Assembly: GCA_965198235.1 (NCBI GenBank)
Contig: OZ240248.1
Coordinates: 4,384,001 to 4,448,000, forward strand
DNA from: Candidatus Poribacteria bacterium
GTDB lineage: Bacteria; Poribacteria; WGA-4E; WGA-3G
DNA: 64,000 nt
Direction of reading: 5' to 3'
This document shows, in pieces, positions 1 through 64,000 of the stretch; position 1 is the stretch's first letter; each line of letters begins with the position of its first letter. Below the pieces are notes generated by a model. The model did not search any database. It was not told where the DNA came from and was given only the letters and a program-made list of their open reading frames with translations. Both the position numbers and the translations under genes were made by a program.

Positions 1-2165
1 GGACGCATAGGGAGTTGAATATCTTCGTTCTGTCTGGGGATGCGCATTACCCCATTCGCGAGATGGTGCACAGACTGAAGGACACTCATGTCTTTAACAC
101 GGGACAAAGGCCATCCTGCATCGCTTTGAATAATAGGCGCGGAGATCAGATGTCCAATGACTTCATCCCCTATTTGGAGTCGCTCGCCACCGCTAAGCGT
201 ATCATCATCCAACTGGCGAATATTTTTGAATCCGCGGAACTCTTTCGCGATTTCCAATGCCTCTAATTCTCCATGCGGACATCGCTTGAGGCAAACAAAC
301 GTACCGTGTTCTGTATTTTTGCGTTTACCTTTTTTCGCAACAACGAGACACTCTGCCATGCCGGTATCTGCCGAGAAAGCACATTCTTCAATATCTTCAT
401 GTGCGATAGTGATAACAAGGACATTGTGATATTCCTCTGCCCACATCCTTCGCACCTTTTGCCAGCTACTACCGGTAATTGCCGTGACAGGCAGGACGAA
501 AGCCATTGTGCCGTTGCGTTTCAGCATCCTATCTGCGAGATCAACAAAGTCGGGACCCTCTCCAGGGTTATTGCCTGAAAGCCGACGCCCTTGCGCCTTT
601 CGCGCTGCTCGCATTGCTGCGGCTTCCTTCTTGTCGGCGAAAATACTCTTGGGGACGTTTGAATTCCCATCAGCACCACTCCGCGTATAGGGTGGATTTT
701 GGACAACGATGTCGAATTCGCCATGTCTGAACGCATCGCGGAGGCTGGTAGTTTCTGGACCTTGCCCAGTGGCAGTCTCCGTTGCGCCGAGGTCCAACGG
801 GAGCGTCCCCGATGGATCGCTGAGTAGGTTGAGTGCTCCGATGGCGTAAAGTCCGTCAGCGCGCTGCGTGCCATAGGGCATTGTGTGGATACGTGTGCCA
901 CCGATACGAACGTCAGGATATGTGCTTGCAATGATGGAGGCTGTCAGGTGTACCGCGTTCGGTAGGATGTCACACCCGATGAGATTATTCTCCATCATGT
1001 ACTGATGGATGGCTTCTCCCTTACCACCTGTCTGCTCGTAGAGCATGAGAAGCCGTTGGTAAACGCCGTTGAGGAGTGAGCCGGTGCCACAGGCAAAATC
1101 TGCTATTTTCAGTTTCTTTGGATCCCCGTTGAATTCCGGTAATGCGAGTGCACAGAGGAGTGCCGAGGATTCGGGACGGGTATAGTTCGCCTTGAGGATT
1201 TTCCGATTGTCGATGAGCTTCTGGAACACGATGCCCGCGAGCTCATGTTCTTGTGCAAGTCCCATTTTCTCCAATTCGCGGGCGGTATCGCGTAGTACAC
1301 TCAAAATCTCACCAACGAGTTTATCATCAGCGGCGAGCGTCTCGACGAGATTGTAGGCGACGTTGAAAATCGGGGCATAGTTAACCTTTTGGATTTCCCG
1401 CCATGCGCGGAGGACCTCGTCTGAATCGAGTTGCCCGTAATCGGCGGTGAATTCGCTGAGCGACGGGACGGCTTCCAAATCTGGCTTGCGGGCAAGGGAA
1501 CTTTGGAACACCAACGCGTTGCTGATAATCAGCATTGCCATCTGTGTCGTCTGTTCGCCGGGTTCCTGAACGAGGAGCTCGCCTATCCTTTTGCCGATAT
1601 GTGGTCGGTGTTGAATTGCGTTGTTCACAATAACAGCAGCGCGATGGATGCCGTTTTCCAATACCTCGGCGGCTCGCTCAATTTTGGTGATAGGGGTTGC
1701 CCCAATGCGGATAGCGGTTGCGATGTCGGCGATGCTGCCTTCAAGCCATCCTTTTTTGGGAAATCTGTGCGGTTCATCAATGTTGAGGAGGGCATACGCG
1801 AAATCATTTGATGCCTCTAAATTCTCGCGGATTTCGTCGCGAGACATCGTGCGGAATCTGTATGGAAGGCGGATTGCTATTGCACTGGCAATTGTTTCGC
1901 CTGTCGTGCGGAGGGTTTTTCCCAAGTAATGTTCGCGTGCCTGCTTTTCACCGGTTTCATTGGCACCCCGCTTGTAGTCGATCTTTACCTCAACCGCCAT
2001 CGGATACCGTTCAACTGTCCGGATAATTACATCAGGTTTTCTTTGATTTTCGACGAGTGGTTTCGTTGTTTGCTCGTCAATGTTCCATGTGGCACTCATC
2101 GGCATCAGGATTTCGACGAATAGGGTGGTGATGGTGTCTTCGCTGTTAGTGTGTTGTCGGTTCAT
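1..2165 (-). CDS. Type IIG-like fused restriction endonuclease/N6-adenine DNA methyltransferase (3' end runs off the window)
   Basis: Not in the ORF track because it has no stop in the window. Manual translation from ATG 2165 gives MNRQHTNSEDT...KPDVII...AVEVK (PD-(D/E)XK), IADFACGTGSLL (motif I) and FDIVVQNPPYTR (motif IV, about 683-715), all in one frame. Confidence 0.85.
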   Translation of the reverse strand, partial: MNRQHTNSEDTITTLFVEILMPMSATWNIDEQTTKPLVENQRKPDVIIRTVERYPMAVEVKIDYKRGANETGEKQAREHYLGKTLRTTGETIASAIAIRLPYRFRTMSRDEIRENLEASNDFAYALLNIDEPHRFPKKGWLEGSIADIATAIRIGATPITKIERAAEVLENGIHRAAVIVNNAIQHRPHIGKRIGELLVQEPGEQTTQMAMLIISNALVFQSSLARKPDLEAVPSLSEFTADYGQLDSDEVLRAWREIQKVNYAPIFNVAYNLVETLAADDKLVGEILSVLRDTARELEKMGLAQEHELAGIVFQKLIDNRKILKANYTRPESSALLCALALPEFNGDPKKLKIADFACGTGSLLNGVYQRLLMLYEQTGGKGEAIHQYMMENNLIGCDILPNAVHLTASIIASTYPDVRIGGTRIHTMPYGTQRADGLYAIGALNLLSDPSGTLPLDLGATETATGQGPETTSLRDAFRHGEFDIVVQNPPYTRSGADGNSNVPKSIFADKKEAAAMRAARKAQGRRLSGNNPGEGPDFVDLADRMLKRNGTMAFVLPVTAITGSSWQKVRRMWAEEYHNVLVITIAHEDIEECAFSADTGMAECLVVAKKGKRKNTEHGTFVCLKRCPHGELEALEIAKEFRGFKNIRQLDDDTLSGGERLQIGDEVIGHLISAPIIQSDAGWPLSRVKDMSVLQSVHHLANGVMRIPRQNEDIQLPMR

Positions 2166-2262
2166 GCAATTTCCTTGGCTTCGGTTAGGACATCGATTCT
2201 GGTTTATTATCATTATAGCATGTTTAGTAAGCAGATGTCAATTGAATTGGTAGCGTCAATGA

Positions 2263-2338
2263 ACATGTCGCCCCGCTGGGGCTTTGAAGAGAGGGGATAA
2301 CGTTTTTCTACAGACATGTCGCCCCTACGGGGCTAAAG
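2263..2338. repeat. REP-like tandem palindromic unit (CATGTCGCCCC-GCT/TAC-GGGGCT)
   Basis: Two copies of a GCCCC-nnn-GGGGC hairpin; the same family occurs at 16088-16160, 34199-34304 and 50409-50485. Confidence 0.75.
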
Positions 2339-2565
2339 CGTGTGGAGGTGCGCGTTTCTATAAACATGCTGAAGAAATATCCAAGCAAAATCCCTATAAG
2401 GCTAAAGAGGAGAGGAATACATTTCTGATTAGTATTGTGATAGTCAAATATACAAAGCAAAGACAAGACAAGTTCGGAAACCTCACCAGCGGCGGTGAGA
2501 TATCGTATCCTATTGTGTTCACATATTTTTCGGTTTACTATAACACTTGCATGCCGTAATTGAAT

Positions 2566-3821
2566 TCAAGCGGAAGGGGTTTCTTGTATTACAGGAATGA
2601 CATAACTCCGAATCTGCACACCATCCACGACTTCCGTCTGGATGTGCTGTTCTGGATTCCTGCGATGATCGAAGACGACGTAGTACCCCTCGCTGACCTC
2701 TTCCGTTTTGAGATAAGCAGCGAGTTGTTTCGTTCCAATCCGTTCACGGTTGGTGTGAACGCCTCCATGATACAATGCAGATAAATCGGGTTGATAATTT
2801 CACACGTTCCATCTATCCCTTTGACAATAACCCCATAAGTGGCAAGTTCGTTGATGAGCGGATCGCGTGGATTGAAGCGTACCCCTTCCTCATACGACAT
2901 GATGTCCATGAGGAGGGTTTCAAAGCGGCGATCCCTGCGGATATTTGTCACGAGGTGCGTCAGGTTGGTATTATCTTCGCCAAGCAGTTGTTCGTATGCT
3001 TTTGCAAAGTGCGCCATCGTAATTGTCTCAATTTTGGGAAGGTCCAGTTCCTCGGTGAGAATTTGCGCGGTGCGGTTGACAAGAAAGGGTTGCCCGGCGG
3101 TCTGTTTGTGTATAGACTTCACGACTTCCGGGACGAAGGCTTGTCCAACTTCTTCCGTATACTGTCCAAAGAGTTCGCTTACCTGCTTAAGTGTGAAATT
3201 GGGCAAGTGAAGCTCATCTTGGATGTTAAAGGGCGAGATGGATCGGTCATAGTCAAGCTGCGTTATGCTTTTGACCCCGACGATACCGACACTGTGCGGG
3301 CATAGCAACATATCAGACAGGTAGATATGGCGAAGTGCATACAGAAAATCGCTCACAAGGGCTTGCGGAATGCCATCAAACTCATCAATGAGGAGGACGA
3401 CCCGTTGAGCCCCAAGTAAATTCCCAAGTCGTTCAAAGAACGTTACCATTGAAAAAGCATCCGTCAGCTGTGTGCTCTCTAAAAATTGCGCTAACGCCGT
3501 AGAAGGAACCTCGCCGCGTTCTTGGAAAACAAACTGGATCTGCCAACACATCATTTGGTAAAGCCTTGCGTAAAAAGTGGCAGCAGAAGTGTTACGCTGT
3601 ATTTGAAAATCCAGTTGAATCGGAAAGTAGGTTGGATCTTCGGCTGTGAGCATAGCGAGTGCCCATCGAAAGAAGGTCGTCTTTCCAGTTTGGCGCGGCG
3701 CGAAAAGAACGATGTACCGTCCCTCTTTGATGCGGTTGATGAAATCTTTAACCTCTGCTGTGCGTGCGACAACATAGTGCTGGTCGGGTTGCACAGTGCC
3801 TCGGGTTCCAAATGTTCTCAT
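2566..3821 (-). pseudogene. AAA-like ATPase (Walker A APRQTGKT, Walker B LLIDEFD) with a frameshifted, probably internally deleted C-terminus
   Basis: The 410-aa ORF turns non-protein-like after NGLE (about 2732). The C-terminus KQLAAYLK..EGYYVVFDHR lies in another frame (2566-2730). Confidence 0.7.
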
Positions 3822-3958
3822 CTCTTTTTCCTTCCGGTTAAAGTGCTTGCCTGTTCATTGTCAGAATTTAAGTCCATAAGCACTCGACGGACGAAAAGCA
3901 TGTGTGGTTTTTCCAAAGAGCTCCCTACTTTTGCGCAAGTCTTAATTGATTGTGTCAT
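3818..3958 (-). CDS. Small hypothetical ORF (46 aa) translationally coupled to the AAA ATPase
   Basis: GGGGAG upstream of ATG 3958; its TGA overlaps the ATPase ATG (ATGA). Confidence 0.3.
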   Translation of the reverse strand: MTQSIKTCAKVGSSLEKPHMLFVRRVLMDLNSDNEQASTLTGRKKR

Positions 3959-3980
3959 ATCTCCCCGAAATTATCCATAG

Positions 3981-4811
3981 TTACCACATCACCGTGCCAC
4001 CGGTGTTGATGTCTTGTCCCGTCATGTTCGCCGAGTCCTCTGACGCGAGGAAAACGGCTAACGCAGCAGCATCCTCAGATCCGGAGCCTTTATCGCTGTA
4101 GCCCTCATCCGAACACCACCTTCCGGCGATAACGCTTTTGGGGTTCGTCCGTCCGTAGCGTTCCCGTAATGCGTCTTCATCGAAGTCTTTGTTCATGTAT
4201 TCCGCTCTACCCCGTGCGAGCTCAAGACTTCTCTCCATGTGCCCACCCGGACAGATGGCGTTGACGTTGATATTGTAACGCCCGACATCTGCAGCGAGTG
4301 TGCGCGTGAAGCCGATGACCCCCATCTTCGAGGTCGCATAAGGTGCTCTGTGCGAAAGTGGCTGTTTACCCGTTCCGGAACTGAAGTTTATAATTTTTCC
4401 GTATTTCTTGCGAATCATCTCCGGTAAGACGGCTTTAGAACAGATAAACAACGAATCGAGGTTGACCTCAAGTGTGCGTCTCCATTCTTCCAAAGTCATG
4501 TCCCAGACATCCTTCGTGGGTCCCGCAATGCCGACGACGTTGGCGAGTATATCAACGGTGCCGAATTGTTCGATGGTCGCCGCGACCATCTCATCGACGG
4601 GTGCCTCTCGTGAAACATCGGTCTCAAAACAGATCACGTCTCCACCAGCGGCTCTAATTTCCGAACCCACCTTTGCTTCTAATTCTTCCACCGGGAGAAC
4701 ATCACAAATAGAGAGCGCGGCTCCCTCTTTGGCGAAACGTCTTGCGACTGCCTCGGCATGCCCTCTACCGGCACCCGTTACGATTGCGACTTTACCTTCT
4801 AATCTTCCCAT
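3981..4811 (-). CDS. SDR family oxidoreductase
   Basis: TGAGRGHA cofactor motif and YATSK catalytic motif. Confidence 0.9.
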   Translation of the reverse strand: MGRLEGKVAIVTGAGRGHAEAVARRFAKEGAALSICDVLPVEELEAKVGSEIRAAGGDVICFETDVSREAPVDEMVAATIEQFGTVDILANVVGIAGPTKDVWDMTLEEWRRTLEVNLDSLFICSKAVLPEMIRKKYGKIINFSSGTGKQPLSHRAPYATSKMGVIGFTRTLAADVGRYNINVNAICPGGHMERSLELARGRAEYMNKDFDEDALRERYGRTNPKSVIAGRWCSDEGYSDKGSGSEDAAALAVFLASEDSANMTGQDINTGGTVMW

Positions 4812-4843
4812 GAAAAATCTTCCCTTTCCGAATGAAAATAGAT

Positions 4844-4967
4844 TAGGACTTACGCAATGCGCAATGAATTGCGCTACTACGAACCATATCTCTTTTCAGA
4901 AAAAACGCCCTGGCAAGGTCCATCTGTTGGTAGTGAGGCGATTTATCGCCTCTGTGCGTAAGTCCTG
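4844..4967. mobile_element. MITE, TIR TAGGACTTACGCA/TGCGTAAGTCCTG, 5-bp TSD TAGAT
   Basis: TIRs and flanking direct repeat are visible; a second copy lies at 55883-55975. Confidence 0.8.
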
Positions 4968-5031
4968 TAGATGTAGTGGGTTAAGATCATAGCAGAAGAA
5001 GTTGTGGGTGTCAATCGAAATTAGATTGGGA

Positions 5032-5141
5032 GTCGCGACCAGGAGATCGCTCCTACAAGAATAGCGATTAGCGGTCAGTGGTCAGAAGAATAGCAGTCAG
5101 CAATCAGCAGTCAGCAGTCGGGATTCGGAGATCCCTCCTAC
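5032..5141. repeat. REP-like hairpins ending CTCCTACA plus heptamer (TCAGCAG/TCAGCGG) repeats
   Basis: gtcgcgaccaggagatcgctcctaca and ggagatccctcctaca; similar arrangement at 26765-26845. Confidence 0.65.
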
Positions 5142-5152
5142 AGAAGAGGAAA

Positions 5153-5181
5153 TTGACAAATTTTGGTGCGTGGTATACACT
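5153..5181 (+). promoter_or_regulatory. Sigma-70 promoter of coaE (probably leaderless)
   Basis: TTGACA-17 bp-TACACT, ending 7 nt before ATG 5189. Confidence 0.65.
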
Positions 5182-5188
5182 CAATAGT

Positions 5189-5839
5189 ATGGAAACAGCA
5201 ACAACACACCGCACACGCGGCACCATCGTCGGGATTACAGGCGGGATTGCTTGCGGAAAGACGACCGTCTCGGATCTGCTTGCAGAAAAAGGCGCGATTC
5301 CGATTAATGCCGACGAAATCGGACACCAACTTCTCAAGGCAAACAGCCCTGTCATTGACGAACTCATTGCTGCGTTTGGACAGGACATTCTCGAAGAATC
5401 TGGGGATGTCAGCAGGAAAAAATTGGGGGCAATTGTTTTCAACGACAAAACCGCTCGGGAACAATTGAACAGCATCCTGCATCCGTTGATTATCGAACGC
5501 TCACGGGGACACGCACGTCAACTCGTCATGGAAGACCCGACGTGCATCGTGCTACTCGACGCGCCGCTTCTCATCGAAGCGGGTGCTTATGACACCGTTG
5601 ATCTGATTGTTGTCGTGACGGCACCATCGGAAACGCAGTTGCGACGCACACTGGAACGCAGCGTAGCGCAGGGAAGACCGCTTACCGAAACCGAGGTCCG
5701 ATCGCGGATTGATGCACAGATGCCGGTTACGGAGAAAGTTAAGTATGCGGATGTTGTCATAGAAAACGACGGGACGCTTGAAGCACTTCACAAACAGGTG
5801 GATGAACTTTGGGAGAAACTTCAGAAGCGTGATGAGTAA
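5189..5839 (+). CDS. coaE: Dephospho-CoA kinase
   Basis: GITGGIACGKT P-loop, LNSILHP, DAPLLIE; start moved to ATG 5189 because the upstream part of the ORF is repeat DNA. Confidence 0.95.
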   Translation: METATTHRTRGTIVGITGGIACGKTTVSDLLAEKGAIPINADEIGHQLLKANSPVIDELIAAFGQDILEESGDVSRKKLGAIVFNDKTAREQLNSILHPLIIERSRGHARQLVMEDPTCIVLLDAPLLIEAGAYDTVDLIVVVTAPSETQLRRTLERSVAQGRPLTETEVRSRIDAQMPVTEKVKYADVVIENDGTLEALHKQVDELWEKLQKRDE

Positions 5840-5862
5840 AGAGTCGCGATACAGACATCATC

Positions 5863-6022
5863 GTAGGTTGGGTTGAACGGGGACCCGTAAAGCCTTACAA
5901 ATCAAAGAAAGATGAAGTTTTTCCCATACCATTACACATCGAAAGACCCCAGTGAAACCCAACTCCCCTCCGCAGATTTCGCACTATGAAGTTGGGTTTC
6001 ACGGACGTTCAACCCAACCTAC
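5863..6022. repeat. GTAG-type REP doublet (REPIN-like)
   Basis: GTAGGTTGGGTTGAACG...CGTTCAACCCAACCTAC inverted ends with inner GAAACCCAAC/GTTGGGTTTC; same family at 49963-50206. Confidence 0.8.
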
Positions 6023-6065
6023 AAATACTTTTTAATCCTGTGAATCCTGATTCAGACAAAAGCAT

Positions 6066-7148
6066 CTAATCCCAGAGAAGATTGATGGCACTCGCTTTGA
6101 TGACACAGTAAACCTCTAATCCTTCTCTCAATTGCAGCTGCTCTCGCGCTTCGTGGGTGATTTTCACCGCAAGGTGATGCCATTCAACGAGAATAGATAC
6201 CCATGTGCGTTCGCTCTTGACATCAAGATACTGAATTTTTCCGGGTAATATATTGCGTGCACTCACCGAGAGATCCGGTTCAAGCGAGATAATAATATCC
6301 TCAGCACGGATAGCGACCGGAACTACCTCGCCGACTTCAATATCGGTATAAGGTATAACAAGAGATTGGCTCCCCATTTCCAGCGAAGTCAAACCGCGTG
6401 CTTTGTCTGAAACCGTCACAGGAAGGAATAGTATGTTTTCGACACCGGTCAATTGCGCGATAGGCATCGCGGAAGGAGCAGTTAACAACCGGTGGGGTTC
6501 ACCGCTCGCCATAATTTCGCCATCAGCGAGCAGGAAGGCTTCGTCAGCCAGTGCCATCGCCTCGGAAAAGGCGTGGGTAATATAAAGGATTGGTATTTCA
6601 AAGACTTCTTTAACGTGGTGCAGATACGGTATAATTCGATCTTTTAGGGCACTATCAAGTGCAGCAAGTGGCTCATCCATCAGGAGCATCCGTGGCTCCA
6701 TCGCGATTGCCCGCGCGATCGCAACCCGTTGACGTTGACCACCAGAGAGTTCTTTCGGATACCGCTGGAGCAGTTCGGAAATTTCAAGAACATCTATCGC
6801 ATCTGAAGATTTACGTGGATTCGGTTGTCCATATCGGATGTTCTGTGCAACCGTGAGATGCGGAAAAAGGTATCCCTCCTGAAAAACATAGCCGAACCTC
6901 CGCTTTTCAGGGGGCAGATTAATGCCAGAGGTAGACGCGTAAAGGACCTCGTCTCCAAAAGCGATCTCACCTTCATCAGGCGTCAGCGTGCCACTGATGC
7001 AATTGAGAAGCGTGCTTTTACCACTTCCAGACACGCCTAAAAATGCCGAAACTTTTGTTTCCAGCGTGCAATTGACTTCTAAAGTGAAACTCCCAAGGCG
7101 TTTGCGAAAATCGAGTCTGATTTTAGTACTACCTGTAATTTCGACCAC
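6066..7148 (-). CDS. modC: Molybdate ABC transporter ATP-binding protein
   Basis: GVSGSGKS, LSGGQRQR, C-terminal TOBE/Mop (SARNIL); start approximate (GTG 7148). Confidence 0.92.
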   Translation of the reverse strand: MVEITGSTKIRLDFRKRLGSFTLEVNCTLETKVSAFLGVSGSGKSTLLNCISGTLTPDEGEIAFGDEVLYASTSGINLPPEKRRFGYVFQEGYLFPHLTVAQNIRYGQPNPRKSSDAIDVLEISELLQRYPKELSGGQRQRVAIARAIAMEPRMLLMDEPLAALDSALKDRIIPYLHHVKEVFEIPILYITHAFSEAMALADEAFLLADGEIMASGEPHRLLTAPSAMPIAQLTGVENILFLPVTVSDKARGLTSLEMGSQSLVIPYTDIEVGEVVPVAIRAEDIIISLEPDLSVSARNILPGKIQYLDVKSERTWVSILVEWHHLAVKITHEAREQLQLREGLEVYCVIKASAINLLWD

Positions 7149-7165
7149 CTCTACAAAAAATGCGC

Positions 7166-7831
7166 CTACCGGAGCGTAAAACGTTCCGTTAGCCAGAGTG
7201 CTATGAAAGCAACAAGGGTTGAAATAAACACTAATCGATAGACAGAGGCATCTTCTCCGAGATGTACAGCACTGAAAATCGCTAACGCCATCGTTTGAGT
7301 TTTGCCGGGAATGTTTCCTGCCACCATGATAGTGGCACCAAACTCGCCAAGACTTTTGGAGAAACCGAGGATCGTTCCACCGATAACTCCGCGATATGCA
7401 AGCGGGAGGGTTATCGTCCAAAACACCTTGATCGGTGAGGCACCAAGCGTGCGCGCTGCATTCTCAAGCTCCAGCGGTACGGACTCCATCCCTGTTACGA
7501 TACCACGCACTAACAGTGGAAATGAGATAATTGAGACTGCAATAATAACAGCTAACTGGGAAAAAACGATCTCTATACCGAAAGTTTGATAGATAAAACT
7601 ACCAATGACCCCGTGTTTGCCCAATAGGATCAGGAGTAAATATCCACTTACTATAGGCGGTAGCACCAGTGGACACATCACAAGCGTATTCAGGAACGTC
7701 TTTCCCGGAAATGTACGTTTTGCAAGTAGCCAACCGACCAATAGCCCTGGTGGGAACATTATAACAAGACTGAGCAATGCAACTTTTATAGATAAAGAGA
7801 GGGCGGCAACTTCGGCGGGGGTAATCCTCAT
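7166..7831 (-). CDS. modB: Molybdate ABC transporter permease
   Basis: PLVLPP, LGEFGATIMVAGNIPGKTQT. Confidence 0.95.
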   Translation of the reverse strand: MRITPAEVAALSLSIKVALLSLVIMFPPGLLVGWLLAKRTFPGKTFLNTLVMCPLVLPPIVSGYLLLILLGKHGVIGSFIYQTFGIEIVFSQLAVIIAVSIISFPLLVRGIVTGMESVPLELENAARTLGASPIKVFWTITLPLAYRGVIGGTILGFSKSLGEFGATIMVAGNIPGKTQTMALAIFSAVHLGEDASVYRLVFISTLVAFIALWLTERFTLR

Positions 7832-8616
7832 TTTAGTACCAGAAAGGTAAATCCGTGCTTTTCAAAAATTTTACCGCTCTCCATAGAATGAAGATACGTA
7901 ATAAATCTACGCGCCAATTGCTTTCGCTGGCTCTCCTTCATAACGACAGCCGGATAGATGATCGGTGTATATGCTTCAGGCGGTAACTGATAAAGTACTT
8001 TTACGTATCGGGTTAGCGTTGTATCAGTTTTATACACAATCGCTACATCCGCATTTCCGGCGGTTACATACGCAAGCGTGGCACGTACATCCGTACCGAA
8101 GACGAATTTCGGATGTAGCGTCTCCCATAATCCAAAGTGAGTCAAGGCTTCTTTCGCATAAGTGCCAGCAGGTACTATATTTGGATGCCCAATAGCGATT
8201 CTCGAAATCTCAGGCACAGCAAGGTCAGCAAGCGTTTCCACAGAAATCCCAGCGGCTTCATCAGAGACAAGCACCAACCGATTGGTTAACAAATCTTGAC
8301 GACTTTCGGTTTCAAGCAGCCCATTCGTTTCCAAGGCAACAACTTGTCGCGGGCTCGCAGAGATGAAAACATCCGCTGTCGCTCCCTTTTCGAGTTGGCG
8401 TTGTAACGTCGTAGACGCGGCGAAATTGTAATAGACTTTAACCTGATTTTCGGCTGTAAACGCTGTCCCAATTTCAGTGAGCGCATCTGTCAAACTGATT
8501 GCAGCGAACACGTCCAACTCCGTCTGTTTCTGCCCCTCCTTTGTGCATCCTGGAAGCACCATAAACAGCACGAGCAAGCCGATCACGACACAAAATCTGA
8601 TGACTCCGACCATCAT
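7828..8616 (-). CDS. modA: Molybdate ABC transporter substrate-binding lipoprotein
   Basis: LPGC lipobox, AAISLTDA, ADVFISAS, VPAGTYA. Confidence 0.95.
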   Translation of the reverse strand: MMVGVIRFCVVIGLLVLFMVLPGCTKEGQKQTELDVFAAISLTDALTEIGTAFTAENQVKVYYNFAASTTLQRQLEKGATADVFISASPRQVVALETNGLLETESRQDLLTNRLVLVSDEAAGISVETLADLAVPEISRIAIGHPNIVPAGTYAKEALTHFGLWETLHPKFVFGTDVRATLAYVTAGNADVAIVYKTDTTLTRYVKVLYQLPPEAYTPIIYPAVVMKESQRKQLARRFITYLHSMESGKIFEKHGFTFLVLK

Positions 8617-8651
8617 TCTCCTTTACACACCCGTCAATCCACAAAAAACTC

Positions 8652-8686
8652 TTGACAAGGATAACACTTTTGCTAAACTATGTCAA
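8652..8686. promoter_or_regulatory. Overlapping divergent sigma-70 promoters
   Basis: Minus strand TTGACA-17-TATCCT (modA); plus strand TTGACA-16-TAAACT. Confidence 0.55.
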
Positions 8687-8920
8687 GTACCCTGAAACTA
8701 TTATCAGAAGTCGTCAGTTTTCAGTTATCAGTCGTCAGAATCAGGATTTACAGGCTTCTTCGATCTTTTCAGGAGAATAAATCGGGCTTACAAGGTTTCC
8801 CTCCCACAAAAGTGCTTCGCGAGAATTGAGTGCCTCTGTGACTATAGCGAACTTTTCTTGCAATCCGTTTAAACCTGTGGTATCCTAATTTGTACAGAAA
8901 TAGGTAATAGGGGAAAAACT

Positions 8921-9727
8921 ATGAAATTAGGTTTATGCACCATCGCCTTTCAGGAAAAACCGTTGGAAGAGGTCATTGATATAGCCGCGGATTATGGCTT
9001 TGATGGCATCGAAATTTGGGGAAAGCCACCGCATCTGCCAGCGGACTACGACGAAAATTACGTCAAAAACGTTAAGGACATGGCGCACCGGAAGGGATTA
9101 GCGATTTCAGCGTTCGGTTCATACGTGGACCCGCTGATGGATCTACACCAGAAGCATTTCGAGGAAGCCTTCAAAATCGCACATGAATTAGGCACAGATC
9201 TCGTCAGAATTTGGTCCGGTGGTGGTCCTTCTAAATCAATCGCTCCGTCGGATAAACGCCTGATTCTCTTTCGATTGGTGAGCCTTGCGCAGTGGGCAAA
9301 TTTCCGAAGTATTCGACTCGGACTGGAAATGCACAATAACCATCTCACCGACAGTGTCGCCAGTATCTTGGAAACGATTGAAGGTGTGAGAGTGCCTGCA
9401 CTGCGAACTTACTATCAACCCCTCGCACGTTCGGATGCCGACGAACCACACACAGCCGCTGAAAAACTCGCTGAACACATCGCAAACGTCCACGCTCAAA
9501 ATTTTGACGAAAACGGAAAAGGATGTCCTATCGCAGACGGCGTGGTAGATTACACCCGAATCGTTGAAACGCTAAGCGCAGCGGGATATAATGGATACTT
9601 AGAGATAGAGTTCGTCCATGGTGAAAACAAATTGGAGGCACTTCAACGCGACCGCGACTACCTTGCGAGTTTAATTAATGCCACAAATGGGGAGACACTG
9701 AAGGATCTCGACATCGCACCCGTCTAA
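8921..9727 (+). CDS. Sugar phosphate isomerase/epimerase (xylose isomerase-like TIM barrel)
   Basis: GFDGIEIW, LEMH, GYNGYLEIEF. Confidence 0.85.
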   Translation: MKLGLCTIAFQEKPLEEVIDIAADYGFDGIEIWGKPPHLPADYDENYVKNVKDMAHRKGLAISAFGSYVDPLMDLHQKHFEEAFKIAHELGTDLVRIWSGGGPSKSIAPSDKRLILFRLVSLAQWANFRSIRLGLEMHNNHLTDSVASILETIEGVRVPALRTYYQPLARSDADEPHTAAEKLAEHIANVHAQNFDENGKGCPIADGVVDYTRIVETLSAAGYNGYLEIEFVHGENKLEALQRDRDYLASLINATNGETLKDLDIAPV

Positions 9728-9795
9728 AATTACATAAATTGTTCTCAACGAAGGTCTGTCGGTCTTCAATACACAGAAAAACTTTGGGGATCTTC

Positions 9796-10398
9796 ATGCG
9801 GTTAGAGGTTGGTATCATCGCACTGGTAGAAGAGGTCTTCGGAATAACCGCAGAACGTCGCACCCACTTTGACTGGCTGCGTAATAAACCACGACCCGAA
9901 GACTTCGGTGAGCATTACGATGTCGTGATGGCACTCTATGCTGAATTAGAAGGCGACTGGCAAAGCACAATAGCGAAAACTGACGGTTATCTGATCCCCG
10001 ATGCCTATTTTCCGGAACCGTATCACTTTATTTTTGAATTTGACGAACTTCAACATTTTACACAATATCGAGAGCAGACCTTCCGGTTTTACCCAGCGAA
10101 CATTCCGCTCGCTTATGAACCACAGAAATACTGTCAGTTTTGTCGACAACACCACGTGGCAGCACTCGCAAAAGGACCGGATCGGTTTCGACGGCACACA
10201 GCGGACTTTCCATATCCGAATGGTCGCGCCGCGCAACGCGCTTTCTTCGATACGTTTCGGGACTGGCTACCCCCGCTGCACGGTCTCAATCCAACCGTGA
10301 GGTTAGCCGAATTTGAAGTGATCACCTATTCTCAATGGACAATTAACAGGAAATGCCGCGAAGGCTTATATGGAAGGCTTATTGTGCGAACGACTTAA
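9796..10398 (+). CDS. Hypothetical protein with a Vsr/DUF559-like nuclease motif; possible C-terminal frameshift
   Basis: PDAYF...IFEFDELQHF; a better-looking C-terminus lies in the +1 frame after 10321. Confidence 0.55.
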   Translation: MRLEVGIIALVEEVFGITAERRTHFDWLRNKPRPEDFGEHYDVVMALYAELEGDWQSTIAKTDGYLIPDAYFPEPYHFIFEFDELQHFTQYREQTFRFYPANIPLAYEPQKYCQFCRQHHVAALAKGPDRFRRHTADFPYPNGRAAQRAFFDTFRDWLPPLHGLNPTVRLAEFEVITYSQWTINRKCREGLYGRLIVRTT

Positions 10399-10448
10399 AA
10401 TAGCTTCAACCGCCACAAAAAACAAAAAGGTAGGATAAACAGCACTAC

Positions 10449-11378
10449 ATGAGCAAGCGAAAGCCTGAAAAGGTGAATCTTTCAGAGTATCCACTGCTTC
10501 AGATAATAGGACAGACACCGCTCGCCAAAATAGATCTTTTTTCAAACGAGTTGCCGAACGTTGACATCTACGCGAAGATGGAAACCTACAACCCCGGAGG
10601 CTCGATCAAAGACCGACCGGTCTTAAGGATGCTCACCGAGGCAATCGCATCGGGAGAACTGACACGAGAAAAGGTTATCCTCGACTCCAGCTCCGGCAAC
10701 GCGGGGATCGCCTACGCGATGATAGGCGCAGCACTCGGCTATAAAGTTGAACTCGTGATCCCAGACAACGCCAGCGAAGAACGAAAAAAACGTATCCACT
10801 CACACGGGGCAGACATCATCTATACCGATGCTATCCTCGGTTACGATGAGGCGTTACGAGAAGTCGATCGGCGTTATGAAGCCGATCCTGAGCGGTATTT
10901 CTTCAAATCGCAATACGAAAATGAAAACAACTGGCGCGCCCACTTTGAAACAACGGGTGTCGAAATCTGGAACCAAACAGGTGGGAAAGTTACGCACTTT
11001 GTTGCAGGTGTAGGGACTGGTGGCACTATCACTGGTGTCGGCAGGCGGCTTAAAAACTATAACCCAGACATCCAAGTCTGTTCCATTTCACCAGAGGCGT
11101 TCCCCGGTATTGAGGGGCTCAAACCGCTTGGGCATCCGGACGACATCGTTCCAGAAATTTTGGATGAATCCGTGATTGATTGCCGGATTCCTGCGACGAT
11201 TGAAAAGGCACACGAAATGTGTAGCCGTCTTGCACAACGGGGGTGGTTCGTCGGACAATCTTCCGGTGGCTATCTCTATGGCGCATATCAAGTCGCCCAA
11301 CAAATTCAGGAAGGCGTTATCGTCACAGTCTTCAACGACCTCGGCGAACGCTATTTCAGCACAAGATTATGGGATTAA
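10449..11378 (+). CDS. PLP-dependent cysteine synthase family protein (CysK/CysM)
   Basis: NPGGSIKDR, SSGNAG, GVGTGGT. Confidence 0.9.
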   Translation: MSKRKPEKVNLSEYPLLQIIGQTPLAKIDLFSNELPNVDIYAKMETYNPGGSIKDRPVLRMLTEAIASGELTREKVILDSSSGNAGIAYAMIGAALGYKVELVIPDNASEERKKRIHSHGADIIYTDAILGYDEALREVDRRYEADPERYFFKSQYENENNWRAHFETTGVEIWNQTGGKVTHFVAGVGTGGTITGVGRRLKNYNPDIQVCSISPEAFPGIEGLKPLGHPDDIVPEILDESVIDCRIPATIEKAHEMCSRLAQRGWFVGQSSGGYLYGAYQVAQQIQEGVIVTVFNDLGERYFSTRLWD

Positions 11379-11391
11379 CCCAGGGAGCTCC

Positions 11392-12687
11392 ATGGAAACA
11401 ACAGTTATTCCGTTTCGAGGCTTACGCTACAATACGACCAAGGTGGACGGAATTGAGAACGTTATTGCACCGCCGTACGATGTCATCAAACCTGAAGAAC
11501 GGATCGCTTTAGAGGCACGCCACCGCGCCAACATCATCCGCTTAATTTTAAGTCAACCGGAAGATAATGACACTGACGGTAAGAACCAGTACACACGCGC
11601 CGCTGCACGCATGAACCAGTGGACTTCAGAGGGCACCCTCATCAGGGACACAACACCCCGTTATTACATCTATGACCAATCCTTTAATGCCCCTGACGGG
11701 AAAAATTATACGCGCCGTGCCTTAATAGCACTCGTAAAACTGGAACCTTTTGAAAATCGGGTGATCCTACCGCACGAAAAAACACACGCGGGACCGAAGG
11801 CGGATCGACTCAATCTCATGCGGGAATGCCACGCAAATCTTAGCCCCATCTTCCTCCTCTATGCCGATCCCGCCGGGGATATCGAACGGATAATGGATAG
11901 TTTCACCGATAAAAATCAACCCCAGATCGACTGTGCCGAAACGTTTGGAAGCACACACCAACTATGGTGCTTAGACGACACAGAACGCAACCGTGAGATT
12001 CAAGCCATCTTTTCAACAACACCGCTCCTAATCGCCGATGGACATCATCGTTATGAAACTGCCCTCGCCTTTCGAGACGAAATGGTTCAGAAGACATCAA
12101 ATGGCGCGTCCTCCGGTTACGACTACATGATGGTGAACCTCGTCAGGATGGAATCACCCGGTTTGGCGGTTTTAGCGATTCATCGACTCCTGTCTAACCT
12201 CAACGCAGATCGGATCGCACACGCTATCACTAAACTGCCAGAGGTGTTTGAGGTGCATGAAATTGAGACACAAGCGAGCCTCATGGCAAAATTAGATAGA
12301 CTAAAAGGGAAATCTTCCGGAGTTGGCATGTACACAGCAGACGATACCTACCGCCTGCTGATTCCGTATTCAACCACACCGAAGCAATTGGATGTAACGC
12401 TTGTTCAAGAAACCCTCATCAAAAATCTATTTCAGATTGAAACACTGGCGGAACACATCAGTTACACCGCCTATGCAGATGATGCCGTTACACACGTGAA
12501 AGAAGGAGCAGCCCGCGTCGCACTCCTGATGAATCCGACACCCGTTGAACAGGTCTTAGATGTGGCTATGGCAGGATCAACCATGCCACAGAAATCCACC
12601 TATTTCTATCCGAAGATGGCAACCGGATTCGTCTTAAATCTGTTGAACGAGTCGTATCACAAACGTCCGAGACGGAATAACTTTTGA
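11392..12687 (+). CDS. DUF1015 family protein
   Basis: PPYDVI, PHEKT, IADGHHRYETA, MPQKSTYFYPK. Confidence 0.9.
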   Translation: METTVIPFRGLRYNTTKVDGIENVIAPPYDVIKPEERIALEARHRANIIRLILSQPEDNDTDGKNQYTRAAARMNQWTSEGTLIRDTTPRYYIYDQSFNAPDGKNYTRRALIALVKLEPFENRVILPHEKTHAGPKADRLNLMRECHANLSPIFLLYADPAGDIERIMDSFTDKNQPQIDCAETFGSTHQLWCLDDTERNREIQAIFSTTPLLIADGHHRYETALAFRDEMVQKTSNGASSGYDYMMVNLVRMESPGLAVLAIHRLLSNLNADRIAHAITKLPEVFEVHEIETQASLMAKLDRLKGKSSGVGMYTADDTYRLLIPYSTTPKQLDVTLVQETLIKNLFQIETLAEHISYTAYADDAVTHVKEGAARVALLMNPTPVEQVLDVAMAGSTMPQKSTYFYPKMATGFVLNLLNESYHKRPRRNNF

Positions 12688-12697
12688 AGGTGAAACG

Positions 12698-13738
12698 ATG
12701 TACCACGAACACGAACGAGATACCTTAGCATTTTCGCATCAATTATATGCAGAGACACCTCGTCAACTCGCATTTCAGGCGACGAGTATTGCAGGAGCAG
12801 AAGTCTGGCAGCGCGAACTGCGGGCAAAACTTATCGAATTAGTTGGTGGTTTTCCGCAGGAAGCATGCGATCTACAACCGCAAGTTCTGGACGCTTGCGA
12901 ATTTCCTACTTATTTCCGCGAGACAGTGCAGTTTCAGAGTCGTCCACACGCTGCTATTTTCGGGTACTTCCTTTCTCCGAAGCCGCTCGATAGTTCAACC
13001 CCGAAGCCAGCGATTCTCTGTTTAGCGGGCCACGGGCGCGGTGTAGATGACATCGTCGGGATTGAGGAAGATGGCACCATGCGATCAGAATATGGCGGCT
13101 ATCAGAACGACTTCGCACTCCAATGTGTGGCAAACGGGTACACCGTGCTTGCCATTGAACAGTTCGGGTTTGGTCACCGACGGGATCCCATCGCTCATCA
13201 AAAGGGTGGCGGGAGTTCCTCGTGTCAACCGAGTGCGGGTGCTGCCCTACTCTTAGGTCACACGATGGTAGGTTGGCGGGTTTACGATGCGATGCGCGCC
13301 TTTGACTATCTGGCGACTCGTCCAGAGGTCGATATGAATCGTCTCGGCGTGATGGGCATCTCTGGCGGCGGCACAACAACCTTCTTCACTGCTGCAATTG
13401 ATGAACGTGTCAAGGCGGCTATTGTGAGCGGTTACTTCAACACCTTTCGGGATAGCATCCTGAGCCTCAGCCATTGTATAGACAACTACATACCGAATGT
13501 GCTACAATATGCTGAGATGTATGACATCGCGGGGTTGATCGCACCGCGCGCCCTGTTTGTTGAATCCGGAACGGAAGACACGATTTTTCCGATTGAAGCC
13601 ACCCGCTTCGCGGTTAATGAAGCAAAATCAATTTACAAATGCTTCGATGCCGAAGACAAGATAGGACTTGAAGTATTCGAAGCGGGGCATAGTTTCCACG
13701 GTGTCGGTGCATTCGAGTTTCTCAAAGGGGTCCTATAA
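12698..13738 (+). CDS. Alpha/beta hydrolase (dienelactone hydrolase/acetyl esterase-like)
   Basis: GISGGG nucleophile elbow, D and H catalytic residues. Confidence 0.85.
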   Translation: MYHEHERDTLAFSHQLYAETPRQLAFQATSIAGAEVWQRELRAKLIELVGGFPQEACDLQPQVLDACEFPTYFRETVQFQSRPHAAIFGYFLSPKPLDSSTPKPAILCLAGHGRGVDDIVGIEEDGTMRSEYGGYQNDFALQCVANGYTVLAIEQFGFGHRRDPIAHQKGGGSSSCQPSAGAALLLGHTMVGWRVYDAMRAFDYLATRPEVDMNRLGVMGISGGGTTTFFTAAIDERVKAAIVSGYFNTFRDSILSLSHCIDNYIPNVLQYAEMYDIAGLIAPRALFVESGTEDTIFPIEATRFAVNEAKSIYKCFDAEDKIGLEVFEAGHSFHGVGAFEFLKGVL

Positions 13739-13752
13739 ATAAGGAGAGTAGA

Positions 13753-14544
13753 GTGGCAATTGAACTGTTTTCGATCGGCACAGAATTAGTTCTTGGACAG
13801 ATTCAGGACACCAACGCGCACTGGATTGCACAGCAAATCCTCCAGATTGGTGGAGAACTACGGCGAGTCACCATGCTACGCGACAACCGAGATGAGATGT
13901 CCGAGGCATTGGATTCGGCAATAGAACGGGAAACATTGCTTATTCTCACAACAGGTGGACTCGGACCCACACCCGACGATATGACCGTTGAGGTGGTCGC
14001 TTCACTCATCGGCACGAAATCCGTAGTGAACGAAGAAACTATCGCTGAGTATCGGAAACGCCGCGAGATGTCAGAGAACGATGTCCTGAACGAAGCACTC
14101 ACAAAAATGGCAACTGTGCCGGAAACGGCTGTCGTTTTGCAGAACCCCGCAGGATGGGCACCCTGCATCAGCGTGGCACACAAGTCTTCCACAATCATGA
14201 TGATGCCTGGTCCACCCCGCGAAATGAAGGCAGTTTTTGAAACGCATATTCAACCCTTGATCACAGAACGTTACCGCGCAGAAATTACCACGGCGCGGGT
14301 TCACGTCAATATGTTTGAAGCCGCAGTTTCACCACTGATGCAGAAGGTGATGGAACGCTACCCAGATGTTTATTTAAAGGCGTATGTTGCCCTCCGCAAA
14401 GCGGATGGAGATACTATGCCGGTCGATCTTGTTTCAACGAGTACGGACAAAGCGGATGCCGAAACGCAATTGCAACTCGCTACGTATTATTTCCGAGAGC
14501 TTGTTGTTGAAGCAGGAAAACGTTTTAGTTTTGAAGATGAATAA
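13753..14544 (+). CDS. CinA-like molybdopterin-binding domain protein
   Basis: IGTELVLGQIQDTNA, TGGLGPTPDD, PGPPREM; no PncC domain. Confidence 0.85.
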   Translation: MAIELFSIGTELVLGQIQDTNAHWIAQQILQIGGELRRVTMLRDNRDEMSEALDSAIERETLLILTTGGLGPTPDDMTVEVVASLIGTKSVVNEETIAEYRKRREMSENDVLNEALTKMATVPETAVVLQNPAGWAPCISVAHKSSTIMMMPGPPREMKAVFETHIQPLITERYRAEITTARVHVNMFEAAVSPLMQKVMERYPDVYLKAYVALRKADGDTMPVDLVSTSTDKADAETQLQLATYYFRELVVEAGKRFSFEDE

Positions 14545-14653
14545 CAGACGGACGCTGGAAGTCCGTCAATCTGTGGATGTTTTACTGTGTATCGCAGTGT
14601 GAAGTATCCATACTTCGCACCGTTTACCGTACCCCAAAAAGGAGATTTATACC

Positions 14654-15013
14654 GTGAATCGCAGACCTTCAGGAAATACAAGGAGACCGCAAACGCGGCG
14701 GCCTAACCCGAAACGGAAGCCAAAACCTAAGAAACGACGAGATGCTGATGTCAACTTGGATACGGAACCCCAAGCCGAAGGCGAAGAGCAAACTCCCTCT
14801 AAAAAGGATAAAATAGAGGTGGAAGGCACCGTCGTGGAACCCTTACCCAACGCGATGTTCCGTGTGGAATTGGAAAATAAGCACCAGATTCTGGCACATA
14901 TCTCCGGCAGAATGCGAAAATTCTTCATCAAAATTTTGCCGGGCGATAAGGTGACTGTGGAACTCTCCCCTTACGATCTCACAAGGGGACGTATTACCTA
15001 TCGGAAAAAGTAG
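14654..15013 (+). CDS. infA: Translation initiation factor IF-1 with an N-terminal extension
   Basis: [22 protein letters not shown]...[15 protein letters not shown]; AAGGAG RBS before GTG 14654. Confidence 0.95.
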
Positions 15014-15141
15014 TTTCCGAAAAGACTTGTAGGCGCGGTTTCCCGCCGCGCAACGGTCCTTGATTTTCGTAAGTCCGAACACCTTCAAAGCACATCCTGT
15101 TTACAAAGCCGCTTTACCCCCTTATACTACAGGAAATTCCG

Positions 15142-15957
15142 ATGAAACCTGCCGCATTAATCCACGTCAATACCGCCGATGAAAAGGAAGCAACCCGACT
15201 CCTGGAGGCTATTGAAGCGAAGCACAGGCAGGTAGAAGAACTCACAATAGCAATCGAGACGCTCAAGTCAGAAGTCGACGTATTTGAGCGACGCTACAAC
15301 GCACATATCAGCCGATACTACCTCGAACTTGATAAAGTTGAACTCGAAATGAAGGAGTATCGTCTCCGCCTACAACTGCGCCGCGAAAGCGTGAGTGAAG
15401 AAGAGATAGAAGCGCGGGTGGAATCGTGTTTCAGGGCGAGTCGCGCGCGTGTTGACGCATACGAGGAGGTAAATGAATCAGAACCAACGCCTCAAGAGGA
15501 TAAACTTCCTGACACCAAAGCGAAGCACCTACAAAACCTCTACCGCAAACTCGCTAAACGGTATCATCCGGACAAGGCTATGGACACCGAGGAGGAGGAA
15601 CGCCGAGAACAATTAATGCCGCTCATTAACCGAGCCTATAACGAACAAGACATTGAGACCTTAGAGCGGTTAAGCCTCGGCGAAACAGAACTACATGTCC
15701 CTGAAGAAGCGGCTCCTGAGAAACGAAGAGCACTACATACGGAATTGCGAAGGCTTAACCGAGCCGCGAGCCAATTGCGATTTGAGATAAACCGACTCAA
15801 GACGGGGCGCACCTATCAACTGAAACAACAGATAGAAAGTGCCAAAAAAACGGGTACAGATCTGCTTACGACTCTCGCCAAGGACTTAGAGCGAAAAATC
15901 AAGGCAAGCCGAGGCCAACTCGCACGCCTCATTAATATGTGGCACCGTGCACAATGA
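15142..15957 (+). CDS. Coiled-coil protein with a central J-domain
   Basis: LYRKLAKRYHPD...INRAY. Confidence 0.8.
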   Translation: MKPAALIHVNTADEKEATRLLEAIEAKHRQVEELTIAIETLKSEVDVFERRYNAHISRYYLELDKVELEMKEYRLRLQLRRESVSEEEIEARVESCFRASRARVDAYEEVNESEPTPQEDKLPDTKAKHLQNLYRKLAKRYHPDKAMDTEEEERREQLMPLINRAYNEQDIETLERLSLGETELHVPEEAAPEKRRALHTELRRLNRAASQLRFEINRLKTGRTYQLKQQIESAKKTGTDLLTTLAKDLERKIKASRGQLARLINMWHRAQ

Positions 15958-16172
15958 CCTTGCAATGTCCAAAATAATTTATAGGCGCGTTTTTCGGAGT
16001 CTAATTTTTTTCGATCAGACGGCACAAGTTCCTCCCTACAAATGCCCCGTTTTGGTCGTGTCTATAGTTTTCATCACATTATATTTAGTCCCAGCGGGAC
16101 GACAGGTGTATAGAAACGCCGTCACCCCGAAGAATAAAGCCCCAGCGGGGCAACAGGCGTAAGGAATCAATC

Positions 16173-16907
16173 ATGCAACTCAAAGACAAAGTCGCTATCA
16201 TCACCGGTGGAGGGCGCGGCATCGGCAGAGCCATCGCTATCGCCTACGCCGCTGAAGGCGCACGGATTGTCATCGCCGCGCGAAGCACCGAACAACTCGA
16301 TGAAGTCGCTGCAGAGATAACCGAGCAGGGCGAGGAAATCCTCACCGTGCCAACCGACTTGCGAATCCCTGCGGAAGTGGAAAACCTCGTTCAGAAAACC
16401 GTAGATCGGTTCGGACGGATAGATATCCTCGTCAACAACGCCGGTATCAATCCAAGGGGTCTATTTTTGGATAGCACCGATGAAGAATGGGAACAAGGCT
16501 GGCAGATTAATGTCATGGGTGTTGTGCGTTGCTGTCGCGCCGTGTTGCCAATCATGAAACAGCAGGGAAACGGAAACATCATTAACGTCGGCTCCGGCAT
16601 GGGACAGGTTGGACATGCGAACCTCAGCGTCTATTGTGCATCGAAAGCGGCGTTGCACGGGTTGACCCAAGCGATCGCTGAAGAGGTCTGGGAGGATGGC
16701 ATCATCGCGAACGTGCTTATCCCCGGTCCAGTGAGAACCGAACTCTCAAAACCAGCATGGGAAAACGCGGGAACTTTCAGAGCGCAAAGCGATCCGTGGA
16801 AAGAGCCGGAGCAGGTTGTGGCATCGGCACTGTTCCTCGCGGCGCAGCCGCCTGCGAGCGGCATGACAGGTCAGATTCTCAGCATCATGCGTCGCAACAG
16901 TCCGTAA
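16173..16907 (+). CDS. SDR family oxidoreductase
   Basis: TGGGRGIG, NNAG, YCASK. Confidence 0.92.
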   Translation: MQLKDKVAIITGGGRGIGRAIAIAYAAEGARIVIAARSTEQLDEVAAEITEQGEEILTVPTDLRIPAEVENLVQKTVDRFGRIDILVNNAGINPRGLFLDSTDEEWEQGWQINVMGVVRCCRAVLPIMKQQGNGNIINVGSGMGQVGHANLSVYCASKAALHGLTQAIAEEVWEDGIIANVLIPGPVRTELSKPAWENAGTFRAQSDPWKEPEQVVASALFLAAQPPASGMTGQILSIMRRNSP

Positions 16908-16932
16908 GGCATAGGCACTAAACGCCACGCTG

Positions 16933-17677
16933 TTACAACGGGAACGTAACGCGCCGTCCCTCCTGGGCAGAACGATATGCTCCTAAAACCATCTCTACTG
17001 AAACCCGTCCATCCTCCACTGTGACATCGGGTTCTGTCCCGTTCTTCAGGCAGTCAATAAATGGTCGAGGCACACCGCCAATCCGTTCCCCGTGACCCTC
17101 CGGAATTGGGATACCCAAGTCCTTCCATGAGGGTTCGTCTCGCGTATACAATTTGAGAGCGACAGCATCTGCGGATCGAGGGATATTGCACGAAGGTGCA
17201 TCGCCATAGTTCTGAATTACCACGCCTTCATCGCCATAGATCTCGGTCGTATTCTCACCAGCGAGTGTTACAAATGAGTTCTTTCATTGCGATGTTTGCT
17301 GGATCTCGCCGCATCTGATAACCCATCATAAATTTCACACCCGTTTTCTCGACGACCTCGGCAATACGATCGCAATCTTCCAACGTAAGTGCCATCGGTT
17401 TTTGGCAGAGGATATCCTTTCCTTCCGACGCGGTTGCCACCACCATCTCCGCGTGCCGATTCGTCTCACACGTCACGATAACAGCGTGAATCTCCGGATG
17501 GTTGATAACATCTTCAAGATGGGGAGAGTAACGCATGCCGTATTGTGTTGCCGCGGCTTCTCCACGTTCAACGTTATCGTCCCAACACGCAACGAGTTCA
17601 ACATCGTCAAACGCCTGCATCTGGTTGCAGTAAGCGTTGGTGTGTCCATGTGCAAAACTGATTATGCCGATACCAAC
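16933..17677 (-). pseudogene. Gfo/Idh/MocA oxidoreductase, start lost and internally deleted
   Basis: VGIGIISFAHGH...ILCQKPMA N-domain; frame break at about 17272; C-terminal part AGENTTEIYGDEG...GRRVTFPL. Confidence 0.8.
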
Positions 17678-18003
17678 GCATCAACGCTGTTAAGCGAATG
17701 AGTCTCAATCAAACGCATTGAGTCCCAGACAAGTGGATCCGGAACCGGAATCGTTTTGAAATCTGATTGATTGTCAATTACTTCATAATTAAAGTTAATC
17801 CCTGCCTGAGAAAAATCGAGATTCGTGATTCGCCCATCATTTTTCTTCCTCACGCAAATCCAAAACAGTTCAATGATACCTAAAATCAAGCACATCATGC
17901 GGTTCAATGGAACATTATTGAATAGGAAATTGACCTTATCACTACCGATCTCTTGGGTATACCTCTTCACAAGGGCACTGGCATCAAAATAGAAATAGTA
18001 CAT
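17662..18003 (-). pseudogene. PIN-domain (VapC-like) toxin, C-terminally truncated
   Basis: YFDASALVKRY..E.GS and LNSVDAL; the ORF ends right after DAL, fused onto the oxidoreductase remnant, without the final SD motif. Confidence 0.75.
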
Positions 18004-18005
18004 AC

Positions 18006-18332
18006 CTACTTCTCGCGTTCTGCAATAATTGCGCGGCTAAACTCGTTATCTTCAGCACGAATACCGTGCTGCGCCATGCGCGCTTGCAGTTCTTCGGCAG
18101 GAATTGGTTCACCGGAAATTTCCATTTTCTCAAACATTTTATGGACAATTTTGGCATTTTGCTTCTTGTTTCGTCCGTAATACGCCATTACCTCTTCACC
18201 TGTTTTGTAATCCTTCGGAGGGTTCGGCACTAACGCATCAACAAGTCCGGAAAGCTGGAGATTCACTTCTGCAACTGCCTGCTCCAACCGATCCAAACGC
18301 TGGGTAATAGTTTCGAGCGTCTCTTTTGCCAT
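18006..18332 (-). CDS. Putative antitoxin partner of the PIN toxin
   Basis: Small gene directly upstream of PIN, ending FSRAIIAERE; GAGGAG RBS. Confidence 0.65.
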   Translation of the reverse strand: MAKETLETITQRLDRLEQAVAEVNLQLSGLVDALVPNPPKDYKTGEEVMAYYGRNKKQNAKIVHKMFEKMEISGEPIPAEELQARMAQHGIRAEDNEFSRAIIAEREK

Positions 18333-18481
18333 CGTAAAACTCCTCTATCTTTCCCGAAATGGCACAAACTAACAGTTTATGCTACAACGAATCTACTTTT
18401 CTAATGCTTGCTTTTATCTTTACACGGAACTCATGTTATTAGGATACCACATAAATCAGCGGATGTCCCATCAACACACCC

Positions 18482-20134
18482 TTACTTCTCCAAAACGATC
18501 CGAATCTCCGAGTCTATACCGTGTCCACCAAAACCCACTTTAGCAGAAATCGGACCGAGAGACTCCAGTGGAAAGAGATTTTCTGTGATACGTTGTGTCA
18601 CTGCTGCATCCAATTTCTGTCCTGAAAGAGAACCAAGCACCGTTATGATCGGAAGGAAACGCTTCAATTCCGGCACAAACAACTCCGGTTGAATAAACGC
18701 CTGAACACCATCTGCACCTGCGGAGAACGCTATATCCTCCAAAACAGGAGCGTTACCTGTGGTCGTATCAATCACAGACTTCAAGCCCGCCAGTGTTGTA
18801 CCCAAAACGAAATAGTCGTTAATGATTGCATATCCGCCCGTAACCGCTAATAGAAAATTGAGACGGAGCTGCACGGGCTGCAGTGTGATACCTTTGTAAT
18901 CCTGCGGTTCAAGGAATTCGAGTGGTTTGCCGGCAATTAAGGGCTTTCCCTCCTTCACGATTCCCAAAACTGCGTTTAATACATCCGGAGCCTTCGCATG
19001 AGCCAGCAAAACCAATGAAGGCACGACCGATACTTCACCCGGATCGGGAGCAACTAATAAGACAGTTAAGTCCGAGCCCAAAACTTCGGAGAGATCTATA
19101 TTGCCGAAGAGTTCTCGCATCTGATTCGGAATGGTCAGTGAAGCAACAAAGGCAGTACGTTCGGGAAAAGCAAGGAACGGTTTCGAGTCATCCGCAGTTG
19201 GAAGATTAGAACGGCTGGTGTCAATACTGCTTCGGAACCGATGTCGTGACACAATCACGCCTTCTTCATATCGGTTGCTAAACGCCCACGATCCTGAATC
19301 CCCAAACAACCCCAAAATTTGTTTAGCAAGCACATCGGAACTCATAGTATCCAATAAAGGAGCAAATTGCTGCAAATCTACATACCCAATGCTTTTGTCC
19401 TGATGATAATCGTCCTGTATCTCCACCGCCATCGGATGCTCAGCGAGAAATCCTTGCTTTTTCGGGTCAGTTTTTGTGCCAGAAAGCCCCGTATAGAGGT
19501 CAAGCGTCTCAACTAATAACAACGGGTCGAGGCTTAAGATGCCTATTTTTCCGATGAAGGTATAACTAAAATTGCGTGGATACCCTATAATGGTATTAAT
19601 CGTGAACTCGCCGTAATCGGATTGGAGACGCTCGTATTTTGGGTTGATCGCATCCGTTGCTGTAATCGCTTCAATGCTCAGTTTCTCCTGCGCTCCCACC
19701 GCAGTGATGAGCAGAAACGAGAGTTCTCCTTCACGTCGATAAAGCGTAAGGATGGCTTCCTCCCCAAAATAGCCGGTGATCGTCTTCAGGTCAAGTTTCC
19801 CACCCATCTCGAATTCCCATAGCTGCTTCTGATAGACGAGTTGTTTCCACCATCGCTGCTTTCTAATCTCAGTGAGAAGCGGCATTTTAGCAGTCTGCTT
19901 TCCCAACTCACTACGATTGAAGGTTTCTACCAAGCCTTTCAACTCCTTGAGCGTCAAATAACAAATTGGAGATTTCGGGAGAAGCGTGATAAGATGCTGT
20001 TCCGGTTCCCACAACGCGGTCCGGTGATAGATAATGGATAGCAAAATGATAACCCCAATAAGAACGATTAGGCTGATGAAAATGATTCTTTTAATTATTC
20101 CTTGCGGTTCGGTCAGGTGGGTTAAAACATTCAC
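18482..20134 (-). CDS. Membrane-anchored hypothetical protein (DUF3352-like)
   Basis: 550-aa ORF with an N-terminal TM helix and ITLLPK motif; the start lies inside a repeat element. Confidence 0.7.
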   Translation of the reverse strand: MNVLTHLTEPQGIIKRIIFISLIVLIGVIILLSIIYHRTALWEPEQHLITLLPKSPICYLTLKELKGLVETFNRSELGKQTAKMPLLTEIRKQRWWKQLVYQKQLWEFEMGGKLDLKTITGYFGEEAILTLYRREGELSFLLITAVGAQEKLSIEAITATDAINPKYERLQSDYGEFTINTIIGYPRNFSYTFIGKIGILSLDPLLLVETLDLYTGLSGTKTDPKKQGFLAEHPMAVEIQDDYHQDKSIGYVDLQQFAPLLDTMSSDVLAKQILGLFGDSGSWAFSNRYEEGVIVSRHRFRSSIDTSRSNLPTADDSKPFLAFPERTAFVASLTIPNQMRELFGNIDLSEVLGSDLTVLLVAPDPGEVSVVPSLVLLAHAKAPDVLNAVLGIVKEGKPLIAGKPLEFLEPQDYKGITLQPVQLRLNFLLAVTGGYAIINDYFVLGTTLAGLKSVIDTTTGNAPVLEDIAFSAGADGVQAFIQPELFVPELKRFLPIITVLGSLSGQKLDAAVTQRITENLFPLESLGPISAKVGFGGHGIDSEIRIVLEK

Positions 20135-20186
20135 GTTCTCCTCCGTCCATCCGCCCTCCGCTACGCTTACGGGCTACGGTTTTGGT
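20095..20186. mobile_element. 92-bp TTAA-flanked miniature element
   Basis: TTAA at both flanks; homologous 92-bp copy at 44365-44456 and a variant at 44500-44627. Confidence 0.75.
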
Positions 20187-20472
20187 TTAACATTTCCAAG
20201 ATAAAAGAAACGTTGTAGGAGCGAGTTTTATTCGCGATTTCCCTGGGGCTTCACCAGAAACCCACTCGTAATGGAATAGAGAGCACCCCAGGTGCCCATA
20301 ATTTAAAAATTGTCATTTGATTATATCACACCTCGTTTCGGTAGACAATCAAATTGATGAGAGATTCGGTATGCTTCTGAAGCGCGATCGCAGTCTGTCC
20401 AGCCGCAGCCGTAAAAAACTTGCCTGAAGCGAAAAAATGATGTAAAATATTAAAGTTATTTCTTGAAAGAGG

Positions 20473-22359
20473 GTGAACAACGTTCCGACCAAAGATCTCA
20501 GAATTCGGCCATTCACTATTTTCCTCATCTGCGTGTTAGTCCCTGCCAACTGTTGGTGGGTGTCCGCCTCCATTATCCGTGGCGGTGGAAGTCCCACGCA
20601 GGTTTCGCTTTTCTACAACGCCGTTATCACCATTTTAATCCTATTGGGCATCGGACTCCTTTTGCGCAGATTGCATCACGCGCTCGTGCTCAATCGCGCT
20701 GAATTGCTCGTCATCTACACTTGCATTTCAGTAGGGGCAGGACTTGCAGGTGTAGACCGATTCCTTGTCCTCATGCCGATTATCGGGCATGCACACTGGT
20801 TCGCAACACCGGAAAACGATTGGGCGAACCTGTTCCATCTGCACGTCCCACAATGGTTGGCTGTCAGCGATAAACGCGTGCTTGAGGGATATTACCACGG
20901 ATTTGCGAGTATCTATGAACCGCGCTACTTGACAGCATGGCTACCCGCCATCTTGTGGTGGACACTTTTCTTGGTTGCTATCCACCTCGTCATGCTCTGC
21001 CTCAGTCTGATCTTTCGGAAACAGTGGGTCGAATCAGAGAGACTCAGTTATCCCATCATCCAATTGCCTTTCGAGATGACGACACGCACCCGTAGATTCT
21101 TCAGTTCGCCGTGGATGTGGCTTGGACTTTCGATCGGTGTCTCAATCGACATTATCAACGGGTTAAACTTCCTGTTCCCTGCTGTTCCGAGTCTCGGCGG
21201 GAAATTATACGATCTGCGGAAGATTTTCACAGAACGTCCCTGGAGCGGTATCGGTTGGAGTCCGATTGGTATCTTTCCATTCGGTGTCGGGCTTTCATTC
21301 TTTATACCGTTGGATCTCTCCTTCTCCTGTTGGGCATTCTGGTTAATCTGGCGAGCGGAACGGTTGTTAGGGGTTATCGCGGGGTGGCGGGGACTGCCAC
21401 GTTTCCCTTACGAAGCCGAGCAATCACACGGCGCATATCTGGGACTGTGTGTTGTGGCTATCTGGATGAGCCGACGCTATTTGAAGGGGGTTTTACACCA
21501 ACTCGTGTCCCCAAAGACAGACGAACCAATTTCATATCGTCTGATTATCATCGGATTTCTCGGCGCATCGGCGTTCATCGTCGGATTCTGCCTCAAGATG
21601 GGTATGAGTTTTTGGATAATCATCGTCTACTTCGCCATCTGGTTCGCAATTGCAATGGCGATCACACGTTTGCGTGCGGAACTCGGTTCACCAGTGCACG
21701 ACTTACACTTTATTGGACCTGATGAAATGCTGCCCCGGTTATTAGGCATACGCCGATTGGGAGCCGTGAATTTAACGGGGTTCGCCTACCTCTATGGTCT
21801 AAACCGCGCACACCGTTCACATGCCATGCCGCATCAACTTGAAGGCTTCAAATTGGCTGAGGGTGCCAACATTCCACTGCGCCGGTTTTCGCTTCTTATG
21901 ATGTTGGCTTCTGCGTTAGGCGCGCTCGGTTCATTCTGGGCATATCTGTCCATGTATTACTCGGAAGGCGGTTTCTCAAGTTTTGGCAGAGAATCCTTTA
22001 ATCGGTTAGAGACATGGCTGACCTACGCCGCACCGCCGGATGTGCCTGCGATCAGTTTTGCCTCATTTGGATTCGTCCTGACGTTACTCCTTGCCGCAAT
22101 GCGGATGCGATTCATCTGGTGGAACTTACACCCTGTCGGTTATGCGATCTCCGGGAGCTGGGCAATTAACCCGATGGTAGGTTCAATTTTCGTCGGATGG
22201 CTGCTCAAATGGCTCGTGCTGAAATACGGTGGACTCCACTTGCATCGGAAAGCGGTTCCGTTTTTCCTCGGCATTGTGCTCGGTGAGTTCGTGATCGGCT
22301 CGTTCTGGAGTCTCCTCGCTGTTACACTCGATAAACCGATGTATCGCTTCCTCTTTTAG
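20473..22359 (+). CDS. Polytopic membrane protein, DUF6785/DUF6784 family (putative transporter)
   Basis: FATPENDW, RKQWVESERLSYPI, WWNLHPVGY, PFFLGIVLGE. Confidence 0.8.
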   Translation: MNNVPTKDLRIRPFTIFLICVLVPANCWWVSASIIRGGGSPTQVSLFYNAVITILILLGIGLLLRRLHHALVLNRAELLVIYTCISVGAGLAGVDRFLVLMPIIGHAHWFATPENDWANLFHLHVPQWLAVSDKRVLEGYYHGFASIYEPRYLTAWLPAILWWTLFLVAIHLVMLCLSLIFRKQWVESERLSYPIIQLPFEMTTRTRRFFSSPWMWLGLSIGVSIDIINGLNFLFPAVPSLGGKLYDLRKIFTERPWSGIGWSPIGIFPFGVGLSFFIPLDLSFSCWAFWLIWRAERLLGVIAGWRGLPRFPYEAEQSHGAYLGLCVVAIWMSRRYLKGVLHQLVSPKTDEPISYRLIIIGFLGASAFIVGFCLKMGMSFWIIIVYFAIWFAIAMAITRLRAELGSPVHDLHFIGPDEMLPRLLGIRRLGAVNLTGFAYLYGLNRAHRSHAMPHQLEGFKLAEGANIPLRRFSLLMMLASALGALGSFWAYLSMYYSEGGFSSFGRESFNRLETWLTYAAPPDVPAISFASFGFVLTLLLAAMRMRFIWWNLHPVGYAISGSWAINPMVGSIFVGWLLKWLVLKYGGLHLHRKAVPFFLGIVLGEFVIGSFWSLLAVTLDKPMYRFLF

Positions 22360-22445
22360 AGACAGAATAAGACGCGTAAAAAGGCGTTGCTATTTTTCCT
22401 ATTTGTGGTATACTGTTAAAAACCCAACGCCTTGGAAGAAAATAA

Positions 22446-23114
22446 TTGGAATTACAGCAGAAAGTGGAAATTATATCAGAAGCACTGGAAGATTTATTCG
22501 GTGTACCGACCCGCGAAGGTGCAGGAGACGTGTTAGAATGCCTTATCCTAACGATCTTGTCGCAAAATACGACAGATGTTAGCCGCGATAAGGGGTATGC
22601 CGTGCTGAAAGATCGCTTCCCAACGTGGGAGGATGCGCTGCACGCCGATGCCAAATCGATAGAGGCAGCGATAAGGATTGTTGGACTCGGAGAACAGAAA
22701 AGCCTTACTATCAAAAACTTCCTCACTTGGCTCAAAGCCGAACATGGTGAACTCTCACTGGAATTCATTCATGACATGGAAACGGAAGAAGCATTAGAAT
22801 TCCTATGTCAACACAAAGGTATCGGTATCAAAACCGCATCCGTTACACTCTCCTTCGCATGCGGTCGGGAGGTCTTCCCAGTTGATACACACATCCTGCG
22901 AATTTCCAAGCGCCTCGGACTGATTCCACCGAATTGCAGCGCCGAAAAGGCACATCAACTGTTACCACCAATTGTGCCGGAGAATAAGGCGTATCCATTC
23001 CACATGAACTTGATTTACTTCGGTAGAAAAATCTGTGATGCCCGAAAGCCGTTATGTGAACGGTGTCCGTTGACGCAGCATTGCCTCTACTTCAGAGAGA
23101 GCTTACAAGCTTAG
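22446..23114 (+). CDS. nth: Endonuclease III family HhH-GPD DNA glycosylase
   Basis: LSQNTTD, KGIGIKTA, FPVDTH, C-x6-C-x2-C-x5-C Fe-S motif. Confidence 0.85.
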   Translation: MELQQKVEIISEALEDLFGVPTREGAGDVLECLILTILSQNTTDVSRDKGYAVLKDRFPTWEDALHADAKSIEAAIRIVGLGEQKSLTIKNFLTWLKAEHGELSLEFIHDMETEEALEFLCQHKGIGIKTASVTLSFACGREVFPVDTHILRISKRLGLIPPNCSAEKAHQLLPPIVPENKAYPFHMNLIYFGRKICDARKPLCERCPLTQHCLYFRESLQA

Positions 23115-23143
23115 ACAGTGCTTCCCTGTATCGGAGGGAAAAT

Positions 23144-25237
23144 ATGTTTAATTGGAGAAATTTGTCGTGGAAACATCTATTTGTGGTGTTGTTGATATTA
23201 CATATCCTACCGCTCTGGATCTTTGCCTACTTTCCCTCGCAAGACGGTGCAAGTCATATTTACAACGGTTTGGTGCTAAAGGAATATGGGAAACACGAAA
23301 ACTATCAGATGCGGAACGCATGGGAACCGAATATAACGATCTTCCCGAACTGGCTGTCACACATTTTTTTGTTAGCATTCCTCTACGTGTTCCCACCTGT
23401 CATCTCGGAGAAGGTACTTCTTACAATCGCGATAGGCATGGTCCCGATCGCTTTCTTCTATTTCTTTAACGCTGTCCACAAAGGTGAGAAAGGGCAGTAT
23501 GTGTACGCCTGGCTCGGTTTCCCTTTCGCCTACAACTACCTCCTCTACATGGGATTCTACAACTTCCAGCTGAGCATTTCGTTCTTCTTCTTTAGTTTCG
23601 GGTTCTGGTGGAAGCATAAAGACGACATGCAGGTAAAACATTTGGCATGCCTCTATGTGTTGTTACTGCTGACCTATCTGTCGCATATCGCCTCTTATGG
23701 TCTCGTGGTGTTGGGTATCTCTGTCGCAGGAGGCTGTTTGTGGGGTGCCCCAGCGATAACCGCAGCGTGGCGAACGCGTGATGAAGGATTCACGGCACTG
23801 TTGCAAAAATTTGTTGCCAGCCTGAAGTCCGTCTTTCGCCTTTTCCTCTACATGGTGCCGATGTATTTTGTGCTGATAGACTACTACCTACAGAGTGTAA
23901 AACAACATCAACAAGGTAACCATCGCGGTATGGAATGGGTTTGGGAATATTTCTGGGGTGTTAAATCGATCGTCTACTTTAGCCACTCGTATGTTACGGC
24001 CAACTATTTTCTTCTCGCGGTGTTAGGAATAGCAGTTATCATCTCCATCGGTTATCGAATTCACCGGAAGGAGTGGGTGAAACGAACGGATGCTTTTCTG
24101 CTAATTGCGTTCTTGTTTACTTACATGTTCGTTAGGGCACCGTGGAGCTATGGACCGGGAGGATGGATTAACGATAGGATTCATCTCTATATTCTGCCGA
24201 TGTTAGCGGCATGGCTAATTCCGAATATGGGTAAATTCCCTCGCTACGCTGTCGCAGCGTGCCTTGTCTTTTTTAGTTTATTCCACTTTGGCAGGACCGC
24301 GCATGATCATGCACGGATTGCGCCAGAGATTGCGGAATTGGTATCGGGCACACATCTTATCGAACCTCATACAACATACCAGATGCGAAGTGAGGACTGG
24401 CACAAATCTGATGCTTTAGGAAAGATTGAATACGTCACACCCTTTGTCCACCACATGGCACTCTATGGCGTATATACAAATGATGTGGCACATTTGTCAA
24501 ACTACGAAGCCGCCTTCAATTACTTCCCGATAAATCGCAACGATGAGAACGCTCCTGACGATTATCTCGATCTGTGGTACCACAAAGCACCTGTAGACTA
24601 TGTGGTGGCGTGGTATCCGCCTGATACGCCTGAATTTCGGGCGTATACCGCCGATCACGAAATCATCCACGAAACGAAACACCTCCAACTTTATCGGAAA
24701 AAGCGAGCAGCTGGACCGATACTTGAATTGTGGAACAAGACGGAAGAAGACAATTTGATAATTCGTTTCGATATGCAACCCAACGGTAGCGAAACCGCTC
24801 CCGACCATCACGCTATTGGACCGAATACAGAATATGAGAGCGGTAAATTCGGATGGCATACACGCTCACCCCACGAAGCCTATCGAGGCGACAGAAGTAT
24901 GACGGAACTCGCGCAGGATGGTGTTTGGGGTCAGAGAGATGCCGCCTTTAAACTCGATCTGCCTAACGGAAACTATCGGGTAACCAATACTTTCTGCCCA
25001 GCAGAAGATAAAACGCATACAATTAATTTGTTAGCAAATGGGGAGCAAATTCTTAAAGACTTTATCGTAGAAGATGATAACAAAGCACTCGAACACACCT
25101 ATACGATCAAAGTCACAGACGGCTCCCTCACTCAAGTCATTTTTACCCCCAAAGACCGGGTGCGTCATGAAGATGAATGGAACAAAAAGAATCATTTTTG
25201 GATTTGGAACGGCTGTACAGTCGAACAGATTTTTTAA
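23144..25237 (+). CDS. Large membrane protein (GT-C-like TM region plus C-terminal beta-sandwich/carbohydrate-binding-like domain)
   Basis: PSQDGASH after TM1, many TM helices, C-terminal FDMQP...FKLDLPNGNYRV; GGAGG RBS. Confidence 0.65.
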   Translation: MFNWRNLSWKHLFVVLLILHILPLWIFAYFPSQDGASHIYNGLVLKEYGKHENYQMRNAWEPNITIFPNWLSHIFLLAFLYVFPPVISEKVLLTIAIGMVPIAFFYFFNAVHKGEKGQYVYAWLGFPFAYNYLLYMGFYNFQLSISFFFFSFGFWWKHKDDMQVKHLACLYVLLLLTYLSHIASYGLVVLGISVAGGCLWGAPAITAAWRTRDEGFTALLQKFVASLKSVFRLFLYMVPMYFVLIDYYLQSVKQHQQGNHRGMEWVWEYFWGVKSIVYFSHSYVTANYFLLAVLGIAVIISIGYRIHRKEWVKRTDAFLLIAFLFTYMFVRAPWSYGPGGWINDRIHLYILPMLAAWLIPNMGKFPRYAVAACLVFFSLFHFGRTAHDHARIAPEIAELVSGTHLIEPHTTYQMRSEDWHKSDALGKIEYVTPFVHHMALYGVYTNDVAHLSNYEAAFNYFPINRNDENAPDDYLDLWYHKAPVDYVVAWYPPDTPEFRAYTADHEIIHETKHLQLYRKKRAAGPILELWNKTEEDNLIIRFDMQPNGSETAPDHHAIGPNTEYESGKFGWHTRSPHEAYRGDRSMTELAQDGVWGQRDAAFKLDLPNGNYRVTNTFCPAEDKTHTINLLANGEQILKDFIVEDDNKALEHTYTIKVTDGSLTQVIFTPKDRVRHEDEWNKKNHFWIWNGCTVEQIF

Positions 25238-25420
25238 ACTATTAAGGTCGCTCGGTTTTGTCCTGCTTCGCAGTGAGAACCAAAACCGAATCCCTGCCAA
25301 GATCAACAACTTATTGTGCAACAGCACGATTAATCACACTTTTAATCGAGAAACTCCCAATTGATAAACCTTTCATTTTTCAACAACGGAGAAAAATGAG
25401 CAAGGAGATGTTAGAAAAAA

Positions 25421-26617
25421 ATGATTAAACCACATGGAGCCGAAACCTTAACCCCGCTTTACGTTTCGGATGATGCAGAACGCGCTGAACTGACAAAGGA
25501 AGCGGAGCAACTTCCGTCCGTCCTGCTCTCTTCAGGTGCCGCTGCATCAGCCGTTATGCTCGCGTCAGGGTACTTTACACCACTCACGGGCTATATGAAC
25601 ATCGCCGCAGCAACAAGCGTCGCCGCAGATATGAAACTGCCGAACGGACTCTTCTGGCCCGCCCCTGTGATGAACATCGTCCCATCGGAACAGCTCACGG
25701 ATGCAGTAAAGAACGCCGATAGAATCGCCCTACGCGATCCGAACGTTGAAGGCAATCCACCGCTCGCTGTTATGAAGGCTTCGGCAATCGAGACCCTTTC
25801 AACAGAACAGAAGCAACTTCTTATTGAAAAGACCTTTGGAACCACCGATCCTGAGCATCCGGGTGTCCCCGCTTTCGCCAGCGTCGGGGACAACGTCCTC
25901 TCTGGTCCCATTGAAGTCCTGAACTATTCCTATTTCCGCGAGGATTTTCCGGACACATTCCGCACCGCTGTTGAGATTCGCGAAGACATCGCAGCGCGTG
26001 GATGGGATACAGTCGTCGCTTTTCAGACGCGGAACCCGATGCACCGCGCCCACGAGGAACTCTGTAAGATCGCACAAAAAGAAGTCAACGCCGACGGTAT
26101 CCTGATTCACATGCTCCTCGGCAAGTTAAAGCCGGGCGACATCCCCGCCGCCGTTCGCGATGCCTCTATCCGTGCGATGGTGCAACATTATTTCCCCGAA
26201 AACACCGTCTCTATCACCGGTTACGGATTCGATATGCTCTACGCAGGACCGCGAGAAGCACTCCTCCACGCCGTTTTCCGTCAGAACTGCGGTGCATCAC
26301 ACTTCATCGTCGGACGGGATCATGCTGGTGCAGGTGATTATTACGGCGCGTTCGAGGCACAAGAGATCTTCGACACAATTCCCGAGAACGCCTTAGAAAT
26401 CGGTATCTTCCGCGGCGACTTCACAGTCTGGTGCAAAAAGTGCAATGAGATCGTGATGATGCGTGACTGCCCTCACGGTGGCGATGATTATTTCAACGTC
26501 TCTGGCACAAAACAGCGCGAGATTCTCGCCGCTGGTGAGCCGCTGCCACCGGAAATTGCGCGCCCTGAAGTCGCCGAGATCCTGATGGAGTACTACCAGT
26601 CCGAGGCAAACGCCTAA
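25421..26617 (+). CDS. sat: Sulfate adenylyltransferase
   Basis: AFQTRNPMHRAHE, GRDHAG, SGTKQR. Confidence 0.95.
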   Translation: MIKPHGAETLTPLYVSDDAERAELTKEAEQLPSVLLSSGAAASAVMLASGYFTPLTGYMNIAAATSVAADMKLPNGLFWPAPVMNIVPSEQLTDAVKNADRIALRDPNVEGNPPLAVMKASAIETLSTEQKQLLIEKTFGTTDPEHPGVPAFASVGDNVLSGPIEVLNYSYFREDFPDTFRTAVEIREDIAARGWDTVVAFQTRNPMHRAHEELCKIAQKEVNADGILIHMLLGKLKPGDIPAAVRDASIRAMVQHYFPENTVSITGYGFDMLYAGPREALLHAVFRQNCGASHFIVGRDHAGAGDYYGAFEAQEIFDTIPENALEIGIFRGDFTVWCKKCNEIVMMRDCPHGGDDYFNVSGTKQREILAAGEPLPPEIARPEVAEILMEYYQSEANA

Positions 26618-26982
26618 GTAATTCATTTGAAGGCGGGATCTCTGGTCCCGCCTACGGTATTCGGGCATTGTTTTAAGCCCCTTTACTTGTCCTTTCAGTG
26701 TTGTCAATTGAAAATGGAATCAAAGTCATTTAGTTTTCGTAATTTTGGTTGATTTGCGGAGGAAGTCGCGAGCTGGAGCTCGCTCCTACAAGGATAAGTC
26801 AGGAATCGGAGTTCCCTCCTACGGAACAGCGGTCAGCGGTCAGCGTGCTTCGCAGTGAGAACAGTCAGAAAGAGCACCTCTTTGCTGATGGTTTCCGATA
26901 ATGGCAATTAAGAATTTCTCAAACATAACGGAGTTTTGGAAAATTTGCGTAACAAAGCGGAGTCCTCTTTGGAAATAACATA

Positions 26983-28224
26983 GTGGAAGCCATCCAGTAC
27001 ACAAAAAGCATCCCACGTTACTTGGCGATGCGCTATCTTGGGAAACGGTGGCGAGGCCTTTATACGTCTCCATTCTCCTGCACGCGTCTCGTTGACATTC
27101 CGGAGCCACAACTGCCAACGCCTGAATGGGTCAAAGTCAGAACTCGACTCAGCGGTATCTGTGGCTCCGATTTAGCGACAATCACTGCGAAAGGAAGTCC
27201 CTACTTTTCGCCGTTCACGTCAACACCTTTTGTATTAGGACATGAAATCGTCGGTGAAATTGCGGAGACAGGTGATGCGGTCGAGGGTTTCCCTGTCGGT
27301 GCACGAGTGGTGATCGAACCCGTCCTGTCGTGTCCTGTGAGGGGGGTTTCGCCGCCGTGTCATCAATGCCGAAACCAACGTTTCGCCAACTGTGAAAACA
27401 TCACAAAAGGAGACATCTCCGCAGGCGTTCAAACAGGTTATTGCCGCGATACAGGTGGCGGATGGAGCCAGTTCTTTCTCGCACACCAATTACAGCTTCA
27501 TCTCGTTCCTGACGATATTGCGGACGAAACGGCTGTTCTCCTCGAACCCTTTGCATGCGCACTACACGGCGTTCTGAAAGCACAACACCCGGTAGGAGGG
27601 ATTTGTAATCCCGACTCTTCAATCTGTGTCATCGGCGGTGGCACTATCGGACTGCTCACCGTTGCGGCACTTCGGGTCCTCGGACACCGCAACCGAATTC
27701 TCATCTTCGCCAAATATCCGCACCAACAGCAATTGGCGCGCGAACTCGGTGCGGATGATGTACTATTGCCGAATAGCGGTCGATATGCCGCGTTCTGTGA
27801 ACTCACAGGAGCAACGTCGCATCAGCCGGAGTTGGGACAACAAGTATTGATTGGCGGTGTGGACGTTACTTTCGACTGTATTGGCTCCAGCGTCACAATA
27901 GACGACGCGTTCCGTTTTACCCGCGCAGGAGGAGAGGTCATTTTAGTCGGTATGCCGGGAATCCCCAAAAACGTTGACTGGACTTCGATCTGGTATAAAC
28001 AATTGAACGTAACGGGTGCCTATACGTATGGACTCGAAACCCACAATGACGAACAGATCCATACCTTCACACTCGGTATGCGTCTCCTCCAAAAGATGGA
28101 AGCCCATTTACGTCCACTGGTAAGCACGCTCTTTCCACTGCGAGATTATAAACGTGCTCTCCAGACTGCTCTGAACACAGGGAAAACAGCGACCGTGAAA
28201 ACCGCTTTTGACCTACGGAACTAA
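26983..28224 (+). CDS. Zinc-dependent MDR alcohol dehydrogenase
   Basis: GICGSD, GHE, structural Zn cysteines, GGGTIG. Confidence 0.9.
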   Translation: MEAIQYTKSIPRYLAMRYLGKRWRGLYTSPFSCTRLVDIPEPQLPTPEWVKVRTRLSGICGSDLATITAKGSPYFSPFTSTPFVLGHEIVGEIAETGDAVEGFPVGARVVIEPVLSCPVRGVSPPCHQCRNQRFANCENITKGDISAGVQTGYCRDTGGGWSQFFLAHQLQLHLVPDDIADETAVLLEPFACALHGVLKAQHPVGGICNPDSSICVIGGGTIGLLTVAALRVLGHRNRILIFAKYPHQQQLARELGADDVLLPNSGRYAAFCELTGATSHQPELGQQVLIGGVDVTFDCIGSSVTIDDAFRFTRAGGEVILVGMPGIPKNVDWTSIWYKQLNVTGAYTYGLETHNDEQIHTFTLGMRLLQKMEAHLRPLVSTLFPLRDYKRALQTALNTGKTATVKTAFDLRN

Positions 28225-28232
28225 TTTCAATA

Positions 28233-28274
28233 AAAGCAACACGCAAGGAAAGAGAAACGTATGAAGAAAGATAA
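28233..28274 (+). pseudogene. 3' remnant of a BrnT-type toxin gene
   Basis: Translates KATRKERETYEER*, the typical BrnT C-terminus, overlapping the antitoxin ATG. Confidence 0.6.
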
Positions 28275-28500
28275 GACAACAATTCAAGATGAACTTCGCC
28301 CAGAGTACGATTTGAAAAGTTTGCAAGTAAGAAAAATGGGACCCGAACGGAAGCACTTTGGTAGGTCTGTTGTCCAACTGGAACCTGATGTTGCTGAAGC
28401 ATTTCCAGACGCCGCCTCTGTGAACGAGGCACTACGGTTCCTCATGCGGCTTACCAAAGAAAGTAAGGAAGTCTGCCCTCGCATTGATTCCGATGCCTAA
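28261..28500 (+). CDS. BrnA-like antitoxin (orphan)
   Basis: DELRPEYD...LEPDVAEAFPDAASVNEALR. Confidence 0.75.
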   Translation: MKKDKTTIQDELRPEYDLKSLQVRKMGPERKHFGRSVVQLEPDVAEAFPDAASVNEALRFLMRLTKESKEVCPRIDSDA

Positions 28501-28577
28501 GACCAGTGTGAATTAGAGGAAGCCCAGACTTCTTTACAGACTTCGCTTATCAAGCAACCGACTGACACGCGCCTCCT

Positions 28578-30554
28578 ATGACACCTCCCACCACATCTCA
28601 CTCTCAGAACTTTCCGCAAACCACCCACCTTGCTCATACTGGACTCACACTGCGGAGTGTCCTCATCGGTATGGCGGGAGTGATATGTCAATGCTTCGCC
28701 ACTCCTTACAATGACTTCCACGTCGGTGGCACCTACCTTGCGGGAAACCATCTTCCGATCGCTGTCGTCTTCGTAATGCTGATTTTCGTCCTTAGTGCCA
28801 ATGTGCTCCTTAAGAAACTGAAACCCGGCATCGAATTGCAAGGCGGTGAACTCCTCATCATCTGGGGGATGATGGTGGTCGCATCGGGTATCCCTTCCTC
28901 AGGACTGATGCGATACCTCGTTCCACTCGCTGTCAGTCCACACTACTTCGCAACCGCCGAAAACGAGTGGATTACCCTCTTTCATCAGCACCTTCCAGAT
29001 TGGATGGTTGTGAAAGATCCGAAAGCGGTTTTCTATTTCTATGAAAAATTACCAGATGGCGATTCGATCCCATGGCGTGCATGGTTGAAGCCTATTGTCG
29101 GATGGAGTGCGTTTGTCCTCATCTTCTATTTTGTCACCATCTGCTGGACCATCCTCCTCCGAAAACAGTGGGTAGAACACGAACGCTTCACGTTTCCGAT
29201 CGTTCAATTGCCACAGGAAATGTTTCAATCGCCTTCAGGGGGAGCACTGCTGAATCGGTTCTTCAAATCGCCGCTGATGTGGTGCGGTTTCGCGATGCCG
29301 ATCATATTGCACGGGTTGAGGGGACTACACCTCTACTTTCCAGCCATCCCGAAACCGCCTCTCGATTTTCCGATTGCCCAATTCTTCACCGAAAAACCGC
29401 TATCCGCGCTGGGGTGGTGGCCCACGGTGCATCTGTTTATCTATCCTTCGATCGTCGCCATTGTCTATCTGCTGACCCTTGAAATTTCGTTTAGTTTCTG
29501 GTTCTTCTTTATGCTCGGAAAGATGGAGACAGTGCTTATCTATGCAACAGGCTCAAAAGTGAATCAGTGGAACTTCCACCAGAATCAACAGATGGGTGCG
29601 CTGCTCGTTTTTATCGGATTTATCCTCTTCATCGGCAAACGGCACTTCGGACGAGCATTCGCTACCATTTTTGGGAAAGGGGCAAGCGATGACACCAACG
29701 AACCCCTGCCTTACGTTTGGGCGGTAGGAGGCTTAATCGTCGGCATCCTACTGCTTACCTTGATATGTAGCCTCGCGGGTATGAGTGTGTGGGTAGCACT
29801 CGTTATGCTCGGGATTTTCCTCGCCATAACAACGGTAGGCACGTGGATGGTCGCGAACGGCGGCTTACTGTTTATTATCTACTCGTTCCTGCCCGGTGAA
29901 TTCCTGATTACGTTGTTCGGTAGTGCCCGTGTGAACGCTCCGAGCTGGACCTTGGTCGCTTATGAACGGGTCTTGATGTTCGATATGCGGGAAATCCTCA
30001 TGCCGGGGGTCATGAACAACTTCAAACTCGCAGAACCGCTGCGTCTCAAACAACGTCCATTCCTACTCGCCATGGGCATCACAATCGTCTTGGCAATGGG
30101 TGTCTCTTACTACTCATCTCTCGACCTCGCCTACACGCACGGCGCAGTGAATTTGCAACATTGGACCTATATGATCTCCACAACCGTCCCATTTAACCGA
30201 CTCACCAGCATTCTGCAACACCCGACCGGAATCGAAGTAGATCGAATCGGTTCGTTCATCTTCGGCGGTGCCACGATGTTCGGCATGCTCTGGATGCGCC
30301 ACCACTATCTTTGGTGGAAACTGCATCCGATCGGGTCTCTCCTGATGACCAGTTATGCAACTTACTGTTTTTGGGGTTCATTCTTCATCGGTTGGTTTCT
30401 GAAATACACCGTCCTGAAGTTCGGTGGCGTTGCCCTCTACCGCAAACTCCGTCCATTTGTATTAGGGATTGTGTTAGGCGAATGTTTCATTGGCGGCATC
30501 TGGATCGTTGTCGGTCTCATGACCGGCATCGGCTATCGTCTGCTGCCGGGTTAA
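28578..30554 (+). CDS. DUF6785/DUF6784 family membrane protein (paralog of 20473)
   Basis: FATAENEW, RKQWVEHERFTFPI, WWKLHPIG, PFVLGIVLGE. Confidence 0.8.
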   Translation: MTPPTTSHSQNFPQTTHLAHTGLTLRSVLIGMAGVICQCFATPYNDFHVGGTYLAGNHLPIAVVFVMLIFVLSANVLLKKLKPGIELQGGELLIIWGMMVVASGIPSSGLMRYLVPLAVSPHYFATAENEWITLFHQHLPDWMVVKDPKAVFYFYEKLPDGDSIPWRAWLKPIVGWSAFVLIFYFVTICWTILLRKQWVEHERFTFPIVQLPQEMFQSPSGGALLNRFFKSPLMWCGFAMPIILHGLRGLHLYFPAIPKPPLDFPIAQFFTEKPLSALGWWPTVHLFIYPSIVAIVYLLTLEISFSFWFFFMLGKMETVLIYATGSKVNQWNFHQNQQMGALLVFIGFILFIGKRHFGRAFATIFGKGASDDTNEPLPYVWAVGGLIVGILLLTLICSLAGMSVWVALVMLGIFLAITTVGTWMVANGGLLFIIYSFLPGEFLITLFGSARVNAPSWTLVAYERVLMFDMREILMPGVMNNFKLAEPLRLKQRPFLLAMGITIVLAMGVSYYSSLDLAYTHGAVNLQHWTYMISTTVPFNRLTSILQHPTGIEVDRIGSFIFGGATMFGMLWMRHHYLWWKLHPIGSLLMTSYATYCFWGSFFIGWFLKYTVLKFGGVALYRKLRPFVLGIVLGECFIGGIWIVVGLMTGIGYRLLPG

Positions 30555-30684
30555 TACAGCGTTTGAATCACCAGAAAACCTTTGCCCCGCCTCCCGAAAT
30601 GCGCCATTTCGTGCAATGTAGCATCACACTTGCCCTATTTCGTACCATTTTCGTCAAGAACACCAGTAGAACGACTATTCAGAA

Positions 30685-30700
30685 CGGCATGGAACTTGCT
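30685..30700 (+). promoter_or_regulatory. Sigma-54 -24/-12 promoter
   Basis: CGGCAT-GGAAC-TTGCT, GG-N10-GC, 160 bp upstream of the LarA-domain gene. Confidence 0.6.
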
Positions 30701-30859
30701 TTAACAACTATCGTGTAAGAGAACCAGGCATACAATACTCTTGCAATCAACTCTGGATTTGCCACACTTTTTTTGACAAAAAGACTTGCAATGCTCCTAT
30801 AACTATGTTAATATAGATTAAAAACCAGAAAATCTACGGACATCAGTTGAAACCGTCGC

Positions 30860-32419
30860 ATGAAATACTTCACCTACTTCGGCAACCATCTCATCAACGC
30901 GAAACTCCCAGACAATTCAGAGGTCTACTACGCGAAGCCTCCCCTGCCGGGAATTAAGCGCGCCACACTGCCTGAACGGACGCAGCGTGCTTTTGAAAAC
31001 CCACTTGAAATGCCACCCCTGCGAGAACTCGTCAACGGCAATTCTAAAGTGCTCATCCTATTTGACGATAACTGCCAACCTTTCCCACCTACGAAAAAGC
31101 CGGATATGCGGCAGATCATGATCGAGACGCTCCTGAAGATGCTCTATAACTACGGCGTGGAGAAAAAGAACATCCAACTGATGTGCGCTGTCGCGTTGCA
31201 TCGAAAGATGAAGGAGCACGAACTCGCCTATATGCTCGGGAAAGACATCATGGACGAGTTCTATCCGCATCAACTCCGAAACTTCGATGCCGAAGATGCA
31301 GAACAAATTGTTCAGGTAGGACACACAGAAAAAGACGAAATCGTTGAGACAGATAAGGCAGCCCTCGAATCCGATTTGGTGATTTACGTTGACATGATAC
31401 AAATCCCGCTCAATGGTGGGCATAAGTCCGTCGCGGTGGGTCTCGGCACATATAACTCTATCGCACCGCACCACTCGCCGCACATGACATCAGAAAGTCC
31501 GCACGTCATGCAACCCGAAGGTTCGCACATGCACGCTTGCATCGAGCGGATGAGCCGTCTCATTCAGAAAGAGACACCCATTTTGGTGCTCGAAGCGGCG
31601 ATGAACAGTGCGATCTATCCATTTCATCTGCGCTACGTCGGGAAACCGAACCGTGACTGCAACATCGCAGAGAAGGTCCTGAAAACCTTCACACCGGCGA
31701 CGCTATCGCTTCTGCCTGAATCGTTACGTTACAAGATTCTCAAGAGCGTACAGACGGACTACGAACCGATACAAATCAACGCAGGGGACATTGATGCCGT
31801 TCACGCGAAAACCTTAGCGTCAATGAAGGACCAGTTGGCAATAGACATCCCACGACAGTTCAGCACATTGGTATTCGGGCTTCCCGATATGAGTCCCTAC
31901 GCCGTTGATGCGCGTATCAATCCTGTCTTGGTGGTGAGCGACATCTTAGGCTACGTCTTCAACTGGTTCTATAATAAACCCATCATCAAAAAGAACGGCG
32001 TCGTTATTATTATGAACCCAACCTACGAGATATTCCATGAAGAGTATCACGTCGCTTACAAACAGTTTTACGATGAAGTCCTCGCCGAAACGACAGAACC
32101 TTTTGAGATGCAACAGAAGTTTCAGGAGAAATACGCAAAGGACGCGTATTTAATCGATTGCTATCGGAATAAGTTCGCACACCACGGTTTTCATCCGTTT
32201 ACCGTCTGGTATTGGGCGACATATCCGCTGAAATATCTCGCGAAGGTGATTCTCGTCGGTCCGAAGGAACCGAGAGTCGCGCAACAGCTCGGTGTTGATT
32301 GGGCAAAAAACTTAGACGATGCTCTTGCAATGGCACGCGAAATCTCTGGGGAGGACGATGTCGTTGCCTTGACGATGCCGCCGTTTTTCTATGCAAATGT
32401 TGGAGGCTCCAGTCAGTGA
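30860..32419 (+). CDS. Lactate racemase (LarA/DUF2088) domain protein
   Basis: LFDDNCQP, CAVALHRKM, NGGHKSVAVGL, HGFHPF; the last codons come from the inserted element. Confidence 0.75.
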   Translation: MKYFTYFGNHLINAKLPDNSEVYYAKPPLPGIKRATLPERTQRAFENPLEMPPLRELVNGNSKVLILFDDNCQPFPPTKKPDMRQIMIETLLKMLYNYGVEKKNIQLMCAVALHRKMKEHELAYMLGKDIMDEFYPHQLRNFDAEDAEQIVQVGHTEKDEIVETDKAALESDLVIYVDMIQIPLNGGHKSVAVGLGTYNSIAPHHSPHMTSESPHVMQPEGSHMHACIERMSRLIQKETPILVLEAAMNSAIYPFHLRYVGKPNRDCNIAEKVLKTFTPATLSLLPESLRYKILKSVQTDYEPIQINAGDIDAVHAKTLASMKDQLAIDIPRQFSTLVFGLPDMSPYAVDARINPVLVVSDILGYVFNWFYNKPIIKKNGVVIIMNPTYEIFHEEYHVAYKQFYDEVLAETTEPFEMQQKFQEKYAKDAYLIDCYRNKFAHHGFHPFTVWYWATYPLKYLAKVILVGPKEPRVAQQLGVDWAKNLDDALAMAREISGEDDVVALTMPPFFYANVGGSSQ

Positions 32420-32660
32420 CCCAATCCTAAAGGATTGGGCTTGTCCAAGATGGCAGCCACGCCTATCACTTGGACGAGGGTAACTCATTGACTACCGTAA
32501 TATATCGCAGTATCTCGGCGTGGCAGCCGAAACGATGTGTGTCAAACGGATATATCCTGTGGTCGGGTATATCCAAAGGATGCTCCCCAAGTCCCATTCC
32601 TCTCGGATACTGTGATCGGGATGGGGAAACATATACCCGCATTGCGGAGTTTTACCTGTT
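32412..32660 (+). ncRNA. omegaRNA/HEARO-like scaffold (3' end approximate)
   Basis: GTCAGTGA pairs with TCATTGAC (32485-32492); GGATGCTCCCCAAGTCCC...CTCT and GATGGGGAAACATATACC motifs, with CCCC/GGGG pseudoknot potential. Confidence 0.7.
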
Positions 32661-32858
32661 TTCCGAAAGACACCGTGTCAGGTCAAAGTAGCGGATAGTG
32701 ACAGTATCGGTGAACCGAAGCAGCACATCGGACGGAAATGCCTACGTGTTTGTGGCGAAAAAACAACACGCCCCCACTTCGGGGAAAAATCCTAAATTAG
32801 AAGGAGGCGGTGTTTCCTCCCCTGAATCAATTCAGGGGTTTCCACACCGAAGATTTTG
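32412..32858 (+). mobile_element. Non-autonomous IS200/IS605 (IscB-type) element without an ORF
   Basis: Left end GTCAGTGA plus hairpin CCCAATCCTAAAGGATTGGG; right-end hairpin CCCCTGAATCAATTCAGGGG; followed by ATGA; no TSD; removal restores a coupled gene junction. Confidence 0.8.
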
Positions 32859-33077
32859 ATGATTAAAGATTCCCCCATCGTTGAAGATATCCGACGTATT
32901 CGCAACAAGATTTCCGAGAAATTTGACCACGATATAGGTCGCTATATTGCCTACTTGCAGAGTGAGGCAGCCTCACGTCAAGCGAAGAAAGCTGCACAAC
33001 AGTCAAATAGTAGTGAAAATGGCCTCGCCAACACAGAAGACTACGATCAGAGGTCTAAGGAAACCAGGGTTAATTGA
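32859..33077 (+). CDS. Small hypothetical protein (antitoxin-like, PIVEDIRRIR..FDHD)
   Basis: Resembles small proteins usually found next to PIN toxins; the original RBS has been displaced by the element. Confidence 0.55.
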   Translation: MIKDSPIVEDIRRIRNKISEKFDHDIGRYIAYLQSEAASRQAKKAAQQSNSSENGLANTEDYDQRSKETRVN

Positions 33078-33114
33078 ACTTGCGAACCTATGAGCCCCAA
33101 AAAAGAGGAGTCTG

Positions 33115-34173
33115 ATGGAAGATACGGACTTTTTGATACCTACCAGCACTATCGGCAGTTACGCACCCCCGAGTTGGCTTTGCGTGACCTTAGAGGCAAT
33201 CGGACGCGGGGAACTCGGTGAAACCGACATTAACGAGACCTTCGACGATGCTGTTCGCACCGCCATCGCCGACCAAGAACGTGCTGGCGTTGACATCATC
33301 ACAGAGGGTGAGATGCGCCGACAAGACTTCGTGCTCGGTTTCTATGAACGGCTCACCGGGTTAGAGCAACTGCCTGCACCCAGAACACAGGGACCCGACG
33401 GACACGATCAACGCGGCAAATGGTTGCCTTCTGTTCCGCTCGCAGCTCCCGATGGTCTCGGTATCCTCGCAGAGTTTGAATTCGCGAAAAACGAGACGAC
33501 GAAACCGCTCAAGGTGACATGTCCCGGTCCGTTCACGCTCTCTGGACGTATTCAAACAGGTGGTATCTACAAGGAGCGACTTGAAGTTGCCTACGCCTGT
33601 GCGGAGATTATCAATACAGAACTCCGCCAACTCGTCGCCGCAGGCGCAGAATTCATACAGTTAGACGAACCCTCTTACGCCGTTTATCCTGACCGTCCTG
33701 AAGAGTTCGTCAAGCTTTTCAATCACACTGTTGAAGGTTTAGGGCGTAGCTCGCAAGCCCATATTGAACAGTCAGCAAAGATTGGACTGCATATCTGTTT
33801 CGGCAACTATCGCGGCAGAGCCGTCGGAAAACGTTCCTACCGTCCGCTCTTTCCCTATATTTTAGACGCAGATTTCGATCAACTCGCACTGGAATTCGCA
33901 AACCGAGAATTGGCAGAAATTGGATTATGGAGTGACTTCCCGAACGATAAAGAACTCGCCACAGGGCTCATTGATGTTAAAAACTACTATGTAGAGACAC
34001 CGGAGGATGTCGCAGCACTGCTCCGCGAAGCACTCAAGCACGTGCACCCTGAAAAACTCGCGATTACGCCGGATTGCGGCTTCAGCCAAACAGCGCGGTG
34101 GGCAGCTGCCGCCAAACTGAAAACGATGGTAGCCGGGACTGAAATTGTCCGCCGTGAACTCGCGGGATTTTAA
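33115..34173 (+). CDS. Cobalamin-independent methionine synthase II (single-barrel) family protein
   Basis: GVDIITEGEMRR, IQLDEP, HICFGN, PDCGF. Confidence 0.9.
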   Translation: MEDTDFLIPTSTIGSYAPPSWLCVTLEAIGRGELGETDINETFDDAVRTAIADQERAGVDIITEGEMRRQDFVLGFYERLTGLEQLPAPRTQGPDGHDQRGKWLPSVPLAAPDGLGILAEFEFAKNETTKPLKVTCPGPFTLSGRIQTGGIYKERLEVAYACAEIINTELRQLVAAGAEFIQLDEPSYAVYPDRPEEFVKLFNHTVEGLGRSSQAHIEQSAKIGLHICFGNYRGRAVGKRSYRPLFPYILDADFDQLALEFANRELAEIGLWSDFPNDKELATGLIDVKNYYVETPEDVAALLREALKHVHPEKLAITPDCGFSQTARWAAAAKLKTMVAGTEIVRRELAGF

Positions 34174-34198
34174 ACTATGGTCCCCTGGACAACCTTCT

Positions 34199-34304
34199 CT
34201 ACACATATTTCGCCCCGCTGGGGCTGAAGATGAGGGAGGCAACGTTTTCCTACACAGATACCGCCCCGCTGGGGCTGAAGATGAGGGAGGCGACATTTTC
34301 CTAC
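34199..34304. repeat. Tandem 51-bp REP-like repeat (2 copies)
   Basis: CGCCCCGCTGGGGCTGAAGATGAGGGAGGC...TTTTCCTAC duplicated. Confidence 0.85.
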
Positions 34305-34389
34305 TTTTTAGAGCAACTTGGGTTATATTATGGAAAGGCACGGTTTAACCAAACTTTTCTAATTGAACTGTAGGGAACATTAAAACTCT

Positions 34390-35955
34390 ATGAATACAAA
34401 TAAGAAGATACCCACACCCGAAGAAATTGAAAAAGAATTCCAAGAATTCGTACAACAGAAATACGGCGGCAGCGTCCGTTTAATTAATGCATCTGCCGGT
34501 GAACCCTCGCCTGAAGCAGAAGAAGAAGGACCTGAGCCGAAAAAAACCTTCGATCTGAAATTTGATCTCAAACCGAAGGAGATTAAGCAATATCTCGACC
34601 GATACGTGATTAAACAGGACGAGGCAAAGAAGGCACTCGCTATCGCTGTCTGTGACCACTACAACCACGTCCGGAAATGCCACGAAGATCCAACTGCCGC
34701 CGATGCTGATTACTCAAAGCAGAACATTGTTATGCTCGGACCAACCGGAATCGGCAAGACATATCTCATCCGACACATCGCCAAACTCATCGGTGTGCCG
34801 TTTGTCAAAGCGGATGCGACTCGATTCAGTGAAACCGGTTACGTTGGTGCGAACGTAGACGACCTAATTCGTGAACTGGTAACCCAAGCCGAAGATAACC
34901 TCGAATTGGCGCAATACGGAATCATCTATCTCGACGAAGCGGACAAAATCTCAACACCGCCAAATATCATCGGACGTGATGTAAGTGGGCGCGGTGTACA
35001 GACCGGGCTTCTTAAACTGATGGAGGAAACCGAAGTCGACCTCCGTGCAGGAAACGATGTCGCCTCACAGATGCGTGCCGCCATGGAATTCCAGAAAAGC
35101 GGCAAGGTCGAAAAAGAGGTTATCAACACACGGCACATCCTTTTCATCATCAGCGGTGCGTTCACAGGTATGGCGGATATTATCAAGAAACGCTTGCACC
35201 AAAGCAAAATCGGCTTCAATGCTGAGATTATCAGTCAAACCGATGATGTGACACAGTATTTCGAGAACGTCACACCGAAAGATTTCATCGACTTCGGTTT
35301 TGAACCGGAATTCATCGGACGACTTCCAGTACACGTCGTTTGCACGGAACTCGGCGTAGATGATCTCTTCCATATCCTGAAACACTCCGAAGGCTCCATT
35401 ATCCGGCAGTATGAAAACGCCTTTCGCGCGTATGGCATTACGACTCTATTTTCAGACTGCGGTTTACGAAGAATCGCCGAAAAAGCCATTGAGCAAAAAA
35501 CAGGTGCGCGTGCCTTAATGACGGTTTGCGAAAAGATTTTGCGCGACTATAAATTTGAACTCCCCTCCACCGGTGTCGAGGAATTTGTTGTCACCACTGA
35601 AGTTGTCGATGCCCCTGACACCGAGCTAAAGCGAATAACCGAAGATCACAACTATAACCGCGATACCGTTATGTGTGAACAGGTTCGCCGATATGAGGCA
35701 CAGTTCTACGCAGAACATCAATTGCAAATTCAGTTCGATGACGAAGCGACGGCTCTCATCTGTGAACGTGCGATTGCGGACAAACAAACAGTCCAGCAGG
35801 TCTGCGATCAACTCCTGGGAAGCTACCAGCACGGGTTAAACCTAATTAGGCAGAACACTGGACAATCCACATTCACTTTCCCAAAGGCTGTTTTGGAAAA
35901 TCCAGATCAGGTACTTGAAGAGTGGATTCGTGAGTCGTACACCACAAAACGTTGA
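34390..35955 (+). CDS. ClpX-like AAA+ ATPase (no zinc-binding domain, extended C-terminus)
   Basis: GPTGIGKT, ADATRFSETGYVG, RDVSGRGVQ, IGF loop, PEFIGRLP, GARAL. Confidence 0.85.
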   Translation: MNTNKKIPTPEEIEKEFQEFVQQKYGGSVRLINASAGEPSPEAEEEGPEPKKTFDLKFDLKPKEIKQYLDRYVIKQDEAKKALAIAVCDHYNHVRKCHEDPTAADADYSKQNIVMLGPTGIGKTYLIRHIAKLIGVPFVKADATRFSETGYVGANVDDLIRELVTQAEDNLELAQYGIIYLDEADKISTPPNIIGRDVSGRGVQTGLLKLMEETEVDLRAGNDVASQMRAAMEFQKSGKVEKEVINTRHILFIISGAFTGMADIIKKRLHQSKIGFNAEIISQTDDVTQYFENVTPKDFIDFGFEPEFIGRLPVHVVCTELGVDDLFHILKHSEGSIIRQYENAFRAYGITTLFSDCGLRRIAEKAIEQKTGARALMTVCEKILRDYKFELPSTGVEEFVVTTEVVDAPDTELKRITEDHNYNRDTVMCEQVRRYEAQFYAEHQLQIQFDDEATALICERAIADKQTVQQVCDQLLGSYQHGLNLIRQNTGQSTFTFPKAVLENPDQVLEEWIRESYTTKR

Positions 35956-36034
35956 GCATGGCAGTCAGCGGTCAGCTATCAGCAGTCAGCAGGAATAGCC
36001 GTCATCCATAAAGCGGAAAGTCATCATAAAAAAT

Positions 36035-36787
36035 ATGAACACTGAACAGAAGAAGCCGCAACGTCCTGAACCCTCAGATATTCAAGAAGTTGGCGCGCCA
36101 ATCGATGGAAAACCACAGGTGAGCGACCGGCGTTTGTTCTTTCAACTGCATGTCTTTAAAGAATGCTTCGATCATAGACTTATCATTAAGACACTTGAGA
36201 AAGGAAGCCTAAATGCAGTCCTATACGACGATTTAAACCATCCAACAGGGATCGGTGTGCTTCTCATCGCAGAAGATCCAACGGTATTGATGACGGAGTC
36301 ACGAACCCTACTCGTAAAAACACAGGACACGCCTAAGCTTTCATATCGTCCAGAAATGACTATGACAGGTCGAACCTATTCAAGCGGCAGAGAACCGAAT
36401 CTGGAAGAGTGGCTCCTCAACAGACCCCTCCAAAATGCCCTCAATCCTGATTTTCCGTGGGCGATTTGGTATCCACTGCGCCGAAAACCTGAGTTCTATC
36501 GTCTTGAATACCGTGAGCGGGGCCGAATCTTAGGCGAACACGCCTTGCTGGGTCGCAGTTACGCCGCGGGTGGATACGCCAGTGACATCCGACTCGCATG
36601 CTTCGGATTAGACACAAAGGACAATGAATTCGTTATCGGATTGGTCGGTCCCGATTTACATCCTTTATCACGTTTGATACAGGATATGCGTCAAACGGAG
36701 CAGACCACCAAATACATCGAATCACTCGGTCCCTTCTTTGTTGGAAAGGTTCGGAAGCAATTTTTTAACGATTTTTCTAACAATTGA
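36035..36787 (+). CDS. Chlorite dismutase/coproheme decarboxylase family protein
   Basis: WYPLRR, EHALLG, GLD..EF, GPFFVG. Confidence 0.8.
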   Translation: MNTEQKKPQRPEPSDIQEVGAPIDGKPQVSDRRLFFQLHVFKECFDHRLIIKTLEKGSLNAVLYDDLNHPTGIGVLLIAEDPTVLMTESRTLLVKTQDTPKLSYRPEMTMTGRTYSSGREPNLEEWLLNRPLQNALNPDFPWAIWYPLRRKPEFYRLEYRERGRILGEHALLGRSYAAGGYASDIRLACFGLDTKDNEFVIGLVGPDLHPLSRLIQDMRQTEQTTKYIESLGPFFVGKVRKQFFNDFSNN

Positions 36788-37130
36788 ATCTGTTAACCAT
36801 CAACTCGTGCTTTAACATTTATAACGGAGTCGAGTTGATGGTTAAACTGCTCCAAATGTAAAGCATTCTGCGCAAGCCTATAGAGGCTTGCGGGACAATG
36901 CGAAGCAAAATTATGCCATTTAAGGAAACCTAATTTCATTCCGTAGTGGTTTTTGGTTAAATGAAGCCCCTTGCTGCCCTGTGCACGCTGAGCTGCCCGC
37001 AGTACTGAAATCGTTAACAAACCATTGACAACCGAAAGTAGGTCTTTTAACAATTTTGCATCCGTGCTGACAACGGAGGCACGGCCCATATTGAACAGTT
37101 TAAAATACCAGATGCCCATAGTTTAAAAAA

Positions 37131-37856
37131 ATGAGAAATATTCTTGCAGTTTGCACAAAAGAACTCTATACCTATTTCGTCTCACCGATCGCCTATTTCG
37201 TCTGTTTTGTCTTTACAGCGATTTCGGGCTTCCTGTTCTCCATCCTGATTATCAGTGCGAGCAACGTCGGCGGGACCGGCGGATACGTGATAGAAACACT
37301 CTTCGGTAACATGGCGATTGTCTTACTCTTTTTTACGCCGGTGTTGACAATGAAACTCTTTGCAGAAGAACGGAAATCGGGAACGATTGAGCTACTTCTT
37401 ACTTCTCCAATCACAGATGGACAAGTCGTACTCGGCAAATTTTTGGCGAGCTGCACACTGGTACTGATTATGCTTGGCTTGACCCTTCTGTTCCCACTCC
37501 TCACCCAACGCTTCGGTTATTTGGACAGCGGACTCCTGATCAGCAGTTATCTCGGCATCATCCTCATCAGTTCCTCCTTTCTGGCATTAGGCTTACTGAT
37601 GTCGTCAATGTGTAAAAATCAACTCGTCGCCGCGTTGACGAGTTTCGGTATCCTCATAACATTGTGGGTGATCGGCTCGCTTTCAGCCCGCGGTGGACCG
37701 ATAGCGAAATTCCTGAGTTACCTATCGCTACCTGAACACTACCGAGATTTCGCACGCGGTATCATCCTTTTGAAAGATGTTCTTTACTACGTCAGTTTCA
37801 CATGTGTCTGCTTATTTGCAACGTTCAAGTCCATTGAATCATCAAAATGGAGATAG
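37131..37856 (+). CDS. ABC-2 permease (GldF-like)
   Basis: KELYTYFVSPIAY, AEERKSGTIELLLTSP, GKFLA. Confidence 0.9.
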   Translation: MRNILAVCTKELYTYFVSPIAYFVCFVFTAISGFLFSILIISASNVGGTGGYVIETLFGNMAIVLLFFTPVLTMKLFAEERKSGTIELLLTSPITDGQVVLGKFLASCTLVLIMLGLTLLFPLLTQRFGYLDSGLLISSYLGIILISSSFLALGLLMSSMCKNQLVAALTSFGILITLWVIGSLSARGGPIAKFLSYLSLPEHYRDFARGIILLKDVLYYVSFTCVCLFATFKSIESSKWR

Positions 37857-37859
37857 AAC

Positions 37860-39455
37860 ATGGAAGCCAACAAAAGGGTTACAGGTCCGCTCCTCGGTTT
37901 TTTAACGCTAATTTTCAGTTTTATTGCGATCGCCAGTTGGATCTTTCAAGCGAGGCTCGTTTTTTGGATCTGCCTCTTGCTCGCGCTTGTCTCACTCGCC
38001 ATTTTCGCACGCGTGCGATTTGCGGACTTCATGAATTTCTTCATCAGCCGCCAGGCGCGTTACGGAGCGAACGTTGCTTTGAGTATCGTTGGTATTATCG
38101 GCATTGTGGTTTTTGTCAATGCTATTGTTGTCCAGCGGTTCGATAAAAAAGCAGATTTAACGAAGTTACAACTTTACACACTCTCGGAACAAACGCAGAC
38201 CGTTCTCAAAGACCTTAAAAAGGAAATCCGGGTAATAGCGTTTTTCAGCGATGACACCTCACAGTCAGCAGCTCGTGCGAAAGATATGTTAGAATTGTAC
38301 CAGCGTGAAACTGAATTTTTAACCATTTCATTTAAAAATCCTTACATCGACCTTCAACTTCGCGACAAGTATCAACTGAGATACGACGGAACAATCATTT
38401 TCGACAGTGAAGACCGGTACGAAAAAGTTACCGCCGTTGAGGAACAGAAATTCACAAGCGCAATTCTTAAACTCATCCGAGACGAAACAAAAAAAGTCTA
38501 CTTCCTTGTGGGCCACAAAGAACATGAAATCAGTGACTTCAATAACAACGGATATAGTGAAGTCCAGACAGAGTTAGAGAACCAAAATTATGCTGCGTTT
38601 CCCCTCTCGCTCTTGACAGAACCGGACATTCCAGCAGATTGTGAATTACTTGTTATTGCTGGTCCAAAAAATCCCTTGAGGCGCAATGAAATTGACATAG
38701 TGGGAAAATACTTAAAGCGTAACGGAAAATTGCTCCTGATGCTCGATCCATCGGTAGCCTCTACAGAGGATGTCAACAGAGGGCTCGTTGGACTCATGAA
38801 GAGATGGGGGATCGCGATAGGAAATGATCTCGTCATCGACGAAACCCAGTTCGTCCCGCTGTTCGGACCCCGTGCACCCGTCCCAGGATTTGAATTGCAC
38901 GAGATTACGCGTTCTATGAGAGATCCTGTAGCGTTCCCTGTGACTCGTTCTGTCACACCCATAACAGACAGAGCCTCGAACCTAAGCGTCAAATCGCTTG
39001 CCAAAACTATTGGCGGAACAGACGACAGCTGGGGCGAAAAGCAACGCGGCACTGATGGCACTTTCAGCGGAGCGTTTACCTATACGCTCGGGGCAGACAC
39101 ACCGCCACCGGTATCCGTTGCCGTCGCCGCTGAGCAAAAGATCGATCAAAATAGCGATGGGAATGCCTCACGCAGTCCGACTCGAATCGTCGTTTTTGGA
39201 GACTCAGATTTCGCAGTGAATGCCGCGTTCCGAGAGGCAAACCGCGACCTCTTTCTATCTACAATCAATTGGCTTACATTAGAGGAGGATCTCATCGCGA
39301 TCCGTCCGATCGACTTACAGGGGCAAACGCTGCGTCAAATGCGCGTTCACGATATTCGTTTAGTGCAAATAACATCTGTCTTCCTGATACCTTCAATCGT
39401 CTTTATTGCTGGACTCATCGTTTGGTGGCAACGCCGTAAAGGAGAGGACTCGTGA
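37860..39455 (+). CDS. GldG-like ABC transporter auxiliary protein
   Basis: DLTK..YTLS, YFLVGHKE, VFGDSDF, NWL. Confidence 0.85.
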   Translation: MEANKRVTGPLLGFLTLIFSFIAIASWIFQARLVFWICLLLALVSLAIFARVRFADFMNFFISRQARYGANVALSIVGIIGIVVFVNAIVVQRFDKKADLTKLQLYTLSEQTQTVLKDLKKEIRVIAFFSDDTSQSAARAKDMLELYQRETEFLTISFKNPYIDLQLRDKYQLRYDGTIIFDSEDRYEKVTAVEEQKFTSAILKLIRDETKKVYFLVGHKEHEISDFNNNGYSEVQTELENQNYAAFPLSLLTEPDIPADCELLVIAGPKNPLRRNEIDIVGKYLKRNGKLLLMLDPSVASTEDVNRGLVGLMKRWGIAIGNDLVIDETQFVPLFGPRAPVPGFELHEITRSMRDPVAFPVTRSVTPITDRASNLSVKSLAKTIGGTDDSWGEKQRGTDGTFSGAFTYTLGADTPPPVSVAVAAEQKIDQNSDGNASRSPTRIVVFGDSDFAVNAAFREANRDLFLSTINWLTLEEDLIAIRPIDLQGQTLRQMRVHDIRLVQITSVFLIPSIVFIAGLIVWWQRRKGEDS

Positions 39456-41281
39456 ATTTCAGGACTACTCTTATCATCATTGTTCTCCTCGCAGGCATTG
39501 GAGCAGCATATTTCCTGTTTTTCCAAGAACCAACAGACAAAACAGCGTCAAGCGAAAAACCGACGATCCATCAGGTCTACGGCATAGCCAAAGAAAAGGT
39601 TCAACAGATGGAAGTTATGTTCGCGGATACGGCATATCAAGATCTGAAATTGGTAAAAAACACAACGGGTAACTGGCAACTGGAACGCCCATTTCAGGCA
39701 GATGCTAACAGCGAAAAAGTGAACCAAATGTTAGATGACATGCTCAATAAACGCGTCAAGCAGACGCTTGAGGTGACAGAGTTGACGCAGTATGGGCTGG
39801 ATACACCAAGCATAACGCTCTCGCTTTGGACAGAACAGGCATCACCAGCGGTAACCACCTTTTCTATCGGTAAGAAAGCAATTAACTTTTCCGTGTATGC
39901 CAAAGAGAAATCCCAAGCACATATCTTTCTGATCGAATCCAGCGCGCTTGACGATCTGACGAAATCCCCGACAGACCTCCGCGACCGGTCGGTTATTACG
40001 TTCAAAACGGAAACGGTGTCTAACATTCAGTTTGCGTCCAGAGATGTAGGTGCAACCTCCACGCCAAGAACCCTTAATTGCGAAAAACGAGACGGTACAT
40101 GGTTCGTCACGCATCCAATCGAAGCAAAGGCAGATACCCAAGAAATTGAGGATCTGCTTTCGGAATTGCGTTTATTGCAAGTATCAACCTTTGAAGCAGA
40201 CAAGGCAGACGCTAATATCCCAGCGCAGTTAGAAAAGACCGGGTTAGATACCCCGCGCATCCAGATAAAACTCACGGATGGAAATAACACCTACGCCCTC
40301 GACATCGGCTCAGAAGTCCCGCCAGAAAACGGGACTCAGGAAAGCGTCTACGTCAAATCCGTTCACCAAGAAGCCATCTACACCGTCAGCGATGACATCT
40401 ATAAACTCCTCAACAAATCTGTTTTCGATCTACGTGATAAAAGGGTTATTGACTTTCAACGCACCGATACAATTCGTATTGCCATTTTTATAAGAAGGCA
40501 ACAAGACAAGGAAACAGCTGTCTGCACAAAAAACTATGATAACACATGGGAATTGCAAACACCGACAGGAAAAGTAAAGGCAGACGCGAAAGCGGTGGAC
40601 GACCTGCTTTTCGGTGTAGATTCTCTTGAAGCTGCTGCTTTTGTTGACACTCCTGTTAAAAACTTTGCGTCCTATGGGTTAGCGTCACCGTCAATTGAGG
40701 TCACTTTTACGCAACGCGGTCAAGAAAAGCCGGCAGTCCTACGCATTGGAGACTACACCAAAGACGGAACCGTCTACGTTAAAGCCGAGCAGTCCGATCA
40801 AGTCACTCGTGTCGAACGCATCCTCATTGACAAGATTGCGCTCGGTGCGGTAGGGTTAAGAGATAAACAGGTTCTCAACTTCCATATCGATGACGCGATT
40901 CGGCTCACTTTGCACGGAGAAGAATCGCTGACATGTCAACGCCTCGGGACCAACTGGCGCCTCACCGCGCCGGTGAAAGAAGAGGCGAACAATGCAGAAG
41001 TTAACGCTATCATCTACGAACTCGACAATCTGATGGCAGACGCATTTGTACGGAGCGAACCCGCACTTACCGATGCGATCACAGGTTTTAGTGCCCCGCA
41101 GATCCAACTTACTATTGAATTGCGAAATCAGAAAGTGTATACCTTGCAAGTTGGCAAGGCAGAAGCATCCGGTCGTTTTTACGCACGGCTTCAACATGAA
41201 CCGAATTTAATCTTCCTACTCAATGCAGAGCTCGTTCCAAAACTGAAAACAACACTTACACGGCTTCGCATGCCGAAGTAG
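39452..41281 (+). CDS. DUF4340 domain protein (three repeats)
   Basis: Repeated W-x-L/V...P...AD and YGL..P, and DLRD motifs. Confidence 0.85.
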   Translation: MNFRTTLIIIVLLAGIGAAYFLFFQEPTDKTASSEKPTIHQVYGIAKEKVQQMEVMFADTAYQDLKLVKNTTGNWQLERPFQADANSEKVNQMLDDMLNKRVKQTLEVTELTQYGLDTPSITLSLWTEQASPAVTTFSIGKKAINFSVYAKEKSQAHIFLIESSALDDLTKSPTDLRDRSVITFKTETVSNIQFASRDVGATSTPRTLNCEKRDGTWFVTHPIEAKADTQEIEDLLSELRLLQVSTFEADKADANIPAQLEKTGLDTPRIQIKLTDGNNTYALDIGSEVPPENGTQESVYVKSVHQEAIYTVSDDIYKLLNKSVFDLRDKRVIDFQRTDTIRIAIFIRRQQDKETAVCTKNYDNTWELQTPTGKVKADAKAVDDLLFGVDSLEAAAFVDTPVKNFASYGLASPSIEVTFTQRGQEKPAVLRIGDYTKDGTVYVKAEQSDQVTRVERILIDKIALGAVGLRDKQVLNFHIDDAIRLTLHGEESLTCQRLGTNWRLTAPVKEEANNAEVNAIIYELDNLMADAFVRSEPALTDAITGFSAPQIQLTIELRNQKVYTLQVGKAEASGRFYARLQHEPNLIFLLNAELVPKLKTTLTRLRMPK

Positions 41282-41387
41282 TTTTCAGTTATCAGTTACA
41301 AGAGTGTTCGGGCAGCCACAAGGGCTGCCCCTACAATCAGACCCTCTTTAACTGTTCTCACTGCGAAGCATTTTAACATTGAACGCT

Positions 41388-42602
41388 ATGCAGACGTACA
41401 TTATCGCCACCGCCTACTTTCTCGTTATTATCGAACTACTGATTATTAGCCAATCCTTTCGGTACGCTCGGCGCGAACGCAAAGCGGATCGACCCGCTTA
41501 CACCCCAAAGGTGGCAATCATTGCGCCGCACTATGGATGGGATGCCGACACAGCAGAACACGCCAAAGGACTTCTGCATCAAGTTTACGCGGGTGAGTAT
41601 GAGGTCTTCTTCGTCACACACCAAAAATCCGATTCAGGACATGATGCCTCTTACCCACATCTATGTGAAATTGCTGAAACACATCCGTATGTCCACGTGC
41701 TGTTAGCCCCGAACATCGTTGACAATAACCTTCCACGTTCACAAAAGGTGCAGAACCTCCTAACAGCGATAGAAAAACTCCCAGACGATATCGAGGTCAT
41801 CGCATTTGTGGATGCCGATGTCGCTATTCGAGAGGATTGGCTAACGCTGCTTGTGAATCCACTTCAAGAGCCAGACATAGGGACAACCGTGGGTGGACGG
41901 TTCTATTTCCCACAAACATGGAATGTCGCATCTCTTGTGGAAGCCATCTGGGTAAACTTCCAGATGAGTTTCCAGGGCGACCATCCATTCTCAATGGTAT
42001 GGGGTGGCTCTAACGCCTTCCGCCGCGAGATGCTTGAGAAGGCACACATCCTTCAACGCTGGGAACAGGCAACCATCGAAGATCACAACACCACCCTTGC
42101 AATGAGAGATGTTAAGCACAAGGTGCATTTTGTCCCAGACTGCCTAGCCATTACGCGTACCGCCAACCGCACATGGCGCCAAATCGTCGAATTTACGAAC
42201 CGACAGATGATTATGACGCTCCACATGGGACTTTGGACGCAGTGGCTCGCGAGTCTGATTGTGTTTCTACTGAAAGGCATCTGCGTGTTTGGGATGATTC
42301 CGTTTCTATTTTATCGGGAAGGGCTGCTACCGATTGTCTTCATCCCTTTTCTGGAGGCATTTGGTTATAGGCTCTACGCCAAAAACCTGCCGAAGTGGCT
42401 CCGCGAAATGCCCAAGATGCGGGAGACAATTGGCGTAACCTCTTACGTCGCCTCAGTTTCACTATTCCTCGGCGGCATCAACGCCCTGTATGCAGTATTC
42501 CAACGCAAAATCACCTGGGGTGGGGTGCGATATGAAATTCTGTCAGCGACAAAATGTCGGGTTTTAGGGACAGTAAAACCCAAACGGAAAGACACCACTT
42601 AA
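41388..42602 (+). CDS. Glycosyltransferase family 2/21 (ceramide glucosyltransferase/HpnI-like)
   Basis: SQKVQNL, FVDAD, WGGS, ED, RQ, ITWGGVRY. Confidence 0.8.
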   Translation: MQTYIIATAYFLVIIELLIISQSFRYARRERKADRPAYTPKVAIIAPHYGWDADTAEHAKGLLHQVYAGEYEVFFVTHQKSDSGHDASYPHLCEIAETHPYVHVLLAPNIVDNNLPRSQKVQNLLTAIEKLPDDIEVIAFVDADVAIREDWLTLLVNPLQEPDIGTTVGGRFYFPQTWNVASLVEAIWVNFQMSFQGDHPFSMVWGGSNAFRREMLEKAHILQRWEQATIEDHNTTLAMRDVKHKVHFVPDCLAITRTANRTWRQIVEFTNRQMIMTLHMGLWTQWLASLIVFLLKGICVFGMIPFLFYREGLLPIVFIPFLEAFGYRLYAKNLPKWLREMPKMRETIGVTSYVASVSLFLGGINALYAVFQRKITWGGVRYEILSATKCRVLGTVKPKRKDTT

Positions 42603-42694
42603 GGTTAAGTTTTAAAACACACTTGCGTTTTTTTTCATAATGCGATATAGTACTGAAGTAGGAAAATTCACTATATTCATGAGAGGAGTGAAGA

Positions 42695-43108
42695 ATGGGG
42701 GCAGAAAAAGTTATTAAATCAGAAAAAGAATGGCAAGAACAACTCTCACCGGAAGAATATAAGGTAACTCGGAAGAAAGGGACAGAACGCGCCTTTACAG
42801 GGCACTACCATGATTGTAAAGAGCAAGGCACCTATCACTGTATCTGCTGTGGAAGCCCGCTCTTTAGTTCCGAAACCAAGTACGACTCTGGAACAGGGTG
42901 GCCCAGTTTTTGGGATGCGGTCTCTCCGGAATCCATTGAGACGAAATCGGATTTCAGCATCTTTTTCATGCCGCGCACCGAAGTCGTCTGTAGCCGGTGT
43001 GATGCGCATATCGGGCACGTTTTCAACGACGGACCGTCGCCGACAGGTAAACGTTACTGCATGAATTCCGCGGCACTTACACTGGTAAAACCGGAAGACG
43101 AATCTTAA
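42695..43108 (+). CDS. msrB: Peptide methionine-R-sulfoxide reductase
   Basis: [29 protein letters not shown]. Confidence 0.97.
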
Positions 43109-43143
43109 CCTCCTAAAACACTCTTACAAAGAAAGGAGAACTG

Positions 43144-44364
43144 ATGGCACTACGAAGTCGAATCTCATCAAGGTTTCTCGTCAACGAACTCGCCACCGCT
43201 ATATCGGAGGATTGGGGGACTTCGCGGAAGTTAATGCGTTATCAACTCGCCAAAGAAAGCTTCAACTGGCGACATCCGCTCGGTGCGAAACATGGTAAAG
43301 GAGACGCTATCGAACTGGTAAGCCTCCGCATTACGGATATGTGCAACCTCCGTTGCCACTCCTGTGGACAATGGGGCGATAACGGTTACCTTCTTGGGGA
43401 ATCCCTCAAAGACCTCAAACAACGTGAAGTGCCGGTAGAAGTTTACAAAGCCCTCGTCGATCAGATTGTTGATGAAGGCTGGTCACCGGTTTGGTACATC
43501 TGGGGCGGCGAACCGATGCTTTACCCGGGCCTCATCGAATTGATGCACTACATCAAAGCGCGCGGAATGCCGATATCACTCGTCAGCAACGCGACCAACG
43601 TGGCAAGACGCGCCGACGACATTCTGGAAACCTGTAAAATTGTCTATCTGAGCGTCGATGGACCGAATGAGGAGATTCACAATACGCAACGTCCCGGTGT
43701 ATCCGACAACTACGACAACTTCAAGGATGTCAAAGCCGCACTTGAGACGCTTAGTGCTGAGAAAGAGAAGCGGAACCTTGCATTCCCTTACATTATCCCG
43801 CTGAGCTGCGTCACAATGTATAACATAGATGAGGTCGTAGATCTCTATAAGTTCACGAGCCAATACGCAGATGCGCAAATCTTCTATCTGACATGGTGGA
43901 TTGATGCTGAGGCTGCACAGGAACACACCGAAGAATTTGAGAACCGATTTGGGTTCAAACCACAAACGCACTACGGCTGGATAGGCACATGGAAAGATTT
44001 CGATCACGGCGTAATCTTGGATCGCTTTGAAGAGATGGAAAGTCTCTCCAATGAGCAGCGACGTTGCCCGCCCATCATGATGCCGAGACTCAATACAAAA
44101 GGCGAAATCCAACGCTATTATACCGATCATGAGCAAACCTTTGGGTACAACCAGTGTGTCAGCATCTACATGACAATGGAGATCGATAGTAATGGCGACG
44201 TAAGTCTCTGCCGCGATTACCACGACTATATCATCGGCAATATCAAGACGGACAAGGTTGTCGATATGTGGAACAACCAGAAGGCAATGAAATTCCGAAA
44301 ATCCGTGAGTAACGAGGGTCCCATGCCTGTCTGCCGCAGATGCTGCGGATTGATGGGATTTTAA
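43144..44364 (+). CDS. Radical SAM/SPASM domain protein
   Basis: CNLRCHSC, GGEP, C-terminal C...GDVSLC...IGNI...CRRCC. Confidence 0.9.
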   Translation: MALRSRISSRFLVNELATAISEDWGTSRKLMRYQLAKESFNWRHPLGAKHGKGDAIELVSLRITDMCNLRCHSCGQWGDNGYLLGESLKDLKQREVPVEVYKALVDQIVDEGWSPVWYIWGGEPMLYPGLIELMHYIKARGMPISLVSNATNVARRADDILETCKIVYLSVDGPNEEIHNTQRPGVSDNYDNFKDVKAALETLSAEKEKRNLAFPYIIPLSCVTMYNIDEVVDLYKFTSQYADAQIFYLTWWIDAEAAQEHTEEFENRFGFKPQTHYGWIGTWKDFDHGVILDRFEEMESLSNEQRRCPPIMMPRLNTKGEIQRYYTDHEQTFGYNQCVSIYMTMEIDSNGDVSLCRDYHDYIIGNIKTDKVVDMWNNQKAMKFRKSVSNEGPMPVCRRCCGLMGF

Positions 44365-44627
44365 TTATTCCTTGCGGTTCGGTTAGGGTAATTGGACAAA
44401 TAACCTTATCCCCCGTATATCCGCCTGCGCCGTTGTTGCAGGCTACCCTTTTGGGTTTAACGAAAACCTCTTAACCGATTGCTGACTGCCGACTACTAAT
44501 TATACCTTGCGGAGAAAAAATGGGGTTGATGTTTTGACATTTTTCGCGTTCGATCTGAAGAAACGCCCAAGCAATACGCAGAAATACCCTATCAAAAACA
44601 CCCCTCTATTACGTTACGGGCTACGTT
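44365..44627. mobile_element. Two TTAA/CTAA-flanked miniature elements (44365-44456, 44500-44627)
   Basis: Shared left end TTATWCCTTGCGG and right end GGCTAC...TTAA with the 20095 copy. Confidence 0.7.
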
Positions 44628-44802
44628 TTAACTGAAAACTGATAAGTTTTTAATTTTGGAGTACTGATCTGCCTTCCACTACGTTTCAGGCAGATTCTTG
44701 GTGCAATTCGCACGGGGCATGTTCCCGGAAACCCTTTCGTACTTAACCAGAAACCATCGCGAAACGTAGTGGAGCGATGCTCAGAGGACCATAGTTAAAA
44801 AT

Positions 44803-45666
44803 ATGAAAATTGGATTACGAATTCCCGGCACAGCCCGTCAATTGCCCTTCGCAGACTTTTGTAAGTGGTGTGCAGATAACGGGTTTGAAGCTGTTGACAT
44901 TGGAGAAACGACCCCCGAAATTGTCCAAACCGCGAGAGATGCCGGTCTTGTGATCGGCACGGCAGATCTCCCCGGTGTCAGCGACTTACTCAGCACGAAA
45001 AAATCTAAACAGAGAGCTGGTGCTTCGGCAGCAAAAGCCGCCATCGAAGCCGCCGCTGACAACGACGTACATATTATGTTCTGCGTCTTTGTCCCAGAAG
45101 ATGCCAGTCTCGACAGAGCCAAAAACTTTGACATTTGGAAGCAAACCGTCCCCCCTATCGCCGAATTCGCCGCCTCTAAAGGTGTAACCATCGCGATAGA
45201 GGGATGGCCCGGTCCCGGTCCCGCCTATCCTGCCCTCGGTTGCACACCGGAGATGTGGCGTGCGATGTTCGCGGAATGTTCCTCCCCGGGATTAGGACTC
45301 AACTACGATCCATCGCACCTCGTCAGAATCGGTATCGACTATCTACGAGCTTTGAACGAATTCGCACCGTATGTCAAACACGTCCATGGGAAGGACACTG
45401 CCTTCGACGAAGAAGCACTCTACTTACACGGCAATTTGGGACCGAGTCTTCAATCTGCACAAGGTTTCGGTGAAGATTGGTGGCGTTATACCATCCCTGG
45501 TGACGGGATAGTGGATTGGCTGAGAGTGGTTCAACGTTTGGAAGACGAGGGTTTTGATGGCATTGTCAGCGTAGAACTTGAAGATTATCGGTATTGGCGA
45601 ACGTGGGAAGCAGAATCGGACGGTCTGCGCCGCTCACGCGAATTCCTCGCGGAGTTTGTGCGGTAA
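44803..45666 (+). CDS. Sugar phosphate isomerase/epimerase
   Basis: IEGWP, NYDPSHL, HVHGKD, SVELED. Confidence 0.85.
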   Translation: MKIGLRIPGTARQLPFADFCKWCADNGFEAVDIGETTPEIVQTARDAGLVIGTADLPGVSDLLSTKKSKQRAGASAAKAAIEAAADNDVHIMFCVFVPEDASLDRAKNFDIWKQTVPPIAEFAASKGVTIAIEGWPGPGPAYPALGCTPEMWRAMFAECSSPGLGLNYDPSHLVRIGIDYLRALNEFAPYVKHVHGKDTAFDEEALYLHGNLGPSLQSAQGFGEDWWRYTIPGDGIVDWLRVVQRLEDEGFDGIVSVELEDYRYWRTWEAESDGLRRSREFLAEFVR

Positions 45667-45736
45667 TTCGTCCCGTGTTCGCATAGACGCGCCTCATTCG
45701 TTAAAAAGGCAACGGCGCAGCCAAGGAGAATTTACG

Positions 45737-46666
45737 ATGAAAGAACTTCTTCATAAGGGCATGGAAGCTTCGCCTGAGAAGTATCTTCCGCACCTGATTA
45801 CAGAAGAAGAGCGCACCCATTTTGAAGAAAATGGCTACCTATACATCCCGAACGCTCTCTCTACTGAAATGCGGGAACAACTCATACACACCGTAGACAC
45901 ACTGCACAACAAGGCACTCGCTACAGGGAGGGCAAAGCCCGACTCGCAGTGGGGTTGGTCGGATTTCTTAGGTGCCGACGACGCGCTCTTGAACCTCGTC
46001 GATTTTCACACGACGTTACCGAAAGTGTGGGGAATTTTGGGATGGAATATCTATCTATACCACGCTCACATGCACGTTAAACCGCCAGCCTCATCGGAGG
46101 CTGAAGAGGGTGAAGGATGGCTGGAATGGCACCAAGACAGCGGACGCGTTAACATCGAGCTGGAAACGCGTCCGCGTCCGCGTTTGTCCCTGAAAGTGGG
46201 ATACTTCCTCACAGATGTCTCTGAGCCCGGACGTGGTAATTTCTACATCCGCCCGGGGAGCCATCTGAAGTCAGATATGAACGTTCCAACGTCCGAAATC
46301 AGTCGCGACCCGCGCGAAGCCACCGCAGACGATGTGCCTGACGATGCAATGCCGGTCTGCGTGGAACCCGGAACTGCCGTTCTGTTCGATAGACGGCTCT
46401 GGCACTCGCGGAGTCCGAATCACTCCGAGCTTACTCGGAAGGCACTCTTCTACGGCTACGGCTACCGTTGGATCCGTCCGAAAGACGAGATGACGGTTGA
46501 ACCGCTCTATGATCGGTGCGATTCGATCCGGCGGCAACTGCTCGGTGCCGCTACCCGAAACAATGGACGCTACGTTCCCGCCGAAGAAGATGTCCCGCTG
46601 CGTGGATGGCTTCTTGAAAACCTCGGTGACGATCCGACCCTTGCGATGGGACCCCGGCACGCTTAA
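45737..46666 (+). CDS. Phytanoyl-CoA dioxygenase (PhyH) family protein
   Basis: WHQD, PGSH, FDRRLWHS, R. Confidence 0.9.
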   Translation: MKELLHKGMEASPEKYLPHLITEEERTHFEENGYLYIPNALSTEMREQLIHTVDTLHNKALATGRAKPDSQWGWSDFLGADDALLNLVDFHTTLPKVWGILGWNIYLYHAHMHVKPPASSEAEEGEGWLEWHQDSGRVNIELETRPRPRLSLKVGYFLTDVSEPGRGNFYIRPGSHLKSDMNVPTSEISRDPREATADDVPDDAMPVCVEPGTAVLFDRRLWHSRSPNHSELTRKALFYGYGYRWIRPKDEMTVEPLYDRCDSIRRQLLGAATRNNGRYVPAEEDVPLRGWLLENLGDDPTLAMGPRHA

Positions 46667-46760
46667 TTCCATAATTCCTTAGGGCGAGGTCACGTATCTC
46701 GCCCTACTCTCTCTTCCGCATTCGTCCACCCACATCCCCCACATACTTAGGAATGTCCCC

Positions 46761-47164
46761 ATGAAAACTGTATTATTTATATGCATTGTGGCAACACTCA
46801 CCCTACCGAGTGCGTTTGCCGCACCCGAATGGAAACCTTATGACGACTTTGAGGGAGATTTAGACGCAATTGATGAGACACCCGGGCAAATACCAGATCT
46901 CGGCACGAAATGGGTTCGCTTCGTCCCAGAGAAACGCTTAGAGATGGGCATCAAGGATGGCATCTTACGGAATGGCAAAAGGACGACATCCCTTCTAACG
47001 CTGACTTAGGCGAATTTCCGTGGTGGAGTATCTATATCACCGCCGACCAAGTGGTTGAGATCGCCGTTGACGATGTTTTCGTAAAATCAGAGAGTCTGCC
47101 TTACCCCGTAGAAGCACGTGGCAAATTGGCTTCACGTTGGGGTGAAATCAAGTTAGGGGATTAG
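46761..47164 (+). pseudogene. Secreted protein split by a frameshift or deletion, with C-terminal VEARGKLASRWGEIK motif
   Basis: Signal peptide in ORF 46761; the C-terminal motif is in another frame; break at about 46962. Confidence 0.65.
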
Positions 47165-47236
47165 TGTAGCCCTTCACTCACTCGATTCCATTTCGGGATG
47201 TTGTAAGACAGATCGCCTGCTCGACTCGCAGGAGAC

Positions 47237-47265
47237 TTGATTATTTTCATATTTCTGGGTATAAT
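47237..47265 (+). promoter_or_regulatory. Sigma-70 promoter upstream of mdh
   Basis: TTGATT-17-TATAAT. Confidence 0.55.
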
Positions 47266-47440
47266 TAACAGAGAGTGGCTCATAACGTGTCAAGGGCACA
47301 ATTTTTTTGGAGTGCAACCTCTGAGATTGTGTCGGGGAGCCGCAAACTAACAGTTTGCGGTACAAAACGCCGCGAAGCATGCGTTACTCTCAATTAAATT
47401 AAGAATAAAAAAATCGTTTGTCTTCACAATGGAGGAAGAA

Positions 47441-48367
47441 GTGGCAAGAAAAAAAATCAGTGTTATCGGTGCGGGGAACGTCGGTGCAACAGCGGCGTTT
47501 CTGATCGCACAAAAACAACTCGGGGATGTCGTCATGGTAGACATCGTAGACGGGGTCCCGCAAGGTAAGGCATTGGACATGGCACAAATGGGTCCCATAG
47601 AAATGTTTGATGCCGCAGTTGACGGAGATCTGGACTACGTAGCAACCGCAGGTTCCGATCTCGTAATTATCACATCAGGTTCCCCACGGAAACCGGGGAT
47701 GACGCGTGAGGATCTGTTGCAAACGAACGCCAATATCGTCGGAAGCGTCACAGAAAACGTCGTGAAACAGTCGCCAGACTGCATCATCATGATGCTCACC
47801 AACCCGCTCGACATTATGACCTACCATGCGTGGAAGGTTTCAGGGTTCCCATCACACCGCGTCGTCGGACAGGCTGGCGTGCTGGATTCGGCACGGTTTC
47901 GCTATTTTATCTCGCTCGAACTCGGCGTATCCATGGAAGACATCCATGCGCTCGTCCTCGGCGGACATGGCGATACAATGGTCCCGCTCCCGCGCTATAC
48001 TACCGTCAACGGTATCCCGATCCCGCAACTCATACCGGAAGATCGCATTGAAGCGATGGCACAACGGACTCGCGACGGGGGTGCAGAAATCGTTAACCTC
48101 CTTAAAACGAGTGGCTATTATGCCGCCGGTGCCTCATTGGCACAGATGGCGGAGGCTATCATCCTCGATAAAAAACGCCTGCTCCCCTGCTCTGCACACC
48201 TCACTGGACAGTACGGTATCGACGATCTCTATATCGGCGTTCCGATTAAACTCGGTGGAAACGGCATAGAGGAGATCATTGAGATCGAATTAACAGATGA
48301 CGAACTCGGCTCCTTACAACATTCCGCAGCAACCTATCAAGAAGGCATCGAATTGTTGGGGTACTAA
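47441..48367 (+). CDS. mdh: Malate dehydrogenase (LDH-like)
   Basis: GAGNVG, PRKPGMTREDL, DSARFR, GGHGD; GGAGG before GTG 47441. Confidence 0.95.
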   Translation: MARKKISVIGAGNVGATAAFLIAQKQLGDVVMVDIVDGVPQGKALDMAQMGPIEMFDAAVDGDLDYVATAGSDLVIITSGSPRKPGMTREDLLQTNANIVGSVTENVVKQSPDCIIMMLTNPLDIMTYHAWKVSGFPSHRVVGQAGVLDSARFRYFISLELGVSMEDIHALVLGGHGDTMVPLPRYTTVNGIPIPQLIPEDRIEAMAQRTRDGGAEIVNLLKTSGYYAAGASLAQMAEAIILDKKRLLPCSAHLTGQYGIDDLYIGVPIKLGGNGIEEIIEIELTDDELGSLQHSAATYQEGIELLGY

Positions 48368-48487
48368 GTAATTTTTCCATAGTCTCAACATCCCGACTGA
48401 GGACTCTGTTCTGCGTGTCAGATTGCCCGAACACAATTAAGAGGCGGGCTCCGTGCCCGCCAACCTTTATCATTTCAAAGCGTATCA

Positions 48488-49966
48488 ATGCCAAGCTACC
48501 TCACAACAGCAAAGTATTTGAACGGCATCCACTGTCTCAAACGGCTCTGGTATGAAGAAAAACACACTGAAAAAGCATCACCTATCTCCTTGTCCCAGCA
48601 GCGACTTTTCGATCAGCGCAAAGCGGTAAAAACCCTTGCCCACTGCCAATTTCCAGAGGGTGTATACATTGACGCTAAAGACCCTGATGTTGCCGTCCGA
48701 CAAACTAAAACCGCAATGCGTCGTGGCGAATCCTGTCTCTTCGACGCTGCCTTTCGTTCAAATGGTGCTTTCGTCCGATGCGATATCCTCCAAAAAGACA
48801 AAAAAGGGTGGCGAATCATTGAGATTAGAACATCAAAGAAAATCAAAAAGGAATATCTCCTTAACTTGGCTTTACAAAGGCACATTTTGGATACATACGA
48901 TATACCGATCTCTGCTACGCAATTGATGCTCCTAAACGAAGAGTGCGTTTATCCAGATTTGTCCAATCTGTTTGTTTTTGAAGATGTGACGGATAAGGTT
49001 AATTTGTTAAAACAGGGAGTCCCTGACTATCTATCGACGTTCAAGACAACACTCTACAGAGATGTTGAACCGAACGTCCTGATTGGAAAAAACCTATGCA
49101 ACCAGCCCCATAGATGCCCCTACAAAACATCCTGTTGGGCGTTTGTGCCTAAGAATTCGGTTTTCACTATTCCGAGAATCAAAGATCCCGAAGCGACTGC
49201 CTTGGCAGAAAATGGTATTTTTCGCCTCTCCGATCTCCCAGCCGATTTCTCGCTGACCCCTGTGCAAAGCACCTATGTTGACAGCGTTCTTGAAAATAAA
49301 CCAGTAATCGACAGAGTCGCAATCCGACAAGAATTAGCAAACTTGCAGTATCCGATCCACTTTCTCGATTTTGAGACCGATAGCCCCGCGATTCCAAGGT
49401 TCGACGGTTTCAAGGTCCACGAAGAATTTCCGTTTCAATACAGCTGTCACGTCCTTCAATCCGATGGCGTGGTTACACATCACGAATACCTGCATACCGA
49501 TATAACCGATCCACGTTTACCGCTCTTGAAATCTCTGCTCGCGCACATTGCCGACCGCGGTTCTATAGTCGTTTACAATCTGTCCCTTGAACGTCGGATA
49601 TTAAGAGGTTTGACTGAATCTTTCCCCGAATACACTCCGGCACTTCAATCAATCATTAAAAGACTCTGGGATCAGTTGACGATACTCAGAAAACACTATG
49701 AGCATCCTGATTTCTGCGGTTCTAAATCCCTCAAGGTGGTCCTTCCTGTGTTAGTGCCTTCGCTTTCCTATAAGACTTTAGACATTCAAGAGGGTGGTGC
49801 CGCGCCAGCAGTTTGGAATTTGATGCTCAGTGCAAACAATGAAACCGAAAAAAACGAATGGATTAATCGTTTGAGAGCCTACTGTAAACTCGATACGCTT
49901 GCTATGCTTGAAATCCATAAGGTGTTGCAAGAAAAAAGCACCATAGCCGTCAATTTAGTGCTGTAG
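48488..49966 (+). CDS. DUF2779 domain protein (N-terminal Cas4/RecB-like region, C-terminal RNase H-like domain)
   Basis: CLKRLWY, C..PHRCPY...C, FLDFET, PFQYSCH, SKSLKVVLP, YCKLDT. Confidence 0.8.
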   Translation: MPSYLTTAKYLNGIHCLKRLWYEEKHTEKASPISLSQQRLFDQRKAVKTLAHCQFPEGVYIDAKDPDVAVRQTKTAMRRGESCLFDAAFRSNGAFVRCDILQKDKKGWRIIEIRTSKKIKKEYLLNLALQRHILDTYDIPISATQLMLLNEECVYPDLSNLFVFEDVTDKVNLLKQGVPDYLSTFKTTLYRDVEPNVLIGKNLCNQPHRCPYKTSCWAFVPKNSVFTIPRIKDPEATALAENGIFRLSDLPADFSLTPVQSTYVDSVLENKPVIDRVAIRQELANLQYPIHFLDFETDSPAIPRFDGFKVHEEFPFQYSCHVLQSDGVVTHHEYLHTDITDPRLPLLKSLLAHIADRGSIVVYNLSLERRILRGLTESFPEYTPALQSIIKRLWDQLTILRKHYEHPDFCGSKSLKVVLPVLVPSLSYKTLDIQEGGAAPAVWNLMLSANNETEKNEWINRLRAYCKLDTLAMLEIHKVLQEKSTIAVNLVL

Positions 49967-50236
49967 GTTGGGTTGAACGGAACTGAAAAGTCCAATGCCG
50001 ACACCTCAAACACGTCTCAAACATAATAGCAGTTATATGCTATCAAAGACATAGTAAAACCCAACTTTATACCCTCATCTCCAAGCAACTCCACCGGAAA
50101 AGCGTTGGGTTTCACTCGGTCTTTCTGTGATAGAGGTCGTATGGAGCAAATATCGACTTTCTTTGAGTTGCTGACGTTTTGGTTCCGCCCGTTCAACCCA
50201 ACCTACGATGAAATATTTTCTTAAATTGACATATAT
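49943..50236. mobile_element. MITE carrying a REP doublet, flanked by a 22-bp direct repeat
   Basis: GGTGTTGCAAGAAAAAAGCACC at 49921-49942 and 50237-50258; imperfect TIR with GTCAATTTA core. Confidence 0.75.
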
Positions 50237-50408
50237 GGTGTTGCAAGAAAAAAGCACCTACCACACATAACGTGATAGGTGCTATGGAAACAGAGACTGC
50301 AATAGGTTAAGCGAAGTCCCTATTTGTCTCTACTTTTGGGAGGTTACAAAGCGTCTAAGAAGTCCTCAAGAAGACCTTTATAATTTATAACGCAAGTTTC
50401 CATCTATT

Positions 50409-50485
50409 TATAGACATAGCACCCCTACGGGGTGCGATTGCTCGTGTGGCCATTTTCTATAGACATAGCACCCCTACAGGGTGGG
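50409..50485. repeat. Tandem REP-like repeat TATAGACATAGCACCCCTAC(G/A)GGGTG
   Basis: Two copies, 49-bp period. Confidence 0.8.
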
Positions 50486-50561
50486 GAAAGTGCCTAAAGA
50501 ACCTTAATGCTCTAATTCCATTTTTTAAAAAAGTGGGCATTCATACAGCCAGTTTATTTTC

Positions 50562-50635
50562 CTACTTCTTATCTTTACCCTCGTCAACGACTTCGCTATC
50601 GGCAGATTTAGTAGTACCTACATCCATCTGTTCTG
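50562..50635 (-). pseudogene. Remnant copy of a dnaK 3' end
   Basis: Encodes ...SADSEVVDEGKDKK*, versus DnaK ...[14 protein letters not shown]; 16-bp identity CCTCGTCAACGACTTC (50579 and 51985). Confidence 0.6.
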
Positions 50636-50638
50636 ATT

Positions 50639-51244
50639 TTACGCCTTCTGTGCGACCATACTGGAGAGGATGCCAAGAACTTTGTCGCACTGCGCGATTT
50701 GGTAGGTCGTCATATCGATATGCAGGCACTTTTCTCCCAATCTGAGGAATTGCCAATCTATACCTGTCGTAGAGGCACCATAAACGTAAGAGATATTATT
50801 CCCTTTTTCTTCATTAAAACGCTGGGCGGCGAGCATCTCGGCGACACATTGTCCGAGTCCAAGTTTCACGTCCGTATTTTTTGCTTCGACAAGAATAATG
50901 ACAGGTGCTTCCACATAAAATTGGTTCGACGACAGACTTACCAAAAAATCGCACACTCCGGTCAAGCCGCTTTCAGGATCAACGCTGAACTCAATCCCAG
51001 AAAATAAGCTGATGCGGCGATCTAAGTGTTCAAGAAGGTCAACGAGCACATCGGCGACAATCATTTCTGAACGTGCTTTCTCTGTACCGATAGCAGTGGC
51101 TAATGGTGCCTTCTTCGCTAATCCCGTCGTGAGATACTCACTTGGGGTCACTGGTTCCACTTCAGAAAAGAGTCCCGCGGTGTCAACCTTTTCAAGTTGA
51201 AACGTTGACACTACCGATTCTAAAGTAAATTCACTGTAAGCCAT
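50639..51244 (-). CDS. PD-(D/E)XK nuclease-fold protein (MAYSEFTL family), paralog 2
   Basis: EKARSE, GVCDFL, LVEAKN, GQCVAEM; GGAG RBS before ATG 51244. Confidence 0.8.
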   Translation of the reverse strand: MAYSEFTLESVVSTFQLEKVDTAGLFSEVEPVTPSEYLTTGLAKKAPLATAIGTEKARSEMIVADVLVDLLEHLDRRISLFSGIEFSVDPESGLTGVCDFLVSLSSNQFYVEAPVIILVEAKNTDVKLGLGQCVAEMLAAQRFNEEKGNNISYVYGASTTGIDWQFLRLGEKCLHIDMTTYQIAQCDKVLGILSSMVAQKA

Positions 51245-51275
51245 TGAGTCTCCTCCATGGAACCACAGGATCCGT

Positions 51276-51881
51276 TTACGCTTTTTGTGCGGCCATACTG
51301 GAGAGGATGCCGAGGATCTTGTCGCACCGCTCAATCGTGTAGGTCGTCATATCAATGTGCAGACAGTTTCCCTCCAACTTGAGGAATTGCCAGTCGATCC
51401 CTGTCGTAGAAGCTCCATAAACACAAGAGATGTCATTTCCTTTCTCAGAATTAAAACGTTGGGCTGCGATCATCTCCGCTATACACTGCCCAAGTCCAAG
51501 TTTTATGTCAGCGTTTTTCGCCTCAACAAGGATGACAATAGGTACCTCCAAATAAAATTGATTTGGCGACAGACTTATTAAAAAATCACACACACCGGTC
51601 AAGCCATCTTCGGCATTAACGCTGAAGTCAATTCCAGAAAAGAAACTAATACGGCGATCGAAGTGCTCAAGGAGTTCAACGAGCACATCAGCGACAATCA
51701 ATTCCGATCGTGCTTTTTCGGTGCTGATAGCGGTAGCTAATGATGCTTTTTTTGCTAATGCTGTAGTGAGATGCGCACTGGGCATCACCGTTTCTACTTC
51801 AGAAAAGAGCCCTATGATATCAACCTTTTCGAGTTGAAACGTTGGCACTACCGATTCTAAGGTAAACTCACTATAAGCCAT
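51276..51881 (-). CDS. PD-(D/E)XK nuclease-fold protein, paralog 1
   Basis: Same motifs and same length (201 aa), collinear with 50639-51244. Confidence 0.8.
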   Translation of the reverse strand: MAYSEFTLESVVPTFQLEKVDIIGLFSEVETVMPSAHLTTALAKKASLATAISTEKARSELIVADVLVELLEHFDRRISFFSGIDFSVNAEDGLTGVCDFLISLSPNQFYLEVPIVILVEAKNADIKLGLGQCIAEMIAAQRFNSEKGNDISCVYGASTTGIDWQFLKLEGNCLHIDMTTYTIERCDKILGILSSMAAQKA

Positions 51882-51967
51882 TGATCGAACCTCCCCTATA
51901 GCACTAGACGATTACTAAGGAACAACTGCATCTTAACACTACTGTAACGGCACACGGCGTGTGCCTA

Positions 51968-53896
51968 CTACCGTTTTTTCTCGTCCTCGTCAACGACTTC
52001 ATATTCAGCGTCAACGACATCACTGTCAGGGGCATCAGTCGTCGCGTCAGCCGCAGATGGGTCTCCTGCAGCAGCTCCGGGATCCACATCGGCTGTCTGC
52101 TGATACATCTGCGCGGAAACCTCATGCCAGACCTGTGTTAATTCCTCCGTCGTGGATTGGATCTCTGCATGGTTGTCCGCTTCTAATGCCTGCTTGACAC
52201 GGGCAACAGCAGCGTTCACTTTCTCCTTGGAAGCATCGTCTACCTTGTCACCGAACTCATTCAGGTTCTTCTCAGTCTCGTAAACCATAGAATCGGCGCG
52301 GTTGCGAGTCTCAACTTCCTCCCGTTTCTGCTTATCCTCTTCGGAGTGTGCTTCGGCATCTTTCACCATCTGATCGATCTCGGCATCGGTAAGCCCAGAA
52401 GACGCGGTAATGGTAATCTTCTGCTCTTTACCGGTTGCGGTATCCTTAGCAGACACGTTGAGGATGCCATTTGCGTCAATATCAAACGTCACTTCAATCT
52501 GTGGTATGCCTCTCGGTGCCGGAGGTAACTCGCTCAAACGAAAACGTCCGATGGTTTTGTTGTAAACCGCTTGCTCCCGTTCACCCTGGAGGACATGCAC
52601 ATCGACAGATGTCTGATTATTCGCAGATGTCGTGAATATATTTGATTTCTTCGTAGGAATTGTTGTATTCCTGTCAATCAACCGCGTGAACATTCCGCCA
52701 AGCGTCTCAATCCCAAGTGAGAGCGGTGTGACATCCAACAAAAGAATATCTTTGACTTCTTCGTCTCCAGCAAGCACGCCCCCTTGGATTGCCGCACCGA
52801 TTGCGACGACTTCATCCGGATTGACACCCTTGTGTGGTTCTTTACCGAAGAGTTGCTGTACGGCTTCTTGAACCTTAGGCATACGTGTCTGTCCACCGAC
52901 GAGAATGATTTCATCAATACCGGAGGCTTGCATTTCAGCGTCCGCAAGGGCTTGTCGACAAGGCTCAAGCGACCGTTGGATCAGGTCATCTGTGATTTGC
53001 TCGAGTTTTGGGCGAGTAAGCGTCAAGTTAAGGTGCTTCGGTCCGCTGGCATCGCTGGTAATAAAAGGCAGATTAATATCAGCCTGTTGCGTGCTGGAAA
53101 GCTCACACTTCGCTGTTTCTGCCGCCTCCTTCAGGCGTTGCAGAGACATCTGATCGTTGCGGAGATCGATCCCTTGGCTACTCAGGAATTCTTGTGCCAT
53201 CCAGTCAATAACCGCTTGATCAAAGTCATCACCACCGAGGTGCGTATCACCGTTGGTACTTTTCACCTCAAAAACGCCATCCCCGATTTCCAGGATAGAG
53301 ATGTCAAACGTGCCACCTCCGAGGTCATAGACCGCAATCTTCTTATCGCCTTCACTCTGCAATCCGTAAGCGAGGGACGCGGCAGTCGGTTCGTTGATAA
53401 TCCGCTCAACTTCTAACCCTGCGATTCTACCTGCATCGGCTGTCGCCTGACGTTGGGCATCGTTGAAGTAGGCAGGAACGGTAATAACCGCTTTCGTGAC
53501 CTCCTCTCCGAGGTATGCCTCGGCGGTTTCTTTCATCTTCCGCAAAACCATAGCGGAAATTTCGGGTGGCGAGTAATCCTTGCCATCAATATTTACAGCG
53601 ACATCGCCCTCTCTATCTGCTTTTAATTCATAAGGCACGCGGGAGGAATCGTCACCAATCTCGTTATATTTCCTTCCCATAAACCTTTTAATCGAAAAGA
53701 TTGTATTTTGTGGGTTCGTGATAGCTTGTCTTTTTGCAACCAATCCAACAGGGCGCTCACCGTCGCTGGTGAAACCAACAATCGAGGGGGTCGTCCGGTT
53801 TCCCTCAGTGTTTTCAATCACCTTGGCATCGCCGCTCTCTAAAACAGCCACACATGAATTTGTCGTACCTAAATCTATTCCAATGACTTTGCTCAT
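51968..53896 (-). CDS. dnaK: Chaperone DnaK
   Basis: [17 protein letters not shown], full-length Hsp70. Confidence 0.98.
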
Positions 53897-54055
53897 TTCT
53901 GATTTGTCTCCTTTGTATCAATAGTTTCAAGGTAGGCACATCGCGCTTACAATGCGCCCACCAATAAAATAAAGAAATTCCTTTTGTGCTTCGCCACCAC
54001 CGCACCTTTACTTCAGAAAATAGGTCTGCAACATCTTCCTATTTACCGAATAGTG

Positions 54056-54072
54056 TGCAATATTTGTGCCAA
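54056..54072 (-). promoter_or_regulatory. Sigma-54 promoter of dnaK
   Basis: TTGGCAC-AAATA-TTGCA; upstream palindromes TGCCAAATTGGCA (54113) and GTCAATTTGAC (54154). Confidence 0.75.
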
Positions 54073-54154
54073 TAGCAATTGATGGAAATAGCGGAAATTC
54101 CCGCTGATTGTCTGCCAAATTGGCACAGTCTTAAAAGGGTTATGATTGCATCTG

Positions 54155-54997
54155 TCAATTTGACCCATCGCGCATGTCATACCTCTGTTTGAGAAGCCCC
54201 CATGTTGTCGGCAATTTTTCATCTGGCTCAACAGCCAAAATCTCTTGAATACTACCCTGAATTTCTTTAACCTCATCTTGTGAAAGCCCACGGTTAAAGA
54301 GTGCAAACTCATCAATAACACCGTTATAGTAGCGATTGAGAGCCGGAGGATCCTCCCTACCGAGCAGGAGCGGTGCATCAATCGGCACCAGTTCATTGCC
54401 ATTCTTCGGGTAATCTATCAGGACCTCGCCATCAAGATAGACGGTCCACCACTCCCCACTCTGGAATGAAACGGCGACGTGCTGCCATTTGTCTTTAACG
54501 ACATCGCGAGGGCTTTGTGCGGGAACAACGCGCCCACCTGTCAGCTTCCAGCCCATCCATATAAAACCGTCAGGATGGAGCAGCACCTCAAAGAATTCCT
54601 GCACGTCAGGTCCCTTCGCCGCTATCAGTTGCCATGTGCCGGGTCCCGCCTTCAAAGTGGGCAGAATCCAAGCGGCAATCGTAATTCCATCGGTAAACTC
54701 AAACGCATCGGAATGTTCTACGCTAACGATCCCATTTTTCCCGCCGAAATTCACAGCTTTCCCGAATTTACCATCCGTCCACGACGTATCTCCCTCCAAT
54801 TTCCCATCTTGCCCGTTACCAGAGAGATCCGCAACGGTTTTACCAGCACCCTCTTCAAAAGCAAAATAGACGACCAAACCCTCAAGTTCCGCGGCTGTGC
54901 CGACACTTTGTAAACTCACTGCCAGATACACAACACACAAGCAAATCATTCTTACATACGAGGCTTTGGTTTGCAAGTTACGCCAAAAGTTACGCAT
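54155..54997 (-). CDS. Secreted LamG/concanavalin A-like domain protein
   Basis: Signal peptide, DLSGNG, GKFG, WQHVAV, GVIDE..FNRGLS; C-terminal AVEPDEKLPTTWGLLK. Confidence 0.85.
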   Translation of the reverse strand: MRNFWRNLQTKASYVRMICLCVVYLAVSLQSVGTAAELEGLVVYFAFEEGAGKTVADLSGNGQDGKLEGDTSWTDGKFGKAVNFGGKNGIVSVEHSDAFEFTDGITIAAWILPTLKAGPGTWQLIAAKGPDVQEFFEVLLHPDGFIWMGWKLTGGRVVPAQSPRDVVKDKWQHVAVSFQSGEWWTVYLDGEVLIDYPKNGNELVPIDAPLLLGREDPPALNRYYNGVIDEFALFNRGLSQDEVKEIQGSIQEILAVEPDEKLPTTWGLLKQRYDMRDGSN

Positions 54998-55085
54998 GAG
55001 TATCCTCCATTTTCGTTGGGTTAGTTCGTTAAACGATACAGGCGGATGTCAAGAACACCCGCCCGTGAAACACTTACATATATCT

Positions 55086-55808
55086 CTAAACAAACGGGAA
55101 TGTCCCTTGATACCCGCGTGGACGAGAGACATGCCAAACGCCTTCATACATCGGTGTCACCTGATAATGACACACGACATTGCTCCGCTCCATATCGTCC
55201 CGCTCTTTGGCACCTTGATGCGGGATGTGATTGATAAACACGACACAATCGCCCGCCTTCGGATACAGGATAACATGTTCTTGTGCGTCACACCACGCCT
55301 CGAATTTAGGACGATCTAATGGATAGAGGTACGGCGGCTCTGTCAGATGACCGCCTTTGATAAACTTGAGATGTCCCTCACCCGGGTCGTTGTCTTGGAA
55401 ATAGTAGGTGGTGTTAATCCCGGCGGGTGCCATTGCAAACGGATGTTCTTCAACATACCGCTTTTCCTGCCAATAGCCGTAAAAATCCATGTGCCATTCT
55501 TGGAGATAAGGACCCGGATTGATGTGCGCCCGTAGACTCCGCAACTGGCACTGTTTGCCCATCAATCCCTCAAGATACGGACGGACACTCGAATGCCCGA
55601 CAAGTGACTCATACGTATCGGGTTCCCGATCCAGGAGGGTATCGAACCACATGTTGCCGACGGCGTTCAAGCCTTCCTCCCATCCCATTTTACGTGCATA
55701 ATTGATGCGCTGACGGATATGCGCTGTCTCATCTGGTGACAACGCGCCCTCTATCAAAACGAAACCTTGCTGTTGCAGTTTCTCGAGTTCATCTTTGATG
55801 TCTGCCAT
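55086..55808 (-). CDS. PhyH family dioxygenase
   Basis: WHMD, GGH, AGDCVVF...H. Confidence 0.85.
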   Translation of the reverse strand: MADIKDELEKLQQQGFVLIEGALSPDETAHIRQRINYARKMGWEEGLNAVGNMWFDTLLDREPDTYESLVGHSSVRPYLEGLMGKQCQLRSLRAHINPGPYLQEWHMDFYGYWQEKRYVEEHPFAMAPAGINTTYYFQDNDPGEGHLKFIKGGHLTEPPYLYPLDRPKFEAWCDAQEHVILYPKAGDCVVFINHIPHQGAKERDDMERSNVVCHYQVTPMYEGVWHVSRPRGYQGTFPFV

Positions 55809-55882
55809 TGTCTCATCTCCTTTTGAAGATTTAAAGTTGCTGACGGTATTCTATACACTTATGCGACAGGTGTCAACCTTAA

Positions 55883-55975
55883 TAGGACTTACGCAATTTT
55901 TTTACGAGTCGCTGCTGCCATGTGCTGCTGGCGAGGTTTCAAACCTCGCCAGCAGAGGAAGCTGCGTAAGTCCTG
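55883..55975. mobile_element. MITE, TIR TAGGACTTACGCA, 5-bp TSD CTTAA
   Basis: Same TIRs as 4844-4967, different internal hairpin. Confidence 0.8.
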
Positions 55976-55976
55976 C

Positions 55977-57461
55977 TTAATTGCCAACGAACAGTTTGGC
56001 GAACAAACCCCAGCCGCTTATCCCGGCAAATATAATAAGTACAGCCGCGGAAATCAGAGCACCGACGAACATGAACGGACGCGTCCGATAAGCAGTGGGC
56101 AGCTTCGCATTGAGATACAGGGCTGCGAGCATCATCAATGCGATTGAAAAATTCGCCAAAATAAAGCCAGCAATCTGTGTCAAAATGTCAAACGGGATGT
56201 TCAACCAAATTAGCACGATCGTCGTAAGAAAAATATAGAGACAGACCCACCTGCGAAGTGTGTCGTAACTCCATTCGCGTTGGGGCCAGATCGCTTGAAA
56301 GAACTCTTGCATCACCCGTGCATAAATCTCTGGGAGTGCCTGTAGCGTTCCCCACAGCGCAACGATGATACAGATGTAGTACACCCATACCAGTGAGGCA
56401 TGAATATTTTTCCAGACACTCGCTTGATCGGTCAGCAGGCTCCATCCCTCAAAAGTGCTTTGCATTCCATACAGGACAGCCGCACCCGAGATCATGAACG
56501 CGCCCGTCACGATAAAGAGTACGATCGCGCCCATGCCGATATCCCACCGAAGCGGGGCAAGGATTTGCCGGAGTTGGCTAACCTGTTCAGGTTGTTCAGG
56601 AAGATAATCGACTTTATTACGGTTGGCGGCGCGCTGACGGATAGCCCCAATGTTTCGATGTGCTGTCATCCCCCAACGGTGGAGGCTCACCCAATTCGCG
56701 TAGACGACATACCCCATTACAGAGCCACCGACGTAACCAAACGCAGTCGCCATTGTCAATAAAGGGTTTTCAACCGCATCTTTGGGTGCCCATTCAGGGA
56801 ATTCAGGCACATATCCAAAACGGAGACTCCCAACGAGTGCTTTGCCAAAGTCAGGACGCACCATCAGCGTGCCAATAACCGTTCCGAGAACCAGAATCAG
56901 ACAGATAATGAGTTGCTGTTTCTCCAGTCTTTCAAAGGAGATACGTAAACCGAAAAGGAGTGCGAGGGTGATGAAGCAGGACGTGATTAGGTTTTCCCAA
57001 ATGGGCTGTGAGACCCCTGCAGGCAGTGTGTCTTTCAACAGAAAATGGAGCAGTGCACCGCACGGTTTGCCGATCGGCACCCATGCCAAAGGCGCGCCTA
57101 TCATCTCAAAGAGGACAATCGCAATGAGGAGCCATCCCCGCGGTCCAGGTAGCTTGACAAGCCGCTCTCCGATATATTCACCGCTAACCGCGGTATAACG
57201 TCCGAGTAGGTAGGTGACGAAGATGCCCTTTACGACGCAGCTGAGGAGCACAAGCCAGAGCAAGTTATATCCTGCCCACGCCCCTGCCCGGACGACAACA
57301 ATCGTTTCGCCCGCCCCGATACTCACTGAAGCAACAATCGCCGCGGGTCCAAACACCGATGCAAGCGCAATAATCTTTTTTAGTGACCACGGTTCGGTAT
57401 AAGGACCGGTGACGGGTGGAAGGTCAACAGGTTCAGTCGTTTGTGTCTCTTCTGTTTGCAT
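55977..57461 (-). CDS. Nramp-like (APC superfamily) transporter
   Basis: GPAAIVASVSIGAGE, GRYTAVSGE, about 11 TM helices. Confidence 0.8.
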   Translation of the reverse strand: MQTEETQTTEPVDLPPVTGPYTEPWSLKKIIALASVFGPAAIVASVSIGAGETIVVVRAGAWAGYNLLWLVLLSCVVKGIFVTYLLGRYTAVSGEYIGERLVKLPGPRGWLLIAIVLFEMIGAPLAWVPIGKPCGALLHFLLKDTLPAGVSQPIWENLITSCFITLALLFGLRISFERLEKQQLIICLILVLGTVIGTLMVRPDFGKALVGSLRFGYVPEFPEWAPKDAVENPLLTMATAFGYVGGSVMGYVVYANWVSLHRWGMTAHRNIGAIRQRAANRNKVDYLPEQPEQVSQLRQILAPLRWDIGMGAIVLFIVTGAFMISGAAVLYGMQSTFEGWSLLTDQASVWKNIHASLVWVYYICIIVALWGTLQALPEIYARVMQEFFQAIWPQREWSYDTLRRWVCLYIFLTTIVLIWLNIPFDILTQIAGFILANFSIALMMLAALYLNAKLPTAYRTRPFMFVGALISAAVLIIFAGISGWGLFAKLFVGN

Positions 57462-57524
57462 AGAAGGTTCCCTATAACAACGAGCGGGCTTCTTTCGAAG
57501 CCCGCTCAATGCTACGTTATACGC

Positions 57525-58259
57525 TTATTCTTCTTCTAAAGGTTCTAAGGGTTGTGCATTCCCAAAGACAGGGGTCGGCGCATTACCGGGTGCTGCCCAT
57601 CGAGCGGCATTCGCAATAACATTCCGAACGTTTTCGTCGTAATAGATTGGGTATGTCTCATGACCGGGACGAAAATAGAAGATTTTTCCTCTGCCCCGAT
57701 AATAACAACATCCACTTCGGAAAACTTCACCGCCCGGGAACCAACTGACGAAGATAAGTGTATCGGGTTCAGGAATATCAAACGGCTCGCCGTACATCTC
57801 AGCGTGCTCAATTTCAAAGTATTCGCCTAAGCCTTCAACAATCGGGTGCCCGTGCTCAATCACCCAGAGGCGTTCCTTTTCACCCGCTTCACGCCATTTG
57901 AGGCTACACGATGTGCCCATCAAACCGGTAAAAGGTTTAGAATAGTGAGCGGAGTGCAGGACAATAAGTCCCATGCCATCCAACACACGTGCGCGAACCT
58001 TAGCGGCGATTGCGTCCTCAACAGCATTGTGCGCCGCGTGTCCCCACCAAATCAAGACATCGGTGTTTGAGAGGACATCGTCGGTCAAGCCGTGTTCGGG
58101 TTCATCCAGAGTTGCACTCCGAACCTTAAAACCGCCAACTTTGTCGAGTCCATCGGCAATTGCGGCATGAATGCCATTCGGATAGATACCGCGAATGAAC
58201 TCGTTTGTTTTTTCATGTCTAAATTCATTCCAGACTGTAACCTGAATTGGTTGCGTCAT
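57525..58259 (-). CDS. ThuA domain protein
   Basis: [28 protein letters not shown]. Confidence 0.9.
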
Positions 58260-58503
58260 AAGTTTCTCCTTAATTGTCTAATAACAGAAATATGTCAAAA
58301 ACCTCTGCTGAGATTTTCGTTTTCAATTACACTGTAAAAAAACAGTTGAAGTTTACACAAACTACATTCAAACCCCAGCCGAAATAGAACTGGCTTCAAC
58401 GATTGTGGGATTTCGTCGTTCTTGATGATGAGTCGCCCTTTCTGTTCCCTGAAGGTCGCACCTTGATAGGTTGCTGGTGCGGGTGTATCCGGTGGTTCGG
58501 GGG

Positions 58504-59118
58504 CTACTGGCTCTGGTCTATCGCTTGTTGGCGTGCGTTCTGGAGTGCCTGCCATGTCTCCTTGAGTTCGTCCCAGTTCATCTGTTTCAATGTCTTCTCG
58601 TCCATCCGTCGCCACTCTATCCCCTCGCTCGCTTGCATCATCTCGTTGCTCTGGAGTTCGAGTATCGCGTCCTGGAGGTCCTGCTTCTGGAGTTCGTGTC
58701 CCCATTCCCTCGGTGTCAACGGACGTAGATTGTGTGGTTTCTTAGGATCTATGCTTTCTCTTGGTGCAACCTGATAATTCTCATCTGCGTGAGACAGACT
58801 GGAATTTGTATCCTTCAGAGGTTCAATCGATAGTCGGCACCCAAGCGCGGCGAGAAGGGTGCTGAGCATATCAATTCGAGGCATTTCCTTACCTGATAGC
58901 ATGTCTAAAAGAGCCTGAGGTTCAGTACAGGTTCGCTTCGCGAGTGCAGCAATCCCATCCTGTGATTCCACAACAGTCCGAAGGGCAACCAAAAATAAAT
59001 GAGCATCTCTATCAACTTGATATTCCTCGATCGCCACGTCAAGATAGTCAATCGCCCTTTCATGGTCAGCAGCCAGTTTCTCAATTAGGTACTCGCGCCA
59101 CGTTTGATATTCGCTCAT
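58504..59118 (-). CDS. Addiction-module antidote (HigA-like HTH antitoxin) with an apparently foreign C-terminal extension
   Basis: YL..A.E...FLVALR.VVESQDGIAALA...LS...P; downstream of the toxin. Confidence 0.75.
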   Translation of the reverse strand: MSEYQTWREYLIEKLAADHERAIDYLDVAIEEYQVDRDAHLFLVALRTVVESQDGIAALAKRTCTEPQALLDMLSGKEMPRIDMLSTLLAALGCRLSIEPLKDTNSSLSHADENYQVAPRESIDPKKPHNLRPLTPREWGHELQKQDLQDAILELQSNEMMQASEGIEWRRMDEKTLKQMNWDELKETWQALQNARQQAIDQSQ

Positions 59119-59471
59119 CGGTGTGTTTCCTTATATTGCAACCAATAGTCCTTCGCACGTTCAATATCCCGCGTTTGTGATGACTTGTCGCCAGCACAGA
59201 GTAGAAGAACAATTGTGTTATCAACTTCACCAAAATAGATACGATAGCCTGCCCCAAAGTGAAGGCGCAGTTCAAACACACCTTCGCCCACAGGGTGGCA
59301 ATCACCGAAGTTACCTGTTTCAAGACGGTCAAGTCGTGCTTGAATTCTGCTTTGTGTTCTTTTGTCTTGAATTGATTCCAACCATTCAGCGAAAGGACTA
59401 CTGCTATTCGGCACTCGATAGATTTGTAGCCTTCTCGGATGCACATGACGCACTAAAGTTTTGACCTCCAC
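59115..59471 (-). CDS. RelE/ParE-family addiction-module killer toxin
   Basis: RLETGNFGD...VGEGVFELRLHFGAGYRIYF...GDKSSQ; start may be later. Confidence 0.88.
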   Translation of the reverse strand: MEVKTLVRHVHPRRLQIYRVPNSSSPFAEWLESIQDKRTQSRIQARLDRLETGNFGDCHPVGEGVFELRLHFGAGYRIYFGEVDNTIVLLLCAGDKSSQTRDIERAKDYWLQYKETHR

Positions 59472-59483
59472 AGCCTACTATTC

Positions 59484-60677
59484 TTAAAACACCAATTCCG
59501 TCTCAACCGCTTCATCGTAGTCCACGCCTTCAACCTCAAATCCAAAGAGATTTCGGAAGCGTCGCCTGAAGCCTGCGTAATCGGAGAGTTCATGGAAATT
59601 GTCGGTATCAATCCGTCCCCAACGCTCGGTCACTGCGTCGGTTATTTCAGGCTGTAACTCCCGGTCGTCAAGACGAATGTAGCGTTCGCTGTCCAGGTGC
59701 GGTTGTAGTCCAGGTCCGAGATGCTCAGAGAAAAGTCGTCGCATCTGCCCAATTGGTGCCTCATTGATGCCCTTCGCATTCATAACGTCATAAAGGATAC
59801 TGACATAGAGCGGAACGACAGGGATCGCCGCAGACGCTTGCGTAACGACGGCTTTGTTCACCGAGATATAGGCATTTCCGCCAAGTTGGTTTGTGAGCCG
59901 TTCGTCAAGTGCGTCTACACGCGTTTTTAAATCGTCTTTTGCTCTACCGATAGTCCCGTCTCGGTAAATGGACCAGGTCAAGGAACTTCCGATATAGGTA
60001 TAGGCAACAACCGTCACCTCTGGTGCGAGCAACTCCGCGTCAGCCAATGCGTCAATCCACATCTCTAAATCTTCACCGCCCATCACGGCGATCGTATCGG
60101 TGATCTCCTGTTCATTCGCGGGCTCAATCGTCACAGGTGCGATGACTTCCCGATTCAGATCAATCGTCTTCCCTGTATACGGCGCGCCAATCGGTTTCAG
60201 CTCGGATTGATGTGAGGCACCAGTTTTCGGGTGTATTCGTCGTGGTGCGGCGATACTATAGACGAGGATATTTATTTTGCCGAAGTCCGCTTTGAGTCGG
60301 CGAATTGCTTCTGCCTTCATCTCATCCGAAAACGCATCTCCATTGAGACTGTCCGCGAAAAACCCATCCGCCGCTGCCTGCCGATGAAAGGCGACGGTGT
60401 TATAGTACCCTGCTGTCGCGGTCCGTCTGGCATCGGCGGGTCGCTCATAAAGAAGTCCAAGCGTTTTCGCACCGTAAGCCCAAGTCAGAGCAATACGAGA
60501 AGCGAGCCCGTAACCTGTTGATGCTCCGATGACAAGCGCGTTCATATCCGTCTCTTTGTACGGAATGCCCTGCTTAATCTCACCTATCTGGTTTAGTATA
60601 TTCGCTTGACAACCCGTAGGATGGGCATTGGTACAAATAAACCCGCGTATCCGAGGTTTAACAATTTGAACTGCCAT
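59484..60677 (-). CDS. fabV: Enoyl-ACP reductase FabV / trans-2-enoyl-CoA reductase
   Basis: RGFICTNAHPTGC, GASTGYG, Y..GTIG.AK, RLDDRE. Confidence 0.92.
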   Translation of the reverse strand: MAVQIVKPRIRGFICTNAHPTGCQANILNQIGEIKQGIPYKETDMNALVIGASTGYGLASRIALTWAYGAKTLGLLYERPADARRTATAGYYNTVAFHRQAAADGFFADSLNGDAFSDEMKAEAIRRLKADFGKINILVYSIAAPRRIHPKTGASHQSELKPIGAPYTGKTIDLNREVIAPVTIEPANEQEITDTIAVMGGEDLEMWIDALADAELLAPEVTVVAYTYIGSSLTWSIYRDGTIGRAKDDLKTRVDALDERLTNQLGGNAYISVNKAVVTQASAAIPVVPLYVSILYDVMNAKGINEAPIGQMRRLFSEHLGPGLQPHLDSERYIRLDDRELQPEITDAVTERWGRIDTDNFHELSDYAGFRRRFRNLFGFEVEGVDYDEAVETELVF

Positions 60678-60875
60678 TGTATCCTTCTTTTTTATTTTTT
60701 AACGGGCACCAAGTGTTAGTAAGGAAGTTATGCTTCCGGGGTCCCGCCTACAATTACCGACGATGTTGTTAATACTCGTCGAAAACCCGTTTTTTTGACC
60801 CTCAACTCGTCTTCCACATTTTATAAAGGCACGAGTTGATGATCAAAACGGAAAAAACGGAGCAAAACCTAATAG

Positions 60876-61340
60876 TTAAAGATCCTCAATCTCGACAACC
60901 ATCTCAACCTCAACGGGAATTCCGCCGGGTAATTGCACCATACCGACTGCGGATCGCGCATGTCTGCCTTTATCACCGAACACCTCGACCAAAAAGTCCG
61001 ATGTCCCATTGACAACCGCGGGCTGTTCGGTGAAGTCGGGTGCGGAATTGACGAACCCAATCACTTTGATAACACGCTTGATTCTGTCCAAATCACCGAG
61101 TGCGTGTTTGAGGGTGCTCAACAAGCAGATCGCCACCTGACGTGCCGAAGCATAGCCTTCCTCGATCGTCGCATCGGTACCGAGTTGACTTTTATAGATT
61201 TTACCCTCGCCTGTTCCGGGTCCGTGTCCAGAGGTAAATACGAGATTGCCGGTTTGCACCGTCGTAACGTAATTCGCTACGGGAACCGCTGGTTCTGGCA
61301 ATTCCACACCTAATTCTTCAAGTCGCTGTTCTATTTTCAT
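60876..61340 (-). CDS. RidA/YjgF family protein
   Basis: PVANYV, SGHGP, NG.SD...VFG..GRHARSAVG. Confidence 0.9.
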   Translation of the reverse strand: MKIEQRLEELGVELPEPAVPVANYVTTVQTGNLVFTSGHGPGTGEGKIYKSQLGTDATIEEGYASARQVAICLLSTLKHALGDLDRIKRVIKVIGFVNSAPDFTEQPAVVNGTSDFLVEVFGDKGRHARSAVGMVQLPGGIPVEVEMVVEIEDL

Positions 61341-61609
61341 CTTATTTTCCTTTTATAAAAGATTAGATTCTAATATGCCGCAAACACGGCATTTTTAGCA
61401 TAAATTGCAAGCGAAAACCTGTCGTGATTGTTTATACCTGCCTCTATTATTAAACAGATTTTCGCTAATTTTGTCAAGCAAACTTTTGTGTACGGACCTG
61501 ATATCAATCCTCAACAATTTGATTTAAGAATAAATCGAATTATGCTAAAATATATGGAGGTTTAACCGAAATATCCGTATATCTTTGGTGAAAAACACAA
61601 GGAGCAACT

Positions 61610-62632
61610 ATGAAAGTAGCAGCAGTCTTAGGTGAACATCAAGCAGGACTCGTTGAAGTACCAGATCCGACTCCGAAAGAGGATTGGGTCGTTGTAAAAA
61701 TCCACGCTTCGCCGATGTGTACCGAATATCATGCTTTCGAGTATGGACATAAAACCGACGGGCTTGGGCATGAAGCCGCTGGTGAGGTTGTTGACATCGC
61801 CCAACCCGGAAAAGTGGAGATCGGCGATCGGGTGGTCGTGATGCCACAATATCCCTGTGGGAAATGCGTACTTTGCACTGACGGGGACTACATCCATTGC
61901 GAGAACAACTACAATTTTGAGGAATTCGTCGGATCCCGTTACGGTAGTTCGACGATGGCACAGTATATTCTCAAACCGTCTTGGTTGCTCCCGAAGATTC
62001 CAGACAACGTCCCTTATGAACACGCCTCGCTTGCGTGTTGCGCCTTGGGTCCGTCGTACCGCGCCTTTGACGAAATGGGCGTTAACGCGACACACACCGT
62101 GCTGATTACCGGTATCGGTCCCGTCGGTTTTGGAGCGATTACCAATGCTCGGTTTCGCGGTGCAAAAGTCATTGCAGCGGAACTGATCCCGTGGCGCGCC
62201 GAACGCGCCAGACAGATGGGGGTCGAAGCGGTCATCAACCCAACCGATGAAGATGCCGTAGACCAGATTCTCGACCTCACTACAGATGGCCGCGGTGTAG
62301 ACTTCGCACTCGACTGCTCAGGAAACGTCCAAGCGCACCGGCTTTGCATCGATGCGACGCGGCGGCGTGGCACGATTGCATTCGTCGGACAGAGCGGCAG
62401 AAATGACACCGTCCTCCATGTTAGCCCGGATCTCATCGGTAAAGGGTTGCGTCTCGCCGGGGCATGGCACTATAACCTCAACCAATTCCCTGGATTGATG
62501 AAGGTCATCGAAGGCTCATCTCTCCTCGATCTGCTTATCAGCAATGTCTTCCCGATGCGTGAGATCCAGCAGGCGTTTGAAACCTCCGCATCTCACGAAA
62601 GCTCGAAGATTATCCTGAAACCTTGGGAATAA
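61610..62632 (+). CDS. Zinc-binding MDR dehydrogenase
   Basis: GHE, CGKC..C...C, GIGPVG. Confidence 0.9.
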   Translation: MKVAAVLGEHQAGLVEVPDPTPKEDWVVVKIHASPMCTEYHAFEYGHKTDGLGHEAAGEVVDIAQPGKVEIGDRVVVMPQYPCGKCVLCTDGDYIHCENNYNFEEFVGSRYGSSTMAQYILKPSWLLPKIPDNVPYEHASLACCALGPSYRAFDEMGVNATHTVLITGIGPVGFGAITNARFRGAKVIAAELIPWRAERARQMGVEAVINPTDEDAVDQILDLTTDGRGVDFALDCSGNVQAHRLCIDATRRRGTIAFVGQSGRNDTVLHVSPDLIGKGLRLAGAWHYNLNQFPGLMKVIEGSSLLDLLISNVFPMREIQQAFETSASHESSKIILKPWE

Positions 62633-62635
62633 GCC

Positions 62636-64000
62636 ATGCCGACTACAGACAGACCGAATATACTCCTCATCGTATCCGATGACCATGCGGCACCGGCGAT
62701 CAGTTGCTATGGGCGTGAGATGAATAGCACCCCGAATATTGACCGAATCGGCGATGGTGGGATGCGATTCAACAACTGTTTCTGCACGAACGCAATCTGC
62801 ACGCCAGCACGTGGCTCCATTCTCACGGGAAAATACAGCCATAAAACCGGCATCAAAACCCTCGCCGATACAATTGACCACACGCAGGAACAGACAGTCG
62901 CACAAATGCTGCATGAAGACGGGTATCAGACCGCGATTGTCGGGAAATGGCATCTCGGACACGGTGGTGTCAGCGATCCGCACGGATTCGATTACTGGAA
63001 CGTGTTCCCCGTCCAAGGTGCACACATCAACCCTGAAATGATCGAGATGGGGGAACGAAAAAAATTCGATGGATACTCCGCTGACATCGTGACGGACAGT
63101 TCGCTGAATTGGCTACGCAACCGAGAGACAGATCCGCCATTTTTTCTGATGACAACCTACAAAGCGACACACGATCCGTTTTTTCCGAATCCCAAGCATC
63201 GGCATCTCTATACGGAGGAAATTCCTGAGCCTCCGACTTTCAACGATGCTTACGAAAATCGAACAGCGGCTGCCGCAATGAACACAGCAAAGGTTGGCAT
63301 CATGCACCAGAAAAATCATCTGCCGGAACCGATCCCTGAAAATTTGGAAGGCGATGATTTGAAGCGATGGAACTACCAGTGCTACATGCAGAACTATTTG
63401 CGCTGTGCCCACGCCATCGACGAGAATGTCGGACGATTGCTCGATTATCTGGATGCAGAGGGTCTCGCGGAAGATACGATTGTCATCTATTCGGCAGATC
63501 ACGGATTCTTCTTAGGCGACCACGGTTGGTATGACAAACGGTTCATGTATGAGGAATCGATGCGGATCCCGCTGCTCATCCGGTATCCACGTGAAATCCC
63601 AGCAGGTGTGAGCGAACAAATTACACTGAACGTTGACTTCGCGCCAACGCTACTCGACTACGCAAGCGTAGCAATTCCAGACGATGTGCAAGGACGTAGT
63701 CTCCGAACGTCATTGGAAGGTGAAGCACCAACGGATTGGCGGACATCCATGTACTACCGGTATTGGATGCACCTGGCGCACTTCAATATTCCAGCGCACT
63801 ACGGCGTACGGACGGAACGGTATAAACTCATCTACTATTACGGTGAGGCGTTGGGATCAGGCGGTGCAATCGACCGAGCGACACCGCCCGAATGGGAACT
63901 GTTCGATTTGGAGAAGGATCCGCATGAGATGTACAATGTTTATGCAGATCCTGCGTATGCGGGAGTTGTCGCGGAATTGAAAGCGGAATTGGAACGGTTG
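62636..64000 (+). CDS. Sulfatase (partial, runs off the window)
   Basis: Manual translation MPTTDRPNILLIVSDDH...CTPARGSILTG (CxPxR), GKWHLG, ADHGFFLGDHG. Confidence 0.93.
   Translation, partial: MPTTDRPNILLIVSDDHAAPAISCYGREMNSTPNIDRIGDGGMRFNNCFCTNAICTPARGSILTGKYSHKTGIKTLADTIDHTQEQTVAQMLHEDGYQTAIVGKWHLGHGGVSDPHGFDYWNVFPVQGAHINPEMIEMGERKKFDGYSADIVTDSSLNWLRNRETDPPFFLMTTYKATHDPFFPNPKHRHLYTEEIPEPPTFNDAYENRTAAAAMNTAKVGIMHQKNHLPEPIPENLEGDDLKRWNYQCYMQNYLRCAHAIDENVGRLLDYLDAEGLAEDTIVIYSADHGFFLGDHGWYDKRFMYEESMRIPLLIRYPREIPAGVSEQITLNVDFAPTLLDYASVAIPDDVQGRSLRTSLEGEAPTDWRTSMYYRYWMHLAHFNIPAHYGVRTERYKLIYYYGEALGSGGAIDRATPPEWELFDLEKDPHEMYNVYADPAYAGVVAELKAELERL

Follow-up and report, generated by a model that had tools for sequence, protein, structure and literature searches.

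The 447-bp element on the + strand at positions 32412-32858 of the window (the whole stretch of 64,000 nucleotides that was analysed) is very probably a non-autonomous element without a protein gene, belonging to an IS200/IS605-type family in which the full-length elements code for the RNA-guided nickase IsrB. It would retain the omegaRNA scaffold from its first base, followed by a lineage-specific module of about 135 nt and the far transposon end. The element is bounded by precise empty sites and matches a profile over its full length (nhmmer E 3e-119). The original prediction had described an RNA-carrying element of this extent with end hairpins, a pairing 5' end, HEARO/omegaRNA-like motifs and a stop codon supplied to the host gene, and all of these features are present at the coordinates that it gave.

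The insertion occupies 32412-32858 exactly between a LarA-like host gene (30860..32419, +; from the ORF list, Pfam Lar_N E 3.4e-33) and a downstream ORF of 72 aa (32859..33077, +; from the ORF list), for which a Pfam search returned no family and whose homologous sequence stands directly after the LarA-like gene in five relatives. The last 8 bases of the LarA-like gene, including its TGA stop, are element sequence, and the ORF ends in GGSSQ* with the element's own TGA and in GGSND* in the empty-site reading. On its other side the insertion separates the 72-aa ORF from its own GGAGG ribosome-binding site. The 3' part of the LarA-like gene is present in 22 of the 24 same-genus genomes searched, and in none of these 22 does a match run on from the gene into the element. 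In five same-genus genomes (G008, G002, G009, G018 and G014) the upstream match is followed directly by the downstream match, and the empty site reads ...GGAGxxTCCA|ATGATTAAAG without target duplication, and in the empty-site relatives the LarA-like ORF ends ...GGSND* via the overlapping ATGATTAA. These empty alleles, whose existence had been anticipated, fix the boundaries that had been read by deleting the element from the sequence. The empty joint is ...TCCA|ATGATT with nothing duplicated, and in a metatranscriptome contig with about 91% identity to the window, 32405 and 32859 are connected by 6 other letters. The element boundaries are not down to chance.

As had been claimed, no iscB or tnpA reading frame is recognisable within the element. 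Its five internal ORFs (53-73 aa) have no Pfam match better than E 0.085, and when six nuclease proteins of the same genome were compared with the element by tblastn, no match was better than E 0.3. No ORF of at least 45 aa is common to the 20 aligned copies, and a frame of 51-56 aa that reaches the 3' end in 6 of the 20 is a vestigial isrB C-terminal frame. A scan of the + strand from 30600 to 33300 found no sigma-70-type promoter, and terminator-like sites in the same region occur at chance level only.

The omegaRNA scaffold core extends over 32412..32655 (+) and is recognised by its match to the HEARO model RF02033 (model positions 1-211), by homology to the RNA upstream of isrB and by covariation. 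The HEARO match scores 27.7 bits, with an E-value of 9e-4 in a search of 651 nt and 1.7e-3 genome-wide. The model search that had been suggested as a check thus returned a match, albeit one below the curated gathering score of 83. At gathering thresholds Rfam gave no match in the whole window, and relaxed searches (32300-32950 with E-values of up to 10; the loci of 19 relatives with E-values of up to 0.05) gave the sub-threshold HEARO match on the scaffold only. The best HEARO score in the same genome, 68.4 bits, lies beside IscB, and no copy reaches the gathering score. The closing stem GUCA...UGAC, the GGAUGCU...AGUCC loop region and the 3' UUAC of HEARO all align; in the element the closing stem is formed by GTCAGTGA (32412-32419) pairing with TCATTGAC (32485-32492), the 5' transposon-end hairpin follows at 32420-32439 as CCCAATCC-TAAA-GGATTGGG, and the motifs GGATGCTCCCCAAGTCC and GATGGGGAAACAT are both present. 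Element positions 1-248 also match the approximately 225 nt that immediately precede six RRXRR genes, on the strand of these genes, by BLAST as well as by profile. Position 1 of the HEARO model coincides with 32412, the first inserted base, and the scaffold begins at the transposon boundary while the copies have 5' flanks without relation to one another. The presumed guide segment is therefore host sequence, the 16-20 nt that immediately precede the scaffold (32392..32411, +), and is placed there from HEARO position 1, in keeping with the earlier expectation of a guide in the upstream flank and ATGA at the 3' flank.

The fold of this RNA is conserved throughout the family. In the consensus structure 94.8% of the cells of the 20-copy alignment are paired, compared with 80.7% in shuffles and 36-48% in slid controls, and compensatory changes occur in 57 of 104 pairs, a value reached by 0 of 500 shuffles; these figures are to be read with the caveat that the consensus structure was derived from the same alignment on which it was tested, and that the adaptor and nexus pseudoknots lie outside the test. 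The copy in the window forms 100 of the 104 consensus pairs. Both end hairpins (helices 2, 20 and 21) are kept through compensatory changes in the 20 copies, and both ends carry subterminal imperfect palindromes without terminal inverted repeats, as is characteristic of IS200/IS605 PATEs.

The full-length relatives point to the nuclease that such an RNA would serve. The genome contains seven RRXRR loci and five uninterrupted isrB reading frames. The 5' 245 nt and the last 60 nt of the element match the regions before and after three genes of 341 aa (C1:4954359-4955620, 1584115-1585380 and 4647858-4649122), and all three of these gene-bearing elements are flanked GTCA...|ATGA. In the protein encoded at C1:4954359-4955620, the one that was scanned, RRXRR is the sole Pfam domain, and HNH is absent. 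Among solved structures IsrB 8DMB is closest to it (E 3.3e-32), and the DPGS, VED and HCVD motifs line up between the two, whereas IscB chains match with E 1e-11 or weaker and over the N-terminal part only. The scanned protein accordingly has the hallmarks by which IsrB is defined, namely PLMP/RRXRR and a split RuvC without an HNH insertion in about 350 aa. Because the proteins of the related elements lack HNH and are nearest to IsrB 8DMB, the partner of the element is most likely an IsrB nickase rather than an IscB, as far as can be judged from homology. The original prediction was right that a nuclease is encoded elsewhere, and so is tnpA (seven RRXRR loci and six Y1_Tnp matches), but its choice of IscB as the partner most likely does not hold, since the related full-length elements encode HNH-less proteins of 341 aa. 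That the RNA might instead serve an HNH-bearing IscB making double-strand cuts at empty alleles is most improbable: a single true IscB of 621 aa (RRXRR plus HNH) is encoded at C1:1473377-1474294 and HEARO is an IscB-associated family, yet the element has no similarity to the RNA upstream of this IscB by BLAST or by the element profile, its 27.7 bits compare with the 68.4 bits of that RNA, and every element with the same ends encodes an HNH-less protein. With regard to IsrB, the scaffold has an additional stem-loop of about 45 nt and the 3' module, neither of which occurs in any isrB-linked RNA of the genome, which makes its compatibility with the IsrBs of its own genome uncertain. The chances that IsrB uses the element's RNA in trans are put at roughly even.

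A pattern search returned 75 matches, of which 58 are loci in Poribacteria-titled records; the remaining 17, in records not titled Poribacteria, have no profile match and were rejected as chance. Copies with different flanks and a 3' ATGA had been foreseen, and all 51 distinct complete copies in Poribacteria-titled genomes adjoin ATGA. In three relatives' genomes, copies that are 100% or 98-99.6% identical stand at loci with unrelated flanks, and such identical copies show, as far as sequence comparison goes, that the protein-less form transposes. In its own genome the nearest copy is only 76% identical to the element and a profile search found no near-identical sibling; the copy in the window is hence not recent and may no longer be served. 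These two observations, together with the scaffold insertions that isrB-linked RNAs lack, would also suit an inert relic, that is, an IsrB insertion sequence that lost its gene by internal deletion and is neither a guide RNA nor mobile in its own genome. Such a relic is nevertheless unlikely, as the window copy still holds nearly all of its consensus pairs (100/104), compensatory changes run throughout the family, the module included, both ends and the ATGA are kept in every complete copy, and identical copies occur at different loci in relatives. In addition, tblastn detects no remnant of isrB in the middle part, and this speaks against an origin by simple internal deletion. As a non-autonomous element it would depend on a transposase encoded elsewhere: no protein-family match to a transposase lies within it, and the genome has six Y1_Tnp matches over the cut-off, three of them in tnpA-tnpB elements. 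Two of these three, nearly identical to each other, carry the end hairpin CCCAATCCTTTAGGTTTGGG, which matches the reverse complement of the element's 5' hairpin at all but one base, and it may be inferred that a Y1 TnpA supplied in trans moves the element.

In the place of the nuclease gene the protein-less copies, and only these, carry a structured module of about 135 nt (32656..32789, +). It is conserved across the 20-copy alignment, and its helices 15, 16 and 18 show compensatory changes. At the 58 Poribacteria-titled loci the module is always found within the whole element. It matches no Rfam family in 32300-32950 or at the 19 relatives' loci, and tblastn detects no similarity to the isrB products of its own genome. 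The far transposon end (32808..32858, +) comprises an outer stem (32808-32813 with 32844-32849), an inner hairpin (32819-32838) and a 9-nt tail, AAGATTTTG. The compound hairpin at 32808-32849 has a fold z of -2.9, compensatory changes are found in both of its stems (helices 20 and 21), and a matching far end stands after isrB in the three full-length elements. At the 5' foot of the end hairpin lies a Shine-Dalgarno-like AAGGAGG (32801..32807, +). In 27 of 29 copies an SD-like tetramer is located immediately 5' of the outer stem, and in the two end-truncated copies the tetramer is 12-13 bases before the ATG; in the predicted folding a median of 11 nt remain between the SD-like motif and the ATG. 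AAGGAGG could serve in ribosome binding. A literature search of listings found no paper describing a ribosome-binding site in a HEARO/IscB transposon end, and the available text of PMC9581776 discusses the Shine-Dalgarno sequence of isrB itself only.

The transposon-adjacent motif and insertion target is the ATGA at 32859..32862 (+); its first three bases are the ATG with which the following ORF starts. In a set of 29 copies the 3' flank is ATGA in 28 and ATGG in one. The TAM of IsrB is described as NTGA downstream of the target (PMC9581776, available text) and that of GstIscB as TTCAT, equivalent to ATGAA on the RNA strand (10.1101/2023.03.14.532601, available text), and on sequence grounds the ATGA flank agrees with both. 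Copies stand exactly at an ATG that opens at least 70 codons in 20/29 and 33/51 cases (overlapping sets), and 16 of 18 such ORFs contain Pfam domains, many of which begin 4-23 residues from that ATG. Genes such as those for a tryptophan-synthase-like PALP enzyme, a CobA/HemD fusion and an S1-domain protein seem to remain in use despite a structured RNA of about 450 nt directly before their ATG; the PALP-enzyme gene follows the element copy at C1:2377106-2377458. An ATGA target had been said to favour start codons, and these counts fit that idea; of all 41,875 ATGA sites, 23% open at least 70 codons. Among ATGA sites that do not split a long ORF, however, a crude control classes 41% as start-like compared with 13 of the 29 elements under the same definition (p 0.39), and active targeting of start codons is not supported. 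By this crude control, start-codon placement shows no enrichment beyond what selection against intragenic insertions would leave. The same placement (20/29 and 33/51, with Pfam domains in 16/18), along with the conserved SD-like motif at the foot of the end hairpin, might be taken as a sign of domestication, in which the element would now mainly serve the host, as a 5' leader or an intergenic RNA by which translation of the downstream gene is controlled or restored. This is very unlikely given that none of the 22 same-genus genomes with the gene has the element at the orthologous site, that the element occurs in multiple copies at unrelated loci and has transposed recently, and that start codons are hit no more often than expected under the crude control (13/29 against 41%).

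Evidence for transcription comes from three metatranscriptome runs of one study, in which contigs with 0-2 differences span the host gene and the junction 32411|32412 and extend to about 32769, covering the guide segment contiguously with the scaffold. The per-contig depths of these bridging contigs are 100.5, 22 and 37.8 against 27.5/19.6, 4.3 and 2.7 for the neighbouring contigs, although contigs of RNA libraries may stem from DNA contamination and their depth reflects expression poorly. In a run of unrecorded kind the depth stays level at 75-88, and the contigs of this run end near 32769 too; the assembly probably broke off at this position, at the repeated end. All runs consist of contigs, from which RNA ends, strand and level are unreadable and in which uncovered stretches are uninformative.

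The element inserted directly 5' of ATGA, without duplication, between the LarA-like gene and the small ORF, and it is proposed that transcription of the LarA-like gene would read into it to yield an RNA composed of the host-derived guide (...TGTTGGAGGCTCCA) and the scaffold, a step for which the RNA evidence is partial. IsrB made from an uninterrupted isrB copy elsewhere would bind this RNA in trans. By analogy with TnpB and IscB, the complex would then recognise the excised empty joint (guide match, then ATGA) and nick it, and nicking would favour re-copying of the element from the sister chromosome, while a Y1 TnpA in trans would carry it to new ATGA sites. Homing by the cutting of empty alleles, as put forward in the original prediction, is likewise inferential; in the available text of a 2026 review, restorative homing is given as experimentally shown for TnpB and IscB, not for IsrB.

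The idea of an RNA-only mobile guide is not new, and standalone omegaRNAs acting in trans, omegaRNA PATEs, dependence on read-through and an ATGAA-type TAM have all been published. According to the available texts of PMC10691335 and PMC9581776, standalone omegaRNAs (Altae-Tran et al. 2021, as cited there) are mobilised loci without effector or transposase that share genomes with effector-bearing loci and reportedly work in trans. Those were tested with IscB, whereas the scaffold of the present element is linked to IsrB and is joined to the ~135-nt module. The omegaRNA PATEs of Geobacillus stearothermophilus IS200/IS605 elements (Meers et al., 10.1101/2023.03.14.532601) are described in the available text as protein-less, with ends like those of nuclease-bearing relatives and with TnpA and nuclease required in trans; the IscB-type RNA occupies the transposon RE while its guide lies beyond the element, and outside transcription is needed, with an orientation bias relative to the upstream gene. 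In contrast, the present element resides in Poribacteria-titled genomes, its partner would be IsrB and not TnpB or IscB, and its extra module and the SD-like motif at its end go unmentioned for PATEs in that text. DtIsrB-omegaRNA (8DMB; Hirano et al. 2022, PMC9581776, available text) is a long multi-helix scaffold with a 20-nt 5' guide; it ends at its own start codon, whereas the RNA of the element has no gene and runs into a different module. Weinberg 2010 (PMC2864571) makes no mention of HEARO.

A more far-reaching and tentative proposal, rated well below an even chance, is that the protein-less form constitutes an RNA-only OMEGA lineage that no longer depends on the gene-bearing form and has adapted to the exact gap between ribosome-binding site and AUG of working genes. 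The far end would then act as a portable, structure-bridged ribosome-binding site (AAGGAGG, hairpin, 9 nt, ATG) that keeps the downstream gene translated, the position in a 5' leader would guarantee read-through of guide and scaffold, and the conserved ~135-nt module would be a new RNA domain taking over a function that otherwise belongs to the isrB mRNA, for instance stabilising the 3' end or capturing IsrB in trans.

Overall, the element provides a clean natural example of an omegaRNA that travels without its nuclease, with base-exact boundaries, empty alleles in sister species, the IsrB partner family in the same genome and recent transposition in relatives. It extends standalone omegaRNA elements to IsrB and to sponge-associated, Poribacteria-titled genomes. 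If the transposon end does rebuild a ribosome-binding site, this would explain why an ATGA target offers a favourable niche to elements whose guide has to be transcribed from outside.

The 447-bp protein-less element lies between a LarA-like host gene (30860-32419, + strand; Pfam Lar_N, E 3.4e-33) and a 72-aa ORF on the same strand, which starts at the ATG of the flanking ATGA and belongs to no Pfam family. Read directly, the 5' boundary runs from host ...AATGTTGGAGGCTCCA into GTCAGTGA CCCAATCC-TAAA-GGATTGGG ... TCATTGAC, the TGA inside GTCAGTGA serving as the stop of the LarA-like ORF. The 3' end reads ...AAGGAGG CGGTGT ttcct CCCCTGAAT-CA-ATTCAGGGG tttcc ACACCG AAGATTTTG, followed beyond the boundary by ATGATTAAAG, and the sequence features claimed in the original prediction can all be found on reading the stretch. 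A search with window positions 31700-33400 across 41 genomes, including the window's own, recovered the 3' part of the LarA-like gene in 22 of 24 same-genus genomes, and in none does the match continue into the element. The upstream and downstream matches abut in five same-genus genomes (G008, G002, G009, G018 and G014), where the empty junctions read ...GGAG(A/G)xTCCA then ATGATTAAAGA. The element therefore spans 32412-32858 and lacks a target duplication; the boundaries are exact to the base, and the empty allele that was to be looked for in relatives exists. A metatranscriptome contig about 91% identical to the window, which joins 32405 to 32859 via six other letters, is the empty allele of a relative.

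The same junction can hold other DNA. G012 (L044) and G013 (L051) carry about 485 bp of different sequence there, starting a small ORF (MRPKVYVETSVIGAY...), and REP-like palindromes occupy it in G024 (L047). The junction is thus variable in general, and the 3' side of the LarA-like gene is a general hot spot for insertions. Palindromes of the G024 type (GCACTCC-GCTG-GAGTGC) also form arrays that flank three solitary Y1 transposase genes in the window's own genome (C1:3853757-3854101, 606918-607262 and 1898775-1899119), which look like REP/RAYT systems.

The absence of a recognisable protein gene was confirmed, as ORFs within the element match no Pfam family and show no similarity to the nucleases of the own genome (best tblastn E 0.3). 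A vestigial isrB C-terminal frame (32698-32859, + strand) is open for 53 aa from a GTG in the window copy because TCA takes the place of the stop codon that is usual in the hairpin loop. Its terminal TGA shares bases with the downstream ATG (TGATG), an arrangement characteristic of termination-reinitiation coupling. ORFs of at least 45 aa ending at the 3' end of the element are listed for only 6 of 20 aligned copies.

The assignment to IscB has to be corrected to IsrB. Rfam finds no family in the element at gathering thresholds. A relaxed search with HEARO (RF02033) matches the whole model to the omegaRNA core or scaffold, 32412-32655, with model position 1 on the first inserted base, but the score of 27.7 bits (E 9e-4) is far short of the gathering score of 83. 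Intact nuclease genes do occur elsewhere, with seven RRXRR-domain loci in the own genome. One is a true IscB of 621 aa with RRXRR and HNH domains (C1:1473377-1474587), preceded by the best HEARO match of the genome (68.4 bits, still below gathering); this IscB-linked RNA has no similarity to the window element. The other six loci code for 341-355-aa proteins, and one is split: at C1:734100-734800 an isrB of the B-type, which has a related scaffold and a different far end, is broken into frames of 185 and 173 aa and retains its upstream scaffold. The one protein scanned, of 341 aa, contains RRXRR only in Pfam and no HNH; among solved structures its best match is IsrB (8DMB, E 3.3e-32), in an alignment that includes the RuvC motifs, and IscB chains align to its N-terminal part only. 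Three isrB genes lie in A-type elements of 1262-1266 bp that open with GTCA(A/G)(C/T)(T/G)AC and a hairpin, contain about 225 nt homologous to the first 245 nt of the window element and terminate in the same compound hairpin followed by ATGA. The window element is therefore of IsrB type, without isrB.

A profile built from 20 protein-less copies was used for a census of the own genome. It matches three full forms of 440-450 bp (the window, C1:1070729-1071181 and C1:4757286-4757722), one copy with scaffold and end (C1:2377106-2377458) that lacks the module, a structured part of about 135 nt, and four short forms reduced to the first ~86 nt plus the end. It also matches the three A-type isrB elements, three B-type loci and about ten solitary end-like hairpins. 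In a wider census, a two-motif pattern from the module gave 75 loci in one genome per species. The whole-element profile matches 58, all in records titled Candidatus or uncultured Poribacteria and overlapping an earlier set of 20 relatives' copies; the other 17, from other taxa, lack a profile match and were taken as chance. Three relatives' genomes contain copies that are 100% or 98-99.6% identical at loci with unrelated flanks, so the protein-less form has recently transposed there. Recent transposition is not visible in the window's own genome, where the closest sibling is 76% identical. Three G008 loci (L064, L067 and L075) share about 25 nt of extra sequence within the far-end hairpin, so this variant end still transposed. 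L066 (G014) has about 125 bp of extra DNA between module and end.

The ATGA given as TAM in the original prediction recurs as the 3' flank of the copies. With the 3' end placed at the closest ATG no more than 6 bases from where the profile predicts it and the fourth base not imposed, ATGA adjoins all 51 copies with a complete end and distinct flanks among the 58 loci, as well as 28 of 29 in a first set (26 protein-less, three with isrB), the last having ATGG. The TAM published for IsrB is 5'-NTGA-3', on the downstream side of the 20-nt target that the enzyme nicks (PMC9581776), and the TTCAT TAM of Geobacillus IscB, given in transposon orientation, equals ATGAA on the RNA strand (10.1101/2023.03.14.532601). 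At the level of sequence the ATGA flank agrees with both, so that after excision the joint ...TGTTGGAGGCTCCA followed by ATGA would be a proper target for RNA guided by the upstream flank.

A structure alignment of 20 copies (mean column identity 67%) yields a consensus fold of 104 pairs, 57 of them with compensatory changes, of which the window copy forms 100. Paired cells amount to 94.8%, versus 80.7% in shuffled alignments and 36-48% with slid partners, and none of 500 shuffles reaches any of five measures, the structure being derived from the same alignment. The supported helices comprise the closing stem GTCAG/CATTGAC, the end hairpins, the scaffold core and three helices within the module (32656-32789). 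Conservation of the module equals that of the scaffold, and GAAGCAGC and GTGGCGAAAAAAC are near-invariant. The module is confined to protein-less copies, matches no Rfam family and has no similarity to isrB. A scaffold stem-loop of about 45 nt (~32530-32575) is absent from the isrB-linked RNAs of the own genome; variable stem-loops have been described for IsrB RNAs (PMC9581776).

The search for tnpA elsewhere in the genome gave six Y1 transposase matches above the Pfam cut-off. Three belong to tnpA-tnpB elements, two of which are 99% identical, 1848 bp long and of IS605 type (C1:4381488-4381841, about 2.2 kb before window base 1, and C1:4792784-4793137). Their end hairpin CCCAATCCTTTAGGTTTGGG is one base off the reverse complement of the window element's 5' hairpin, and their left end has the outer-stem/inner-hairpin layout of its far end. 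These elements are candidate sources of TnpA, and the likeness of the ends makes mobilisation in trans by such a TnpA plausible. In a weak test, no sigma-70-like promoter was found on the + strand of 30600-33300, in keeping with the published account in which IscB-type guides depend on a transcript that enters from external sequence (10.1101/2023.03.14.532601). Three metatranscriptome runs from a single study contain contigs, differing at 0-2 positions, that begin inside the LarA-like gene (32166, 32383 and 32305) and span the host/element junction to ~32769, at depths of 100.5, 22 and 37.8 versus 27.5/19.6, 4.3 and 2.7 for neighbouring exact contigs. Five exact contigs from a run of unrecorded kind are flat at 75-88. 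Within the limits of DNA carry-over and contig depth, this hints that an RNA with guide, scaffold and module accumulates.

The ATG of the ATGA opens at least 70 codons in 20 of 29 and 33 of 51 copies, two sets that overlap, the former including one insertion shared by two genomes. Pfam domains occur in 16 of 18 such ORFs, often starting 4-23 residues past the ATG at profile position 1-4. Among them are TP_methylase/HEM4, MutL-family (PF13941), anti-sigma factor zf-HC2, YjgF, DUF4177, MatE, Cu/Zn superoxide dismutase, PPK2, a PALP enzyme and an S1-domain protein. In 19 of 44 copies the host sequence has an SD-like motif no more than 16 nt upstream of the element, so the elements are commonly wedged between host ribosome-binding site and AUG, as is the window element. 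The module-less copy (C1:2377106-2377458) separates a GGAG from the ATG of a 410-aa PALP enzyme. The N-terminus of this enzyme resembles tryptophan synthase beta, and its gene would be expected to be needed. The predicted preference of ATGA for start codons shows as a strong excess in comparison with all 41,875 genomic ATGA sites, of which 23% open at least 70 codons and 8% are start-like, but not in comparison with a crude control without sites that split long ORFs (41% start-like expected versus 13 of 29 elements, identically defined, p 0.39). The placement may be sufficiently accounted for by selection against intragenic insertions.

Directly 5' of the far-end (32808-32858) outer stem, 27 of 29 copies have an SD-like tetramer, usually within AAGGAG; two end-truncated copies have it 12-13 bases before the ATG. 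Protein-less copies retain it, its part in coding for the IsrB C-terminus having been lost there, and by eye it is absent from the matching place in the left end of the own genome's tnpA-tnpB element (reverse complement). In the linear sequence it lies about 50 nt from the ATG; predicted folding would bring this spacing down to a median of 11 nt (at most 13 nt in 24 of 29), and the far end could be a built-in ribosome-binding site. The literature searched yielded no account of such a site in a transposon end; the available portion of PMC9581776 treats only the Shine-Dalgarno of isrB itself, which lies inside SL7.

The concept of a protein-less omegaRNA element is already published. Standalone omegaRNAs without effector and transposase are mobilised and act in trans, their 'biological role unknown' (PMC10691335; PMC9581776), PATEs 'often encode omegaRNAs' for use in trans, and IscB elements show an orientation bias with the upstream gene (10.1101/2023.03.14.532601). 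The text available of PMC13565253 documents restorative homing by TnpB and IscB and not by IsrB; for the window element we infer this step. The original interpretation was right in outline, with the family changed from IscB to IsrB. The module and the SD-like motif of the end are two lineage-specific features of the element, and both are worth testing at the bench.
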